A stretch of DNA of 64,000 nt from Eledone cirrhosa (taxonomy: Eukaryota): the NCBI GenBank assembly GCA_964016885.1, contig OZ024753.1, positions 6,138,001 to 6,202,000 on the forward strand, read 5' to 3'. Every line of letters starts with the position of its first letter. The first letter of the stretch is position 1. The notes below the pieces were generated by a model. That model had not been told where the DNA came from, did not search any database, and worked only from the letters and a program-made list of their open reading frames with translations. Position numbers and translations under genes: made by a program. This document shows positions 1 through 64,000 of the stretch, one piece after another.

Positions 1-200
1 CCCCATAAGGATGAAAGGCAAAGTTAACCTCGGCGGGATTTGAGCTCAGATCATAAAGAGCCGTAACTCTATGCTGCGAAGCATGGCGTCCTAAATAATT
101 GTTTCTACTTTTGACACAAGGCCAGCAATTATAGCAGTGTATTACTGGTACTCTATTTTATCAACCCCGTAAGGATGAAAGGCAAAGTTAACCTCGGCGT
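1..200 (-). mobile_element. two partial copies of the abundant tRNA-type SINE
   Basis: Reverse complement of the SINE core (TTTGCCTTTCATCCTTACGGGGTCGATAAAATAAAGTACCAGT) occurs twice; the flank GGCGTCCT(A/T)AATAAT is repeated at about 85 and 196. Confidence 0.85.
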
Positions 201-875
201 CCTTAATAATAAAATGTATAATGTATAATGATATCTATTCAAAGTATCAGCGTTCTAACCCATCTTGATCTGTTAGTCGGATGTATGCAAATAAGTACAT
301 ATCCCATCAGTCAGTTGCTTAACAAACCGGAAGTGGCATACAAATTTTCAGTACGTTTGCCTAGTTGTACCTATTCCTGTTTTCCTGTGTCTTCAACAAC
401 TCAAACGTTAAAATGAAATGGTAAGTTAATAATTACTAAACCAGAATTATTACTAAGTGTGTGTAATTGTGTTATGTATTAATTCTATCCCCTTAATTTT
501 CGTTGAATGTCCACACATATATATATTTATATCCACACACATATATATTTTTATGATGCATATATGTGAATATGAGGTAGTAGGTATACGAAAAATATTA
601 TTGATATCCCGTTAGACCAACGGAATAAATGATTTGGGTCATTTGTTTTGGCTTCTTATCTTCTGAATTCAAATCCTGCCGTGGTCATTTTTTAACTTTC
701 ATCGTTCCTGCGATGGGGGAGGGGAAAAGTGCATATAATACCTATCAATTTTTAGGGTCTATATAATCAGCTCTCCCACCATCCCTTTAACATTATTTTT
801 ACTAAAGTTATTGGTATATAAGTTTTTTTTTCCTATTTTATTTTGTTACTTTTTACAACATTAAATTTATTGCAG

Positions 876-1042
876 TATCGCAGGAAATAACTATGGTGGT
901 TTTACTGTGACTGACGTCGCCAAAATTTGCACTGAGCTTAACACGGATTTACTTACGGACATATATGGATATCTACGATATTTGCACGGACAGGAATCTA
1001 CGTGCTTGAACATAAACAAGTGGAATTATGGTCACCATTTAG
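876..1042 (+). CDS. candidate internal coding exon of an unidentified gene (weak resemblance to S28 prolylcarboxypeptidase-type proteins)
   Basis: Acceptor TTTATTGCAG and consensus donor AG|GTAAGT; 167 nt open in one frame: IAGNNYGGFTVTDVAKICTELNTDLLTDIYGYLRYLHGQESTCLNINKWNYGHHL; phase 2 in, phase 1 out. Confidence 0.5.
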
Positions 1043-1558
1043 GTAAGTCCTTTGTTAATAGCTTTTGGATTAATATACTGTAAATACACAGCAAACATTC
1101 ACGAACTAACGCAATTTATTTCATTTTTATTTTCATTACATTTGTCTATATTTTGTTCTTTATATGTGACATAATGATAGAAATTAGTGTTGTTCCTCCA
1201 CATTCAGAATAAATATACTGATCCTCTTTGTATTTGTGTATAAATTGAACCGAATATCCTATTGCCTTATGTGTTGTAACTATTATATCTTATACGTATA
1301 TATATATATATATAATATATGTATATATACATAGATATATATATGTCACATGAATACATCAATTTCAGTTAAAGGACTAACATGTATATATATATATAAT
1401 GTGTGTGTGTGTGTATAATGTCACAAGAATACAATCTCACAGTTACAGGACTAACATTTATACACACATATATATATATATATATATATACATATATATG
1501 TATTTGTGTTCATAGATGTGTGTGTATACATTTTTGTATACATATATATTTATCTGCC

Positions 1559-1593
<35 letters not shown>

Positions 1594-2499
1594 TGTGTGT
1601 GTATGCAAGTATGTACGTGTACTCACACGCTATCATTCACGTCACATCTACTCTTCAATATTATGTTCCCTCCAAGTTTTCATATTTCTATATATCTATA
1701 TATATGTAGCCTTTGATATTTAAAATACTAATATATCTACCGGCGGCTTCACTACCCCCTTAGGCTCCATTGACCCCCATACCATTCCCCACCCCCACCC
1801 CACACTTTGAGAACCTCTGATATAGTACAATTCTCTCCCTGGACTAAATGGCAGGCCACCATCGCAGGATTAAACCCTGAGCTATTGCTGGCATTTATAT
1901 TTTCGACTGAGTACAATGAAGCAATGTAAAATATACTTTGCTCCGAAAACACGGATGTTTTACAAAAAACTCCACGCAGGCGTGTGTCCATCCTATAAAG
2001 ATTCAAACTCTATTCTCTGATTCTTTCTTAGGTTTACGTAAATGTAATAAAGAACAAAACAATACAAAACCTTACTTTTCATACCGATATTTAACTACCA
2101 TGAATATATATTGATTTGATTGATTATAGGTAGTGACTAGTAGTCGAGAATTGTTGCTATATATTTCATCAAATCAATGCATATTCATCTAGAAAACTAC
2201 GAATGGTTTCATTTAATTCAATTGAAATTGATTCATAAAAAAATGAAATACTGTGGGAATGATGAAATTTGATGTTATGTTTCCTGTTGTAGGTGTTTGT
2301 TAGGGAAACATATGTAGAAATATTCTGTTAATGCTATATTATTCTCATATATAATTTTTATTTGTGGCATTTTTATTTTACTTAATATCCCTTCTATTGT
2401 GGCAGCATATACAAAGCAAATTCACTCACCATTCTCTTATATTTAAGTATTTCTCATCCAGTACCCATTGTATCTCTTTCATCTTTCTCTCTCCTCTGT

Positions 2500-2538
<39 letters not shown>

Positions 2539-2887
2539 TGCGTGTGTGTGCGTGTCTGAGCGTGCGAGTGTGTGTGTGTGTATATTTATAAATGGAAAGA
2601 CAATTGCGCATGTTGTCATGAAAGAGGTATAATGCATTGTATATATCGACAGTCGATCGATAAGATTTCAGACCTCATTCGCTTAACGAGTGGAGTGGAG
2701 CTCGTCAAAGCGGACCGAGGAAACAAGGTTTCCATTCGTCTATCTATCGGTCGCAAATTCAGGCAGAAAGGAACAACGAGAAATAGTGTGTGTGTGGCTG
2801 AAGGGCATAATGTATTGCTCTGTTCGACAATCGAAATCACAACCTCATGATTACGAATCCAATTTTCTAAACACTCAGCCACGTAGC

Positions 2888-2919
<32 letters not shown>

Positions 2920-3057
2920 AATATTATGAAGCACCAAGGAGTCAATATGGTTTTAAACTAACAGATGTTTCCGTCGACACATCGCCATCCCGAGGATGAT
3001 CCCCATTGCATAAGATCTAAACCCTCTGGTAAAATGTACACTCAATAATAACACTGT

Positions 3058-3097
<40 letters not shown>

Positions 3098-3103
3098 GTG
3101 TGT

Positions 3104-3275
3104 ATGAAAAGAGTCAGGACCCCGACGGTTGAGCTCCGTTCGGATCTAGCGAAATGGCCGGAGCTCAGCCGTCGGGGTCCTGAATATTTTCATATTAACC
3201 ACTCTACTGCCTCAAGTATCGAGTACTCTGGTGGGTTATGATCTCTACCTGGTACTCTATTACACCCTATCTTTT
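3104..3275 (+). mobile_element. Penelope-pLTR-like fold-back element, family B
   Basis: Inverted arms TCAGGACCCCGACGG..GAGCTCCG / CGGAGCTCAGCCGTCGGGGTCCTGA, then the family tail AAGTATCGAGTACTCTGGTG; flanked by TA/TG and TATG microsatellite. Confidence 0.7.
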
Positions 3276-4235
3276 ATGTATGTATGTATGTATGTATGTA
3301 TGTATGTATGTATATATATATATATATGTATATATATATGTATATGTATATATGTGTGTGTGTGTGTGTGTTTGTGTGCGCGCGCGCGCACGCACACACA
3401 CAGATAGAAGGCTGATGTGTGGATACATACATGCATATATACACATGGGTTTTTATGTGTGTATGTATACATTTGTAGTATAGTGACATGTCATATATTG
3501 AGATTTGTATTTAATTTACTTTAGAATATATGCGTATATATCAATATTTTTATGAGTGTTTATCGTCTAAGATCAATTTCTTGAAGATATGAGAATAATA
3601 TATTTTATGAATAATTGATGGATTCTTAAATAAACTTCTGAAAGATGAAGGAAACGTGATATGTGATATAATTTAAAAGGTGTTTGTTATTCATTCGACA
3701 GGTGTATTTTCGTTTCGTTATATTTCTAAACAAATGTCTAGAATGACTGAAATTATATGCAAATCGATGTGCAAATAGAGCTAGTAAATATATTCATTAA
3801 AACATACGTTAATCTAGTAACATAAAATATCTTGAAATGAAATAGAAGATACAAAATTTAAAATATTACAAATATTCAAATATATATTAATACACAGATT
3901 TATCAATAGGAACATAACTCAAGTTTCATCTATTTCCTCTTTATCAAGTTTTTTCTACCTAGTTGGAACTCATTTCACTATACTCTACTTATTATATCAA
4001 GTTTTCGCATTAAACATACATATGCTATGTTTGCTATCTCACTTTATATTAATGTATGTCTGAAGATGTTTACTTCTTTGCAACTGTATAGCCCCTTCAC
4101 AAATATACACACAATTTCAAATGAATTGTATAATAAGGAATACGCTTATGGATAATATATGTACGCAGATCTGGCTCAACTAATACAATAGTTTGACATT
4201 ACCGATCAGGCAACAACTTATTATATGCATGTCGG

Positions 4236-4412
4236 TGGATTGGCAGAATTGGCAAAGAGTCGGACACCATGTTTGCAGCATGGTTAAGGCTTTAACCATG
4301 AGTCCAAATTCCGCCGAGGTAAACTTTGCCTTTCATCCTTGCGGGGTCGATAAAATAAAGTAGCAATAATGTACTGGAATCATTGCTGGCCTTGTGCCAA
4401 AAGTAGAAACAA
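4236..4412 (+). mobile_element. tRNA-type SINE, full length
   Basis: Head GGTGGATTGGCAG, B-box-like GAGTCCAAATTCC, core GCCTTTCATCC..GGGGTCGATAAAATAAAG, tail GGCCTTGTGCCAAAAGTAGAAACAATT. Confidence 0.9.
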
Positions 4413-4423
4413 TTGTGTGTGTG

Positions 4424-4469
<46 letters not shown>

Positions 4470-5759
4470 AGCAAAAGAAATCGAAAATGCAACTGGGTCT
4501 TTTTAAGAATATTTATGTTTCCTTTAAAGGTTTCAAGGTTCTTATGCTTTTCAAAAGTAGAATTGAAATGGAGAGTCTCTGGCTTTTCTCGCATATATAT
4601 AAGAATAACATTAAAAAAGATGCTTGTATTACATAAATCGTTTACCGTCTTTCTTAATGTTATTCCTATACTGAATCTCCATCGTAACTACAGATTGCGA
4701 ACGTAAACCTTTCTCCTGTGTTCTCCTGTTTTTACGATAACAAATTTTAATGACTACGCTTAATCATTATACTCTGACACTTCGTTCCTACATATTACTA
4801 ATTATCTATCTACACGCACGCACGCACACTCGCTCGCTCGTTGTTACAGCTCACAACTATGCGGGTTTAGATGGGCTCCTCCAAGGTATATCTCGTTGGA
4901 GGTGTCTTGGGTGATTTAATGATAAGGACCTCAGTTCTATCATCTCATTTCTACAGCTGAGTATATATATATATATATATATAAAATCAGAATGTTATGA
5001 CTCGTCAGAAATATATATATTCATGAAAATCTTGGCTGTTATTAACAAACAAAATTACCAATACATAGAGGTAGGGAGTCAAACTGAGAATAATTGTCGC
5101 AGAATCATTTATTCGAAACCACTTTCTGAACCATATTTCAAAATATTCCGAGTCAGGTACAAGATGACATATACTCTATTGAATATATGTCTTCCTCTGT
5201 CCAAGAGGACGCAATTTTCTCCTCGTCATTGTAATTTTTATTCTAATATGTGATCATCCATTAAACCTGGAAACAATTATGTACGATACGTATGATGCAA
5301 CTCCTAGAGGGAAAATTATATTACGATGGAGAAACAATATTGGCTCAAAATTAACACGAATATATTATCGGGGCATGAACACGTTTTTCTTTTGGGGAAT
5401 ACATAAAAGGACGACCACAAACATTTTACATGGGTTTTTCACGCCCTACCACTGATAATGCACGACTGTTTTTACATATCTTCATAACAGAATGTTGCAG
5501 CAAAATTACATGTTTTACAAATATACAGACACATTTGAGACGATTAAAAGCAGGATTATAGTCAATTTTGTCGGCATTGACTGCTTGTTTAGGATTTGTA
5601 ACTCGTACAAGGATTATTCTCCACACTATATGTACATCACTTATCGTTGATACTTGAATTACCTGTACATGACACGTATTTTAATATGGAAGGCTTGCAG
5701 GTTTCAATCATAGATTATTTTCAAATACATAACTCATGCAACACCTATATATTCCTCTA

Positions 5760-6200
5760 ACCATCTTCGCGTTCCGCGGTGTCAAACCCCTCATCTAGGA
5801 TGCCACTTGCAGCGACACTTTCTCCAGCCCAGGTTTTACTGCACGTCGGGCTGAGGAGGGCAAACTCTCCAAGTATCGGTCGCTCTCCGACGGGTTTTCG
5901 GTCATGCCCTTGGCAAAGGAGACTTCCGGTGTCCTTGGCCCTAACGCCACCTCTCTACACACCACCATAGACACTGAGCTGGCTGGCCGCAGGTGTGAGC
6001 CTCGCGAGATGAAATGGCTCTTCCAACGCATCTCCTTTACCATCCCCCGGGGAAACGCCTTCTCCATTCTGTTTACCGGGTCCGTGGGGAGGCCAGCACG
6101 TAGGACCCCATTTGCTCACCATACAGAGAGATGGGGAGGGCGAGAGATATCAATGTGATGACGGTGGGAGTTCGGCTCTTCTACGTTCGGACCATATCCT
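5760..6200 (+). mobile_element. CRE-clade non-LTR retrotransposon 3' fragment (restriction-like endonuclease region), decayed
   Basis: GC-rich island translating TIFAFRGVKPLI*DATCSDTF...ARRAEEGKLSKYRSL...PLAKETSGVLG...REMKWLFQRISFTIPRGNAFSIL, matching the WDAT..DT / AE..K..KY / ET.G..G / QR.S..I.RGNA pattern of CRE-type REL domains. Confidence 0.75.
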
Positions 6201-7170
6201 TGTGTTCAATATCTATATAGAAAATTATTTATTTCCCAACTCCCTCTTCCAAAGAAATGTTCCTCTGATTATTATAGGGAAGTTTTATTAAGTGTTAACA
6301 TTTCTCTTTCTTCAACTGGATGGTATCTTCTGTCCATTCTTTACATATTGATCTCATCACTACTCAGTGATCAACATATTAGCAATTATATATTTTGCTA
6401 CTTTAAACCATATAAATTTCCTAATTTGTATCAAAATCCCAGTGTGAATTAGGAGCGCTATAGTATGACCTATAACATTGATTTTAACTATCTCCCCTTT
6501 TCACTCCATTAACGTAATTACTTTAACTCAGAACCAGGCTTAATCAATTTATCAACATTCCATTTAATTATCTAAACTCCAACTCAAGAAATTAATAATA
6601 AAGTGTTAATAAATTTGTTGTATTTTATATAAATTTTCCTACAAATATTTGTGAGAAAGTAATATATTTAATTTCATTTTGGCTGACCAAAGGTAAATAA
6701 TATCAAGTTAATTATTATTTTATCTATATATGTTGACATTTATAACTTACCACATGATTTAAGTTATATCAGGCTAGAAATATTTTTTTTTATATTTTAC
6801 TATTTTTATGTTTATCTTATTACTTGCTTTACGTTGAGTGTCTCGCTTCTGAAAAGCGTCTGAATATAGGGTTTGAATAATGTTTCTTTTTTAAAGAGTT
6901 CCTATTTACCTGATAGTTCATCTTTCCAAATTCCTTTACACATTATTGATTCTTCTACATTGGTTCTACATTGATATACAAGTTTCATTTTATTTGATAC
7001 TTTTTGTATAACTTTTTTAAGTATTTAAGCAATTTACGGTCGAATCTTCAGTCGAATATTGATGACTGAAATACTCAGGACTGCAAGTATATATCATATT
7101 AGTATATATCATATTGTTCATGTTCATACACGGAACAAAAGCCATACCTCACGTTTCAAGGCCCAAAGTT

Positions 7171-7219
<49 letters not shown>

Positions 7220-7231
7220 TTTAATATAGAT

Positions 7232-7283
7232 GAGATTCTACAGGACTAGAACTGTTTCATTCTTTAGAAATCATCAGGAATCT
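7232..7283 (-). ncRNA. type I hammerhead ribozyme motif, inverted twin
   Basis: Minus strand AGATTC-CTGATGA-TTTCTAAAGAAT-GAAA-CAG-TTCTAGTC-CTG-TA-GAATCTC. Confidence 0.65.
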
Positions 7284-7336
7284 GAGATTCCTGATGATTT
7301 CTAAAGAATGAAACGGTTCTCGTCCTGTAGGATCTC
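7284..7336 (+). ncRNA. type I hammerhead ribozyme motif (minimal, PLE type)
   Basis: GAGATTC-CTGATGA-TTTCTAAAGAAT-GAAA-CGG-TTCTCGTC-CTG-TA-GGATCTC: 7-bp stem I (one G.U), intact core, short stem II with U.U first pair, stem III, GUA cleavage triplet ending at 7329. Confidence 0.65.
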
Positions 7337-7599
7337 ATCTATATTAAAACTTTTATACTCTGCAATGTATTGAGTACCTTACTTACTGTGGTTACCTCCG
7401 ATTCAACCCGGAATAACGTACTATATATATATATATATATGAGAGAGAGCGAGATGTAAAATACCGACCGCGGCGCCAAGCAGTTTCGGCTTCTGTTCAG
7501 GAATTCTTTTATATATATAGTAGTAGTAATAGATACAAACATCATATATCTATGCAATTCTTTTCTTTTTGCGAAGCGAGATACTCAGTCTTCATTAGG

Positions 7600-7832
7600 A
7601 TGTCTCTGTAGGAGTAGGTTACTCTGATATAAAAAGTTCATTTGCATCCAATGATGTAGATCTGTTCTTCTCTTTGCGCAAATGCAATCAGCTTCAAGTA
7701 GAGGTATAGCTTGATATGTTTTTCGATGCATGGTAAGTCTCTAGCAGGACTAAAAATCTACATCCGTGATGTTCAAGCTTAAGTATCAAGTGATTGCTTT
7801 AGTCGAAATCGAGTTGCAGCCATCATCACCAT
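7600..7832 (+). mobile_element. old diverged bipartite RTE-derived element (family X-like)
   Basis: ACTCTGATATAA..CATCCAATGATGT..TGTTCTTC and the end AAGTCTCTAGCAGGACTAAAA..TCGAAATCGAGTTGCAGCCATCAT resemble family X. Confidence 0.55.
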
Positions 7833-8155
7833 GTATGCACGTATTTATGTAATCCATGAATGTATACATATTTATATATAGAGAGAGGTGAAAGAGATGT
7901 ATACACATATATTCCAAGATTTCTTATTGGTAACTGAATGTTTGCATGTTACATGAAACATATTACACATTTTAATGTAATTTATTATTTTTCGCGAGAA
8001 TAATTGGACTCATAATTCGTTTAACATATGGATATCGAAACCAAATTTTTTATTTATATTTATTATTAATTCCATGGAAACAAATCAAAGATATTTTAAT
8101 ATAATTTTATAATTTTATATTTAAAATTTTAAGAGATACAGTCTCAATATGATAC

Positions 8156-8193
<38 letters not shown>

Positions 8194-8793
8194 CTATATT
8201 TCGATCAGGGATATTTTCCCTTGGAAATTCTTTGGCGATAGTGTGTCCTATTTTTGTTCCAAATTCAATTTCAACAGAGAACATGCCTATTGTATATTAA
8301 ATAACAATTACATTCTACATATTGCAACTTGATATTAGTCACGATGGATAACTCCTACATGTATTATACATCTGAAAACATTATGTAATAAATTATATAT
8401 TCCTTATTTTGAATATTCTTTTGCCTTTATTACGTATCCACCCGAAGTATTATTGATCATTATCTGAAATATTATTAACGGATACTGAAAATCTTGTATA
8501 TTCGTAAGTTAATATAGTATAGTATTCCCAAGAACCGTTTTGAAATAGGCTTCTGTTATTTGGATGATAATCACAATTTTGTTTAATACTGTTAGGTTAA
8601 ATATATACTTTGTTTGAATCTTCAATTCCCTGTGGCATTATGTAACGTATAAAGTAAAATATGAAATATATTGTATAACTTATTGACTAATATTACAACA
8701 GTTATTAAGTCAAAGACTGGCGATCAGTTATCCAAGTAAGATCAGTACTGTTATGAAATATACTGTCAACGAAAAACAATGGTAATTTTTGTT

Positions 8794-9213
8794 GCTACTA
8801 CTACTACTGCTGCTATCACTACCACTACTACCACTACTACCACTACTACTAATCCTTTTACTAATCCTCTTCCTACTAATCCCCTTCCTCCTACTAATCC
8901 CCTTCCTCCTACTAATCCCCTTCCTCCTACTAATCCCCTTCCTCCTACTGATCCCCTTCCTCCTACTGATCCCCTTCCTCCTACTGATCCCCTTCCTCCT
9001 ACTGATCCCCTTCCTCCTACTAATCTTTTTCCTCCTAATCGTTTTCCTCCTAATCTTTTTCCTCCTAATCTTTTTCCTCCTAATCTTTTTCCTCCTAATC
9101 TTTTTCCTCCTAATCTTTTTCCTCCTAATCTTTTTCCTCCTACTAATCTTCTTCCTCCTACTAATCCTCTTCCTATTAGTAATACTACTGATAATAGTAG
9201 TAGTAGTAGTAGT
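8794..9213. repeat. (CTA)/(CCT)-derived compound minisatellite with 21-bp and 15-bp units
   Basis: CCTCCTACT(A/G)ATCCCCTT-type and CCTCCTAATCTTTTT units bracketed by (CTA)n and (TAG)n. Confidence 0.9.
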
Positions 9214-9292
9214 AAAATGGTGGTTGGTGTGGGGGTGGTGGTATTGGCTGTGGACTCAGTAGTAGTCTTTTAATTTAGACACAAGTTCATTA

Positions 9293-9476
9293 TTGGATTG
9301 GCAGTATTGGTAGTGTCGGATGCCATGCTTTGGCGCATAGTTACGGCCCTTGCCATTCTGAGTTCAAATCCCGCGGAGGTTAACTTTGCCTTTCATCCTT
9401 ACGGGGTCGATAAAATAAAGTACCAGTAATACACTGGATATTTGCTGGCGTTGTGCCTAACGTAGAAACAATTATT
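9293..9476 (+). mobile_element. tRNA-type SINE, full length
   Basis: TGGATTGGCAGTATTGGTAG head, GAGTTCAAATCCC B-box, conserved core and tail. Confidence 0.9.
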
Positions 9477-10759
9477 GTATTGGGTACAGAATTTAGTGCA
9501 CTACTTTAGATAAGGCATTTCTGAAAGGAAACGAAGAATTTGACGATTACCTTCAGAAAACAATATAGATAAATAGATATAACAATATAGATAAATAGAT
9601 ATAACAATATAGATAAATAGATATAACACAATTATTTGCAACGAATTCGTTTCGCAGCAGAGAAAATCTATTTTTGAACGCCTGAGAATATCTTCTCCAC
9701 AAAAGATGATATATGTCAACTGGTAGAATCCCTTGAAATTACTACCTTATCATAGTACCAGCTACTATTGTAATTAGAGTTGAACACATTTTTACCCATG
9801 CGTTTATGTATTAGCATATAGACTGATGTAGCTAATATAATTTTTAACAATAAAACAAATGAGAGCAAAATGCTTTCACGTGGTTTTAATCTAATACTAT
9901 TATATCACATAAGGATGAGGAGTTATTTTGTCGATAATATACTAACTTGCAGTCCTGTAGTTGATGTATCTATCTATATATAAGCAAGACACCACGCTAA
10001 GACATTAGAGAAGATTTTTTTTTACATAGCGATGAAAGAGATTGGCGCTATTGGAGTATACTCTCCGGCTCTGCTTTTGATAGCAAAAACCTGAAGTTGA
10101 TTACATCCTCCCAAGTACTCACGTATTATGGATTTCCACGACAAATTAGATTCGCCGCATTAAATACTAATGTGGCTAATTGACAGAAACATTAGAACGT
10201 TGGATAGAGCGCTTTGCAGTATCCTTTTCGGCGCTCTGCACACTGAGTTCAAAGCCTACTCAGGTCAACTTTGCCTTTCATCCATTCAAGACCGACACAA
10301 AATATACCCCTATTACTGACATCGAATCCTCCTCCATATTTCTTTCTCCCACTCTCCATAATTCTCTGGAAAATATCTGCTGAATTCAGACCTGTAGAAA
10401 TATGGGCTCCGCCAGTTTTAAAACAGAGAATGCTCTAAAAACGTCGTATGGACATAAGGCACTCCTACGACTTTGTCGAGAGTTGCCTGTCCATACAAAC
10501 ATCATGTATTGGTTTCGTATGATAAACGTAGCCAAATATTGTATCGATGTTTGCCAAGTACCTGAATATATCCATTGTGATAACGTATGCAACAACAACC
10601 TACACATTCCATGTAAATCATAAATGTTGGGTATTATATATGATAATTTCAACTGTGTATATATTACCACATAATACTCCTAATAAATAACATTTCATAC
10701 AGACAGACACAGGAACTATTTACGTTTAAAAACAGTATATACCTTAAATCTAATTGCGT

Positions 10760-11546
<787 letters not shown>

Positions 11547-11548
<2 letters not shown>

Positions 11549-11883
11549 ACACCTGCAACCCTGATGGTATCCAATGATGTTGAATTGTTCTTCTTTTTGG
11601 TAAATATCATCTTGGTTAAGTGAGTGGGACTGGCTTTGTGCAGTGCCTTTGCTCACTATAAAAGCTTCACGGCACAGGCATTGCTTTATATCTGGAGATC
11701 TCTCTGCACTTGTCGTCACATGGTACCATGGGCCCTGCACTGTGGCAATAATTGTCACAAGTGTAGTGTTTGTACCAGAGTTTTCAAGTCGCTGGCTGGA
11801 CTAAAACGTCACACTCGTTCAGCGCATCTCCTACATGGATATAAAGTAGTGGCCGTACTCGAAAACGAGTTGGCAGCCACCAT
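11547..11883 (+). mobile_element. bipartite RTE-derived non-autonomous element, family X, 5'-truncated
   Basis: Near-identical to 46370-46750; encodes C2H2-like [24 protein letters not shown]; 3' hairpin ACTCG-AAAA-CGAGT and tail GCAGCCACCAT. Confidence 0.85.
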
Positions 11884-12287
11884 GTATATATATGTATATA
11901 TATATGTATATATTTATATATGTGAGTGTGTGTATATATATATGTATATATATGTATATATTTATATATATGTGTGTGTGTATATGTATATATATATATA
12001 TATATATGTGTATGTGTGTATATGTGTATGTGTGTATATATGTATGTGTGTATATATGTATGTGTATATATTCATGTATGTGTATGCATATATGTGTATG
12101 TACGTGTATGTGTATGTATGTATGTGTGTGTTTGTATATACGTGTGTGTATCTCTATGTATGTATATATGGGTATATATTCATGTATATATGGGTATATA
12201 TTCATGTATATGTGTATATATTCATGTATGTATGAATATATATATATATATAGTCATATATATGTATATATATGTCTGTATATATTC

Positions 12288-12323
<36 letters not shown>

Positions 12324-12399
12324 TCATGTATCTACGTATTAAACCTAATTATATTCATTGTACAGAGTATATTTTTAGTTAGTGGCATTATTTTTGTAG

Positions 12400-12536
12400 A
12401 CCAGACAAAGCACGGCGTTGCTCTTTTTGGAATATACATAGGGGGAAACGCCATTACTAATCCTCCTCCAGGCAACATTTTTGCAGAAAGTAAAATTCAG
12501 CGAGTGGCATCTCTAAGATATAATACTGAAATTGGG
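12400..12536 (+). CDS. candidate internal exon
   Basis: TTTTTGTAG acceptor and GG|GTTAGG donor; open frame (D)[45 protein letters not shown]; phase 1 in, compatible with 876-1042. Confidence 0.3.
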
Positions 12537-12669
12537 GTTAGGTGTCTTCCTCTCTTGGTTTGACTTCAGTAGAAATTGGAGAAAGATATACAAGGAGAAT
12601 CAAAATGAGATAGAAATAGAATTATTGTGTGTTGTATGACTAGTATAGAGATCTAATGAAATTACTGGG

Positions 12670-12856
12670 AAATAATTTTCTACTTTTGGCACAAGGCCAC
12701 CAATTGCACATTACATTACTGGTACTTTATTTTATCGACAGCCGTAAGGATGAAAACCAAAGTTGACCTCGGCGGGATTTGAACTCAGAATGGAAAGGGC
12801 CGTTACTATATGCATCAAAGCATGACGTCCGACCCTCTATCGATACTGCCAATCCA
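12670..12856 (-). mobile_element. tRNA-type SINE with 16-bp target site duplication
   Basis: Full SINE flanked by ATTACTGGGAAATAAT at about 12661 and 12856. Confidence 0.9.
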
Positions 12857-13009
12857 TTACTGGGAAATAATGTGAGATGGATTATGACTGAGGAACTCTA
12901 CTAACGAGTGCAATGCGAATACACGCAACTGCGCAAACACACGCACACACACACACATATATAAGTATGTAGGAAGCATTAAGGAACACAGACACACACA
13001 CACAGCTTC

Positions 13010-13175
13010 TTCTTTTGGCACAAGGCCAGCGATTACCTCATTACGTCACTGGTACTTTTATTTTATCGACCTCGTAAGGATGAAAGGCAAAGTTAACCTC
13101 GGCGGGATTTGAACTCACAACGCAAAAGGCAATAACTATGCTGCAAAGCATAGTGTCTGACGTTCTATCGATACA
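13010..13175 (-). mobile_element. tRNA-type SINE
   Basis: Core and tail match the family. Confidence 0.85.
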
Positions 13176-13569
13176 GCCCTAGAAAAACATTACGATCTTC
13201 CTTAATATATATATATATTTTTGTTTGTTTACCCTCGCGTCCCCTTTATTTACGTGTCCCAACGACTTTTTTTAGCCGTTGCTCGCACCAACCGGAGGTA
13301 TATGGTCTTTAAAGCGATGAAATGCCTATGATGGTTGGAAGATCACTGACGAAGGACAAACTTTTTCATATATATATATATATATATGAGTTTTTCGAAT
13401 ATTAATAATATTTGATTCGTTTGCAATTATGCAAACAAGCCTCAATTTTATAGCCATGTCAGGAGAATGAACAATTCATTCTTGCTCTTATGTTGGCATG
13501 CGAACAGAACTGCAGACCTGATCTGATGAATAGACTGGTTATAACAAAGTATTGGTGATCGATTGTATC

Positions 13570-15135
13570 ATAGATATACATACATATAGATATATATCTA
13601 TATTTATATGAATATATATATATATATATAGATATACATATCTATATTTATATGAATATATATATAGATATACATATATATATTTATATGAATATATGTA
13701 TATAGATATACATATCTATATCTATATGAATATATATATATATATAGATATACATATATATATATTTGTATGAATATATATATGTATATAGATATACATA
13801 TATATATGTGTATGAATATATATATATGTATATAGATATACATATCTATATTTATATGAATATATATATATATAGATATATAGATATACGTATATATATT
13901 CATATGAATATATGTATATAGAAATACATATCTATATTTATATGAATATATGTATATAGATATACATATCTATATTTATATGAATATATATATATATAGA
14001 TATACAAATATATATTTGTATGAATATATATATATTCATATAGATATATATATATATATTTGTAGGAATATATATATGTATGGATGAATATATATATGTA
14101 TATAGATATACATATCTTTATTTGTATGAATATATACATGTATATATAGCTGTACATATCTATATTTATATAAATATTTATATCTATATGTAGATATGCA
14201 TATCTATATTTATATATAAATGTCTGTGTATATATAGCTATACATATCTATATTTATATAAACATTTATATGTCAATATAGATATGCATATCTATAATTA
14301 TATATAAATGTATATGTATATATAGCTATACATATCTATATATATATAAACTAGATATACATATATATATTTATAGATATAACCTAGATATACATATATA
14401 TATTTATAGATATAACCTAGATATACATATCTATATTTATATATATAAACTAGATATACATATATATATTTATATATATAAACTAGATATACATATATAT
14501 ATTTATAGATATAACCTAGATATACATATCTATATTTATAGATATAAACTAGATATACATATATATATTTATAGATATAACCTAGATATACATATATATA
14601 TTTATAGATATAACCTAGATATACATATATATATTTATATATATAAACTAGATATACATATATATATTTATAGATATAAACTAGATATACATATATATAT
14701 TTATAGATATAACCTAGATATACATATATATATTTATATATATAAACTTGATGTACATATATATATTTATATATATAAACTTGATGTACATATATATATT
14801 TATATATATAAACTTGATGTACATATATATATTTATATATATAAACTAGATATACATATATATATTTATATATATAAACTAGATATACATATATATATTT
14901 ATAGATATAAACTAGATATACATATATATATTTATAGATATAACCTAGATATACATATATATATTTATAGATATAACCTAGATATACATATATATATTTA
15001 TAGATATAACCTAGATATACATATATATATTTATAGATATAACCTAGATATACATATATATATTTATAGATATACACTTGATGTACATATATATATTTAT
15101 ATATGCAAACTTATATATGTATACATATATATATG
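13570..15135. repeat. AT-rich minisatellite, including a 33-bp unit array at about 14330-15100
   Basis: CTAGATATACATATATATATTTATAGATATAAC repeated, giving the 11-aa periodic ORF. Confidence 0.9.
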
Positions 15136-15674
15136 CTTCATAAATTACTTGTCTGAGTACCTGTGATCATTAAAATGTGTTGTCTATCGCATTGATACAA
15201 TGATAACGCTACAAATAGAATATTATGTCCATAAAGAATTGTAATGGTTGTTGTCGTCGCCATTATGAAATGTGTGTATGACATCTTGTTGAATGTTGAG
15301 AAATAACAAACGAACAGAATATCAAATAATAAAATAATCCCCTCATAATTGATCGGATTCAATAATGATTTCCATATTATCTGAGCAACTTCCAGTATGG
15401 TAAATGTTATATGATTGCAGCAAACCTATGTTATAGATGTAATTTGATAAACAAGAATATATCCATATTAATATCTATGCTTTATTAAAGAAATCTACAC
15501 TTGTTCGAAATTCCCCGCTTTATATCCTGAGACGCGCAATCCATCACATGTATACATCATACACAGACGCACGCGCACACTCCAACACATGTATATATAT
15601 ATTTATATATATATACACATACACGAACACACTTATATATATACATATATATATATATATATACATATATATAT

Positions 15675-15713
<39 letters not shown>

Positions 15714-15722
15714 TATATAAAT

Positions 15723-15769
<47 letters not shown>

Positions 15770-15944
15770 TATATATATATGCATATACATCTATATATAT
15801 AGTATGTATATATATAACCTTAAGGCAAACATTGATGCAATTCAAATCATGCACTCGACTCATTTTTTCCACATAGGAAAAACGCAGTATATTTAGAATG
15901 AAAAAATATGAAGTAGTTTCAGATATTAAAGTCATTTATTGATA

Positions 15945-16023
15945 AGGCTGTGATACATATTTCAATGACGACAGTGGCCACACGAATCCGTGTACCCAGT
16001 GCCATGACCTCATCAGACAGCCT
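15945..16023 (-). ncRNA. complete type I hammerhead ribozyme motif with long stem II (family F)
   Basis: Minus strand AGGCTGT-CTGATGA-GGTCATGGCACTGGGTACACGGATTCGTGTGGCCACTGTCGTCATT-GAAA-TATGTA-TC-ACAGCCT: perfect 7-bp stem I, exact core, hairpin stem II, short near-palindromic stem III, AUC triplet. Confidence 0.75.
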
Positions 16024-16178
16024 CTTATATAATAAGGTTACGTTCCCGAGGTCATCCAAACAGAAACAAGGGATCTGACAAGGCGTGTGTTCTTGAATCG
16101 ACTGCCCGTTCCCCTGTGGTCAACAATCTGTTAGGATTCCCTTGGGAACATAACCTTATTATATAAGCTGTCCGATGA
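16010..16178. mobile_element. inverted repeat of the family F pLTR-like element
   Basis: TCATCAGACAGC..TTATATAATAAGGTTACGTTCCC versus GGGAACATAACCTTATTATATAAGCTGTCCGATGA; the second arm stops just after the 5' half of the core. Confidence 0.7.
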
Positions 16179-18159
16179 TGAAGCCTTTTTTACATATGAG
16201 CCTGTTTCGTTACTCTACACATGAGTTAACTACCTTAGTCTGGTTACCTCCAAGTCAATTCGGGATCAACATTTATGTATATACATGTGTGTTTTCGTGC
16301 GTGTGTGTGTATACCTGTGTGGGTATGATTACTTGTAGTACAGGTGAGCATGTGTGTCTATATTATTTGGAGCTGTCAGTTCCAATGAAGAGAATTCTAA
16401 TTATGGGAACAATGGATCGAACCCATGACATTAACGTACAAATATCTGAACATTCCTATGGCCTGTACACATTTAGTAGTTGAATCAACATTCAACCTGA
16501 ATTTTAAGCGATAAGGCTGGCTAAGTTTATTACTGGTACAAATCATTTTTACGTTTTTAAATTAACTGGTTCAATTTCAAATAAAATGTCTTGCTCAAAG
16601 ACGTATTACGCTATCATGATTGAAAATCCCAACGTAACGTTTGTAAGCAAAATAACCTAACAATTAAGTCATGCATAAGGGCTAGGTTTTTCACATCAAG
16701 TTGTATAGAGTCGGGAATGTAGGCGTGGTTGCAGCCTTTTGACCCGACTTAAAGTAAACCGCAATTTTAATCCTAATAAAAAATATCTAACAAATATGTA
16801 ATAGCCCTTTACCGCAAAACAATACTAAGCCCACTAAGACAAAAACATTAAAAGAAAAAACACAAAAACCATGAGGGGAATTGAAAGTACATATAGTATG
16901 TTTAGACTCATTATACTCGCCACAGAGTTTTAGATTCAATTAATTTCCGCTGATTTATAAATAGTAGCTTACTTTGGCACGACTAACAATTATTCTTGAG
17001 AAATGATAATATAAATGTGATACAAAGGAATGACCGCAGCGAATTACTGTTATGGAAATTAGAAGGAAATTAAAACTCGTGTCATCTTCGATGAAACTGA
17101 ACGCGAAAAGTAATTAAACTTTACAAAAAGTAAGAAAATAAAAACATATTAGACCGTCTTTCTTTTTTTAATACTCCTTGACTTCTTCAAGAAATATTAA
17201 TAAAAAAAAGATGAAATTCCTTTCTGGAAGATTGTTTGGCTGGTTTTATTTTCTCTCCATCAAAGTCTGTGCGTCAATAATGATGCGATATACAATTGAA
17301 ATTTAATTGATGGTAATATTAGATGTTTCACTGTTATTAACAAATTAATTTAAATTACCACGACAGGAATGTGGTGTTTTTGTGGGGCTGATATTAATAA
17401 ATATTATGTAGTGATAGATTTACAAGACCATTATAGACAGATAATGGAATAGAAAATTAAAAAAATAATACAAAAATAATACAAAAACAATAAAAAAGAA
17501 AGACAAATCTGCAATATGCGTAAATTTTATTACAGGAAACATTTAATTTCTTTGAAGATGAAAAAGTATATAAAAAATGAAAGAAATATAAGGATATTCA
17601 ACAAGACTAAACTTAAAACAGACTAAGTTATGAGATCAAAGAATATATATCATCAAACGATGTTTAACGATTTAATGAGATTTAAAAATCAAATGGATTA
17701 AATCGAATAATAAAGAAAATATAATAAAGTGTAGAATACGTGTAAACATATAAATATACGTTGTTTTGCAGAGATGCAAATTTAAAAATATGAAAGAACT
17801 AAAATTAAATGAAGACCAGATACGTACGGAATAACGACCTATCATCATCGTTCTGTCTATGAAGCTTTAATATATACAGCTCTTCATGTGCGTGTTTCAT
17901 ACACCAATTACACACTGAAACACAAACATAAAGACCAAATTTACATAGCCTTGCATATAAGTATACATATATGCATACATAAACCCGCATGCAGGCAGAC
18001 ACATGCACGCACGCAGGCACACGCAGGGTTTAGTGAGGTAATCTAAACGAAGTAAAATTGACCACAAATGAATGAGAACAGTTATATATTTCCTTAAATG
18101 GGAATCATTTCGTCATTACGCTAACGGACGTTCGATGAGTTTTTGATTGCAGGGTCTGT

Positions 18160-18400
18160 TGTGACGCGCGTTTCGCGATTGATCAGCTCAAGGTTCGTTC
18201 TATATCGAGGCCGACACTGGAATCAAAATCTCACCAAAACACTGTTAGCTTCTGTCAGTCATCTATTAAGCTGAGAGAAGTCTGATGACCCTTTGAGTCG
18301 TGTTCGATTGACAGTGATCGAACCTTGAGCTGATCAATCGTAAAACGCGTGTCACACCTTTTTAAACGTAATGAGTACTTATTATTAATTTTACCCTCTG
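18160..18400. mobile_element. inverted-repeat element (family E; pLTR-like or MITE)
   Basis: About 37-bp arms GTGACGCGCGTTTCGCGATTGATCAGCTCAAGGTTCG / CGAACCTTGAGCTGATCAATCGTAAAACGCGTGTCAC; internal CTGATGA at 18282; TGAGTAC tail motif. Confidence 0.55.
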
Positions 18401-19572
18401 CTTAGTATAACAGATTTAATACTGGAGACCATTGCATCGAGTGTTCACTTTGATGAACCAACTGTAACTTGACGTTACAATAACTAAATAAATATATTTA
18501 GATATAGATATATAGAGAGAAAGAGACCATATTTCAGGCCCCTGCTAATCATATGAGAAATACGCCACTTGTGCGACCATATCGGATTGTGAAGAGGCAT
18601 TAATTCACCAGTCGATGGATAAAGTCTGAGATTTGAAACCCTGCAACGAAATTAAGCTATTGAACAGGAACAGCACCGTCTCCTTTCTGACGTTGCTCCA
18701 ATTTGATTGAAATCGATTGGAACATTGTTTCTTGAAACTGGTTGGATGTCTGGCAGTTGACCTCAGCAGTGGGCAGGAACAATTGACATACAGTCTATAA
18801 ATGTTGCTAGGCCACATCTATATTTTTATAGATACACATAAACACAGACCAACACACATGCACTTATATACATGCATACATAGATGCAAACATAGATGCA
18901 AATAATTACACATATTCATACATACGTACGCATATATACGTACGTACATATACATACGTACGTACATATATATATCTACATACATACGTGCATATATATA
19001 TATATATATGTACGTACGTACATAAATACACACATGCGTACATACACACATAAATACATGCAATCATACATAAATACATGCACACAAATATTTATATTTG
19101 TTTTATTGGTGGTAATAAATATATTTTCTGTATGTCCATTGAGATGCATGTGTGAGCATATAATATGGGGATTTATTTATCATAACCGCAGATCCTAATC
19201 TGCATTTAAAGTACCAACGATATTAATAATGTGATACAGAAGTGTGAGTTATACAAATACCAGAGCGACGGAGTGAATGCGTGTGTTATAAAAGGGAAAC
19301 GAAATTAGTAAAAATATAAAGAATCAAGAAAAAATGTTGTGAAATATATTTGCGGAAAAAATATATATTTGAACGAAATACCCAGAAAAAAAATGCCCCT
19401 GATTTATGTTTTTCCTCGCTAAACAGAAATGATCGCCTGAATGGATATAAATCATAGCTCGAGCAATTTAGTTTATACAGAAATTTTAGAAATGGTAGCG
19501 CATGCACTTTAACAAAAAATTCACAGGAATTTCTACTTGTTAAACTCTACGTCAAATATGCACTTATTTCAG

Positions 19573-19702
19573 AGAGTTTACAATATTATTTTTGACGTAC
19601 AAAGAATATTTGATAATAAAAAAAATACGTATAGACTAAAAGAAAAAATGAAACAATATGAGTTACAAAAAGAGAATGAAATCAAGGATTCACCCAAGAA
19701 CT
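19573..19702 (+). CDS. candidate internal exon
   Basis: TTATTTCAG acceptor and CT|GTAAGT donor; 130 nt open RVYNIIFDVQRIFDNKKNTYRLKEKMKQYELQKENEIKDSPKN; phase 0 in, phase 1 out. Confidence 0.35.
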
Positions 19703-20473
19703 GTAAGTAATGTGTAAACTGAATTAGCGATGTATTGTGGTGCAAAATGGGTACATAATTCAGATTTGGGTAGACGTTTTTATAGGCAGAAAACAACAAT
19801 TGTCTATGTGGAAAATAATGTTTTAGACGTATTGAACAAAATTATTTTTTTTTATCTGTAATCTTATTTACGAACTCTCATACAAATACTACTGCAACTA
19901 TACACACAGATTTCCACAAACAAAGGAATGAAGATAAACAAGGCAAACGTTGTTTTGTGAGTGTATATCTATATGATTGTGTTCAGAATTAATTATTGAT
20001 CAAAAGAAGCCTTCATGTAGAATGCAGTATTTTGTTGGTTCAATAATGTTCAATCACTTCTTCAAGTGATATAGTTTTGTATCGGACATTATTCTGATTT
20101 ATTTTCAAATTTATACACGTAGATATACGCCTGTTTGTATGTATGCATGTATACATAAGAATTTATGAATGTGTATATATATATATATATTATATATATG
20201 CACACACATATCGGCAGGCATTGACACACAAACGCACACATAAACACCACACACAAACACACACAAACACCACACACAAACGCACACATAAACACTACAT
20301 ACACACACATATATATAGCTAGTTATTTACGTACACATAAACGAATCAGAATGAGATGAAAACAGATATAAAAACTATGAAATTATAGACATGACCGTTT
20401 GATTTATGGTTGAACACACACATACACAAACACGCGCACATATATATATGTATATGTGTGTGTGTGTCTGTAA

Positions 20474-20506
<33 letters not shown>

Positions 20507-20509
20507 ATA

Positions 20510-20570
20510 TAGAAATGGCTTCTACATGACTAGAACTGTTTCATTCGAAGGATATCACCAAAGAAGCACA
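20510..20570 (-). mobile_element. degenerate family A HHR remnant
   Basis: Minus strand GCTTCT-TTGGTGA-TATCCTTCGAAT-GAAA-CAGTTCTAGTCATG-TA-GAAGC. Confidence 0.5.
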
Positions 20571-20814
20571 TTCAGTCATATATATAGATAGATAAATCTA
20601 TCAAAAGTTTACGGTAGTGTCCAATCCGTATGAAGAACTCAATGTAATCCGGATATCATGAAAAGAGAAGCTGCATTCAAAAACTACTTTCGGTGAAAAA
20701 TAAACACATATATATCCTAGAAACGATCGTAAAATGATGAATTTTTTTTAATATAAGGAACTGTTTCTTTGTTTATTCATTATTTTATTAATATATATAT
20801 ATATATATATATAT

Positions 20815-20903
20815 AAAGTGGTTACACAACAGTTAGTTCACCATACCGAGAACAATTGTTTCACCTTAGCGGATCCTGAGTGCCTTACCACTACGGATAT
20901 TAC
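20815..20903. mobile_element. family D pLTR-like remnant
   Basis: CACAACAGTTA..CCGAGAACAATTGTTTCACC and CTGAGTGCCTTACCACTACGGA match 38210-38390. Confidence 0.55.
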
Positions 20904-21063
<160 letters not shown>

Positions 21064-21084
21064 ATAAATAAATAAATAAATAAA

Positions 21085-21245
21085 TAGTCAGGACCCCGAC
21101 GGCTGATCTCTAATCGTTTCGAATTCTAGATCCGCCCAGATCTAGCTGTCGAAGCGGCCGGAGGTGAGTTGACGGTGCCCTGACTCTATTCATATTACCC
21201 ATTCTACTACTCTAAGTATCGAGCACTCTGGTACGTCATGGTCTG
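21085..21245 (+). mobile_element. family B fold-back element, diverged
   Basis: AGTCAGGACCCCGACGGCTGA arm and tail AAGTATCGAGCACTCTGGT. Confidence 0.65.
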
Positions 21246-21622
21246 TTTATTTAAAAACATTTTGAAGGCCTTTTGCTATGAATTTTAAGGTAGTGACAAA
21301 CGGATATGTAGTCTTGATAACCAGACATAAGTGAGAGACTGTGGCCGTCGATTATTCACCTATGTTTTTGCTGAGGCTAGGTATGTAACGTTTTGTACAG
21401 GGCGGACAACACGATGTACAAGCCTTGTGTGGATTTTAAAGTTGATGCAAGCATGATTTGGGCAATATTGATGGAATATTTTCCACGGAATACAAATGAT
21501 ATAGCGCTGAAGGCGGCGCTAGAGAGAGTAATGTTTGAGTTTCTCTAGTGGAGCCCAATAGTATAATGTATATACTTAATGATAGACGGCATCACCGGCC
21601 TTGAAAATACTGTGTGTATGTA

Positions 21623-21657
<35 letters not shown>

Positions 21658-21675
21658 ATATATATATATATATAT

Positions 21676-22175
21676 GTCAGGTCACTCTCGAGTGCTACTG
21701 GTAACATGTAACCCAGTACAACCTGTCTCATGGTCGGGTCGTCGGCGACTAAACCGGCATACCCACGAAGCTTGCTTGGTGAGGAGGGTGACACTTCGAC
21801 ACCCTGCGTGATCAAATACAAGATCCGGCAAAGTGTGGAGAAACTCAGGAGTCAACGACCATCCAAATAGGACCCTTTTTTTCACCTGGGAGTGAAAGGC
21901 CCCCAGTTGTTCTCACAACACTTTTCTAAGAGAGGGAAACTCTGAAAAACAAGCTGCGTCTTCGGAGGCATCCGACGATGTTGACCAGTTCTCCTTTTCC
22001 GGTAATGTTTTCGATGTTCAGCGAGTGGGATTTATGGAGTGCAAGGCCTTTCCCCACTTTCAAAGCACAGACATTGGTTACTCAGGATCTGTTACTGGCC
22101 GTAGCCTAAAGGTACACCATTTTCTGTAATCTGACAAGAGATGGTTATACTCTTAGCAGAGTCTGCAACCATCAT
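21676..22175 (+). mobile_element. bipartite RTE-derived non-autonomous element, family Y
   Basis: Colinear with the RTE 5' UTR at 59572-60042, then jumps to the RTE 3' terminus (AATCTGACAAG..TACTCTTAGCAGAGTCTGCAACCATCAT); (TA)n both sides. Confidence 0.85.
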
Positions 22176-22189
22176 ATATATATATATAT

Positions 22190-22371
22190 GAACCAGTAGG
22201 ACCCCGACAGCTGAGCTCAAGCCGTTTCGATGGCTAATTCTGAGTCCAGAATTAGCCGTCGAAACGGCTTGAGCTCAGCTGTCGGGGTCCTACTGGTTCC
22301 TATTACCCACTCAAGTATTGAGTACTTTGGTGCGTTATGGTCCACCTGGTTCCTTACCACATTTCCTTCGT

Positions 22372-22372
<1 letters not shown>
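22190..22372 (+). mobile_element. family B fold-back element with the 3' half of an HHR
   Basis: 53-bp inverted arms (1 mismatch), 4-nt loop; GAAA-CGGC-TTGAGCTCA-GCTG-TC-GGGGTCC; tail AAGTATTGAGTACTTTGGTGCG. Confidence 0.8.
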
Positions 22373-22402
<30 letters not shown>

Positions 22403-22442
22403 AACTTAGATATATATATACATTATATATATATACAATCTA

Positions 22443-22786
22443 TCTAAGGCGGGTAAAATTCCCGAGATCCATGGATGAGTTCTCTCCAGCGGTCTCTGTC
22501 CCTCATTATCGCTGCCATGTCCTGCGTCTCCAACAGACCAGTGTCTGTCCTTAGGGCATCAACATACGTTAACCTTGTCTTCCTCTTCTAGTGTGTCCAG
22601 GAGCACTGAGTGCAATGTCAACTCTGGATGTCGGTGAGCATGTCCAGCTAACCTCAGTCTCCTCTGTCACTTTTGAGCTGACTTTTGGGATGCTCCCATA
22701 CAGCTCTGAGTTTTTCATCCTCAGTGTATACTGATTAATGTTCAGAGCCATCCTCAGCATTCTCGTGTAGCACCCATCCACCATTC
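22443..22786 (-). mobile_element. RTE/RTEX-like LINE 3' fragment
   Basis: VDGCYTRMLRMALNI..N.ELYG.IPKVS..RLRLAGH..RH..RRGR; same family as 38895-39135. Confidence 0.8.
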
Positions 22787-22960
22787 TTTCTACTTTTGGC
22801 TCACGGCCAGCAAATCCCCAGTACATTACTGGTACTTTATTTTTCGACCCCGTAAGGATGACAGGCAAAGTTAACCTCGGCGGGATTTGAACTCAGAATG
22901 GCAAGGGCCGTAACTCTAAGTGTCAAAGCATGGCGTCTGACTCTCTACTGATACTGCCAA
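22787..22960 (-). mobile_element. tRNA-type SINE abutting the LINE fragment
   Basis: Head and core intact; tail ends at GTAGAAAG directly into LINE sequence. Confidence 0.85.
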
Positions 22961-23153
22961 TAATGTATATAAATATGTATGAATATCATACACGTTCCTT
23001 TCGTATAACATGCTGGTTTCTTTGTACTACCATTAAGGAAATTGTTTCCATCCTTATACACATAATTAGAAACACAACCGATATTACATTTATTCATATT
23101 GATGAATAAATGTACATATTTAAGTATATATTTTACGTATTGTACGTATTCAA

Positions 23154-23207
<54 letters not shown>

Positions 23208-23472
23208 TTATATACTACCTCATTTGGAATGTTTCGAGAGAACAGAACACCTTGTTTTTCAAATTCAATCTGAATAGAAGTTATTTACGTTGAAATATAA
23301 TGTAGAATGTATTGTGTAAAACATTGTTTGGGTATGTTTTGTCCTCATTTTACCTGAGTAACACCTTTATATTCATTTCGGCATTGTACTGGTTTTCCGT
23401 ATATTTCATAGCTCCCAATGACTCATGTAATCTATTGTCCTTTATATATATATACACACACACACACATACA

Positions 23473-23569
<97 letters not shown>

Positions 23570-24709
23570 TAATATGTATAAGTCTGTGTGTTTATAGTAA
23601 TACACAAATAAATATTAGTATTAAATACATAGATGTATATATAAATATATATATATATATATTTGTGTGTGCATATGTATATATGTGTATGTATGTTTGT
23701 GTGTGTATGTATATATGTTTGTGTGTGTATGTATATATGTTTGTGTGTGTATGTATGTGTATGTATATATATAAATGTTTGTGTGTATGGATGCATGTGT
23801 GTATATATATAAATGTTTGTGTATGGATGTGTGTGTATGTATATGTTTGTTTGTGTGTGTATGTATGTGTATGTATATATATAAATGTTTGTGTGTATGG
23901 ATGTATGTATATATATAAATGCTTGTGTGGATGTATGTATGTATATATGTATATATATATATGTTTGTATGTATGCATATATGTGTGTGTACATATATAT
24001 GTTTGTGTGTGTGTGAATATGTGAGTATTTGTGTAGTAAGTATTTTTCTTTTAATGCGCAGGAAACCTTAATACAAATACGTATTATCATCCACGATGTT
24101 AATGTTTGTAACGATACAAGATTTTATATGTACAGGAATTATTTTTCACATTAGAAAATCCATTTGCTAACGTGAAATTCAAAAATGAAATTATCACGCT
24201 ATTTTAAAACAATCTTAGCTCTTAATATATAAACATACTCAATATATCAAACTAATATTCCGTTTTCACTTTCTAATTCTGATTTTGTATTTGAAATCAT
24301 ATACATATTTGATTAAAAACCAAACAAGAAAAAAATTATACTTTCGTATATTCCTATCAGGGCAATATTTATAGAATGCATTTTATATTATATAATTTCA
24401 TAGAATTATATTCTATTTGGATTCTAAACTTAAAAGTGATATGAAATATTATTTCAGAATGGTTTTAGCTTAAGGTATATTGCATTCTCTTTTTATTCCT
24501 GGAATAATTACTATTCCGCGCGCGCGCGTGTGTGTGTGTCTCTGTGTGTGTATTTATTGTATATATACCGTGTATATATATATTGTATATATATATATAA
24601 ATTTTGTATGTATATATTTTCATCAAATCGATTCTTACTGTGTAATTGATTTGTCTTTGTACATATTTTTCTGTATATGTATAGACATACAAACACACAC
24701 ACATATGTA

Positions 24710-24752
<43 letters not shown>

Positions 24753-25089
24753 ACGCGTGTGTGTATGTCTCTGTCTGCGTGATTTTATTAAATCATTATA
24801 TAGTCCGTACTTCAAAACTCATAGTCCATACCGTTTATGTTATATTCTATCATCCAATTTCCTCGTTCAATTATGTGTATGGCATGATATCATTGGTATC
24901 ACGTTTCATGTTCTATGTTGTGACTATTTTATAACCATTTTGCATAGAAACACTTAAAATGACAGACTAATATATATATCTTGTGTAATACCGAGTTTCT
25001 ATCAATAAAATAAAATTTAAATCTCTTTTGGAATATACATTTGCATGTATTTTTCTTTCTCGCCTTTCCTATCTCAGTCTCCCTCTCTA

Positions 25090-26215
25090 CATATGTGTAT
25101 ATATATATTATGTATGTATATATCATGCATGTATTATGTATGTATTATCTATATATATATATATGTATTATGTATGTATTATCTATATATATATGTATTA
25201 TGTATGCATTATCTATATATATATATGTATTATGTATGTATTATCTATATAAATATGTATTATGTATGTATTATCTATATAAATATGTATTATGTATGTA
25301 TTATCTATATAAATATAAATGTATTATGTATGTATTATCTATATAAATATAAATGTATTATGTATGTATTATCTATATAAATATATATGTATTATGTATG
25401 TATTATCTATATATATATGTATTATGTATGTATTATTTATATATATATATATATTGTGTATGTATTATTTATATATATATATATTATGTATGTATTATTT
25501 ATATATATATAATGTATGTATTATTTATATATATATATATTATGTATGTATTATTTATATATATATATATTGGTGGATTGGCAGTATCGGTAGAGAGTCG
25601 GACGCTATGCTTTCCAGCATAGTTACGTCACTTTACGATCTGAGTTCAAATCCCGCCGAAGTTCACTTTGCCTTTCATCCTTACGGGGTCGATAAAATAA
25701 AGTACCAGTAATGCACTGGGTAATTGCTGGCCTTGTGCCAAACGTAGAAACAATTATTTATATATATATATATTATGTATTATTTATATATATATATATA
25801 TTATGTATGTATTATTTATATATATATATATATATTATGTATGTATTATTTATATATATATATATTATGTATGTATTATTTATATATATATATATTATGT
25901 ATGTATTATTTATATATATATATATTATGTATGTATTATTTATATATACATATTATGTATGTATTATTTATATATATATATATTATGTATGTATTATTTA
26001 TATATATATATATATTATGTATGTATTATTTATATATATATATATATTATGTATGTATTTATATATATATATTATGTATGTATTATTTATATATATATAT
26101 ATATATTATGTATGTATTATTTATATATATATATATATATTATGTATGTATTATTTATATATATATATTATGTATGTATTATTTATATATATATATATTA
26201 TATATATATTGTGTA
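25090..26215. repeat. TATTATGTATGTATTAT(C/T)TATATA minisatellite interrupted by a SINE
   Basis: Direct inspection. Confidence 0.9.
25571..25758 (+). mobile_element. tRNA-type SINE, full length
   Basis: GGTGGATTGGCAGTATCGGTAG ... GAGTTCAAATCCCGCC ... GTAGAAACAATTATT. Confidence 0.92.
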
Positions 26216-26433
26216 TATAGGTTTCACATAAAGAGACAAATCAGGCTGAATAGATAAATTCTGCCAGCCAACCAGTTTGTTGAAAGATGGCTGAGAGAAG
26301 CGAGCATGGTCTGAGTGAATGGGCTTGCTCAGAGTATGCGTCTGTAAATCGGAGGAATAAATTTGAGTCGGAGTATTTGCCCCAGAGGTCAAGTTTATCT
26401 AAGGTTTTTGTCGGCTTTCTCTCAATGACTTTC

Positions 26434-26955
26434 GGAGGTAACCCCCATTTAAGGAATTTATCGGAGGTATCCCCCATTTAAGGAATTTATCGGAGGTAAC
26501 CCCCATTTAAGGAATTTATCGGAGGTAACCCCCATTTAAGGAATTTATCGGAGGTAACCCCCATTTAAGGAATTTATCGGAGGTATCCCCCATTTAAGGA
26601 ATTTATCGGAGGTATCCCCCATTTAAGGAATTTATCGGAGGTAACCCCCATTTAAGGAATTTATCGGAGGTAACCCCCATTTAAGGAATTTATCGGAGGT
26701 AACCCACATTTAAGGAATTTATCGGAGGTAACCCACATTTAAGGAATTTATCGGAGGTAACCCCCATTTAAGGAATTTATCGGAGGTAACCCCCATTTAA
26801 GGAATTTATCGGAGGTAACCCCCATTTAAGGAATTTATCGGAGGTAACCCCCATTTAAGGAATTTATCGGAGGTAACCCCCATTTAAGCAATTTATCGGA
26901 GGTAACCCCCATTTAAGGAATTTATCGGATGTAACCCACATTTAAGGAATTTATC
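26434..26955. repeat. 29-bp tandem minisatellite, 18 copies
   Basis: GGAGGTAACCCCCATTTAAGGAATTTATC head-to-tail with no spacers. Confidence 0.95.
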
Positions 26956-27212
26956 TTTTTATTTTAAATTTTTATTTTTTAGTCTTCTTTACAAACCTTT
27001 CTCTTAAACAAAATCCCACTCTATTATCTTCTACCGTCATTATATTATCATATTATATTATCATCACACTCAACATCATCATCCTTATCTTCATCATTAC
27101 CCTCCTCATCATCAGTACCCTCCTCATCATCATCATCACAAGCACTACAACCAACACCATAATCAACACCACCACCAACACCACCGTCATCTTCATCACC
27201 AGCACCACCACC

Positions 27213-27740
27213 ATGTGTGTGTGTGTTTATGGGTGTGTGTGTGTGTGTGTGTGTTTATATTTGTGTGTGAGTGACAGTTTGTATTTGTGTGTGTGTGACC
27301 GAGTGTTTGTGTGCGTGTTCGTGTGTTTGTGTGTGTGTGTGTGTGTGGTCGTGTGTGTTCGCGTGTGTGTTCGCGTGTGTGTTCGTGTGTGTGTGCTCGC
27401 GTGTGTGTGTGTGCTCGCGCGTGTGTGTGTGCTCGCGCGTGTGTGTGTGCTCGCGCGTGTGTGTGTGCTCTCGCGTGTTCGTGTGTGTGTTCGTGTGTGT
27501 GTTCGTGTGTGTGTTCGTGTGTGTTCGTGTTCGTGTGTGTGTTCGTGTGTGTGTCCGTGTGTGTGTCCGTGTGTGTGTCCGTGTGTGTGTGTGTTCGTGT
27601 GTGTGTGTGTGTTCGTGTGTGTGTGTGTGTTCGTGTGTGTGTGTGTTCGTGTGTGTTCGTGTGTGTTCGTGTGTGTGTGTGTGTGTGTGTTCGTGTTCGT
27701 GTGATTTTGTGTGTTCGTGTAATTTTGTGTTTGTGTATTT
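27213..27740. repeat. (GT)n/TTCGTG compound microsatellite
   Basis: Direct inspection. Confidence 0.9.
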
Positions 27741-28102
27741 TGATGCATAGGTGTTCGGGTTTTCGTGTATTTATGGACGTCTGTCTGTGTTTCTATACAC
27801 GTTCGTGTTCTTCATGTTTATATATAAGTAATGGAGTTGTGATGTGATCATCTTCATAGTTAGCTATGAGGAACCGACGTTGCAGCAAACTATATGATCA
27901 AAGGCATTTATCTTTGGAAATAACTCAAATAGAAGATGATATTGGTGACGTTATACTTGCTTATTCTGACATAATTAGTTGGACATGTGCCAAACAACTA
28001 ATTGTGTATCCTCCTTTATATACATTACACTTTAATCTGAGACCAGTTTTAATATTGCCTTCATGGTCTGCAAACGCTCATTGATCAGACACACACATAT
28101 AT

Positions 28103-28140
<38 letters not shown>

Positions 28141-28202
28141 TGATTGAGTGAGAAAATTACCGAAGATGTGTCCATTCTATTCGATAAGCTTCCTCCCTTA
28201 AT

Positions 28203-28243
<41 letters not shown>

Positions 28244-28337
28244 AACATATATGTATATATATATATATACACACACAAACATGTGTGTATATATATACAC
28301 ACACAAACATATGTATAAATATATATATATGCAAACA

Positions 28338-28394
<57 letters not shown>

Positions 28395-28445
28395 GCAAAC
28401 ACATATGTGTGTGTATATATATATATATATACACACACACAAACA

Positions 28446-28497
<52 letters not shown>

Positions 28498-28507
28498 AAC
28501 ATATGTG

Positions 28508-28551
<44 letters not shown>

Positions 28552-28552
28552 A

Positions 28553-29125
28553 TATGGTGTCTGCCAACTCGTTTTCGAGTACGGCCACTACTTTATATCC
28601 CTGTAGGAGAACCCTTACCGATGCACTGAACGAGTGTGACTTTTTAGTCCAGCCAGCGACTTGAAACTCTGGTACAAACACTACACTTGTGACAATTATT
28701 GACACATAGTGTTGGGCCCATGGTACCATGTGATGACAAGTGCAGAGAGATCTCCAGATATAAAGTAATGCCTGTGCCGTGAAGATTTTATAGTGAGCAA
28801 AGGCACTGCACAAAGCCAGTCCCACTCTCTTAACCAAGATGATATTTACCAAAAAGAACAAGTCAACATCATTGGATACCATCAGGGTTGCAGGTGTTAT
28901 ATCAGAGTTTTCCTTCTTCTAGAATTCTGCCTTGACAAAGGCTAAGGGGTCATCTCTCCCAGTGATTTTGGATGGCCATTGACTCTTAAGAGCGCCTTTG
29001 CCCTTTGACAGGTTTTGTTTTTAGTCCTGCAGGATGTCCAAAGTCACCCTCCTCACCAAGAAACCTTGGTGGGGTTGCCAGTTTAGTCGCCAACGACCCG
29101 ACCATGAGAAAGGTTGTACTGGGAT
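28553..29125 (-). mobile_element. bipartite RTE-derived element, family X
   Basis: Reverse complement of 46152-46750; TA microsatellite on both flanks. Confidence 0.9.
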
Positions 29126-29226
29126 ACATATATATATATATATATACATACATATCTACATATGTATATATATATATATATACATATGTATGTATATATA
29201 TATACATACATACATACGTACATATG

Positions 29227-29263
<37 letters not shown>

Positions 29264-29427
29264 ACACATACATGCCTACATATGTATGTATATATATATA
29301 TTACAAACCTACTTACTACCTGCATATGTGTGTATACACGTAGACATATGTTGGCTAGAATGTGTACACACCAAAATATAAAGGTACGTATCTTGCAGTC
29401 TTTCTAGCTGTCCACTTATTTGCGATA

Positions 29428-29464
<37 letters not shown>

Positions 29465-29467
<3 letters not shown>

Positions 29468-29563
29468 CGAAGGAAATGTGGTAAGGAACCAGGTGGACCA
29501 TAACGCACCAAAGTACTCGATACTTAGAGTAGTAGAGTGGGTAATAGGAACAAGTAAGACCCC
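29465..29563 (-). mobile_element. solo family B copy starting at the predicted HHR cleavage site
   Basis: Minus strand (TA)n-T-GGGGTCTTACTTGTTCCTATTACCCAC...TTCCTTCGTTA-(TA)n; matches 22284-22372. Confidence 0.8.
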
Positions 29564-30119
29564 ATATATATATATATATATAGATATAGATATATATATA
29601 GATAGAGAGAGAGATTTATTCTATTATTGGCTCTCTAATCAATTTCTTCTTAACTCTATCAGTTCACTGTAATATAGACCCACATGTATATTTCTAATTA
29701 TATTTCAAAAACACCATCCATTCTTCCTCTACCATACGCAACTGCCTACAACCACACACAAACATTGCTCGGGCCTTGCAAAGTTCCACTTTATTAGCAT
29801 GAGGGCAGACGAAGAAACCGACTAAGGGTGACGAGCGGTAGCAACTAAACAACAGAAGATAATTTCAAGGGGATATTGCGCGGATGTGCTAAAACGTTCA
29901 TATTCTTAATAAGTGATACTAGAGAGCTAAAATCTTGCATGCAATCATTTCAACACTTATTAGCATCTGCATTGTTTCTTTACGGGGAATATGATGAAAA
30001 ATAAACCTCATTTGATCATTCCATAAGAATATCTTTGTCAGCCTATGAAGTTATTACCTTTGAACCTTTCAGCTGACCCCTATATATTCCCCTATTTAAA
30101 TACGTGAAATAACATGTTC

Positions 30120-30760
30120 ACTGTTACATTGTTCATATTTATTTAGATATATTGTCTGCTACGTGTTTACTAATTTATAACATCCCATATTTAAAGAGTG
30201 GTCTGTACTGCGATGGCTGTTCTTTTGCCCTAGAATACAAGAAACACAAAATAGCACGTACTAGAAAAGACGTTACTCTTTCAGCTGTTCCGGGCCATCC
30301 GGCTGAGGCATACTTATATAAACTTTATTTTTAATTATAACTTAAATATAACTATTGGTTTGAACACTAATTTGGTCAATTTTCTAGATGACACCTTAGA
30401 TCTACTATCAAGAACTTACATACCATACCATAAAGCAGGGAGATATATTTGCTATGGCGATAGGAAACTAAACCACCCTAAATCTATTCTTAATTCTATA
30501 GTATTAAGTGTGTCTTTAATAGGATTAGCACATTATCATATAATGAAACAGTATTTAATCAAAATGCTACATATTCCAACGAGGCTTTATCTCGCTCAGG
30601 ACACAAGGATACGATTTAGTATAAGGATGGTAATATGGATGTTAATCAACCAAACAATATAGTTATGAATAATCTGAAATCAAAACATAATTGTAATATA
30701 ATCCCCGCAACCGTATAACAAATAGGAATATACCGACTAACTCGAACAGTATAGTAAGTA
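30120..30760 (+). mobile_element. Penelope-like element RT/thumb fragment, decayed
   Basis: SGLYCDG (about GLYRDDG) and VNFLDDTLDL..TYIPYHK..YI...NHPKSILNSI, typical PLE RT C-terminal motifs. Confidence 0.7.
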
Positions 30761-30887
30761 ATAGTTTCTACTTTGGGCACAAGGACAGCGATTAAGCCAG
30801 TGCATTACTGGTACTTTATTTTACCGACCCCTGTTTCACAGTTCTTATGCTTTTCAAAAGTAAAATTGAGATGGAGGATATATATAT

Positions 30888-31040
30888 ATTAATATAACAA
30901 ATTAAAGTTTAAGCAAATAATCGCTGCTTTCACCCTTAACGGGATCTTCTGAAGATCCCGTTAAGGGTGAACGTAGCGATTATTTGCTTAAACTTTAATC
31001 TGTTATGTTAATAAATATGTGCTCTATGGTTTTATATATT
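30888..31040 (+). mobile_element. fold-back element, family C, with HHR motif
   Basis: About 62-bp arms centred at 30950; CTGAAGA-TCCCGTTAAGGGT-GAA-CGTA on the + strand, GAAA intact on the mirror arm. Confidence 0.7.
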
Positions 31041-31762
31041 TTGATATATATATATTATCCTTACCGAGCCCTCTTTGGATTTTAGTCTTCACATTTATTA
31101 TTATTACTATATATATATATATATAAATTGTACAGATGTTTGAAACTAGACCATATGAGAGTGTGATGTACTGTAAAGAAATAAGATTTATGGACGTAAT
31201 TTAAATAATTAAATAAGTAAAGTCAATAACGAATACCGAAGAGTTATGTTAAGGAAATAGAAAAATAGAAAAGGAAACTGAAGGTTAATAAAGACCCACG
31301 TGACAGGGATCTTTTATAAAATCTAACAAACATATAAACCAATTTAATTTATGTGAAACTCGAATGTTTCAAGCAGAAAAAAAATAACAAAAAAATTGTA
31401 TCGAGAGTTAAAAGAAACAATATTTTGTATGCTACATTGAGAAACATTAAACAAACAAACAAAATCCTGGTTCTTTCGAAAATATAGAAAGAAAAGAAAC
31501 ATGACTGTAAGTGATTTACAATAAATGCTGTAGAAAAGTCTGTTGTCAGAAGTGCAACGAAATATATGGTGACACTTCTTAATAGACTGTAAGTTGGAAT
31601 TGATTTAGACGAATGTTCTGGGAACTGCTTATTGTTAAAATTGTCCTTACTTTCACTTGAATATGGTAGATGTTATTAACGAAGGTATAATGGCATATGC
31701 GTTACGAACATCTATTTCTCTCGCTGTCGCTCCTTACACACATACATACACACACACACACA

Positions 31763-31829
<67 letters not shown>

Positions 31830-33076
31830 ACATACACACATACACACACACACTATTGACTTTATTTTTCATAATTGAATAAACTTCCTTTCAAAATAGT
31901 GAAATATATTCATAGGATAAAATTACAGAAAAATAAGGAATTTAGTATTTGATAAAACATACAGAAAAGAAAGCAGCATTGGAAAGAGAAGGTTGGTGGG
32001 AAAAGAAAGGAAATTGCAAGGCAATTAGGCAACGGAAGAAAGAAAGGGGTGACTCGGGTGTTGAACATAGGACAGAAAATAACCCATTTTTATTGCTTTT
32101 CAAACAAACGATTTCAGCAAAAGTGATTATTTTATTTATTTTATTTAACAATACTTAGCAAGAATTATCAATAAATGCCAGTGAAATATTTCATTTGAGG
32201 TTTTTGTTTTTTGCATATTTAATATTCCTCACTAAAATTGATATTACAATAAAATGTATTTGAAAGGCAGTAACTTGTAATTCGCTCTCAATATATATTG
32301 TTTGCATAAACAGAATCTCTTATATATCTGCTGTAGAAAAACTGTGCATATAAACGTCTGCTTTCGATCATATTTGATGTGCAAGCTTCAACCATACATT
32401 TGTATTTCATAATATAATACAAGAGAAATAATTTTTTGTATATATTACTGCAGAAATGAGTTTTCCCCATTTTTCAGGATCAGACTTCCCTTTAATATGC
32501 ATTTTCCCTCTCGTTCCTCCATTCCTTGACTCTATTTTCCTAAGTAACCTTCCTTTCTTTTAATTCTTTCCATGCTTACATCATACTTCCTTTTTCTCTT
32601 TCGGTCTTCTCCCCACCTTTTTTTTTTGCTTTCTTTTTATGCACGAATCATATTGATATATTTCAGAAAAAAATCCCACCTTCTCAGCATCAGATACAAG
32701 GGATTGGCACGAAATAGCGAACATCACATTAAAATCCATTGAATCATATTTTAAATCTGCGAATGTGTGTTATTTTCCACATGTTTAAAACGCTTGTTTT
32801 GATATAATGTTTGTTGGAAGGGCAACATAAGGCAGCAGCCTTTGTCCTCAACAAATGACTTCATAATATTTGGGCTTTCGGCCCAAATACGTATTTTTAT
32901 ACTTTTAACTTGCACACAGCCTCCAAACAATTTTGACAAATGCAGGTACAAACTCCATTCCAGTGAACAGAACAACCAAACTAATGGCAAGGCCACCACG
33001 TCAGATACCACAAACTCCGTCGCCAATATCAACAGCACAAAGAAAATACGAAACCGAATATTGTTATTATTAATAA

Positions 33077-33735
33077 TTATTTCTACTTTTGGCACAAGGC
33101 CGACAATTATCCCAGTGCATTACTGGTACTTTATTTTATCGACCTCGTAAGAATATTATTATTAATAATGATGAGGGGTGGTAGATTGGCAGTATCGGTA
33201 GAGGGTCGGATGCCATGCTTTCCAGCATAGTTACGTCCCTTTACGATCTGAGTTCAAATCCCGCCGAGGTTGACTTTGCCTTTCATCCTTACAGGGTCAA
33301 TAAAATAAAGTACCAGTAATGCACTGGGTGGTTGCTGGCCTTGTCCCTAAAATAGAAACAATTATTAATAATGATATAAATAACAATACTACTAAAAATA
33401 ATAATGATTTCTTTAGTCACTGTAAGGGTTAACATTAAAAGAATTTTAGGATGGCACAAGACGAAAACTGTGTGTACTGGAGTGTGGGTTTTGCGTGTAA
33501 ATAGATTCAACAATAGTAAAAGGAAGGGTAGGAATAAAAAAATTAAGAGACGAAGGATGGATGGTCGTAGGAAAACACATAAAATCATTAACATTTTATA
33601 ATTGTTTCAACTTTCGGCAAAAGCCAGCAGTCACCCCAGTGCATTACTGGTACTTTATTTCATCGACCCCGTAAGGAAGAAATTCAGAGTTAACCTCGGC
33701 GGGATTTGAACTCAGAACGTAAAGGGCCATGACTA
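33077..33735. mobile_element. cluster of three tRNA-type SINE copies (33077-33150 -, 33178-33365 +, 33600-33735 -)
   Basis: Core and tail matches. Confidence 0.85.
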
Positions 33736-34110
33736 TATGTTAATAATAAACGATAACAATGCTTTCCAATTCAGGCACAAGTCCAGCGATTCATGGAAAT
33801 GAAACATTGCCAACATTCTCCCCGTTAAACACGATCCGCAGTTTATCTTCATCAGTCTATCTATCCTATGGATGTCATGCAAGACAAGTGGATGTACAAA
33901 TGCTTTGCAGCGTTTGTTTATTACATTTACGGGATAAGAGATCTACTTTAGACGAATTTATCTTTGAATTCACTCGTTTGATTGTCGATAACGTAATTAA
34001 GTAGAAGAAAAGGAATTACACACTTTTATCGATCACTACAATCACATTTCGATAAGTCTGCCTTATTTGATTGGCTATTATGTTAATGTTATGGATTGTT
34101 ATTCTTACAG

Positions 34111-34327
34111 GCAATTGCGTTAAGCTTGCAACAAAGACGGTGGATAATTTCAATGTGAAACAAAATAGAATTTCAATTATATACATTCACTTTTATGCAT
34201 CCACCAATGGAACTGCCTCACTTTGTGTTCTGATTAATATAACAGATAATAGTTATTCAGAATCTATAGTAGCATTGATGATTACAGAAAGGCGTGGAAA
34301 TAGTCGTATTTTCACAGAAAAAAAAAT
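34111..34327 (+). CDS. candidate internal exon, beta-rich with N-glycosylation sequons
   Basis: Strong acceptor TTATTCTTACAG and donor AT|GTAAGA; 217 nt open only in the phase-1 frame: NCVKLATKTVDNFNVKQNRISIIYIHFYASTNGTASLCVLINITDNSYSESIVALMITERRGNSRIFTEKK. Confidence 0.45.
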
Positions 34328-34589
34328 GTAAGATAATGAATATATTTGAAAATCAAATTCGCTCAGAATTGTTTTTCTTTTATAGTCAAGATATCAATAT
34401 AGTTTAGTTATTTGCTTTCAAGGAAGTAATTATCGCTTAGGCAATTGATGTATATGAAAAGGTATGTATGGACCAGTAACTCGTGGAGTCGTAGCGGTAT
34501 AGGGCGTTTCTATGGCAGTTTGCAGCTCTGAAGAGCAAGTTTTTTAAAAAGAAAGATAGAGCGGGTGAGAGAATGGAAGTGAGAAAGAG

Positions 34590-34750
34590 GAATAATCGAC
34601 CCCAGTGTGTAGACTGGTACATTTTTTCGACCTTAAATGGATGGAAAGCAAATTTGTTCTCGGCTAGATTTAAATACACAGCAGAGAGTCGGAACGAATA
34701 CTGCAAAACGTTATATCCGATTTTCTAACGACTCTGACAATTTGCCGCCT
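34590..34750 (-). mobile_element. older tRNA-type SINE
   Basis: ATCGACCCCAGTG..ACTGGTAC..TTTCGACC..GGATGGAAAGCAAA. Confidence 0.65.
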
Positions 34751-35379
34751 AAATGCGTTAATACAAATTGCCATGTTTATCTCATGTATGTACATTGTGT
34801 AGTTCAATGCCTATTGTAAATATTCTCCTCCTATACATCATTACTTCATTATTCAGGTTATCAAATACATTGATGTTAATCTATATACAACTAAAACTCT
34901 GTTATTTGTCTTGTATGTAATTTAATACAGCCAAAACGGTGCATAATGGGAAAATACTTTGAAAGGAAGTGTCCATGAAATGGGAATACAAATGGAATAA
35001 AACAAGTTTCGCGTAAATCGGGGCATGGGTTCTTGAGAAGTTTTTCCGGGTATCTTCATAAATAGTGAGAAATATAGAAAGAGATAGTGGTTGTGCGAGA
35101 GTAGATTGAGACAGAGAGAGAGAGGGAGACATGAATGAGATATGGAAAAAGACAGCTGTAAAAATTATTTTTAAGTGATCATGACCGAACAGGTGACGGG
35201 TGGTGTAGTACACGTCTCCTGATGTCAAACCAACCGTTTATGAACACAAAGGACCTAAACATATGGCAGATATATATTATAGTCTCACCATATTTTGAAA
35301 ATCTCACTCCCTACATCGTTTACCCGGGATTAGTTTACTTAATCTATATTACATTACTGATATCGCAGAGGGTGATGGC

Positions 35380-36005
35380 TTTTACGTTCTGAGTTAAATC
35401 ACGACGAGGTTAACTTAGCCTTTCATTCTTACGGGGTCGATAAAATAACGTACCAGTCACGCAATGGGGTCGATTTAATCGACTTTCCGTTCCCCAGAAA
35501 TTACTGGCCTCGATTATTACTGGTTCGATTCACAAATCTCGACGAGATCGCCCTCTCGGTGTAGATGAAATAAAGTACGGCTATAATCGACTTTCCCTTT
35601 CTCTACAAAACTGTTAGCAGGGCGGTGAATTGGCAGTATCGGTAGAGGGTTGGACGCCATGCTCTCTAGCGTAGTTACGTCCCATTACAGTCTGAGTTAA
35701 AATCCCGCCGAGGATAACTTTGCCTTTCATCCTTATGGGGTCGTTAAAATAAAGTACCACTAATGTACTGGGTAATTGCTGGCCTTGTGCCAAAAGTGGA
35801 AACAATTATTCCATAAGGATTATGGATTGGCGGTATCGGTAGTGTCAGACACCATGCTTTGAATCGTAGTTATAGCCCTTTACGGTCTGAGTTCAAATCA
35901 TACCGAAGTTAACTTTGCCTTTCATCATTACGAGGTCGATAAAATAAAGTACCAGTAATGTACTGTGATAATTGCGGGCCTTGTGCCAAAAGTAGAAACA
36001 ATTAT
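35380..36005 (+). mobile_element. tandem tRNA-type SINE copies (35380-35510, 35620-35810, 35823-36005)
   Basis: Three cores in the same orientation. Confidence 0.85.
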
Positions 36006-36094
36006 TCCTAAATTATACACTAGAAAAACAGCATCAAGTAGAAAAACATGAACTACTCTCACTACTGACAGTATTTGTGGCAATATTAGTACTA

Positions 36095-36560
36095 GCAGTA
36101 GTTGTATGAGTAAGATGATTAGTAGTTGTAGTATTAGTAGTAGAATGCTGCAGCAGTAGTAGTAGTAGTAGTAGTAGCAGTAGTTGTATGAGTAAGATGA
36201 TTAGTAGTTGTAGTATTAGTAGTAGAATGCTGCAGCAGTAGTAGTAGTAGTAGTAGTAGCAGTAGTTGTATGAGTAAGATGATTAGTAGTTGTAGTATTA
36301 GTAGTAGAATGCTGCAGCAGTAGTAGTAGTAGTAGTAGTAGCAGTAGTTGTATGAGTAAGATGATTAGTAGTTGTAGTATTAGTAGTAGAATGCTGCAGC
36401 AGTAGTAGTAGTAGTAGTAGTAGCAGCAGTTGTATGAGTAAGATGATTAGTAGTTGTAGTATTAGTAGTAGAATGCTGCAGCAGTAGTAGTATTAGTAGT
36501 AGAATGCTGCAGCAGTAGTAGTAGTAGTAGAATGCTGCAGCAGTAGTAGTAGTAGTAGCA
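36095..36560. repeat. 82-bp higher-order repeat built on (AGT)n, about 5 copies
   Basis: GTTGTATGAGTAAGATG recurs at 36101, 36183, 36265, 36347 and 36429. Confidence 0.92.
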
Positions 36561-36859
36561 TTATGGCTGTTACTGCTGTCGTCGTTGCTGCTGTGACTGA
36601 TATCAATCTAATTGTAGTTATTGCAGTTAGTATTATTCATATATCGCATTGTTCTTCTTGTTTGTGTTCCAATATTTGGTGTAGAGATGTCGTTACTGTT
36701 AATCAAGTCATATTTAATTTTTCCTCTTTTACACCTGTTAATACACTGTTTGTTTATTCCTACATAATTACTGAATTCTAACAATTAAATGTTAATTCAC
36801 AAAGAGAATTTACCTGGGAGCATTTTCATAAAGGATTCTTCTTCACTTACTAAACATAA

Positions 36860-36876
36860 CTAACTTTATATATATA

Positions 36877-36909
<33 letters not shown>

Positions 36910-37600
36910 ATGTGCATATACACATGTACAAACATAATGTATATATATGTATATACATGTATGTGTATGTATGTATATATATATATAGATGTATATACAT
37001 GTATGTGCATGTGTATATATATATGTATGTATATACATGTATGTACATGTGCATGTATATATATATGTATATACTTACATTGTTGTACATGTGCATATAT
37101 ATATATACTTATGTACATGTGCATGTATATATTTGTATGTAGATGTGCATGTATGTGTATGTATATACATATGCATGTATGTGTATGTATATACATGTTC
37201 ATGTATGTGTATGTATATACATGTGCATGTATGTATATACATGTGCATGTATGTATATACATGTGCATGTATGTATATACATGTGCATGTATGTATATAC
37301 ATGTGCATGTATGTATATACATGTGCATGTATGTATATACATGTGCATGTATGTATATACATGTGCATGTATGTATATACATGTGCATGTATGTATATAC
37401 ATGTGCATGTATGTATATACATGTGCATGTATGTATATACATGTGCATGTGTGCATGTGCATGTGTGCATGTGCATGTATGTGCATGTGCATGTGCATGT
37501 ATATGCATGCATGTATGTATATGCATGCATGTATGCATATGCATGCATGTATGCATATGCATGCATGTATGCATATGCATGCATGTATGCATATGCATGT
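36860..37600. repeat. purine-pyrimidine minisatellite including 20-bp ATGTGCATGTATGTATATAC units
   Basis: Direct inspection. Confidence 0.92.
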
Positions 37601-38204
37601 CCGAGTTGGATTATATGGCTGACAATCATACGAACGCGTGTTCAAATCTGGGAACCCGCCACATCCAGGGCTCAGCAAACTTCGTTCATATTCACTCGCT
37701 TGGCAAAAATCAGTTCCTGCAGCTCGAAGCGTTAACACTGCCTGTATGTTCTGCGTGTCTCTAATGAAAGATTCCCAAATCATGAAGCAGTTGTCTTGTC
37801 CGACATTCTCAAAACGTGTTGGCAACTCGGTGATTTATATTCCTCTTCTTTGCCAATTTATACCTAAGAGGGTCATCCGTGTAGATTCCTCAAACAGTGG
37901 GTCCTTTCAGGAGCAACCGCCCCAGCTCATGCATGTTATCCAACCATTTTACTCGAAATGCATCGAAGACAATTAGCCCATTTGCTTCTGCCGGTGCTCG
38001 CTCAGCGGCGCTCACTTTCAGTCTTTATTCATAGCTGAGGCTTTCTAAACATTTAAGACAAATAGGATTTATTAAACATACTTTAGATATTCGAAACTCA
38101 CATACGTATTTGTAGGCAGCAAGGTGAAAGCTAAATTCTGATGTATATATAGATACATGTATATATATAGAGAAATGTATATATAGATACATGTATATAT
38201 TTAT

Positions 38205-38390
38205 GTATTAGTAGTTCCACAACAGTTAATACACCGTTTCCGAAAACAATTTATTTCACCTCAAAAGGATCATCGAAGTGAAACAAAATGTTCTCGGAAA
38301 TGTATTAACTGTTGTGGCAATACTACCAAACTCGTCCCATGGACTGAGTGCTCTACTACTACGGACATAATCCACCAGGGTTACACCACT
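38205..38390 (+). mobile_element. fold-back element, family D, degenerate HHR
   Basis: About 50-bp imperfect arms; minus strand CGATGA-TCCTTTTGAGGT-GAAA; plus strand GAAACAAAATGTTCTCGG; tail CTGAGTGCTCTACTACTACGG; (TA)n flank. Confidence 0.6.
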
Positions 38391-38456
38391 ATATATATAT
38401 TTAAATATATATATATATATATATTTAAATATATATATATATATTATATTTATATA

Positions 38457-38502
<46 letters not shown>

Positions 38503-38628
38503 CTTATATTTATATATACTTATATTTATATATATATTTATATATATATTTATATATATATTTATATTTATATATATTTATATATATTTATATATATTTA
38601 TATATATTTATATATATTTATATATATT

Positions 38629-38721
<93 letters not shown>

Positions 38722-38894
38722 ATATTTATATATTTATATATTTATATGTATATATATATATATATAATTATATATATTTATATATATCCTCCGTATTCAC
38801 AATCTTTGCTCTCAAATACAGGAAATCCTCAACCAATTCCAGCGGCTTCCCGCCTACATTAGTGATCCCCTCTGGCTTCTCAACATTCTCTACC

Positions 38895-39135
38895 AGAGGA
38901 GACTGAGGTTAGCTGGACATGCTCACCGACATCCAGAGTTGACATTGCACTCAGTACTTCTTTGGGAGCCCCTACATGGACACACTAGAAGAGGAAGACC
39001 AAGGTTAACGTATGTTGATGCCCTCAGGACAGACACTGGTCTGTTGGAGATGCAGGACATGGCAGCGATAATGAGGGACAGAGATCGCTGGAGAGAACTC
39101 GTCCATGGATCTCGGGAATTTTACCCGCCTTAGAT
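38895..39135 (+). mobile_element. RTE/RTEX-like LINE 3' end
   Basis: [56 protein letters not shown]; ends CCGCCTTAG followed by TA-rich sequence. Confidence 0.85.
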
Positions 39136-39170
39136 ATATGTATATTTATATATTTATATATTTATATATA

Positions 39171-39206
<36 letters not shown>

Positions 39207-39465
39207 TTATATATATATATTTAAGAGAAAGAAAAGAAGAGATGAGAGAGAGGAAGATCGTGTGTGAACAAACGAGATAAATGTGACAAAGATCATTATT
39301 AATGGATATATAGACGCAGACACGTACACACGCAGACACACGTACACACGCACGTACGTGCAGACAGACACACGCACACATATATATATAAGCTTTTGGG
39401 AGTGTATATGTATATCATTCAATCTATCTAAATATATATAGCAGCTTGTGAGTGTGTAGGTGTGG

Positions 39466-39506
<41 letters not shown>

Positions 39507-39516
39507 TATATGATCT

Positions 39517-39548
<32 letters not shown>

Positions 39549-39550
<2 letters not shown>

Positions 39551-39731
39551 CGTTATTCCGGGTTGAATCGGAGGTAACCACAGTAAGTAAGGTACTCAAT
39601 ACATAGCAGAGTATAAAAGTTTTAATATAGATGAGATTCTACAGGACTAGAACTGTTTCATTCATTAGAAATCATGATTTCTAATGAATGAAACAGTTCT
39701 AGTCCTGTAGAATCTCATCTATATTAAAACT
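39549..39731 (-). mobile_element. family A fold-back element containing a perfect 114-bp palindrome (39618-39731)
   Basis: Arms are exact reverse complements around TCA|TGA; the axis falls in the CTGATGA core. Confidence 0.85.
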
Positions 39732-39861
39732 ATATATATATATTTATCAGCTGTTGTGTATGTGTGTGTGTGTGTAAATATATATATATATATATTTATC
39801 ACCTGTTGTGTATGTATGTATATATATATATAAATATGTAAGCTTGTTAGTGGGTATGTGC

Positions 39862-39896
<35 letters not shown>

Positions 39897-39943
39897 TATA
39901 TATATGTATATATAAATATATAAGCTTGTTAGTGGGTATGTGC

Positions 39944-39998
<55 letters not shown>

Positions 39999-40267
39999 TA
40001 TACATATATACACGTATAAGCATCAGAGATTTTCTGAGATAAATGATGTCAATTTCGTGACAATTCTCTTCGATGCAATTTGTCTCTTAATGGATGATTA
40101 GTCTTATTACGTTGAGAGAATAGAAACCGAGAATCTGTGACACTTCACGAAACGCCACGGGCTTTGCTAATACAATTACATCTACATTCTATATATAATT
40201 TAGAACAGCACACACATACATATACACACACCTCTGTATGTATGTATGTATATATATATATATATAT

Positions 40268-40305
<38 letters not shown>

Positions 40306-40474
40306 ATATGAAATTTGTAGTGAGGCATTAATAAACTTTTTCCTACAAATGTCATACTTGGTGACCCAATATGTATGTATGTATGTATATATATGTACAT
40401 ATATATATACATTAACAAACACACACATACATGCATATCTATATATATCGATGCATACAAAAGCACGCACAGAC

Positions 40475-40516
<42 letters not shown>

Positions 40517-40639
40517 ACGCACACACACACACACACACTGTTATGCTTTGGGAGGGTCATGTTGCCAATAAGAAACACACGTACCACATGTTTCACTTAA
40601 ATTTATTATAATACATGTATAAATTTAGGAATTTATAAA

Positions 40640-41508
40640 TTTCCGGTTGGTTGGTTTCACAACTATAAGGTTCATCATGGAACACCCCCATGACCTCGGA
40701 TCCCTATTGGACTTCCAACTCGGGGTAACAGAGGAAGGCGACATCCACACCTGCTTCTATAAAATAAAGCCGCCACCAGGGACCTGTTCGTACATTTCAG
40801 ATCAGCCCTGCCAGTCAGCGCTAAGTTCGGATACATAAGGAACGAACTAACAAGTATCCAGAACAAATGCACCGACGCAAGAGACCACACATTTCCTAGA
40901 AGTACTTAAACTGAACGGATACCCGACGTCGACCGTGAACCGTGCCAGAAATAACAGAAGACACCACACCCGAGGCATTAACACCTGCTTCCTGAAGATA
41001 TCACACTTCAGTGACAAAACAACAGCCATCCGCAGAGCTAAAAGCCGAGAGGGGCTAAATATCCAGCTAGCCCACTCAAGACCTTCTCTACGCGGACAGC
41101 TAACCAAAAGACACTCCACCAGACATGACAACCGCTGCATGTTAACCAACTGCCCCATCGACGACACAGACCTATGCCACCAGGCTTACGGCGTATATAG
41201 ATTAGAGTGCGGCAAATGCAGCAATTTCTACGTTGATAGCACCACCAGACCACTTCACATTAGAATAAAAGAACACCTCAATACTAACGCTTCCTCATTT
41301 AAGAAACACCTAGTGAAATGCAAAAAACACCGACAAAAACATAATGGTTAGGATAGAAGCTAAGGAAAAAAACCTCGGCAATCTTAGAATTAAAGAAGGA
41401 CCTATCATAGACAAAACACAACCACCAATCAATAACAGACTAGAACTCAACACCCACTTTTTAACATGATAGAGCACCTAGCCCCACACTTACACCTCCA
41501 CGTACTGT

Positions 41509-41551
<43 letters not shown>

Positions 41552-41930
41552 ACGCTTACATCTTCACTTATTTTCTCACACACACATACACACACACATA
41601 GACCAGTTTTAACATGATACAGCATCTAGCCCCTATAGTTACATATAAACATGTCCACACACGCACACACACACATGCTTACACCTTTACGTATTCTCCC
41701 ACAGACACTTAGACATACATGTCCAAACCCTTTCAAAGGGAGACGGCCCTTTATCCACCTAACCTTCACTCTTTGACCCTAGAAATAGAATGGAATGTCT
41801 TTTACTATTTCGTGTCAGCATGACTTGGCAAGCTAATTAGAACACTGCATTAACACCTTTACTTCCCTCCGAAGAAGAGATATTATCTCGAAAATAAAGG
41901 ATATTCAAATAAATTTAAGGTAAAAGACTA
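40640..41930 (+). mobile_element. Penelope-like element, 5'-truncated: RT C-terminus, GIY-YIG endonuclease and 3' region with degenerate HHR
   Basis: LLDFQL...FYK; GVYRLECGKCSNFYVDSTTRPLHIRIKEH (GIY-YIG); CCGAAGA-AGAGATATTATCTC-GAAA at 41869-41893. Confidence 0.85.
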
Positions 41931-42629
41931 ATTGTCAGCAATATCTTTTGCATTTGTATTTATATTCTATATCCATACCTGCATTGAATTGGCCTTCCAA
42001 CTCCAAAAGTTTATACCTAACTACGCAATGCTTCAAGTAAACTACAATGTTCTCCTATATATATATATATATATCATCAGGAAACAAAACAACGTTACTG
42101 AAAATGAACAAAGAACTAATTTCATGTCAGATTGCTGGCGTGTATTGTGCAGCAATCGGGTGTTGCTCTTGTAATACCTGTTTGTTTATAAGTCTGATGA
42201 AACGCCTAGTTAGACAACAAAATAAAGAATTGACGGATAAAGATATGATTGTCTCTCGACGAAAAATGAGATAGTTATATAAAATTAAATAGGTAACAGA
42301 CGTGTACAATGTACAATGCGCAAAGACAGGAGAGGTCGGGTGGCAGAGCATAAACTATAAATTCGCTACCTTCATAATTTGTGAGTTAAAAGAAAAATGT
42401 TTGGACTGAAGCTTAGAATGAAAGGGAAACAGTAAAACAGTGAAGGTCGGGAGACAGCAACGAATGAATAGAAAGTAGATTGGATAAATCTCTGTATGTG
42501 TCTTTCTTATGTCTCTCTTTCTTTCTCTCTTTCTCTTTTTCTTTCTCTTTTTCTTTCTCTTTCTTTCTCTCTTTCTTTCTCTCTCTTTCTCTCTCCCTTT
42601 CTCTCTCTTTCTTTCTCTCTCTCTCTCAT

Positions 42630-42688
<59 letters not shown>

Positions 42689-42930
42689 ACTTCTATGTCT
42701 GATTCGTGTCTGAAGAGAAAGATTAACACGATTTTTAACGTACTTTTTAGCACTTGAATTACGATATATTTCATTCCACCTTCAGAGACCCATAGGAATT
42801 TCTTTCTAGGGTTATATGAATAATTCATCTTCAGAATGATATTAATTTAAATGTATATATGTAGGTAATATCTATTATATTGAAATAATACAATATATTG
42901 CAACTATTTTTCAATTTGAATGCCACCTAG

Positions 42931-43006
42931 CATTGAAATGTTTTGGACCGTTTGACAGTCAAATGAAAATACATAAAAATTCATTCAATCCCAATTTATT
43001 GAAACG
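42931..43006 (+). CDS. candidate short exon
   Basis: CCTAG acceptor and AC|GTAAGT donor; open LKCFGPFDSQMKIHKNSFNPNLLK. Confidence 0.2.
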
Positions 43007-43354
43007 TAAGTCTCAAGAAACGAATTTTCTCATATTTAAATTTCAATCTGGCATGTTAAACCTGAAATCTTTGATGTATGACATATATTTAAATTCTTCT
43101 TTCGAACTTTACTCATTAGCAATGAGAATAAAGAGTAAGGGGAAAATATATGAAATAAATGTTTGTAGCAATTGTAGTATCAGTCGTGACTGCAACTCAC
43201 AGTATCACATGCAAACACGTTAAAAACATATCAGCAATTATCTCTAGCAAGTATCGACGAGGTTAACTTTGCCTTTCATCCTTACGGATAATAAAGTACC
43301 AGTAATGTACTGGGTATTTGCTGGCCTTGTCCCAAAAGTAGAAACAATTATATT

Positions 43355-43915
43355 TTAGTAGTTAGAGCTGTCCAATGCTGTGCAGGGGTGTTCCAGCAGA
43401 CGGCATATCAGGAGGTGCTGCGTAGTCTGTGGTGCAATGTCGCAGTCACACACAACGTCCCTATCCTTTAAATCAGTGATTCTCAACGTGGTCCAGGTAG
43501 ACCACCGGTGGTCCACAATAGCATTTCTAGTGGTCCACGGAGAATTCGTAGCCATAAAAAAATTGTAGCCATTTCACAAAAATGTAACTAATATAATATT
43601 TTGTTTAATTACACACATGTCCATTATATTTGAAAATTTCGAGTTCACAGCTCTGATACTATGGGCATGTGGTTAGAATGTCTCTAGCAGTTCTATTACA
43701 AAAGATTTAAAAGTTTAGGTGGTCCACAGGAAAAAATTACTTATTTTGGTGGTCCACAGCGAAAAAAAGGTTGAGAACCCCTGCGTTAAATATCCCCGTT
43801 TTGGAAGATTGATTTTGCACGTCCAACACCAGATCTTAGTCTGTTTAGGTATTTCCACACTGCATTGTTTGTATCTGCTCCAGAGGGAAGTAGATTCAAT
43901 GTTGTCTTTCATCTT
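43355..43915 (-). mobile_element. Ingi/Vingi-like (I group) LINE 3' fragment split by a MITE
   Basis: WKYLNRLRSGVGR..K(R/W)GYLKDRDVVCDCDIAPQTTQHLLIC; the frame is continuous across the site once 43474-43783 and one TSD are removed. Confidence 0.75.
43474..43783. mobile_element. hAT (Charlie-like) MITE
   Basis: TIRs CAGTGATTCTCAAC / GTTGAGAACCCCTG, subterminal GTGGTCCAC repeats, 8-bp TSD CTTTAAAT/CGTTAAAT. Confidence 0.88.
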
Positions 43916-43926
43916 TCCGTGTTATG

Positions 43927-44757
43927 AAATAATTGTTTCTACTTTTGGCACAAGGCCAGTAATTACGCCAGTGCTTTATTTTATCGACCCCAAAGTTGAA
44001 CCTCGGCGTGATTTGAACTCAGAACAGTAAAGGACCATGGTGTCTGATGCTCTACCGATACTCCCAAACCACCGTGTTATAAAATAATTGTTTCTACTAT
44101 TGGCACAATGCCAGCAATTATCCCAGTGCATTACTGGTACTTTTTTTATCGACCCCCGTAAGGATGAAAGGCAAAGTTAATAGCGGCGGGATTTGAACTC
44201 AGAATGGCCGTAACTCTGTGCATCAAAGTATGGCGTCCGACCCGCTACCAATACTGCCAATTCACGGCCCTGTTATAAAATAATTGTTTCTACGTTTGGC
44301 ACAAGGCCAGCAATTAACCAGTGCATTACTGGTACTTTATTTTATCGACCCCGTAAGGATGAAAGGCAAAGTTAACCTCGGCCGGATTTGAACTCAGAAT
44401 GGCAAGGGCTATAACTCTGTACGTCAAAGCATGGCGTCCGACCCTCTACCAATACGGCCCGTGTTACCTTAACATCTCCACAGCGTCCCCATCATTTAAA
44501 CGTCCCCATCCTTTAAACATTGTAAGAATAAAAAACTTTTGTATCAATGAATGTGCGTATTGTATATTTAATAAGTTTCTACTTTTGGCACTAAACCAGC
44601 AATTACCCGTACATTACTAGTACTTTATTCTATCAAGCCCGTAAGGATGTAAGGCAAAGTTAACCTCGGCGGCATTTTAACTCAGTCCGAAAAAGAGGAT
44701 GTAACTCTCTGCTGGAAAACATGGCATCCGACTTTCTACCGATACTGCCAATCCACC
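43927..44757 (-). mobile_element. three tandem SINEs plus a fourth with a 16-bp TSD
   Basis: Copies separated by (G)TGTTAT(A/G)AAATAAT; the fourth is flanked by TATTGTATATTTAATA. Confidence 0.88.
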
Positions 44758-45229
44758 GGCCTATTGTATATTTAATAGTATACTGTATGTTTATTTAAAA
44801 ATATTTTGAAGGCCTTTCGCTATGAATTTAAGTGAAAATAACCATATGCCTAACTACAGCAAAAACAAATGGGAATAACCGGCGCGTTTCTCGCTGTTTA
44901 ACGATTATCAAGGCTACATATCCCTCTATTTTAGTATTAAATTTCACTTCATATGTTTTCACTTGAAATCATGATCCGTCTTATTTCTATCATTATTTCT
45001 ATCGATAACAATGTTAGTTTAACATGATTTATTGCCCTGTGTTACCGAGACTGACAACACTCATTTTAATGATGTTTTTCCTAACGGAGACAATAGTGAT
45101 GTAAATTGATAAATTCTCAAGAAGATAATGATGTTAATGGTGGTGTAGGATATGTTTATATGTTCGTGACAATAATTATAATAATAATGAGTAATTATCT
45201 TTTGGAAATTAGTCTAGTAACAGTTTGGG

Positions 45230-45886
45230 ATATATATATATGCGTGTGTAATATATATGTATGATATATGTATGATATATATATGATATATATATATGAT
45301 AAAGATATATAATACAGATGTATGATAAATATATAATATATATATATCATAAATGTATATAATATATATATGTATATGTATGTATGTATATATAGGTATA
45401 TGCATACTTATATGTACATACAGGTATCTATCTATGTATATGTGTATATATGTATGTGTATATGTGTATATATGTATGTATATATATGTATATATGTATA
45501 TATGTATATATATATATGTATATATATGTATATATGTGTATATGTATATATGTGTATATGTATATATGTGTATATGTGTATATGTATATATGTGTATATG
45601 TATATATGTGTATATGTGTATATGTGTATATGTGTATATGTGTATATGTATATATGTGTATATGTATATATGTGTATATGTATATATGTGTATATGTATA
45701 TATGTGTATGTATATGTATGTATATATGTGTATATATGTATATGTATGTATATGTATGTATATATGTATATGTATGTATATATGCATATGTATGTATATG
45801 TATGTATATATGTATGTATATATATGTATATATATGTATATATATGTATATATATGTATATGTATGTATATATATGTATATATATG

Positions 45887-45947
<61 letters not shown>

Positions 45948-46008
45948 GTATGTATGTATATGTATGTATATGTATGTATGTATATGTATGTATATATATG
46001 TATGTATG

Positions 46009-46098
<90 letters not shown>

Positions 46099-46151
46099 TG
46101 TATGTATATATATATGTATGTATATATATATGTATGTATATATATACATAT
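45230..46151. repeat. (TA)/(TATG) microsatellite
   Basis: Direct inspection. Confidence 0.95.
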
Positions 46152-46750
46152 GTACAACCTGTCTCATGGTCGGGTCGTTGGCGACTAAACTGGCAACCCC
46201 ACCAAGGTTTCTTGGTGAGGAGGGTGACTTTGGACATCCTGCAGGACTAAAAACAAAACCTGTCAAAGGGCAAAGGAGCTCTTAAGAGTCAATGGCCATC
46301 CAAAATCACCGGGAGAGATGACCCCTTTAGCCTTAGTCAAGGCAGAATTCTAGGAGAAGGAAAACTCTGATATAACACCTGCAACCCTGATGGTATCCAA
46401 TGATGTTGACTTGTTCTTCTTTTTGGTAAATAGCATCTTGGTTAAGAGAGTGGGACTGGCTTTGTGCAGTGCCTTTGCTCACTATAAAAGCTTCACGGCA
46501 CAGGCATTGCTTTATATCTGGAGATCTCTCTGCACTTGTCCTCACATGGGCCCAGCACTATGTGTCAATAATTGTCCTACCATGGGCCTAGCACTATGTG
46601 TCAATGGTTGTCACAGGTGTAGTGTTTGTACCAGAGGTTTCAAGTCGCTGGCTGGACTAAAAAGTCACACTCGTTCAGCGCTTCGGTAGGGGTTATCCTA
46701 CATGGATGTAAAGTAGTGGCCGTACTCGAAAACGAGTTGGCAGCCACCAT
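46152..46750 (+). mobile_element. bipartite RTE-derived element, family X, with an internal duplication of about 35 bp
   Basis: Head homologous to the RTE 5' UTR; C2H2-like remnant; 3' hairpin and tail. Confidence 0.9.
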
Positions 46751-46751
46751 G

Positions 46752-46786
<35 letters not shown>

Positions 46787-47149
46787 GTATGTATGTATAT
46801 GTATGTATGTATATGTATGTATATATGTATATGTATGTATATATGTATATGTATGTATATATATATATGTATGTATATATATATATGTATGTATATATAT
46901 ATATGTATGTATATATATATATGTATGTATATATATATATGTATGTATATATATATATATGTATGTATATATATATATATGTATGTATATATATATATAT
47001 GTATGTATATATATATATGTATGTATATATATATATGTATGTATATATATATGTATGTATATATATATGTATGTATATATATATGTATGTATATATATAT
47101 GTATGTATATATATATGTATGTATATATATATGTATGTATATATATATG

Positions 47150-47194
<45 letters not shown>

Positions 47195-47975
47195 GTATGT
47201 ATGTATATGTATGTATGTATATGTATGTATGTATGTATATGTATGTATGTATGTATATGTATGTATGTATGTATATGTATGTATGTATATGTATGTATGT
47301 ATATGTATGTATGTATGTACATGTATGTATGTATGTATATGTATGTATGTATGTATATGTATGTATGTATATGTATGTATGTATATGTATGTATGTATAT
47401 GTATGTATGTATATGTATGTATGTATGTGTATGTATGTATATGTGTATGTATGTATGTGTATGTATGTATGTATGTATATGTATATATATGTATGTATAT
47501 GTATATATATGTATGTATATGTGTGTATGTATATGTGTGTATGTGTATGTATATGTATGTATGTATATGTGTATTTATGTATGTATATGTGTATGTATAT
47601 ATGTGTATGTATGTGTATGTATTTATGTATGTATATATGTGTATGTATTTATGTATATATATATGTATGTATATATATATGTGTATATATATGTATATGT
47701 ATATATATATGTATATGTATATATATATGTATGTGTATATATATATGTATATGTATATATATATGTATGTGTATATATATATGTATGTGTATATATATAT
47801 GTATATGTATATGTATATGTATATATATATGTATATATATATGTATATATGTATATATATATGTATATATGTATATATATATGTATATATATATGTATAT
47901 ATATATATGTATATATATATATGTATATATATGTATATGTATATATATATATGTATATATATATGTATGTATATA

Positions 47976-48010
<35 letters not shown>

Positions 48011-48123
48011 ATGTATATGTATATGTATATATATGTATATGTATATATATATGTATATATATATGTATATATATATGTATGTATATGTATATATGTATGT
48101 ATATATGTATGTATATATGTATG

Positions 48124-48157
<34 letters not shown>

Positions 48158-48349
48158 TGTATATATGTATGTATATATGTATGTATATATGTATGTATAT
48201 ATGTATGTATATATGTATGTATATATGTCTGTATATATGTATGTATATATGTATGTATGTATGTATGTGTATGTATGTATATACATTTATGTATATATAT
48301 GTGTATATATGTGTATATATATACATACTTCCATACTATGTATACATAC

Positions 48350-48382
<33 letters not shown>

Positions 48383-48391
48383 CTTCCATAC

Positions 48392-48438
<47 letters not shown>

Positions 48439-48470
48439 GTATATATATGTATGTGTGTGTGTGTGTGTAT
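46751..48470. repeat. 1.7-kb (TA)/(TATG) microsatellite
   Basis: Direct inspection. Confidence 0.95.
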
Positions 48471-48878
48471 GTGTCAATTATACTCGGGAGGCAGCTGCAT
48501 ACGAAATTAAGCGCAGATTATCAAAATATTTCAACATAAATGTTAAAACTATTCTTGACCCTCTTGACACAGGTCCTTTATCTAAGATGAAAGAACAGAT
48601 GGAGAAAAAGTCTTGTTTATGTTAGATGAAACAAAAGGAAACCCGAACGTAATGGAATGTGGAAGAAAGTATGGGTGAAATAAATATCAAATATCTTGAG
48701 GCATATTCTATGCGTGACTCTGGCTACAAAACATTTAGAATTAAAATGAGTTCGTGTCAGGGGTGAAACTGTGTATCTGCGTAGATTAGATTCGGTATTT
48801 GTCAATGAGTAATTTAGTGGGACTTATCAGTGCGTAGCCGTTTGTTTTCACGCGTATAATAATTATTATTATTCTTAA

Positions 48879-49483
48879 TGGCGGATTGGCAGTATCAGTG
48901 GAGGGTTGGACACCGTGCTTTGTAGCATAGTTACGTCCCTTTATGGTCCGAGTTCAAATCCCGTCGAGGTTAACTTTGCCTTTCATCCTTACGGGGTCGA
49001 TACAATAAAGTACCAGTAATGTACTGGTATAATTGCTGGCCTTGTGCCAAAAGTAGAAACAATTCTTATTAATGGCAGTGGATTGGCAGTATCGGTAGAG
49101 GGTCGGACGCCATGCGTTGCACCATAGTTATGTCCCTTTACGGCCTGTGTTCAAATTCCGTCTAGGTTAACTTTGCCATCCATCCTTACCGGTTCGATAA
49201 AATAAAGTACCAGTAATGAACTGGGTAATTGCTGGCCTTGTGCCAAAAGTAGAAACACTTATTATTATTATTAATGGCGGTGGATTGGCGGTGGATGGAG
49301 GGTCGGGCGGCATGCTTTGACGTATAGTTAAGGCCCCTGCCATTCTGAGTTCAAATCCCGCAGCGGTTAACTTTGCCTTTCATCCTTACATGGTCGATAA
49401 AATAAAGTACCAGTTTCGCACTGGGGTTATCTAATCGGCTTTCCCCTCCCCCAAAATGTCTGGCCTTGTGCCTATATAAGAAA
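48879..49483 (+). mobile_element. three tandem tRNA-type SINEs
   Basis: Each starts after TTAATGGC(G/A)G. Confidence 0.88.
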
Positions 49484-49795
49484 CTCTTATTAGTAGTATT
49501 AGTAATAACAGCAATAGTAGTAGTCACCATCATTCGAAGTAGGGAACATAGACACTGTGATATCGAATGAATAGAACTAAGCACACAAACACCACACACA
49601 CGGCACACACACGGCACACACCACACACACACCACACACACACCACACACACGGCACACACACGGCACACACCACACACACACCACACACACACCACACA
49701 CACACCACACACACACACCACACACACACCACACACACACCACACACACACCACACACACACCACACACAGACTTCAGCAAACATGGAACCTGAT

Positions 49796-50527
49796 ATGGA
49801 GGTTTTAAAGGATGCAGTGTCCCGACAGCTAACAACTGATGCAGGTAGTTTGTTCCATGGAGGTTTTAAAGGATGCAGTGTCCCGACAGCTAACAACTGA
49901 TGCAGGTAGTTTGTTCCATGGAGGTTTTAAAGGATGCAGTGTCCCGACAGCTAACAACTGATGCAGGTAGTTTGTTCCATGGAGGTTTTAAAGGATGCAG
50001 TGTCTCGACAGCTAACAACTGATGCAAGTAGTTTGTTCCATGGAGGTTTTAAAGGATGCAGTGTCTCGGCAGCTAACAACTGATGCAGGTAGTTTGTTCC
50101 ATGGAGGTTTTAAAGGATGCAGTGTCTCGACAGCTAACAACTAATGCATGTAGTTTGTTCCATGGAGGTTTTAAAGGATGCAGTGTCTCGACAGCTAACA
50201 ACTAATGCAGGTAGTTTGTTCCATGGAGGTTTTAAAGGATGTAGTGTCTCGACAGCTAACAACTGATGCAGGTAGTTTGTTTCATGGAGGTTTTAAAGGA
50301 TGCAGTGTCTCGACAGCTAACAACTAATGCAGGTAGTTTGTTCCATGGAGGTTTTAAAGGATGTAGTGTCTCGACAGCTAACAACTGATGCAGGTAGTTT
50401 GTTCCATGGAGGTTTTAAAGGATGTAGTGTCTCGACAGCTAACAACTAATGCAAGTAGTTTGTTCCATGGAGGTTTTAAAGGATGCAGTGTCTCGACAGC
50501 TAACAACTGATGCAGGTAGTTTGTTTC
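49796..50527 (-). repeat. 61-bp tandem array, 12 copies, derived from a CR1 LINE 3' end
   Basis: The minus strand of the unit encodes WNKLPASVVSCRDTASFKTS. Confidence 0.95.
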
Positions 50528-50602
50528 ATGCTTCAGCAACTCTGAGCGTCAAAAATGTTTCCGAAAATCATGGGAGCTGTACTGTTTTCTGACTTTGTAG
50601 GC
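50528..50602 (-). mobile_element. CR1-like LINE ORF2 C-terminal fragment running into the array
   Basis: AYKVRKQYSSHDFRKHF/TLRVAEA followed by WNKLP..FK. Confidence 0.75.
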
Positions 50603-51492
50603 TTGATATTCTTTGTAGATGTGCTATTCTTTGTGCTTTGCTAAGGAAATATGTATATAATATAAGTTTGAATGTTTGCGATTTGCACAGCAAATCACGT
50701 GAATATGTCTGAGAGTTTGTATTATTGTTTGTTTCGATATATTTGCGTATATATTCCTTGTTCACATACGTGTTGTTATTTATATATTTGAACGTATGCG
50801 TAAATTCACATACTTAATTCAGCCAAACACACACACACACACACCCACACCCACACATCCACCCACACACACACACCCACCCACACACACACCCACCCAC
50901 ACATGCACGCACACGCACACACACATACACACTTACACACAAAACACTTTCACATACACGCACACACATTGAGATATATAAGAAATATAGAAATTCTGAA
51001 CGGATTCTATCTAAATGTTTAATTTCCATCTTTATAAAGTTTCATCTCAGATTAATATAGATGGACGTTTAAAAGTTCAAAATATGGCTTTAAAACATTT
51101 TACTTCGCGAATATTAAACTTTGAAATATTGAATTATATCGTGACATTTAGAATACGTGTCTTTACATCTGCTAAGATAAAACTTTATTGATATTTCAAA
51201 AGATTTGTCGAGTGTTAGAGAAAGAAAGAAAAAAAAAGCAGAACGAAAGATCCTCTGATTTGTAACTGTGAGATATTTACAAAATGTTGGTGTGGGGCGA
51301 TTCTTTACGTAGTAGTATACGATTCCATGATTAATCTATATTTCATGAAATAATTTCAGTCTTTAATTTACAGCTCCTCGAAATATTGTTTATCAATATT
51401 GCGATCGAATAGTCTCTATACACAAACACACATACGCACGTGTATGTATACATATAGGTATATATGTAAATATATATATCTGTATGTAGAAA

Positions 51493-51543
<51 letters not shown>

Positions 51544-51875
51544 ATATAAATATGTGTGTGTGTGTGTATATAAATATGTGTGTGTGTGTGTATATAAATA
51601 TGTGTGTGTGTATATAAATATGTGTGTGTGTGTGTATATAAATAAATATGTATGTGTGTGTGGGTGTGTGTATATAAATATATGTATATATGTGTGTGTG
51701 TGTGTGTGTGTATAAATATATGTGTGTGTGTGTGTATATAAATATATATGTATATATGTGTGTGGGTGTGTGTATATAAATATATGTGTGTGTGTGTGTC
51801 TATATGTATGTGTGTGTATATATAAATATATATGTATATATATGTATGTGTGTGTATATATATATATATATATAT

Positions 51876-52045
51876 AAGAAAAGTCAGGACCCCCCCACAT
51901 CGAGTTCGGATCAAGCTGTCGAATCGGCCGGAGCTCTGCCGTCGGGGTAATACTTTTTCCTATTACCTACTCTACTACCCTAAGTATTGAGTACTCTAGT
52001 GCGTTATAGTCCAGCTGGTATCTTACCACACCTACTTTGTTATAT
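51876..52045 (+). mobile_element. family B fold-back element
   Basis: Left arm AAAAGTCAGGACCCC; right arm GGAGCTCTGCCGTCGGGGT; tail AAGTATTGAGTACTCTAGTGCG. Confidence 0.7.
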
Positions 52046-52061
52046 TTATATATGTGTATGG

Positions 52062-52108
<47 letters not shown>

Positions 52109-52109
52109 A

Positions 52110-52310
52110 GTTTATCCCGGGTTCAATCGGGGGTAACCTGATGATTTCTCACGAATGAAACAGCTCTAGTCCGACAGAAGCTTTTCTATATTAAATATAT
52201 ATAGAGAGAGATGTGTTTGTGTGTGTGTGTGTGTTGAAACGCCCGGAACTCAGCTGTCGGGGTCTCGGATTTTTCATAACACCCACTGTACTACCCCAAT
52301 TATCATAGGA
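52110..52310 (+). mobile_element. family A and family B HHR remnants
   Basis: CTGATGA-TTTCTCACGAAT-GAAA-CAGCTCTAGTCC at 52138; GAAACGCCCGGAACTCAGCTGTCGGGGTC at 52236. Confidence 0.6.
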
Positions 52311-52717
52311 GCACCGAATTGACATCCGGCGTTTCTAGGGTAATTTTAACGCGGGTGGAGCCCATCCCTTTACTAGATCTTAATACAACTGATTACTTCG
52401 GGAGAAAGATAGAGTAAGAGAATGGAAGCGAGAAAGAGATATAGACGAAAAATGGACACCTGTACTAGACTGGCATTTTTTTTTCGAAGTGTTCGTAGAG
52501 AGATTCCGGCTGATATACGAGCTTGTGTGCATCAGGTGAGAAGGGATAACGTCTCTTCATAGGTGTTCTTATTTCCAGGATAGCTGCTGGTTAAATTCCA
52601 TCAGGTGTCGTCCGTGATCAGGGGAAGTTGATATCCTAAGTGTTCCACTAGACTATAGGTAGGAATTTGGTCCTCTGGTCAGCTCTGCTAATCGCTTTCT
52701 CTCTCTTTCTCTCTCTT

Positions 52718-52749
<32 letters not shown>

Positions 52750-52835
52750 TCTGAATGTGTTTGAGACAAGAAAAGTGAGAAAATGCTTGTGTGTGTGTGT
52801 ATATATATATGTGTATGTATGTATGTATGTATATA

Positions 52836-53398
52836 TGTCTCATAGTCGGGTCGTTGGCGACTAAACTGGCAACCCCACCAAGGTTTCTTGGTGAGGAGGG
52901 TGACTTTAGACATCCTGCAGGAATAAAAACAAAACCTGTCAACGGGCAAAGGAGCTCTTAAGTGTCGATGGCCATCCAAAATCACCGGGAGAGATGACCC
53001 CCTTAGCCTGTGTCAAGGCAGAATTCTAGGAGAAGGAAAACTCTGATATAACACCTGCAACCCTGATGGTATCCAATGATGTTGACTTGTTCTTCTTTTT
53101 GGTAAATATCATCTTGGTTAAAAGAGTGGGACTGGCTTTGTGCAGTGCCTTTGTTCACTATAAAAGCTTCACGGCACAGGCATTACTTTATATCTGGAGA
53201 CCTCTCTGCACTTGTCGTCACATGGTACCATGGGCCCAGCACTATGTGTCAATAATTGTCACAAGTGGAGTGTTTGTACCAGAGTTTTCAAGTCGCTGGC
53301 TGGACTAAAAAGTCACACTCGTTCAGCGCATCGGTAGGGGTTCTCCTACATGGATATAAAGTAGTGGCCGTACTCGAAAACGAGTTAGCAGCCACTAT
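52836..53398 (+). mobile_element. bipartite RTE-derived element, family X
   Basis: Near-identical to 46152-46750. Confidence 0.9.
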
Positions 53399-53475
53399 GT
53401 ATGTATGTGTGTATATATATATATATATATTTATATAAGAATGTGTTTGAGACAGGGAAACCGAGAGAAAATGCT

Positions 53476-53545
<70 letters not shown>

Positions 53546-54847
53546 CTTGTCTGTATATATATATATATATATTTGTGTGTATATATATATATTTGTGTGT
53601 GTGCGTGTAGGTATATATTTGTGTGTGTGCGTGTAGGTATATATTTGTGTGTGTGTGTGTAGGTATATATTTGTGTGTGTGTGTGTAGGTATATATTTGT
53701 GTGTGTATGTATATATATAATAGATGTATATATTCGTGTGTATATATACATGTGTGTGTGTGTGTATATATATACATACATACATGTGTATATATACACA
53801 CACACACACATTCATATATATATATATATATATTTCATAACTTTTTTGTAGGAGTTTCATATTTTATCCATTCATCACATTGTTTTTATTTTATTATTAA
53901 TCGTGTTTTTTTCCTTCTTCCTTCGTATTTACTCCGATTAATTTCTCCGATTTTTTTTCACATTCAGAAGAGCTTGTTATTTTTTATTCAAAGAGAAACT
54001 ATTCGTTTTTGTTCGTTCCTTCTCTCTTGTTTCCCTTCTTCATTTACATTTTCTTTCTTTCTCCGTCCTTCTACCCACACTCTACCCACCTTCCTACCTT
54101 CCTTTCCTTTCCCTTTTCTTTTTCTTTTTTTTTAGAAAACATGAAAAAAATATCTTCATGTGTTAGTGGTATGAGAATGTTGATTTTGAAGAAAAAAAAA
54201 AATTCTTCATTTCATATTCCATTATCGGTAAATTGTCTGAAACCTGAATAAAATTTTCTATTCAAGAATAGCTTTTAATTAAAAGCAAAAATTCTGCACC
54301 GTTATCAAAACAAAAACTACTACTACTACTACTATAAACTATCAATCAACCACTGCACAAAAATACAACAAAGACATGAGTGAACAATGAAAATATTAAA
54401 AAAACACTCAGCTATATCAAAGAACTACCAAGTGTAAAACATGTAGACTATTGACTACTTCTTTAACATTAGTAGCACTAGTATGAAATTCATAAATTCT
54501 GTATAACTGTTAGCAATAAAATCATCGGTAAAATTATTATCATAAACATCATCATTGCTGTTATATTCGAGTCAATCCTAGTTATCTAACTACTACTACC
54601 ACCGCTACTACTACCACTACCATCACTACTACTATTACTGCTGTTGAGGCTCCTGCTGATGATGATGATGATGCCGCTACTGCTACCAGCACCAGCACTA
54701 CTACTATTACTGCTACTATTATTACTGCTCTGCTACTACTACTACTACCACAACCATCACTAGTACTGCTGCTGTTGCTCTGCTACTACTACTAATACTA
54801 CTATTGCTGCTGCTGTTACTTCTACCACCACTATTTTTTCCGGTGAC

Positions 54848-55140
54848 ATCCATCATCATCGTTTAATGTCCATCTTCCATGCTAGCATGGGTTAGACGGA
54901 TTTGTCCCACTCGGGGCAAGCTGAGTCAGGTGACCATGTCATGCTCATAGAAGACTGTTTTTGGCTGGTTTTTGACGGCTGGATGCCCGACCTAGCTCCA
55001 GCCAGATTTACAGCGTGTGCTGGGTGCTTTTCACCATGACACCTACACAACCACTTTACAGTGTGGACTGGGTGCTTTTTGTCGTGACACCTACACGACC
55101 TCTTTAGAGTGTGGGCTGGATGTTTTGTGGTACCAACATA
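54848..55140 (-). mobile_element. second SINE-like or RTE-tailed repeat
   Basis: (CAT)n tail then CGTTTAATGTCCATCTTCCATGCTAGCATGGGTT, with internal repeats of about 45 bp. Confidence 0.5.
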
Positions 55141-55839
55141 ACTTTACAGAGAAAGGCTAGTGTGGGCGGAAGTCGGAGGAAGGGGTAGTGTGCACACGGA
55201 TTAAGAGGTGCGTACTGACTGTAGGTTTAAGTTCGTACGTAAGGGTAGGAGCGTCTTTTGTATTACTGCATAGCGCCAAAGATTTTGATCCTGTGACATC
55301 CATGAAGAAATGGATCTCAGAAAGCGCAAAGCTGAATCACTACCTTAAATCACTCTAATAAATGCACAGAACAACTGCGCTGAAAAAGTAAGTTATTTAT
55401 CAATATCCAAATTATTAAAGGTAGTGGTACATAGAATTGCAACACGGATATAGCCCTGAGCTGAATTATGAGACACGTGGGCTAAATGCAAATAGAAATA
55501 TCATAATCAATTTCAAATATATTAAATATTGTGGGATAGGTTTAGATAATAAATAAAATGATTTCCAGCAATAAAAATAGAATTATGTAAATAAAGACAA
55601 TTTATAAAAACACACATTCCGAAATACTTGATATATATTGGGGATTTTATAGAGCAATTTACAAATGAATGACATAACACAAGCATGTAATTTACTCAAA
55701 ATTCAGGTAAATCATAAATGAAAATATTGTTAACGACACTAAAACGCCGAGGAGATATGAGCAAATATATTTGACAACGAAACTATATTAGATGTTACGT
55801 GAAATATGAATAAACAATTATGAAGTATACGCTTTACAC

Positions 55840-56232
55840 CAGTAGTTCCCAACCATTTGTGCACCATCCCCCATCCCCCATTTCAACAACTAAAAAATGA
55901 TGTCCTCCTTTGGCATGAAAACAGTGATGATCGACTGCAAAGTGTAAACAAATTGGTATATAAGTGGTGCCAAATGCACAGTAACATATGGAGGAGGTGA
56001 GACAGGAGTTTCTGATAGTTACCTTGGTGTAGATGGTGTAAGATGTAAAATAACATATGGAGGAGGTGAGGCAGGAGTTTCTGACAGTAATATGCCCCAA
56101 ATTTGACATTATGGTGTAAAAGTAATAAAGTAAAACCTGAGGTTTGTTCTTATTAACATCAGTTTCAAATGGCCCCCTTAAATATTCAAATTTTTTCCAC
56201 GTGGAGTGTGCACACCACCCTGTGAACCACTG
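55840..56232. mobile_element. hAT-like MITE, older
   Basis: Ends CAGTAGTTCCCAACC / GTGAACCACTG; internal direct repeat TAACATATGGAGGAGGTGAG; TSD only 5/8. Confidence 0.55.
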
Positions 56233-56358
56233 CATTACTGTATGGAAGATATCAACTGAATATGACACAAGTGAGAAAGGATAAATGTTTTCGGTCAACA
56301 AGTGAGAAATGCCAATTAATAATCCCTTAATTAAAGCCATGTCATGTTTTGAGAAGAA

Positions 56359-57010
56359 ATAATTGTTTCTACCTTTGGCACAAGGCCAGCAAATACCCAG
56401 TACATTACTGGTACTTTATTTTATCGACCCCATAAGGATGAAAGGTTTGAGAAGAAATAATTGTTTCTACTTTTGGCACAAGGCCAGCAATTACCCAGTG
56501 CATTACTGGAACTTTATTTCATCGACCCCATGAGGATGAAAGGCAAAGTTAATCTTGGCGGGCTTTGAACTCAGAATGGCAAGGGACGTAACTCTATGCG
56601 TCAAAGCATGGTTTGAGAAGAAATAATGCTAAGTATTCTAGAGAGCATCTCTTAAAATATAACGAAGATTTTCCCAACAACGAGAATACCTTTTCTTATA
56701 TGTGTAGTCCACCAATGGGTACAATGTTATAAATCCAACTGGATATTATTCCTCAATTAAATCACTTCAATTATGGTCAGAAAAAACACTGATATTGACT
56801 GAATAATCACCATAAATCAAGTGTTCAAGCATAAGTCTCCAAACCAAAAATGAAATAGTGGATTGGCAGTATCGGTAGAGGATCGGACCCCATCCTTTGC
56901 AGCAAAATAAAGTTATGTCCTTTTATTGTCTGAGTTCAAATGCCGCCGAGGTTAACTTTATCTTTCATCCTTACGGGGTCGATAAAATAAAGTACCAATA
57001 ATACACTGGG
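56359..57010. mobile_element. tRNA-type SINE copies (two tandem on -, 56359-56610; one on +, 56858-57010)
   Basis: TTTGAGAAGAAATAAT occurs three times around the tandem pair. Confidence 0.85.
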
Positions 57011-58297
57011 ATAAACATAGTGACATTCAGAAAAGGAAGAACTAAAATATAGCAGTTTCCTCCAACACTTCTACATTTCTGCCAATCCATACCACTTGAT
57101 TACTAATGTTTAGAGATGACACACGAATGGAAAACAATGGTTATCACACCGAGACGTGAAATAGGGACAAAGAAGGCTGTTTCAACAACGATGTATGTCT
57201 TAGAACTTTACCATTCTACCACGTCACCAACGTTCTGAAATGTGTGATAGTCTAAATTATGTTACTGGACATCCATAAAGAAACATAACGTATGTTAATA
57301 TAAAAAGCCCTTCAGTATAATATTTCAAGATGGAGAATCCATGTAACCAGATTTTATAGCAAAATGAAGCACAGGGATGAATAAACAGCGACAAAAATTA
57401 ATGGAAGACATTCACTATTGCCACAGCGTTGGGTAAGTTTTAAATAGACGAGATTTTGCTATCATAATCAACCCCAATATCAACGTATATGCACTAGAAT
57501 TTGATATATTCTGCTCCAATTTATGGTTTAAACAGTATATGCGCATTTATACGAACAGCTAACATTTTAAAGTGAGCGAAATCTGCATTCGTCTGGATAT
57601 TAAAGCAATATTATGTACGCCTAAGCTTATAACATGTTTGCCATATAGCTAGTCTTTAGAAATGTCTGACTACGAATACATTATCGCGTTCACGTGTACG
57701 GACATGATATAAGTTTGGAGAATCGAGAACCATATTGAATACAATGAAAGGTACACACAGATATTAGAGATTTTACATAGAAAGGCAGCGTCTCTATAAA
57801 GAGAATATATGAAATCTCTCACGCCGAAATGGAAGCCAACAATAAAATAGCAATATTATTTGATGGCAATAAAACCAAGCCTTATCCCGATAACATATGA
57901 ACGCCCCGAGAGACTCATTGTCCCCAGTTCATTACTGTCTATTGCTAAATCTCACAAAATCTGCGGAATAAAATTGGTAGATATGAATTATATGGGCATT
58001 TCACAAAACATTTCTTAAACATGGAGGATTAAAATTAATATGATATAAACCCAATGTACTAGAGGCTCAATAGATATCGCAACATAGATTGTAGAAATGT
58101 ATTAAAATAAGTGGTTTATTAGATAAATGAACAAATGATTGGGCGAGAATTAAACCGCCTAAAAGCAGCATTAAATACACCGCTAGATATAGAAAACTAT
58201 TTCAAGGGAAAATATGTATTTATAAATATATTAAATATTTAGTGAAGTGAAAGCAGAGGCTAGGTTAACATTGAAACTTAAACTGAAAAAGAAACAG

Positions 58298-58344
<47 letters not shown>

Positions 58345-58394
58345 ACACGCACACGCACTATTACTCTTTTTCATGTTCCAGCCATCCGGCCGAG

Positions 58395-59102
58395 GTCATG
58401 CTGGGTCACCACCCTTGTTGCTATGCGTTCTATATTCAGCCAGCGTTGGCTTGCCATTGATGTAAGATGAGTTTGTTTTTTGCTGCCCTTAGGTTACTTT
58501 CGTTCCATGTCGGGGGTTCATCTGGGATCCTATATAGCAGACTCTAAAAATGTTTTCAAAAAACATCTACGTCCACACCATACCAATCTCTCAAATTTCT
58601 TGGCCGCTTATTAAAGAGTCGATGGCCTTTAATTCCCAGGCTATTGCAATATCTGCTCCTTATTCTAGATGTGAAAGACATGACCTTTGTTACCATACAG
58701 TGACGTCCTAGTCGGGGGTTGTACTAGCTCTCAATTCCAAGGTTTGGTGCTAGTCTCTCCAAGATCTTCCATATGTATTTCACTGCGTATATCTCCTGCC
58801 TTCGTTTCAAGGAGTAGTTTTAGTTCTTGTAGCCTCTCCCAGAAGTTCATCTCCTTCCTCGTGGCAATATTATTGGTGCAGACTCGTTGGGTTGCTTCAG
58901 GTTCCGTGGTTACTTTGACACTCTGGGGTGACAAAAGCTAGGACCAATAGTCCAGTCGGCTTAAGAAAAATATTCTCCACAGTACCAACAGGGTTTTTTG
59001 GTCGCTTGTCTTCAAAGTCCTCAAGATCCAGCCAGCAAGTCGTTTGTATATTGTCGCCATTTTCATGATCTGTGAATAAAACGATGCATCGTTGCTCAGG
59101 TC
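58395..59102 (-). mobile_element. CR1/L2-group LINE ORF2 fragment
   Basis: GWILRTLKT..LLVLW..SRLDYWS*LLSP..EATQR..T..I..FWERLQELKL. Confidence 0.75.
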
Positions 59103-59277
59103 TATATTATTATTTCTCAACATCGTCAGGGTTCTACTCTACGATGTTGAGAAAGACGGTTTTTAAGCAATAAAACGTGGGTTTTTCACCTTGGTAAAAC
59201 GTATTTGACAAACCAGCAATACGAAATTATATCTATATGTATCTATCGATATAAATGTGTGTGTATATATATAAATG

Positions 59278-59310
<33 letters not shown>

Positions 59311-59571
59311 TGTGTGTGTTTATATGTATATATAGAATTGTATGTATTTGTGTATAGAAATGCGTGTATGTATTTATATGTATGTATATATAGAAATGCG
59401 TGTATGTATTTATATGTATGTATATATAGAAATGCGTGTATGTATTTATATGTATGTATATATAGAAATGCGTGTGTGTATTTATATGTATGTATATATA
59501 GAAATGCGTGTGTGTATTTATATGTATGTATATATAGAAATGCGTGTGTATTTATATGTACATATATGTAT

Positions 59572-62098
59572 GTCAGGTTGCTCTCAAGTGCTACTGGTAA
59601 CATGTAATACAGTACATGTCTCATGGTCGGCTCGTCGGTGACTAAACAGGTAACCCCACCAAGCTAGCTTGGTGAGGAGGGTGATATTTGGACACCCTGC
59701 GGGATGAAATACAAGACCCGGAAAAGAGCGGAGGAACTCAGCAGAGTCAACGGCCATCCTAATAATACTTTTTTTTTTCTTTTCTACTTGGGACTGGAAG
59801 GCCCCAGTTGCTATCACAACACTTTTCCAGGAGAGGGAAACTCTGAAAAAAAATAAACCTGTGGCCTCGGATGCATCCGATGATGTTGACCAGTTCTCCT
59901 TTTCGGGTAGTGATTTCGATGCTCAGAGAGTGGGACTGGTCGAGTGCACTTGAAAAAAACCTTCAAAGCACAGGCATTGCTTATTCAAGATCTGTTACAG
60001 CTTCGTTTGGCTGGCTGTAGCTTAACAGTGCACCAAACTCTGATGACAAATGGTGATCTTGAAGTCAATAGCAGTAAGGGCTATGTAACCTATTGTGAAG
60101 GGGACTGGCCCGACAGGTGTCCCATGGCACCCCACCGTGGGCTCGCCCGTCATCCTGCGACTGAAATAGAGGTCCAACCTATGAATACTGGGTGCTGGAA
60201 TGTAAGAACTTTACTTGATTCCCAATCCAGTGAAACTCGCCCTGAAACAAGATCTGATTTGGTGTCGAAGGAATTCAATCGCTATAACATGGACACCGTT
60301 GCACTTTCAGAAACGACATTAGCAGGTGAGGGTCAATTCACAGAACAGAAGGGAGGATATACCTTCTATTGGAGTGGTAGAGCAGAGGGTTGTATTTGCT
60401 GTCAGGAATGGAATCGTCTTAAAGTTGGAAATATTTCCTTGAAGATTCAATGATCGGATAATATCCATGAGAATTCCTCTGATTCAAAACCGCTTTGTGA
60501 CTCTGGTCAGTGTGTACACTCCTACTATGTGTGCTAGTGATGATGCAAAACTAGCTTGCTACATGTTGTTGAAAGAGGTCATCCATAGTATACTTTATGC
60601 AGGGAAGATCCTTGACGATTTTAATGCACGTGTTGGTAATGGCTGGGAAGCTTGGAGTGTCAAAGTGCAATAACACTGACTTATTTCTGTTGCATGTGTT
60701 CGCTGAAGTGGATCCTTTCGTTGGGAACACGTTCTTTCAGCAGAAAGACAAATATGACAACTTGGATGCATCCGGGTTCCAAGAAGTGGCACCTGATTGA
60801 CTCTTAACGAGGAGACGTGATGTAAGGGATATCACATTGGTTCGTATATTCTGCACCAACTTTGTTTGCCTTGTATTTCGTAATGGTGGTTCTTTATGGC
60901 CTTCAAGGATTGTCAACACGGTATCTATGTCAAGCTGTTCAACCTCAGGGGTCTCGCTGTTAACACTAAGTCACTGGGAACCTTGATCAGAGAATTTCTG
61001 TGTGCAGATGATTGCGATCTCTTTGCACACTCCCGGAGTGACATGCAACACCTTATGGATCCTTTTTTCCAATGCGTGCAGTGCTTTGGGACTGACAATC
61101 AATCTGAAGAAGAATGTTGTCATGCACCAACCTGCTCCGGATAAAGTTTTCAATGCTAGCTCCATATAGTCAAAAGCTGAAGGTTGCTGACATATTTATG
61201 TAATTGGGAAGTCCTTGAATGTGACCTGCTCTCTGGATGCAGCAGTTGGCCTGCGTGTTAGTAAAGCAAGTGAGTCAACCATCTTTGATGCAGGCGAGGT
61301 ATCACAATGAACAACAAAATGAAAGTGTATGCTGCATGTGTACTGTCAGCATTGCTGTATGCGTGTGAGACAGGGTTTCCTATAAACGGCATATCAAAAG
61401 ACTGGAACGATTTCACTAGCAGTGTCTCAGAATTATACTTGGTATCAAGTGGTAGATGCAAGTGAATGATGTTGAGATCCTTGAGTGAAGTGAGTGCCGG
61501 AGTATTGAGACTATCATCCACCAACGGCATTTGCGATGGACCGGATACCTCTGTGGAATGGAGGATGATTGAATCCCGAAACAACTTTTGTGCAGCGAGC
61601 TTTGTAAATGTAAGAGAGCGCCTCACACACCAAAGCTCCGATTCAAGGATTGTGTAAAGGACTCATTGAAAAAAACTGATGGTGGTTGACTGCGTGGAAT
61701 GGTGAATGATGGGGTGCATCATTTTGAGGACAGACGCATAGAGCACGAGAAAGTCAAACGGGATGTGCGTAATCAATGCCCTGGAGTATCTCTCGAAACG
61801 ATCGGTGTCCCCATTCAATTGGTGTGCCCTGATTGTGGAAAGATTTGCTAGAGCAAATCTGGATTCAGGAGCCACATTCGCAACCATGTTGAAAGAGAAC
61901 CAGTGAACTATGATCACCACAGAATTCTGAAGGTTCACAGGCAATCTGATACAAGACCTGATAGAGGGAGATCCACAGTTTTCGTCAAGGTGCGAGGGAG
62001 TACAAGTCTCTAGCATGGTTAAAAAGCCATATCCGAGCGTCACACATCTGAATCTGACAAGCGATTGCAATACTCTTAGGAGAATTTGCACCCATCAT
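59572..62098 (+). mobile_element. RTE (BovB-like) LINE, internally deleted and decayed
   Basis: 5' UTR; APE GCWNVRTLLD..R..LV.KE..RY..D..ALSET; RT LIREFLCADDCDL.AHS; C2H2 CPDCGK..S..G..SH; 3' hairpin and tail TACTCTTAGGAGAATTTGCACCCATCAT. Confidence 0.9.
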
Positions 62099-62184
62099 AT
62101 GCATATTTGTAAATATATATCTACATATATATATATGTATGCATGTATATACCTGTGGTTATACTTATGTATGTAAGGCCTTTT

Positions 62185-62331
62185 CTCACTTAAAAAAAAC
62201 CTTCAAAGCACAGGCATTGCTTGTTCAAGCTCTGTTACAGGTTCGTATGGCTGGCCGTAGCCTAAAGGTGCGCTATTTTCTGTGATATGACAAGCCATTG
62301 TAATACTCTTACCAGAGTTTGCAGCCATCAT
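62185..62331 (+). mobile_element. 3' half of a family Y element
   Basis: CTTCAAAGCACAGGCATTGC..GGCCGTAGCCTAAAGGT..TACTCTTACCAGAGTTTGCAGCCATCAT. Confidence 0.75.
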
Positions 62332-62716
62332 GTATGTCTGTATATAACTATGTATATATGTATATATGTATGTATTTACCTATGTATGTATGGACCTATA
62401 TATATATACACATACACGGAGAGATTGCTAGATAAACGTCTATGCTTCTATCTATCTATGCCTACGGAAATTTCTTAAAATATCATCCCCATTGCGATAA
62501 TTATAAAATTTTAACTGTATTTTATATATCGACGAAGCTAGTAAAATAATGTGATAGCCTTGACATGTTTCATTTCCTGTTGGAAATTTATTGGAGTAGA
62601 AATAACCTCCATTTCCGTCCTTAGGGACACTGGTAATATATAGCCAATTCTCTGAAACCATATTGCTAATTCCCAATTCACTATTATATCTTCCATGTAA
62701 TTATCATAAAGTAATA

Positions 62717-62793
<77 letters not shown>

Positions 62794-62814
62794 GTGTGTG
62801 TATATTTCTGTGAG

Positions 62815-64000
62815 TGTATACATGTATATATATATATACATGTATATATAGATGTATACATGTATATATAGATGTATACATGTATATATAGATGTATACA
62901 TGTATATATAGATGTATACATGTATATATAGATGTATACATGTATATATAGATGTATACATGTATATATAGATGTATACATGTATATATAGATGTATACA
63001 TGTATATATAGATGTATACATGTATATATAGATGTATACATGTATATATAGATGTATACATGTATATATAGATGTATACATGTATATATAGATGTATACA
63101 TGTATATATAGATGTATACATGTATATATAGATGTATACATGTATATATAGATGTATACATGTATATATAGATGTATACATGTATATATAGATGTATACA
63201 TGTATATATAGATGTATACATGTATATATAGATGTATACATGTATATATAGATGTATACATGTATATATAGATGTATACATGAATATATAGATGTATACA
63301 TGTATATATAGATGTATACATGTATATATAGATGTATACATGTATATATAGATGTATACATGTATATATAGATGTATACATGTATATATAGATGTATACA
63401 TGTATATATAGATGTATACATGTATATATAGATGTATACATGTATATATAGATGTATACATGTATATATAGATGTATACATGTATATATAGATGTATACA
63501 TGTATATATAGATGTATACATGTATATATACATGTATACATGTATATATACATGTATACATGTATATATAGATGTATACATGTATATATAGATGTATACA
63601 TGTATATAGATGTATACATGTATATAGATATATACATGTATATATAGATGTATACATGTATATATAGATGTATACATGTATATATAGATGTATACATGTA
63701 TATATAGATGTATACATGTATATATAGATGTATACATGTATATATAGATGTATACATGTATATATAGATGTATACATGTATATATAGATGTATACATGTA
63801 TATATAGATGTATACATGTATATATAGATGTATACATGTATATATAGATGTATACATGTATATATACATGTATACATGTATATATACATGTATACATGTA
63901 TATATACATGTATACATCTATATATACATGTATACATGTATATATAGATGTATACATGTATATATAGATGTATACATGTATATATAGATGTATACATGTA
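62815..64000. repeat. 20-bp minisatellite TGTATATATAGATGTATACA, about 58 copies, runs off the window
   Basis: Direct inspection. Confidence 0.97.

What the first reader, a model, noticed from the sequence alone, without database searches (positions are those of the whole stretch)
29465..29563. Solo copy begins exactly at the predicted self-cleavage site
Seen: family B reads GAAA-CGGC-TTGAGCTCA-GCTGTC|GGGGTCC (22261-22290). The solo minus-strand copy starts with GGGGTC directly after (TA)n, at the first base 3' of the GUC triplet. The inverted left arm at 51881-51893 also ends at GGACCCC. Inference: this is a genomic footprint of in vivo ribozyme cleavage defining the 5' end of the retrotransposed RNA, even though the CTGANGA half of this family is absent from all copies here.
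Basis: partly seen in the sequence, partly recalled or inferred. Interest (0 to 1): 0.72.

Follow-up and report, generated by a model that had tools for sequence, protein, structure and literature searches.

The report
Ribozyme cut scars in retrotransposon copies
A small share of the copies of a Penelope-like retrotransposon in this animal genome begin, or carry extra A/T-rich letters, exactly where the element's predicted hammerhead ribozyme would cut its RNA, which likely means that the ribozyme cuts in living cells and that the cut RNA is sometimes copied back into the genome.

Summary
Family B is the pseudo-LTR of a Penelope-like retrotransposon with Hydra-clade motifs (at least 21,124 copies). 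Full-length copies carry a complete type I hammerhead, but with a U3-A8 core (UUGAGAA/UUGAUAA), not CUGANGA. Genome-wide, ends at the predicted cut (+1) number 113 against about 12-24 at neighbouring positions. In 33 short hairpin insertions with unambiguous junctions, 49 of 66 arm ends lie at +1. Fourteen loci carry foreign A/T-rich fillers in the 9-nt window, all exactly at the scissile bond; filler copies nearly always contain the whole ribozyme core (6 of 6 against 1 of 24 for other inserts). This points to in vivo cleavage, tailing of the cut 3' end and a reverse-transcriptase jump across the cut ends. No RNA data or cleavage assay; a second family gave no clean replication. No earlier report was found in 9 answered paper searches.

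The parts
29466..29563 (-). Solo pseudo-LTR fragment, +1 (first base after the predicted hammerhead cut, 29563) to +98 (distal reverse-transcription start site, 29466)
   Evidence: listed among the 113 genome-wide +1 starts (C13:6167547)
29564..29604 (.). (TA)n target run abutting the +1 end, no microhomology
29433..29466 (.). (TA)n target run at the +98 end
22190..22242 (-). Inverted arm of a typical hairpin insertion, from the proximal start site (about +17 to +20) to -37
22243..22372 (+). Direct arm from -41 (the common, probably promoter-defined end) to +98; holds the 3' half of the hammerhead
22261..22290 (+). GAAA - stem III - GUC - stem I 3' strand of the hammerhead; predicted cut 22283|22284
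51877..52041 (+). Older-subfamily hairpin copy; inverted arm 51877-51893 stops at +1, direct arm starts upstream of the cut (51943|51944)
3104..3283 (+). Older-subfamily hairpin copy, arms run past the cut
21086..21243 (+). Older-subfamily hairpin copy, arms run past the cut
52233..52303 (+). Diverged fragment starting near the GAAA box

Best explanation
The 98-nt solo copy is likely a run-off cDNA made on a Penelope-like element RNA whose 5' end was likely produced by the element's own predicted hammerhead ribozyme. Shown: the family is the pseudo-LTR of a 2,819-nt RT/GIY-YIG element; insertions start at two fixed sites (+19/20 and +98) on opposite strands in (TA)n; arm ends pile up sharply at +1; A/T-rich fillers sit exactly at the scissile bond in copies that hold the full core. 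Inferred: read-through transcripts with a complete upstream ribozyme are cut to unit length (+1 to -1); the new 3' end receives a non-templated A/U-rich tail; reverse transcription primed from both target ends starts near the RNA's 5' end and runs off at +1; the cDNA is then joined to the target (solo copy), to the other cDNA (short hairpin), or jumps to the tailed 3' end and goes on into the 3' UTR and ORF (filler copies). This is a minor route (about 2% of copies). Most templates likely start at a promoter inside the stem II loop (-41 to -45), lack the core half and cannot cut at their 5' end in cis.
For: Near full-length element with RT, GIY-YIG and two ribozyme sites 2,819 nt apart. Predicted fold of -96..+18 has hammerhead topology as its minimum-energy structure. 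+1 starts 113 against 12-24 per neighbouring class; all 30 of the 113 read in full are true +1 starts; the peak is present in three subfamilies (43, 21 and 24 independent loci among the 100 listed rows, by eye), so it is not one master copy. 374 short hairpins turn near the cut; of the first 50, 20 have both arms at +1, 29 at least one, 9 more are blunt joins compatible with +1/+1; in the 33 with filler bases 49 of 66 arm ends are at +1, next best 6. Of the first 100 of 140 rows with an insert of 2 or more bases in the 9-nt window, 15 rows (14 loci) hold foreign A/T-rich sequence and all lie between GTC and GGGG; the rest are duplications or G-run expansions (by eye). In the first 30 of these loci 6 of 6 filler copies but 1 of 24 others carry the core (P 1.2e-5); over all 16 filler loci 14 do, against 5 of 96 unbiased copies. 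Fillers are 154 A, 56 T, 21 G, 6 C in the sense strand (summed). Where a partner arm is readable (10 of 16) it stops at +1 to +3 in 7, at +3 or -2 in one, at +8 and +13 in two, never at -35 to -45, as expected for one linear cut RNA. L359 shows an ORF-bearing stretch that begins at +1. The subfamily with a mismatched C3.A8 core has the weakest peak (24 against 14 at +2/+3, others 67 against 9, P 0.003).
Against: No RNA reads and no cleavage assay. The fold is no more stable than shuffles (z -0.37). Three filler loci (L342, L345, L353) and a 3-fold peak belong to the subfamily whose core reads CUGAGAA, a C3.A8 mismatch expected to be poorly active (expectation recalled). The second hammerhead family did not give a clean replication: the apparent pile was mostly point mutation in intact copies. 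+1 is the 5' base of a G run beside stem III, a possible pause site. In L346 both arms carry the same filler, which fits a covalent circle or copying of the first cDNA better than a jump. For the green anole element, cleavage was dispensable in vitro and no RNA reads ended at the cut (PMC11167929). The promoter reading of -41/-45 rests on motif likeness only; the cap-G test was inconclusive.
Confidence: 0.8

Rival explanations
1. The RNA is cut, tailed and ligated into a covalent circle; fillers are the sealed junction and +1 ends come from unligated molecules. Same cleavage, different route across the ends.
For: Proposed for PLEs in PMC4209133 (discussion read). L346 has the same filler in both arms. 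L175 reads through two ribozyme sites without a scar.
Against: In filler insertions the partner arm usually stops at or just inside +1 (7 of 10 at +1 to +3); on a circle both arms should cross. Tails of 5-31 nt would block ligation by the ribozyme itself (inference).
Confidence: 0.25
2. No cleavage: reverse transcriptase stalls at the G run in front of stem III on uncut RNA, falls off there or adds untemplated bases and resumes.
For: +1 is the 5' end of a four-G run next to a 5-bp stem. Cleavage was dispensable in vitro for another PLE (PMC11167929).
Against: The stem and G run are present in all templates, yet fillers are nearly confined to core-bearing copies (6 of 6 against 1 of 24). Ends do not spread over +2 to +4 or -1. 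Fillers are A-rich in the sense strand, unlike the sense-strand T runs at the -42 to -44 ends.
Confidence: 0.1
3. A host nuclease recognises the folded ribozyme-like structure and cuts at the same bond.
For: Would also need the core-bearing fold, and would explain scars in the C3.A8 subfamily.
Against: The cut falls on the canonical hammerhead bond to the base, and the peak is weakest where the core pair is mismatched.
Confidence: 0.06
4. Chance truncation, or descent of all +1 copies from one truncated master copy.
For: One copy alone cannot be told from random truncation; other positions with TA microhomology (+18/19) are commoner still.
Against: About 7-fold sharp peak without microhomology; found in four sequence subtypes and with both start sites and different flanks.
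Confidence: 0.03

Closest known systems
Hydra clade of Penelope-like elements (Craig et al. 2021, PMC8557442; section 11 and passages read)
   Same: Under 3 kb, C-terminal GIY-YIG, DKT, RW(R/K), CxCX5C linker, hammerhead in the pseudo-LTR, insertion in (TA)n, inverted 5'-truncated arm.
   Different: U3-A8 core and a long stem II loop holding the usual 5' end; 79-nt tail; that paper calls hammerhead function in these elements unclear and the passages read report no junction footprint.
PAc Poseidon element of the green anole (Frangieh et al. 2024, PMC11167929; parts 1-2 of 4 read)
   Same: Two internal reverse-transcription start sites that bound the tail; both target strands extended; AT-rich targets.
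   Different: There, cleavage was dispensable in vitro and no RNA reads began or ended at the cut; here genomic copies record ends and fillers at the cut.
PLE hammerheads incl. U3-A8 variant of Schistosoma Cercyon (Cervera and de la Pena 2014, PMC4209133; parts 1-2 of 4 read)
   Same: Type I topology, palindromic loop III, U3-A8 core; processing of precursor RNA proposed.
   Different: [quoted passage not shown]
R2 retrotransposon HDV-like ribozyme (Eickbush et al. 2013, PMC3774820; abstract read)
   Same: Ribozyme cut sets the RNA 5' end and can be read from genomic 5' junctions, which are variable when the cut is at the element's end.
   Different: Different ribozyme and element class; in R2 this is the main route, here a minor one, and the cut also makes the 3' end.
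Animal non-LTR retrozymes (PMC7229834, passages; 10.64898/2026.07.22.740005, part 1 of 5)
   Same: Type I hammerhead, link to PLE pseudo-LTRs.
   Different: Retrozymes are non-coding tandem units with a whole ribozyme in each; these copies are truncated products of a coding element and mostly hold half a ribozyme.

Membership tests
Penelope-like element, Hydra clade | Single ORF with RT and C-terminal GIY-YIG endonuclease, element under 3 kb | tested here: met
   L175: RT-like ORF and IY...YIG domain in two frames (one frameshift in this copy), unit 2,819 nt. Read by motifs; Pfam and PDB gave no hit; Atlas neighbours carry PF26215 and in part RVT_1.
Penelope-like element, Hydra clade | DKG changed to DKT; RWK motif | tested here: met
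   SDKTGN and RLRWRT (RWR); criteria from PMC8557442 section 11.
Penelope-like element, Hydra clade | CxCX5C linker; CxxC and CxH beside the conserved E and N; no CCHH | tested here: met
   CNCPDRSIC, CNLC, CKH; one Cys only between IY and YIG (the CCHH positions are recalled).
Penelope-like element, Hydra clade | Pseudo-LTR/partial tandem with inverted arm and tail; insertion in (TA)n | tested here: met
Penelope-like element, Hydra clade | Placement in an RT phylogeny | not tested
   No reference Hydra proteins were fetched.
Type I hammerhead ribozyme | Three-helix junction, stem I closing both ends, GAAA box, NUH triplet, G10.1-C11.1 | tested here: met
   Minimum-energy fold equals the hammerhead skeleton, though z is -0.37; Rfam gave 0 hits in the window, which holds no full copy.
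Type I hammerhead ribozyme | Canonical CUGANGA core | tested here: not met
   UUGAGAA 6, UUGAUAA 6, CUGAGAA 5, GUGAGAA 1 of 18 distinct variants.
Type I hammerhead ribozyme | Watson-Crick 3-8 pair (U3-A8 variant accepted, PMC4209133) | tested here: inconclusive
   Met in three subtypes (22 of 30 distinct linked loci plus one further UUGAUAA), not met in the CTACTCG subtype (7 of 30).
Type I hammerhead ribozyme | Self-cleavage at NUH giving cyclic phosphate and 5'-OH | not testable with these tools
   Only indirect genomic scars.
Non-LTR retrozyme | Non-coding tandem units each with a complete ribozyme | tested here: not met
   Parent is coding; 5 of 96 copies hold the core in the direct arm.
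MITE / DNA transposon | Fixed terminal inverted repeats around a fixed body | tested here: not met
   Outer ends fixed but inner junctions vary copy by copy; parent encodes RT.

The most novel reading that the evidence does not exclude
Penelope-like elements use their hammerhead in vivo to cut a unit-length RNA; reverse transcription starts near its 5' end, makes a strong-stop cDNA and jumps to the tailed, ribozyme-made 3' end, in the manner of retroviral strand transfer. The pseudo-LTR and tail of full-length copies would be built by this jump, the mass of hairpin copies would be failed transfers, and the fillers would be fossil RNA tails that record the step.
Probability: 0.4. Interest if true: 0.85.

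Novelty: new variant of a known kind. Interest (0 to 1): 0.72.

Why it matters
Whether PLE hammerheads cut in vivo and whether cut RNA is used for transposition is stated as open in the papers read (PMC4209133, PMC8557442, PMC11167929). Here the genome itself records cut 5' ends, apparently tailed 3' ends and joins between them, with a dependence on the ribozyme core. It gives a simple test that can be run on any PLE-rich assembly, discriminates between the circle and the jump model, and explains the short hairpin repeats that fill this genome as two run-off cDNAs joined end to end.

Tried and rejected
Rfam scan of the window: 0 hits. Pfam and PDB searches of the L175 ORF: 0 hits. Second hammerhead family as replicate: the pile of A/T-flanked rows looked like a peak, but of 30 loci read at least 6 of the pile's rows were intact copies with a point change at the first base after the cut and only one was a true TA junction; rejected as a test, although several arms there do stop at the predicted cut (L284/L285, L294, L295, L288, L298, L302). 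Splice acceptor at -40/-39 as the cause of the common end: no shared upstream exon, arms often include the bases upstream of the AG. Cap-G signature at -41: G in 18 of 29 arm ends, 9 explained by the opposite arm; inconclusive; the apparent wall at exactly -45 is partly an artefact of the opposite arm. The 21-nt duplications ending at -1 as homology-guided transfers: 1 of 11 such loci carries the core; rejected. Sequencing runs: no RNA holder listed; contigs of 4 runs showed a roughly 25-fold fall of summed depth from -20 to -60 in X1 but listed no filler or start at the cut; contigs drop rare variants and X1 may be the assembly's own source. Earlier findings: three look-ups returned nothing. 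Two papers that may bear on novelty were not held (PMC5850863 Terminons, PMC5785218 PLE hammerhead dimers); supplements of the papers read were not opened.

Full report
Numbering: +1 is the first base after the GUC triplet (window 29563 on the minus strand; 22284 on the plus strand), -1 the C before it. The window lies in a 3.0-Gb animal assembly; the host was not identified.

1. Observation. The solo copy at 29466-29563 runs from +1 to +98 between two (TA)n runs, with no shared base at the +1 junction. The half ribozyme at 22261-22290 and the arm end at 51893 are as described. Six copies of the family lie in the window, none with the core half.

2. What the family is. The best genomic matches are mostly hairpin insertions, but some continue upstream. 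L175 holds a near full-length element: inverted arm, 3' UTR, pseudo-LTR, ORF, 3' UTR, pseudo-LTR, with 2,819 nt between the two cut sites. The protein shows RWR, DKT, CxCX5C, an IY...YIG endonuclease, CxxC and CxH, the features given for the Hydra clade of Penelope-like elements (PMC8557442 section 11); this copy has one frameshift. Pfam and PDB gave nothing; Atlas neighbours at 0.95-0.98 carry PF26215 and in part RVT_1. An exact 28-nt end motif occurs 21,124 times. Outer ends are fixed at +19/20 and +98 on opposite strands, in either arrangement, like the two internal start sites that bound the tail in the anole element (PMC11167929).

3. The ribozyme. Full-length copies read ACCCC - core - stem II - GAAA - stem III - GUC - GGGGU. 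The minimum-energy fold is the type I hammerhead, but it is not more stable than shuffles (z -0.37). The core is UUGAGAA (6), UUGAUAA (6), CUGAGAA (5) or GUGAGAA (1) among 18 distinct variants; cores go with subtype.

4. Where ends usually fall. The first 96 distinct insertions of the 100 listed were read without regard to their 5' end. Of 63 scorable, 57 reach farthest to -34..-46, 3 go beyond, 3 stop short; 5 of 96 hold the core in the direct arm. Only L232 (both arms at +1), L149 and L156 (+2, ambiguous) end at the cut. So the usual template begins inside the stem II loop. A TATA-like word about 29 nt upstream of -41 and initiator-like words at -45 and -41 suggest a promoter (consensus recalled; one subtype lacks a clear TATA word), and the second family has TATAAATA 30 nt before its common ends. 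This is inference; the cap test was inconclusive. It explains why the window lacks the core half.

5. The peak at +1. Starts flanked by six A/T bases: 113 at +1 (9 of 100 listed rows are local duplicates or partner arms), 13 at +2, 12 at +3, 24 at +4 of which 14 look like internal deletions, 5 unassigned (54 loci), about 25 at -1/-2 and 24 at -3/-4 (first 100 of 116 rows). Fold about 7, Poisson P 1e-53; against the largest neighbour class P 6e-13. All 30 loci read are real +1 starts: 20 on TA runs, 6 on other sequence, 4 after a filler. The peak recurs in three subtypes and is weakest in the C3.A8 one (P 0.003, counts by eye). Starts at +18/19, where TA microhomology exists, are commoner than +1 among direct TA junctions. 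Short hairpins turning near the cut number 374; of the first 50, 20 have both arms at +1, 29 at least one, 9 are blunt joins compatible with +1/+1, and in the 33 with filler bases 49 of 66 arm ends are at +1. Together about 330-400 of at least 21,124 copies, near 2% (estimate).

6. Fillers at the scissile bond. Among the first 100 of 140 rows with 2 or more extra bases in the 9-nt window, 15 rows (14 loci) have foreign A/T-rich sequence, all between GTC and GGGG; the others are duplications or G-run expansions (by eye). Two more were met through (L354, L358). Lengths 5-31 nt; 154 A, 56 T, 21 G, 6 C, several starting with T and going on with A, which resembles oligo(U)/mixed oligo(A) RNA tails (recalled). 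In the first 30 loci, 6 of 6 filler copies and 1 of 24 others hold the core; of all 16, 14 do, several running on into the ORF. The partner arm, readable in 10, stops at +1 to +3 in 7, is ambiguous in 1, and stops at +8 or +13 in 2; L346 has the filler in both arms; 5 show no partner arm.

7. Mechanism. Shown: element identity by motifs, two start sites, common end at -34..-46, sharp minor end at +1, core-dependent fillers at the cut. Inferred: cleavage by the ribozyme, tailing of the cut 3' end, priming from both target ends, run-off at +1, then joining to target, to the other cDNA, or a jump to the tailed end. A jump without a tail would leave no scar, so the route may be commoner than the scars show; uncut tandem precursors or circles explain scar-free read-through (L175) equally well. 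A stall at the G run does not explain the dependence on the core. Unexplained: three filler loci and a residual peak in the C3.A8 subtype; L346.

8. What failed. The second family gave a false pile caused by point changes; no RNA run was listed; contigs showed no filler.

9. Comparison and novelty. The element is an ordinary-looking Hydra-type PLE (tree not made); ribozyme-defined 5' junctions are known for R2 (PMC3774820, abstract). For PLEs the papers read call the role unclear or lacking in vivo evidence (PMC4209133 parts 1-2, PMC8557442 passages and section 11, PMC11167929 parts 1-2, PMC6765202 passages; also seen: PMC2377424, PMC7229834, PMC4918200 passages, one 2026 preprint part 1). Nine answered searches listed no report of PLE insertions ending or carrying tails at the hammerhead cut; two relevant papers were not held and subscription papers are not covered.

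10. Verdict. Interest 0.72.

Noticed in passing
window 7210-7420, 39530-39747, 52137-52203; L078, L247, L287: Second hairpin-forming family with a canonical CUGAUGA/CUGAAGA hammerhead, predicted cut GUA|G, covarying stem I, and a TATAAATA word 30 nt before the place where most copies begin.
   Followed up: partly
L018, L020, L024, L208, L310, L311, L315, L330, L334 (position -42 to -44): Long sense-strand T runs added at the common 5' end, as if the reverse transcriptase reiterates on three U's at the template end or adds A's.
   Followed up: no
L027, L321: Solo copies that begin at -41 on a TA run with one extra G, a possible cap signature; too few to test.
   Followed up: partly
L006, L147, L220, L243, L359: Arms that end at -41/-40 or +1 and continue in internal parts of the element (ORF or 3' UTR), suggesting jumps to other RNA positions.
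   Followed up: partly
L152, L191, L342, L345, L353: Subtype with CUGAGAA core (C3.A8 mismatch, or a core lacking position 7) that still shows scars at the cut.
   Followed up: partly
L356 (about 3000-3230): Tandem of 24-nt units, each +1 to +19 plus TA bases, ahead of a +1 to +98 copy.
   Followed up: no
L357: Hairpin with both arms at +1 separated by an AC-then-poly(A) filler like that of L348.
   Followed up: no
L030 1800-3139: A further, AT-rich RT-coding stretch of the same general type next to a family B copy.
   Followed up: no
L175 (reverse strand, about 5640-5760), L257: Third repeat with a minimal hammerhead-like motif (CUGAAGA, short stem II, GAAAC-GUC).
   Followed up: no
window 1-199, 4212-4414, 9288-9480, 35615-36006, 44079-44459, 48863-49414 and others: Very abundant repeat of about 200 nt, often in head-to-tail pairs; not characterised.
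   Followed up: no
window 26432-26955 and 49796-50530: Homogeneous minisatellites, 29 nt x 18 and 61 nt x 12.
   Followed up: no
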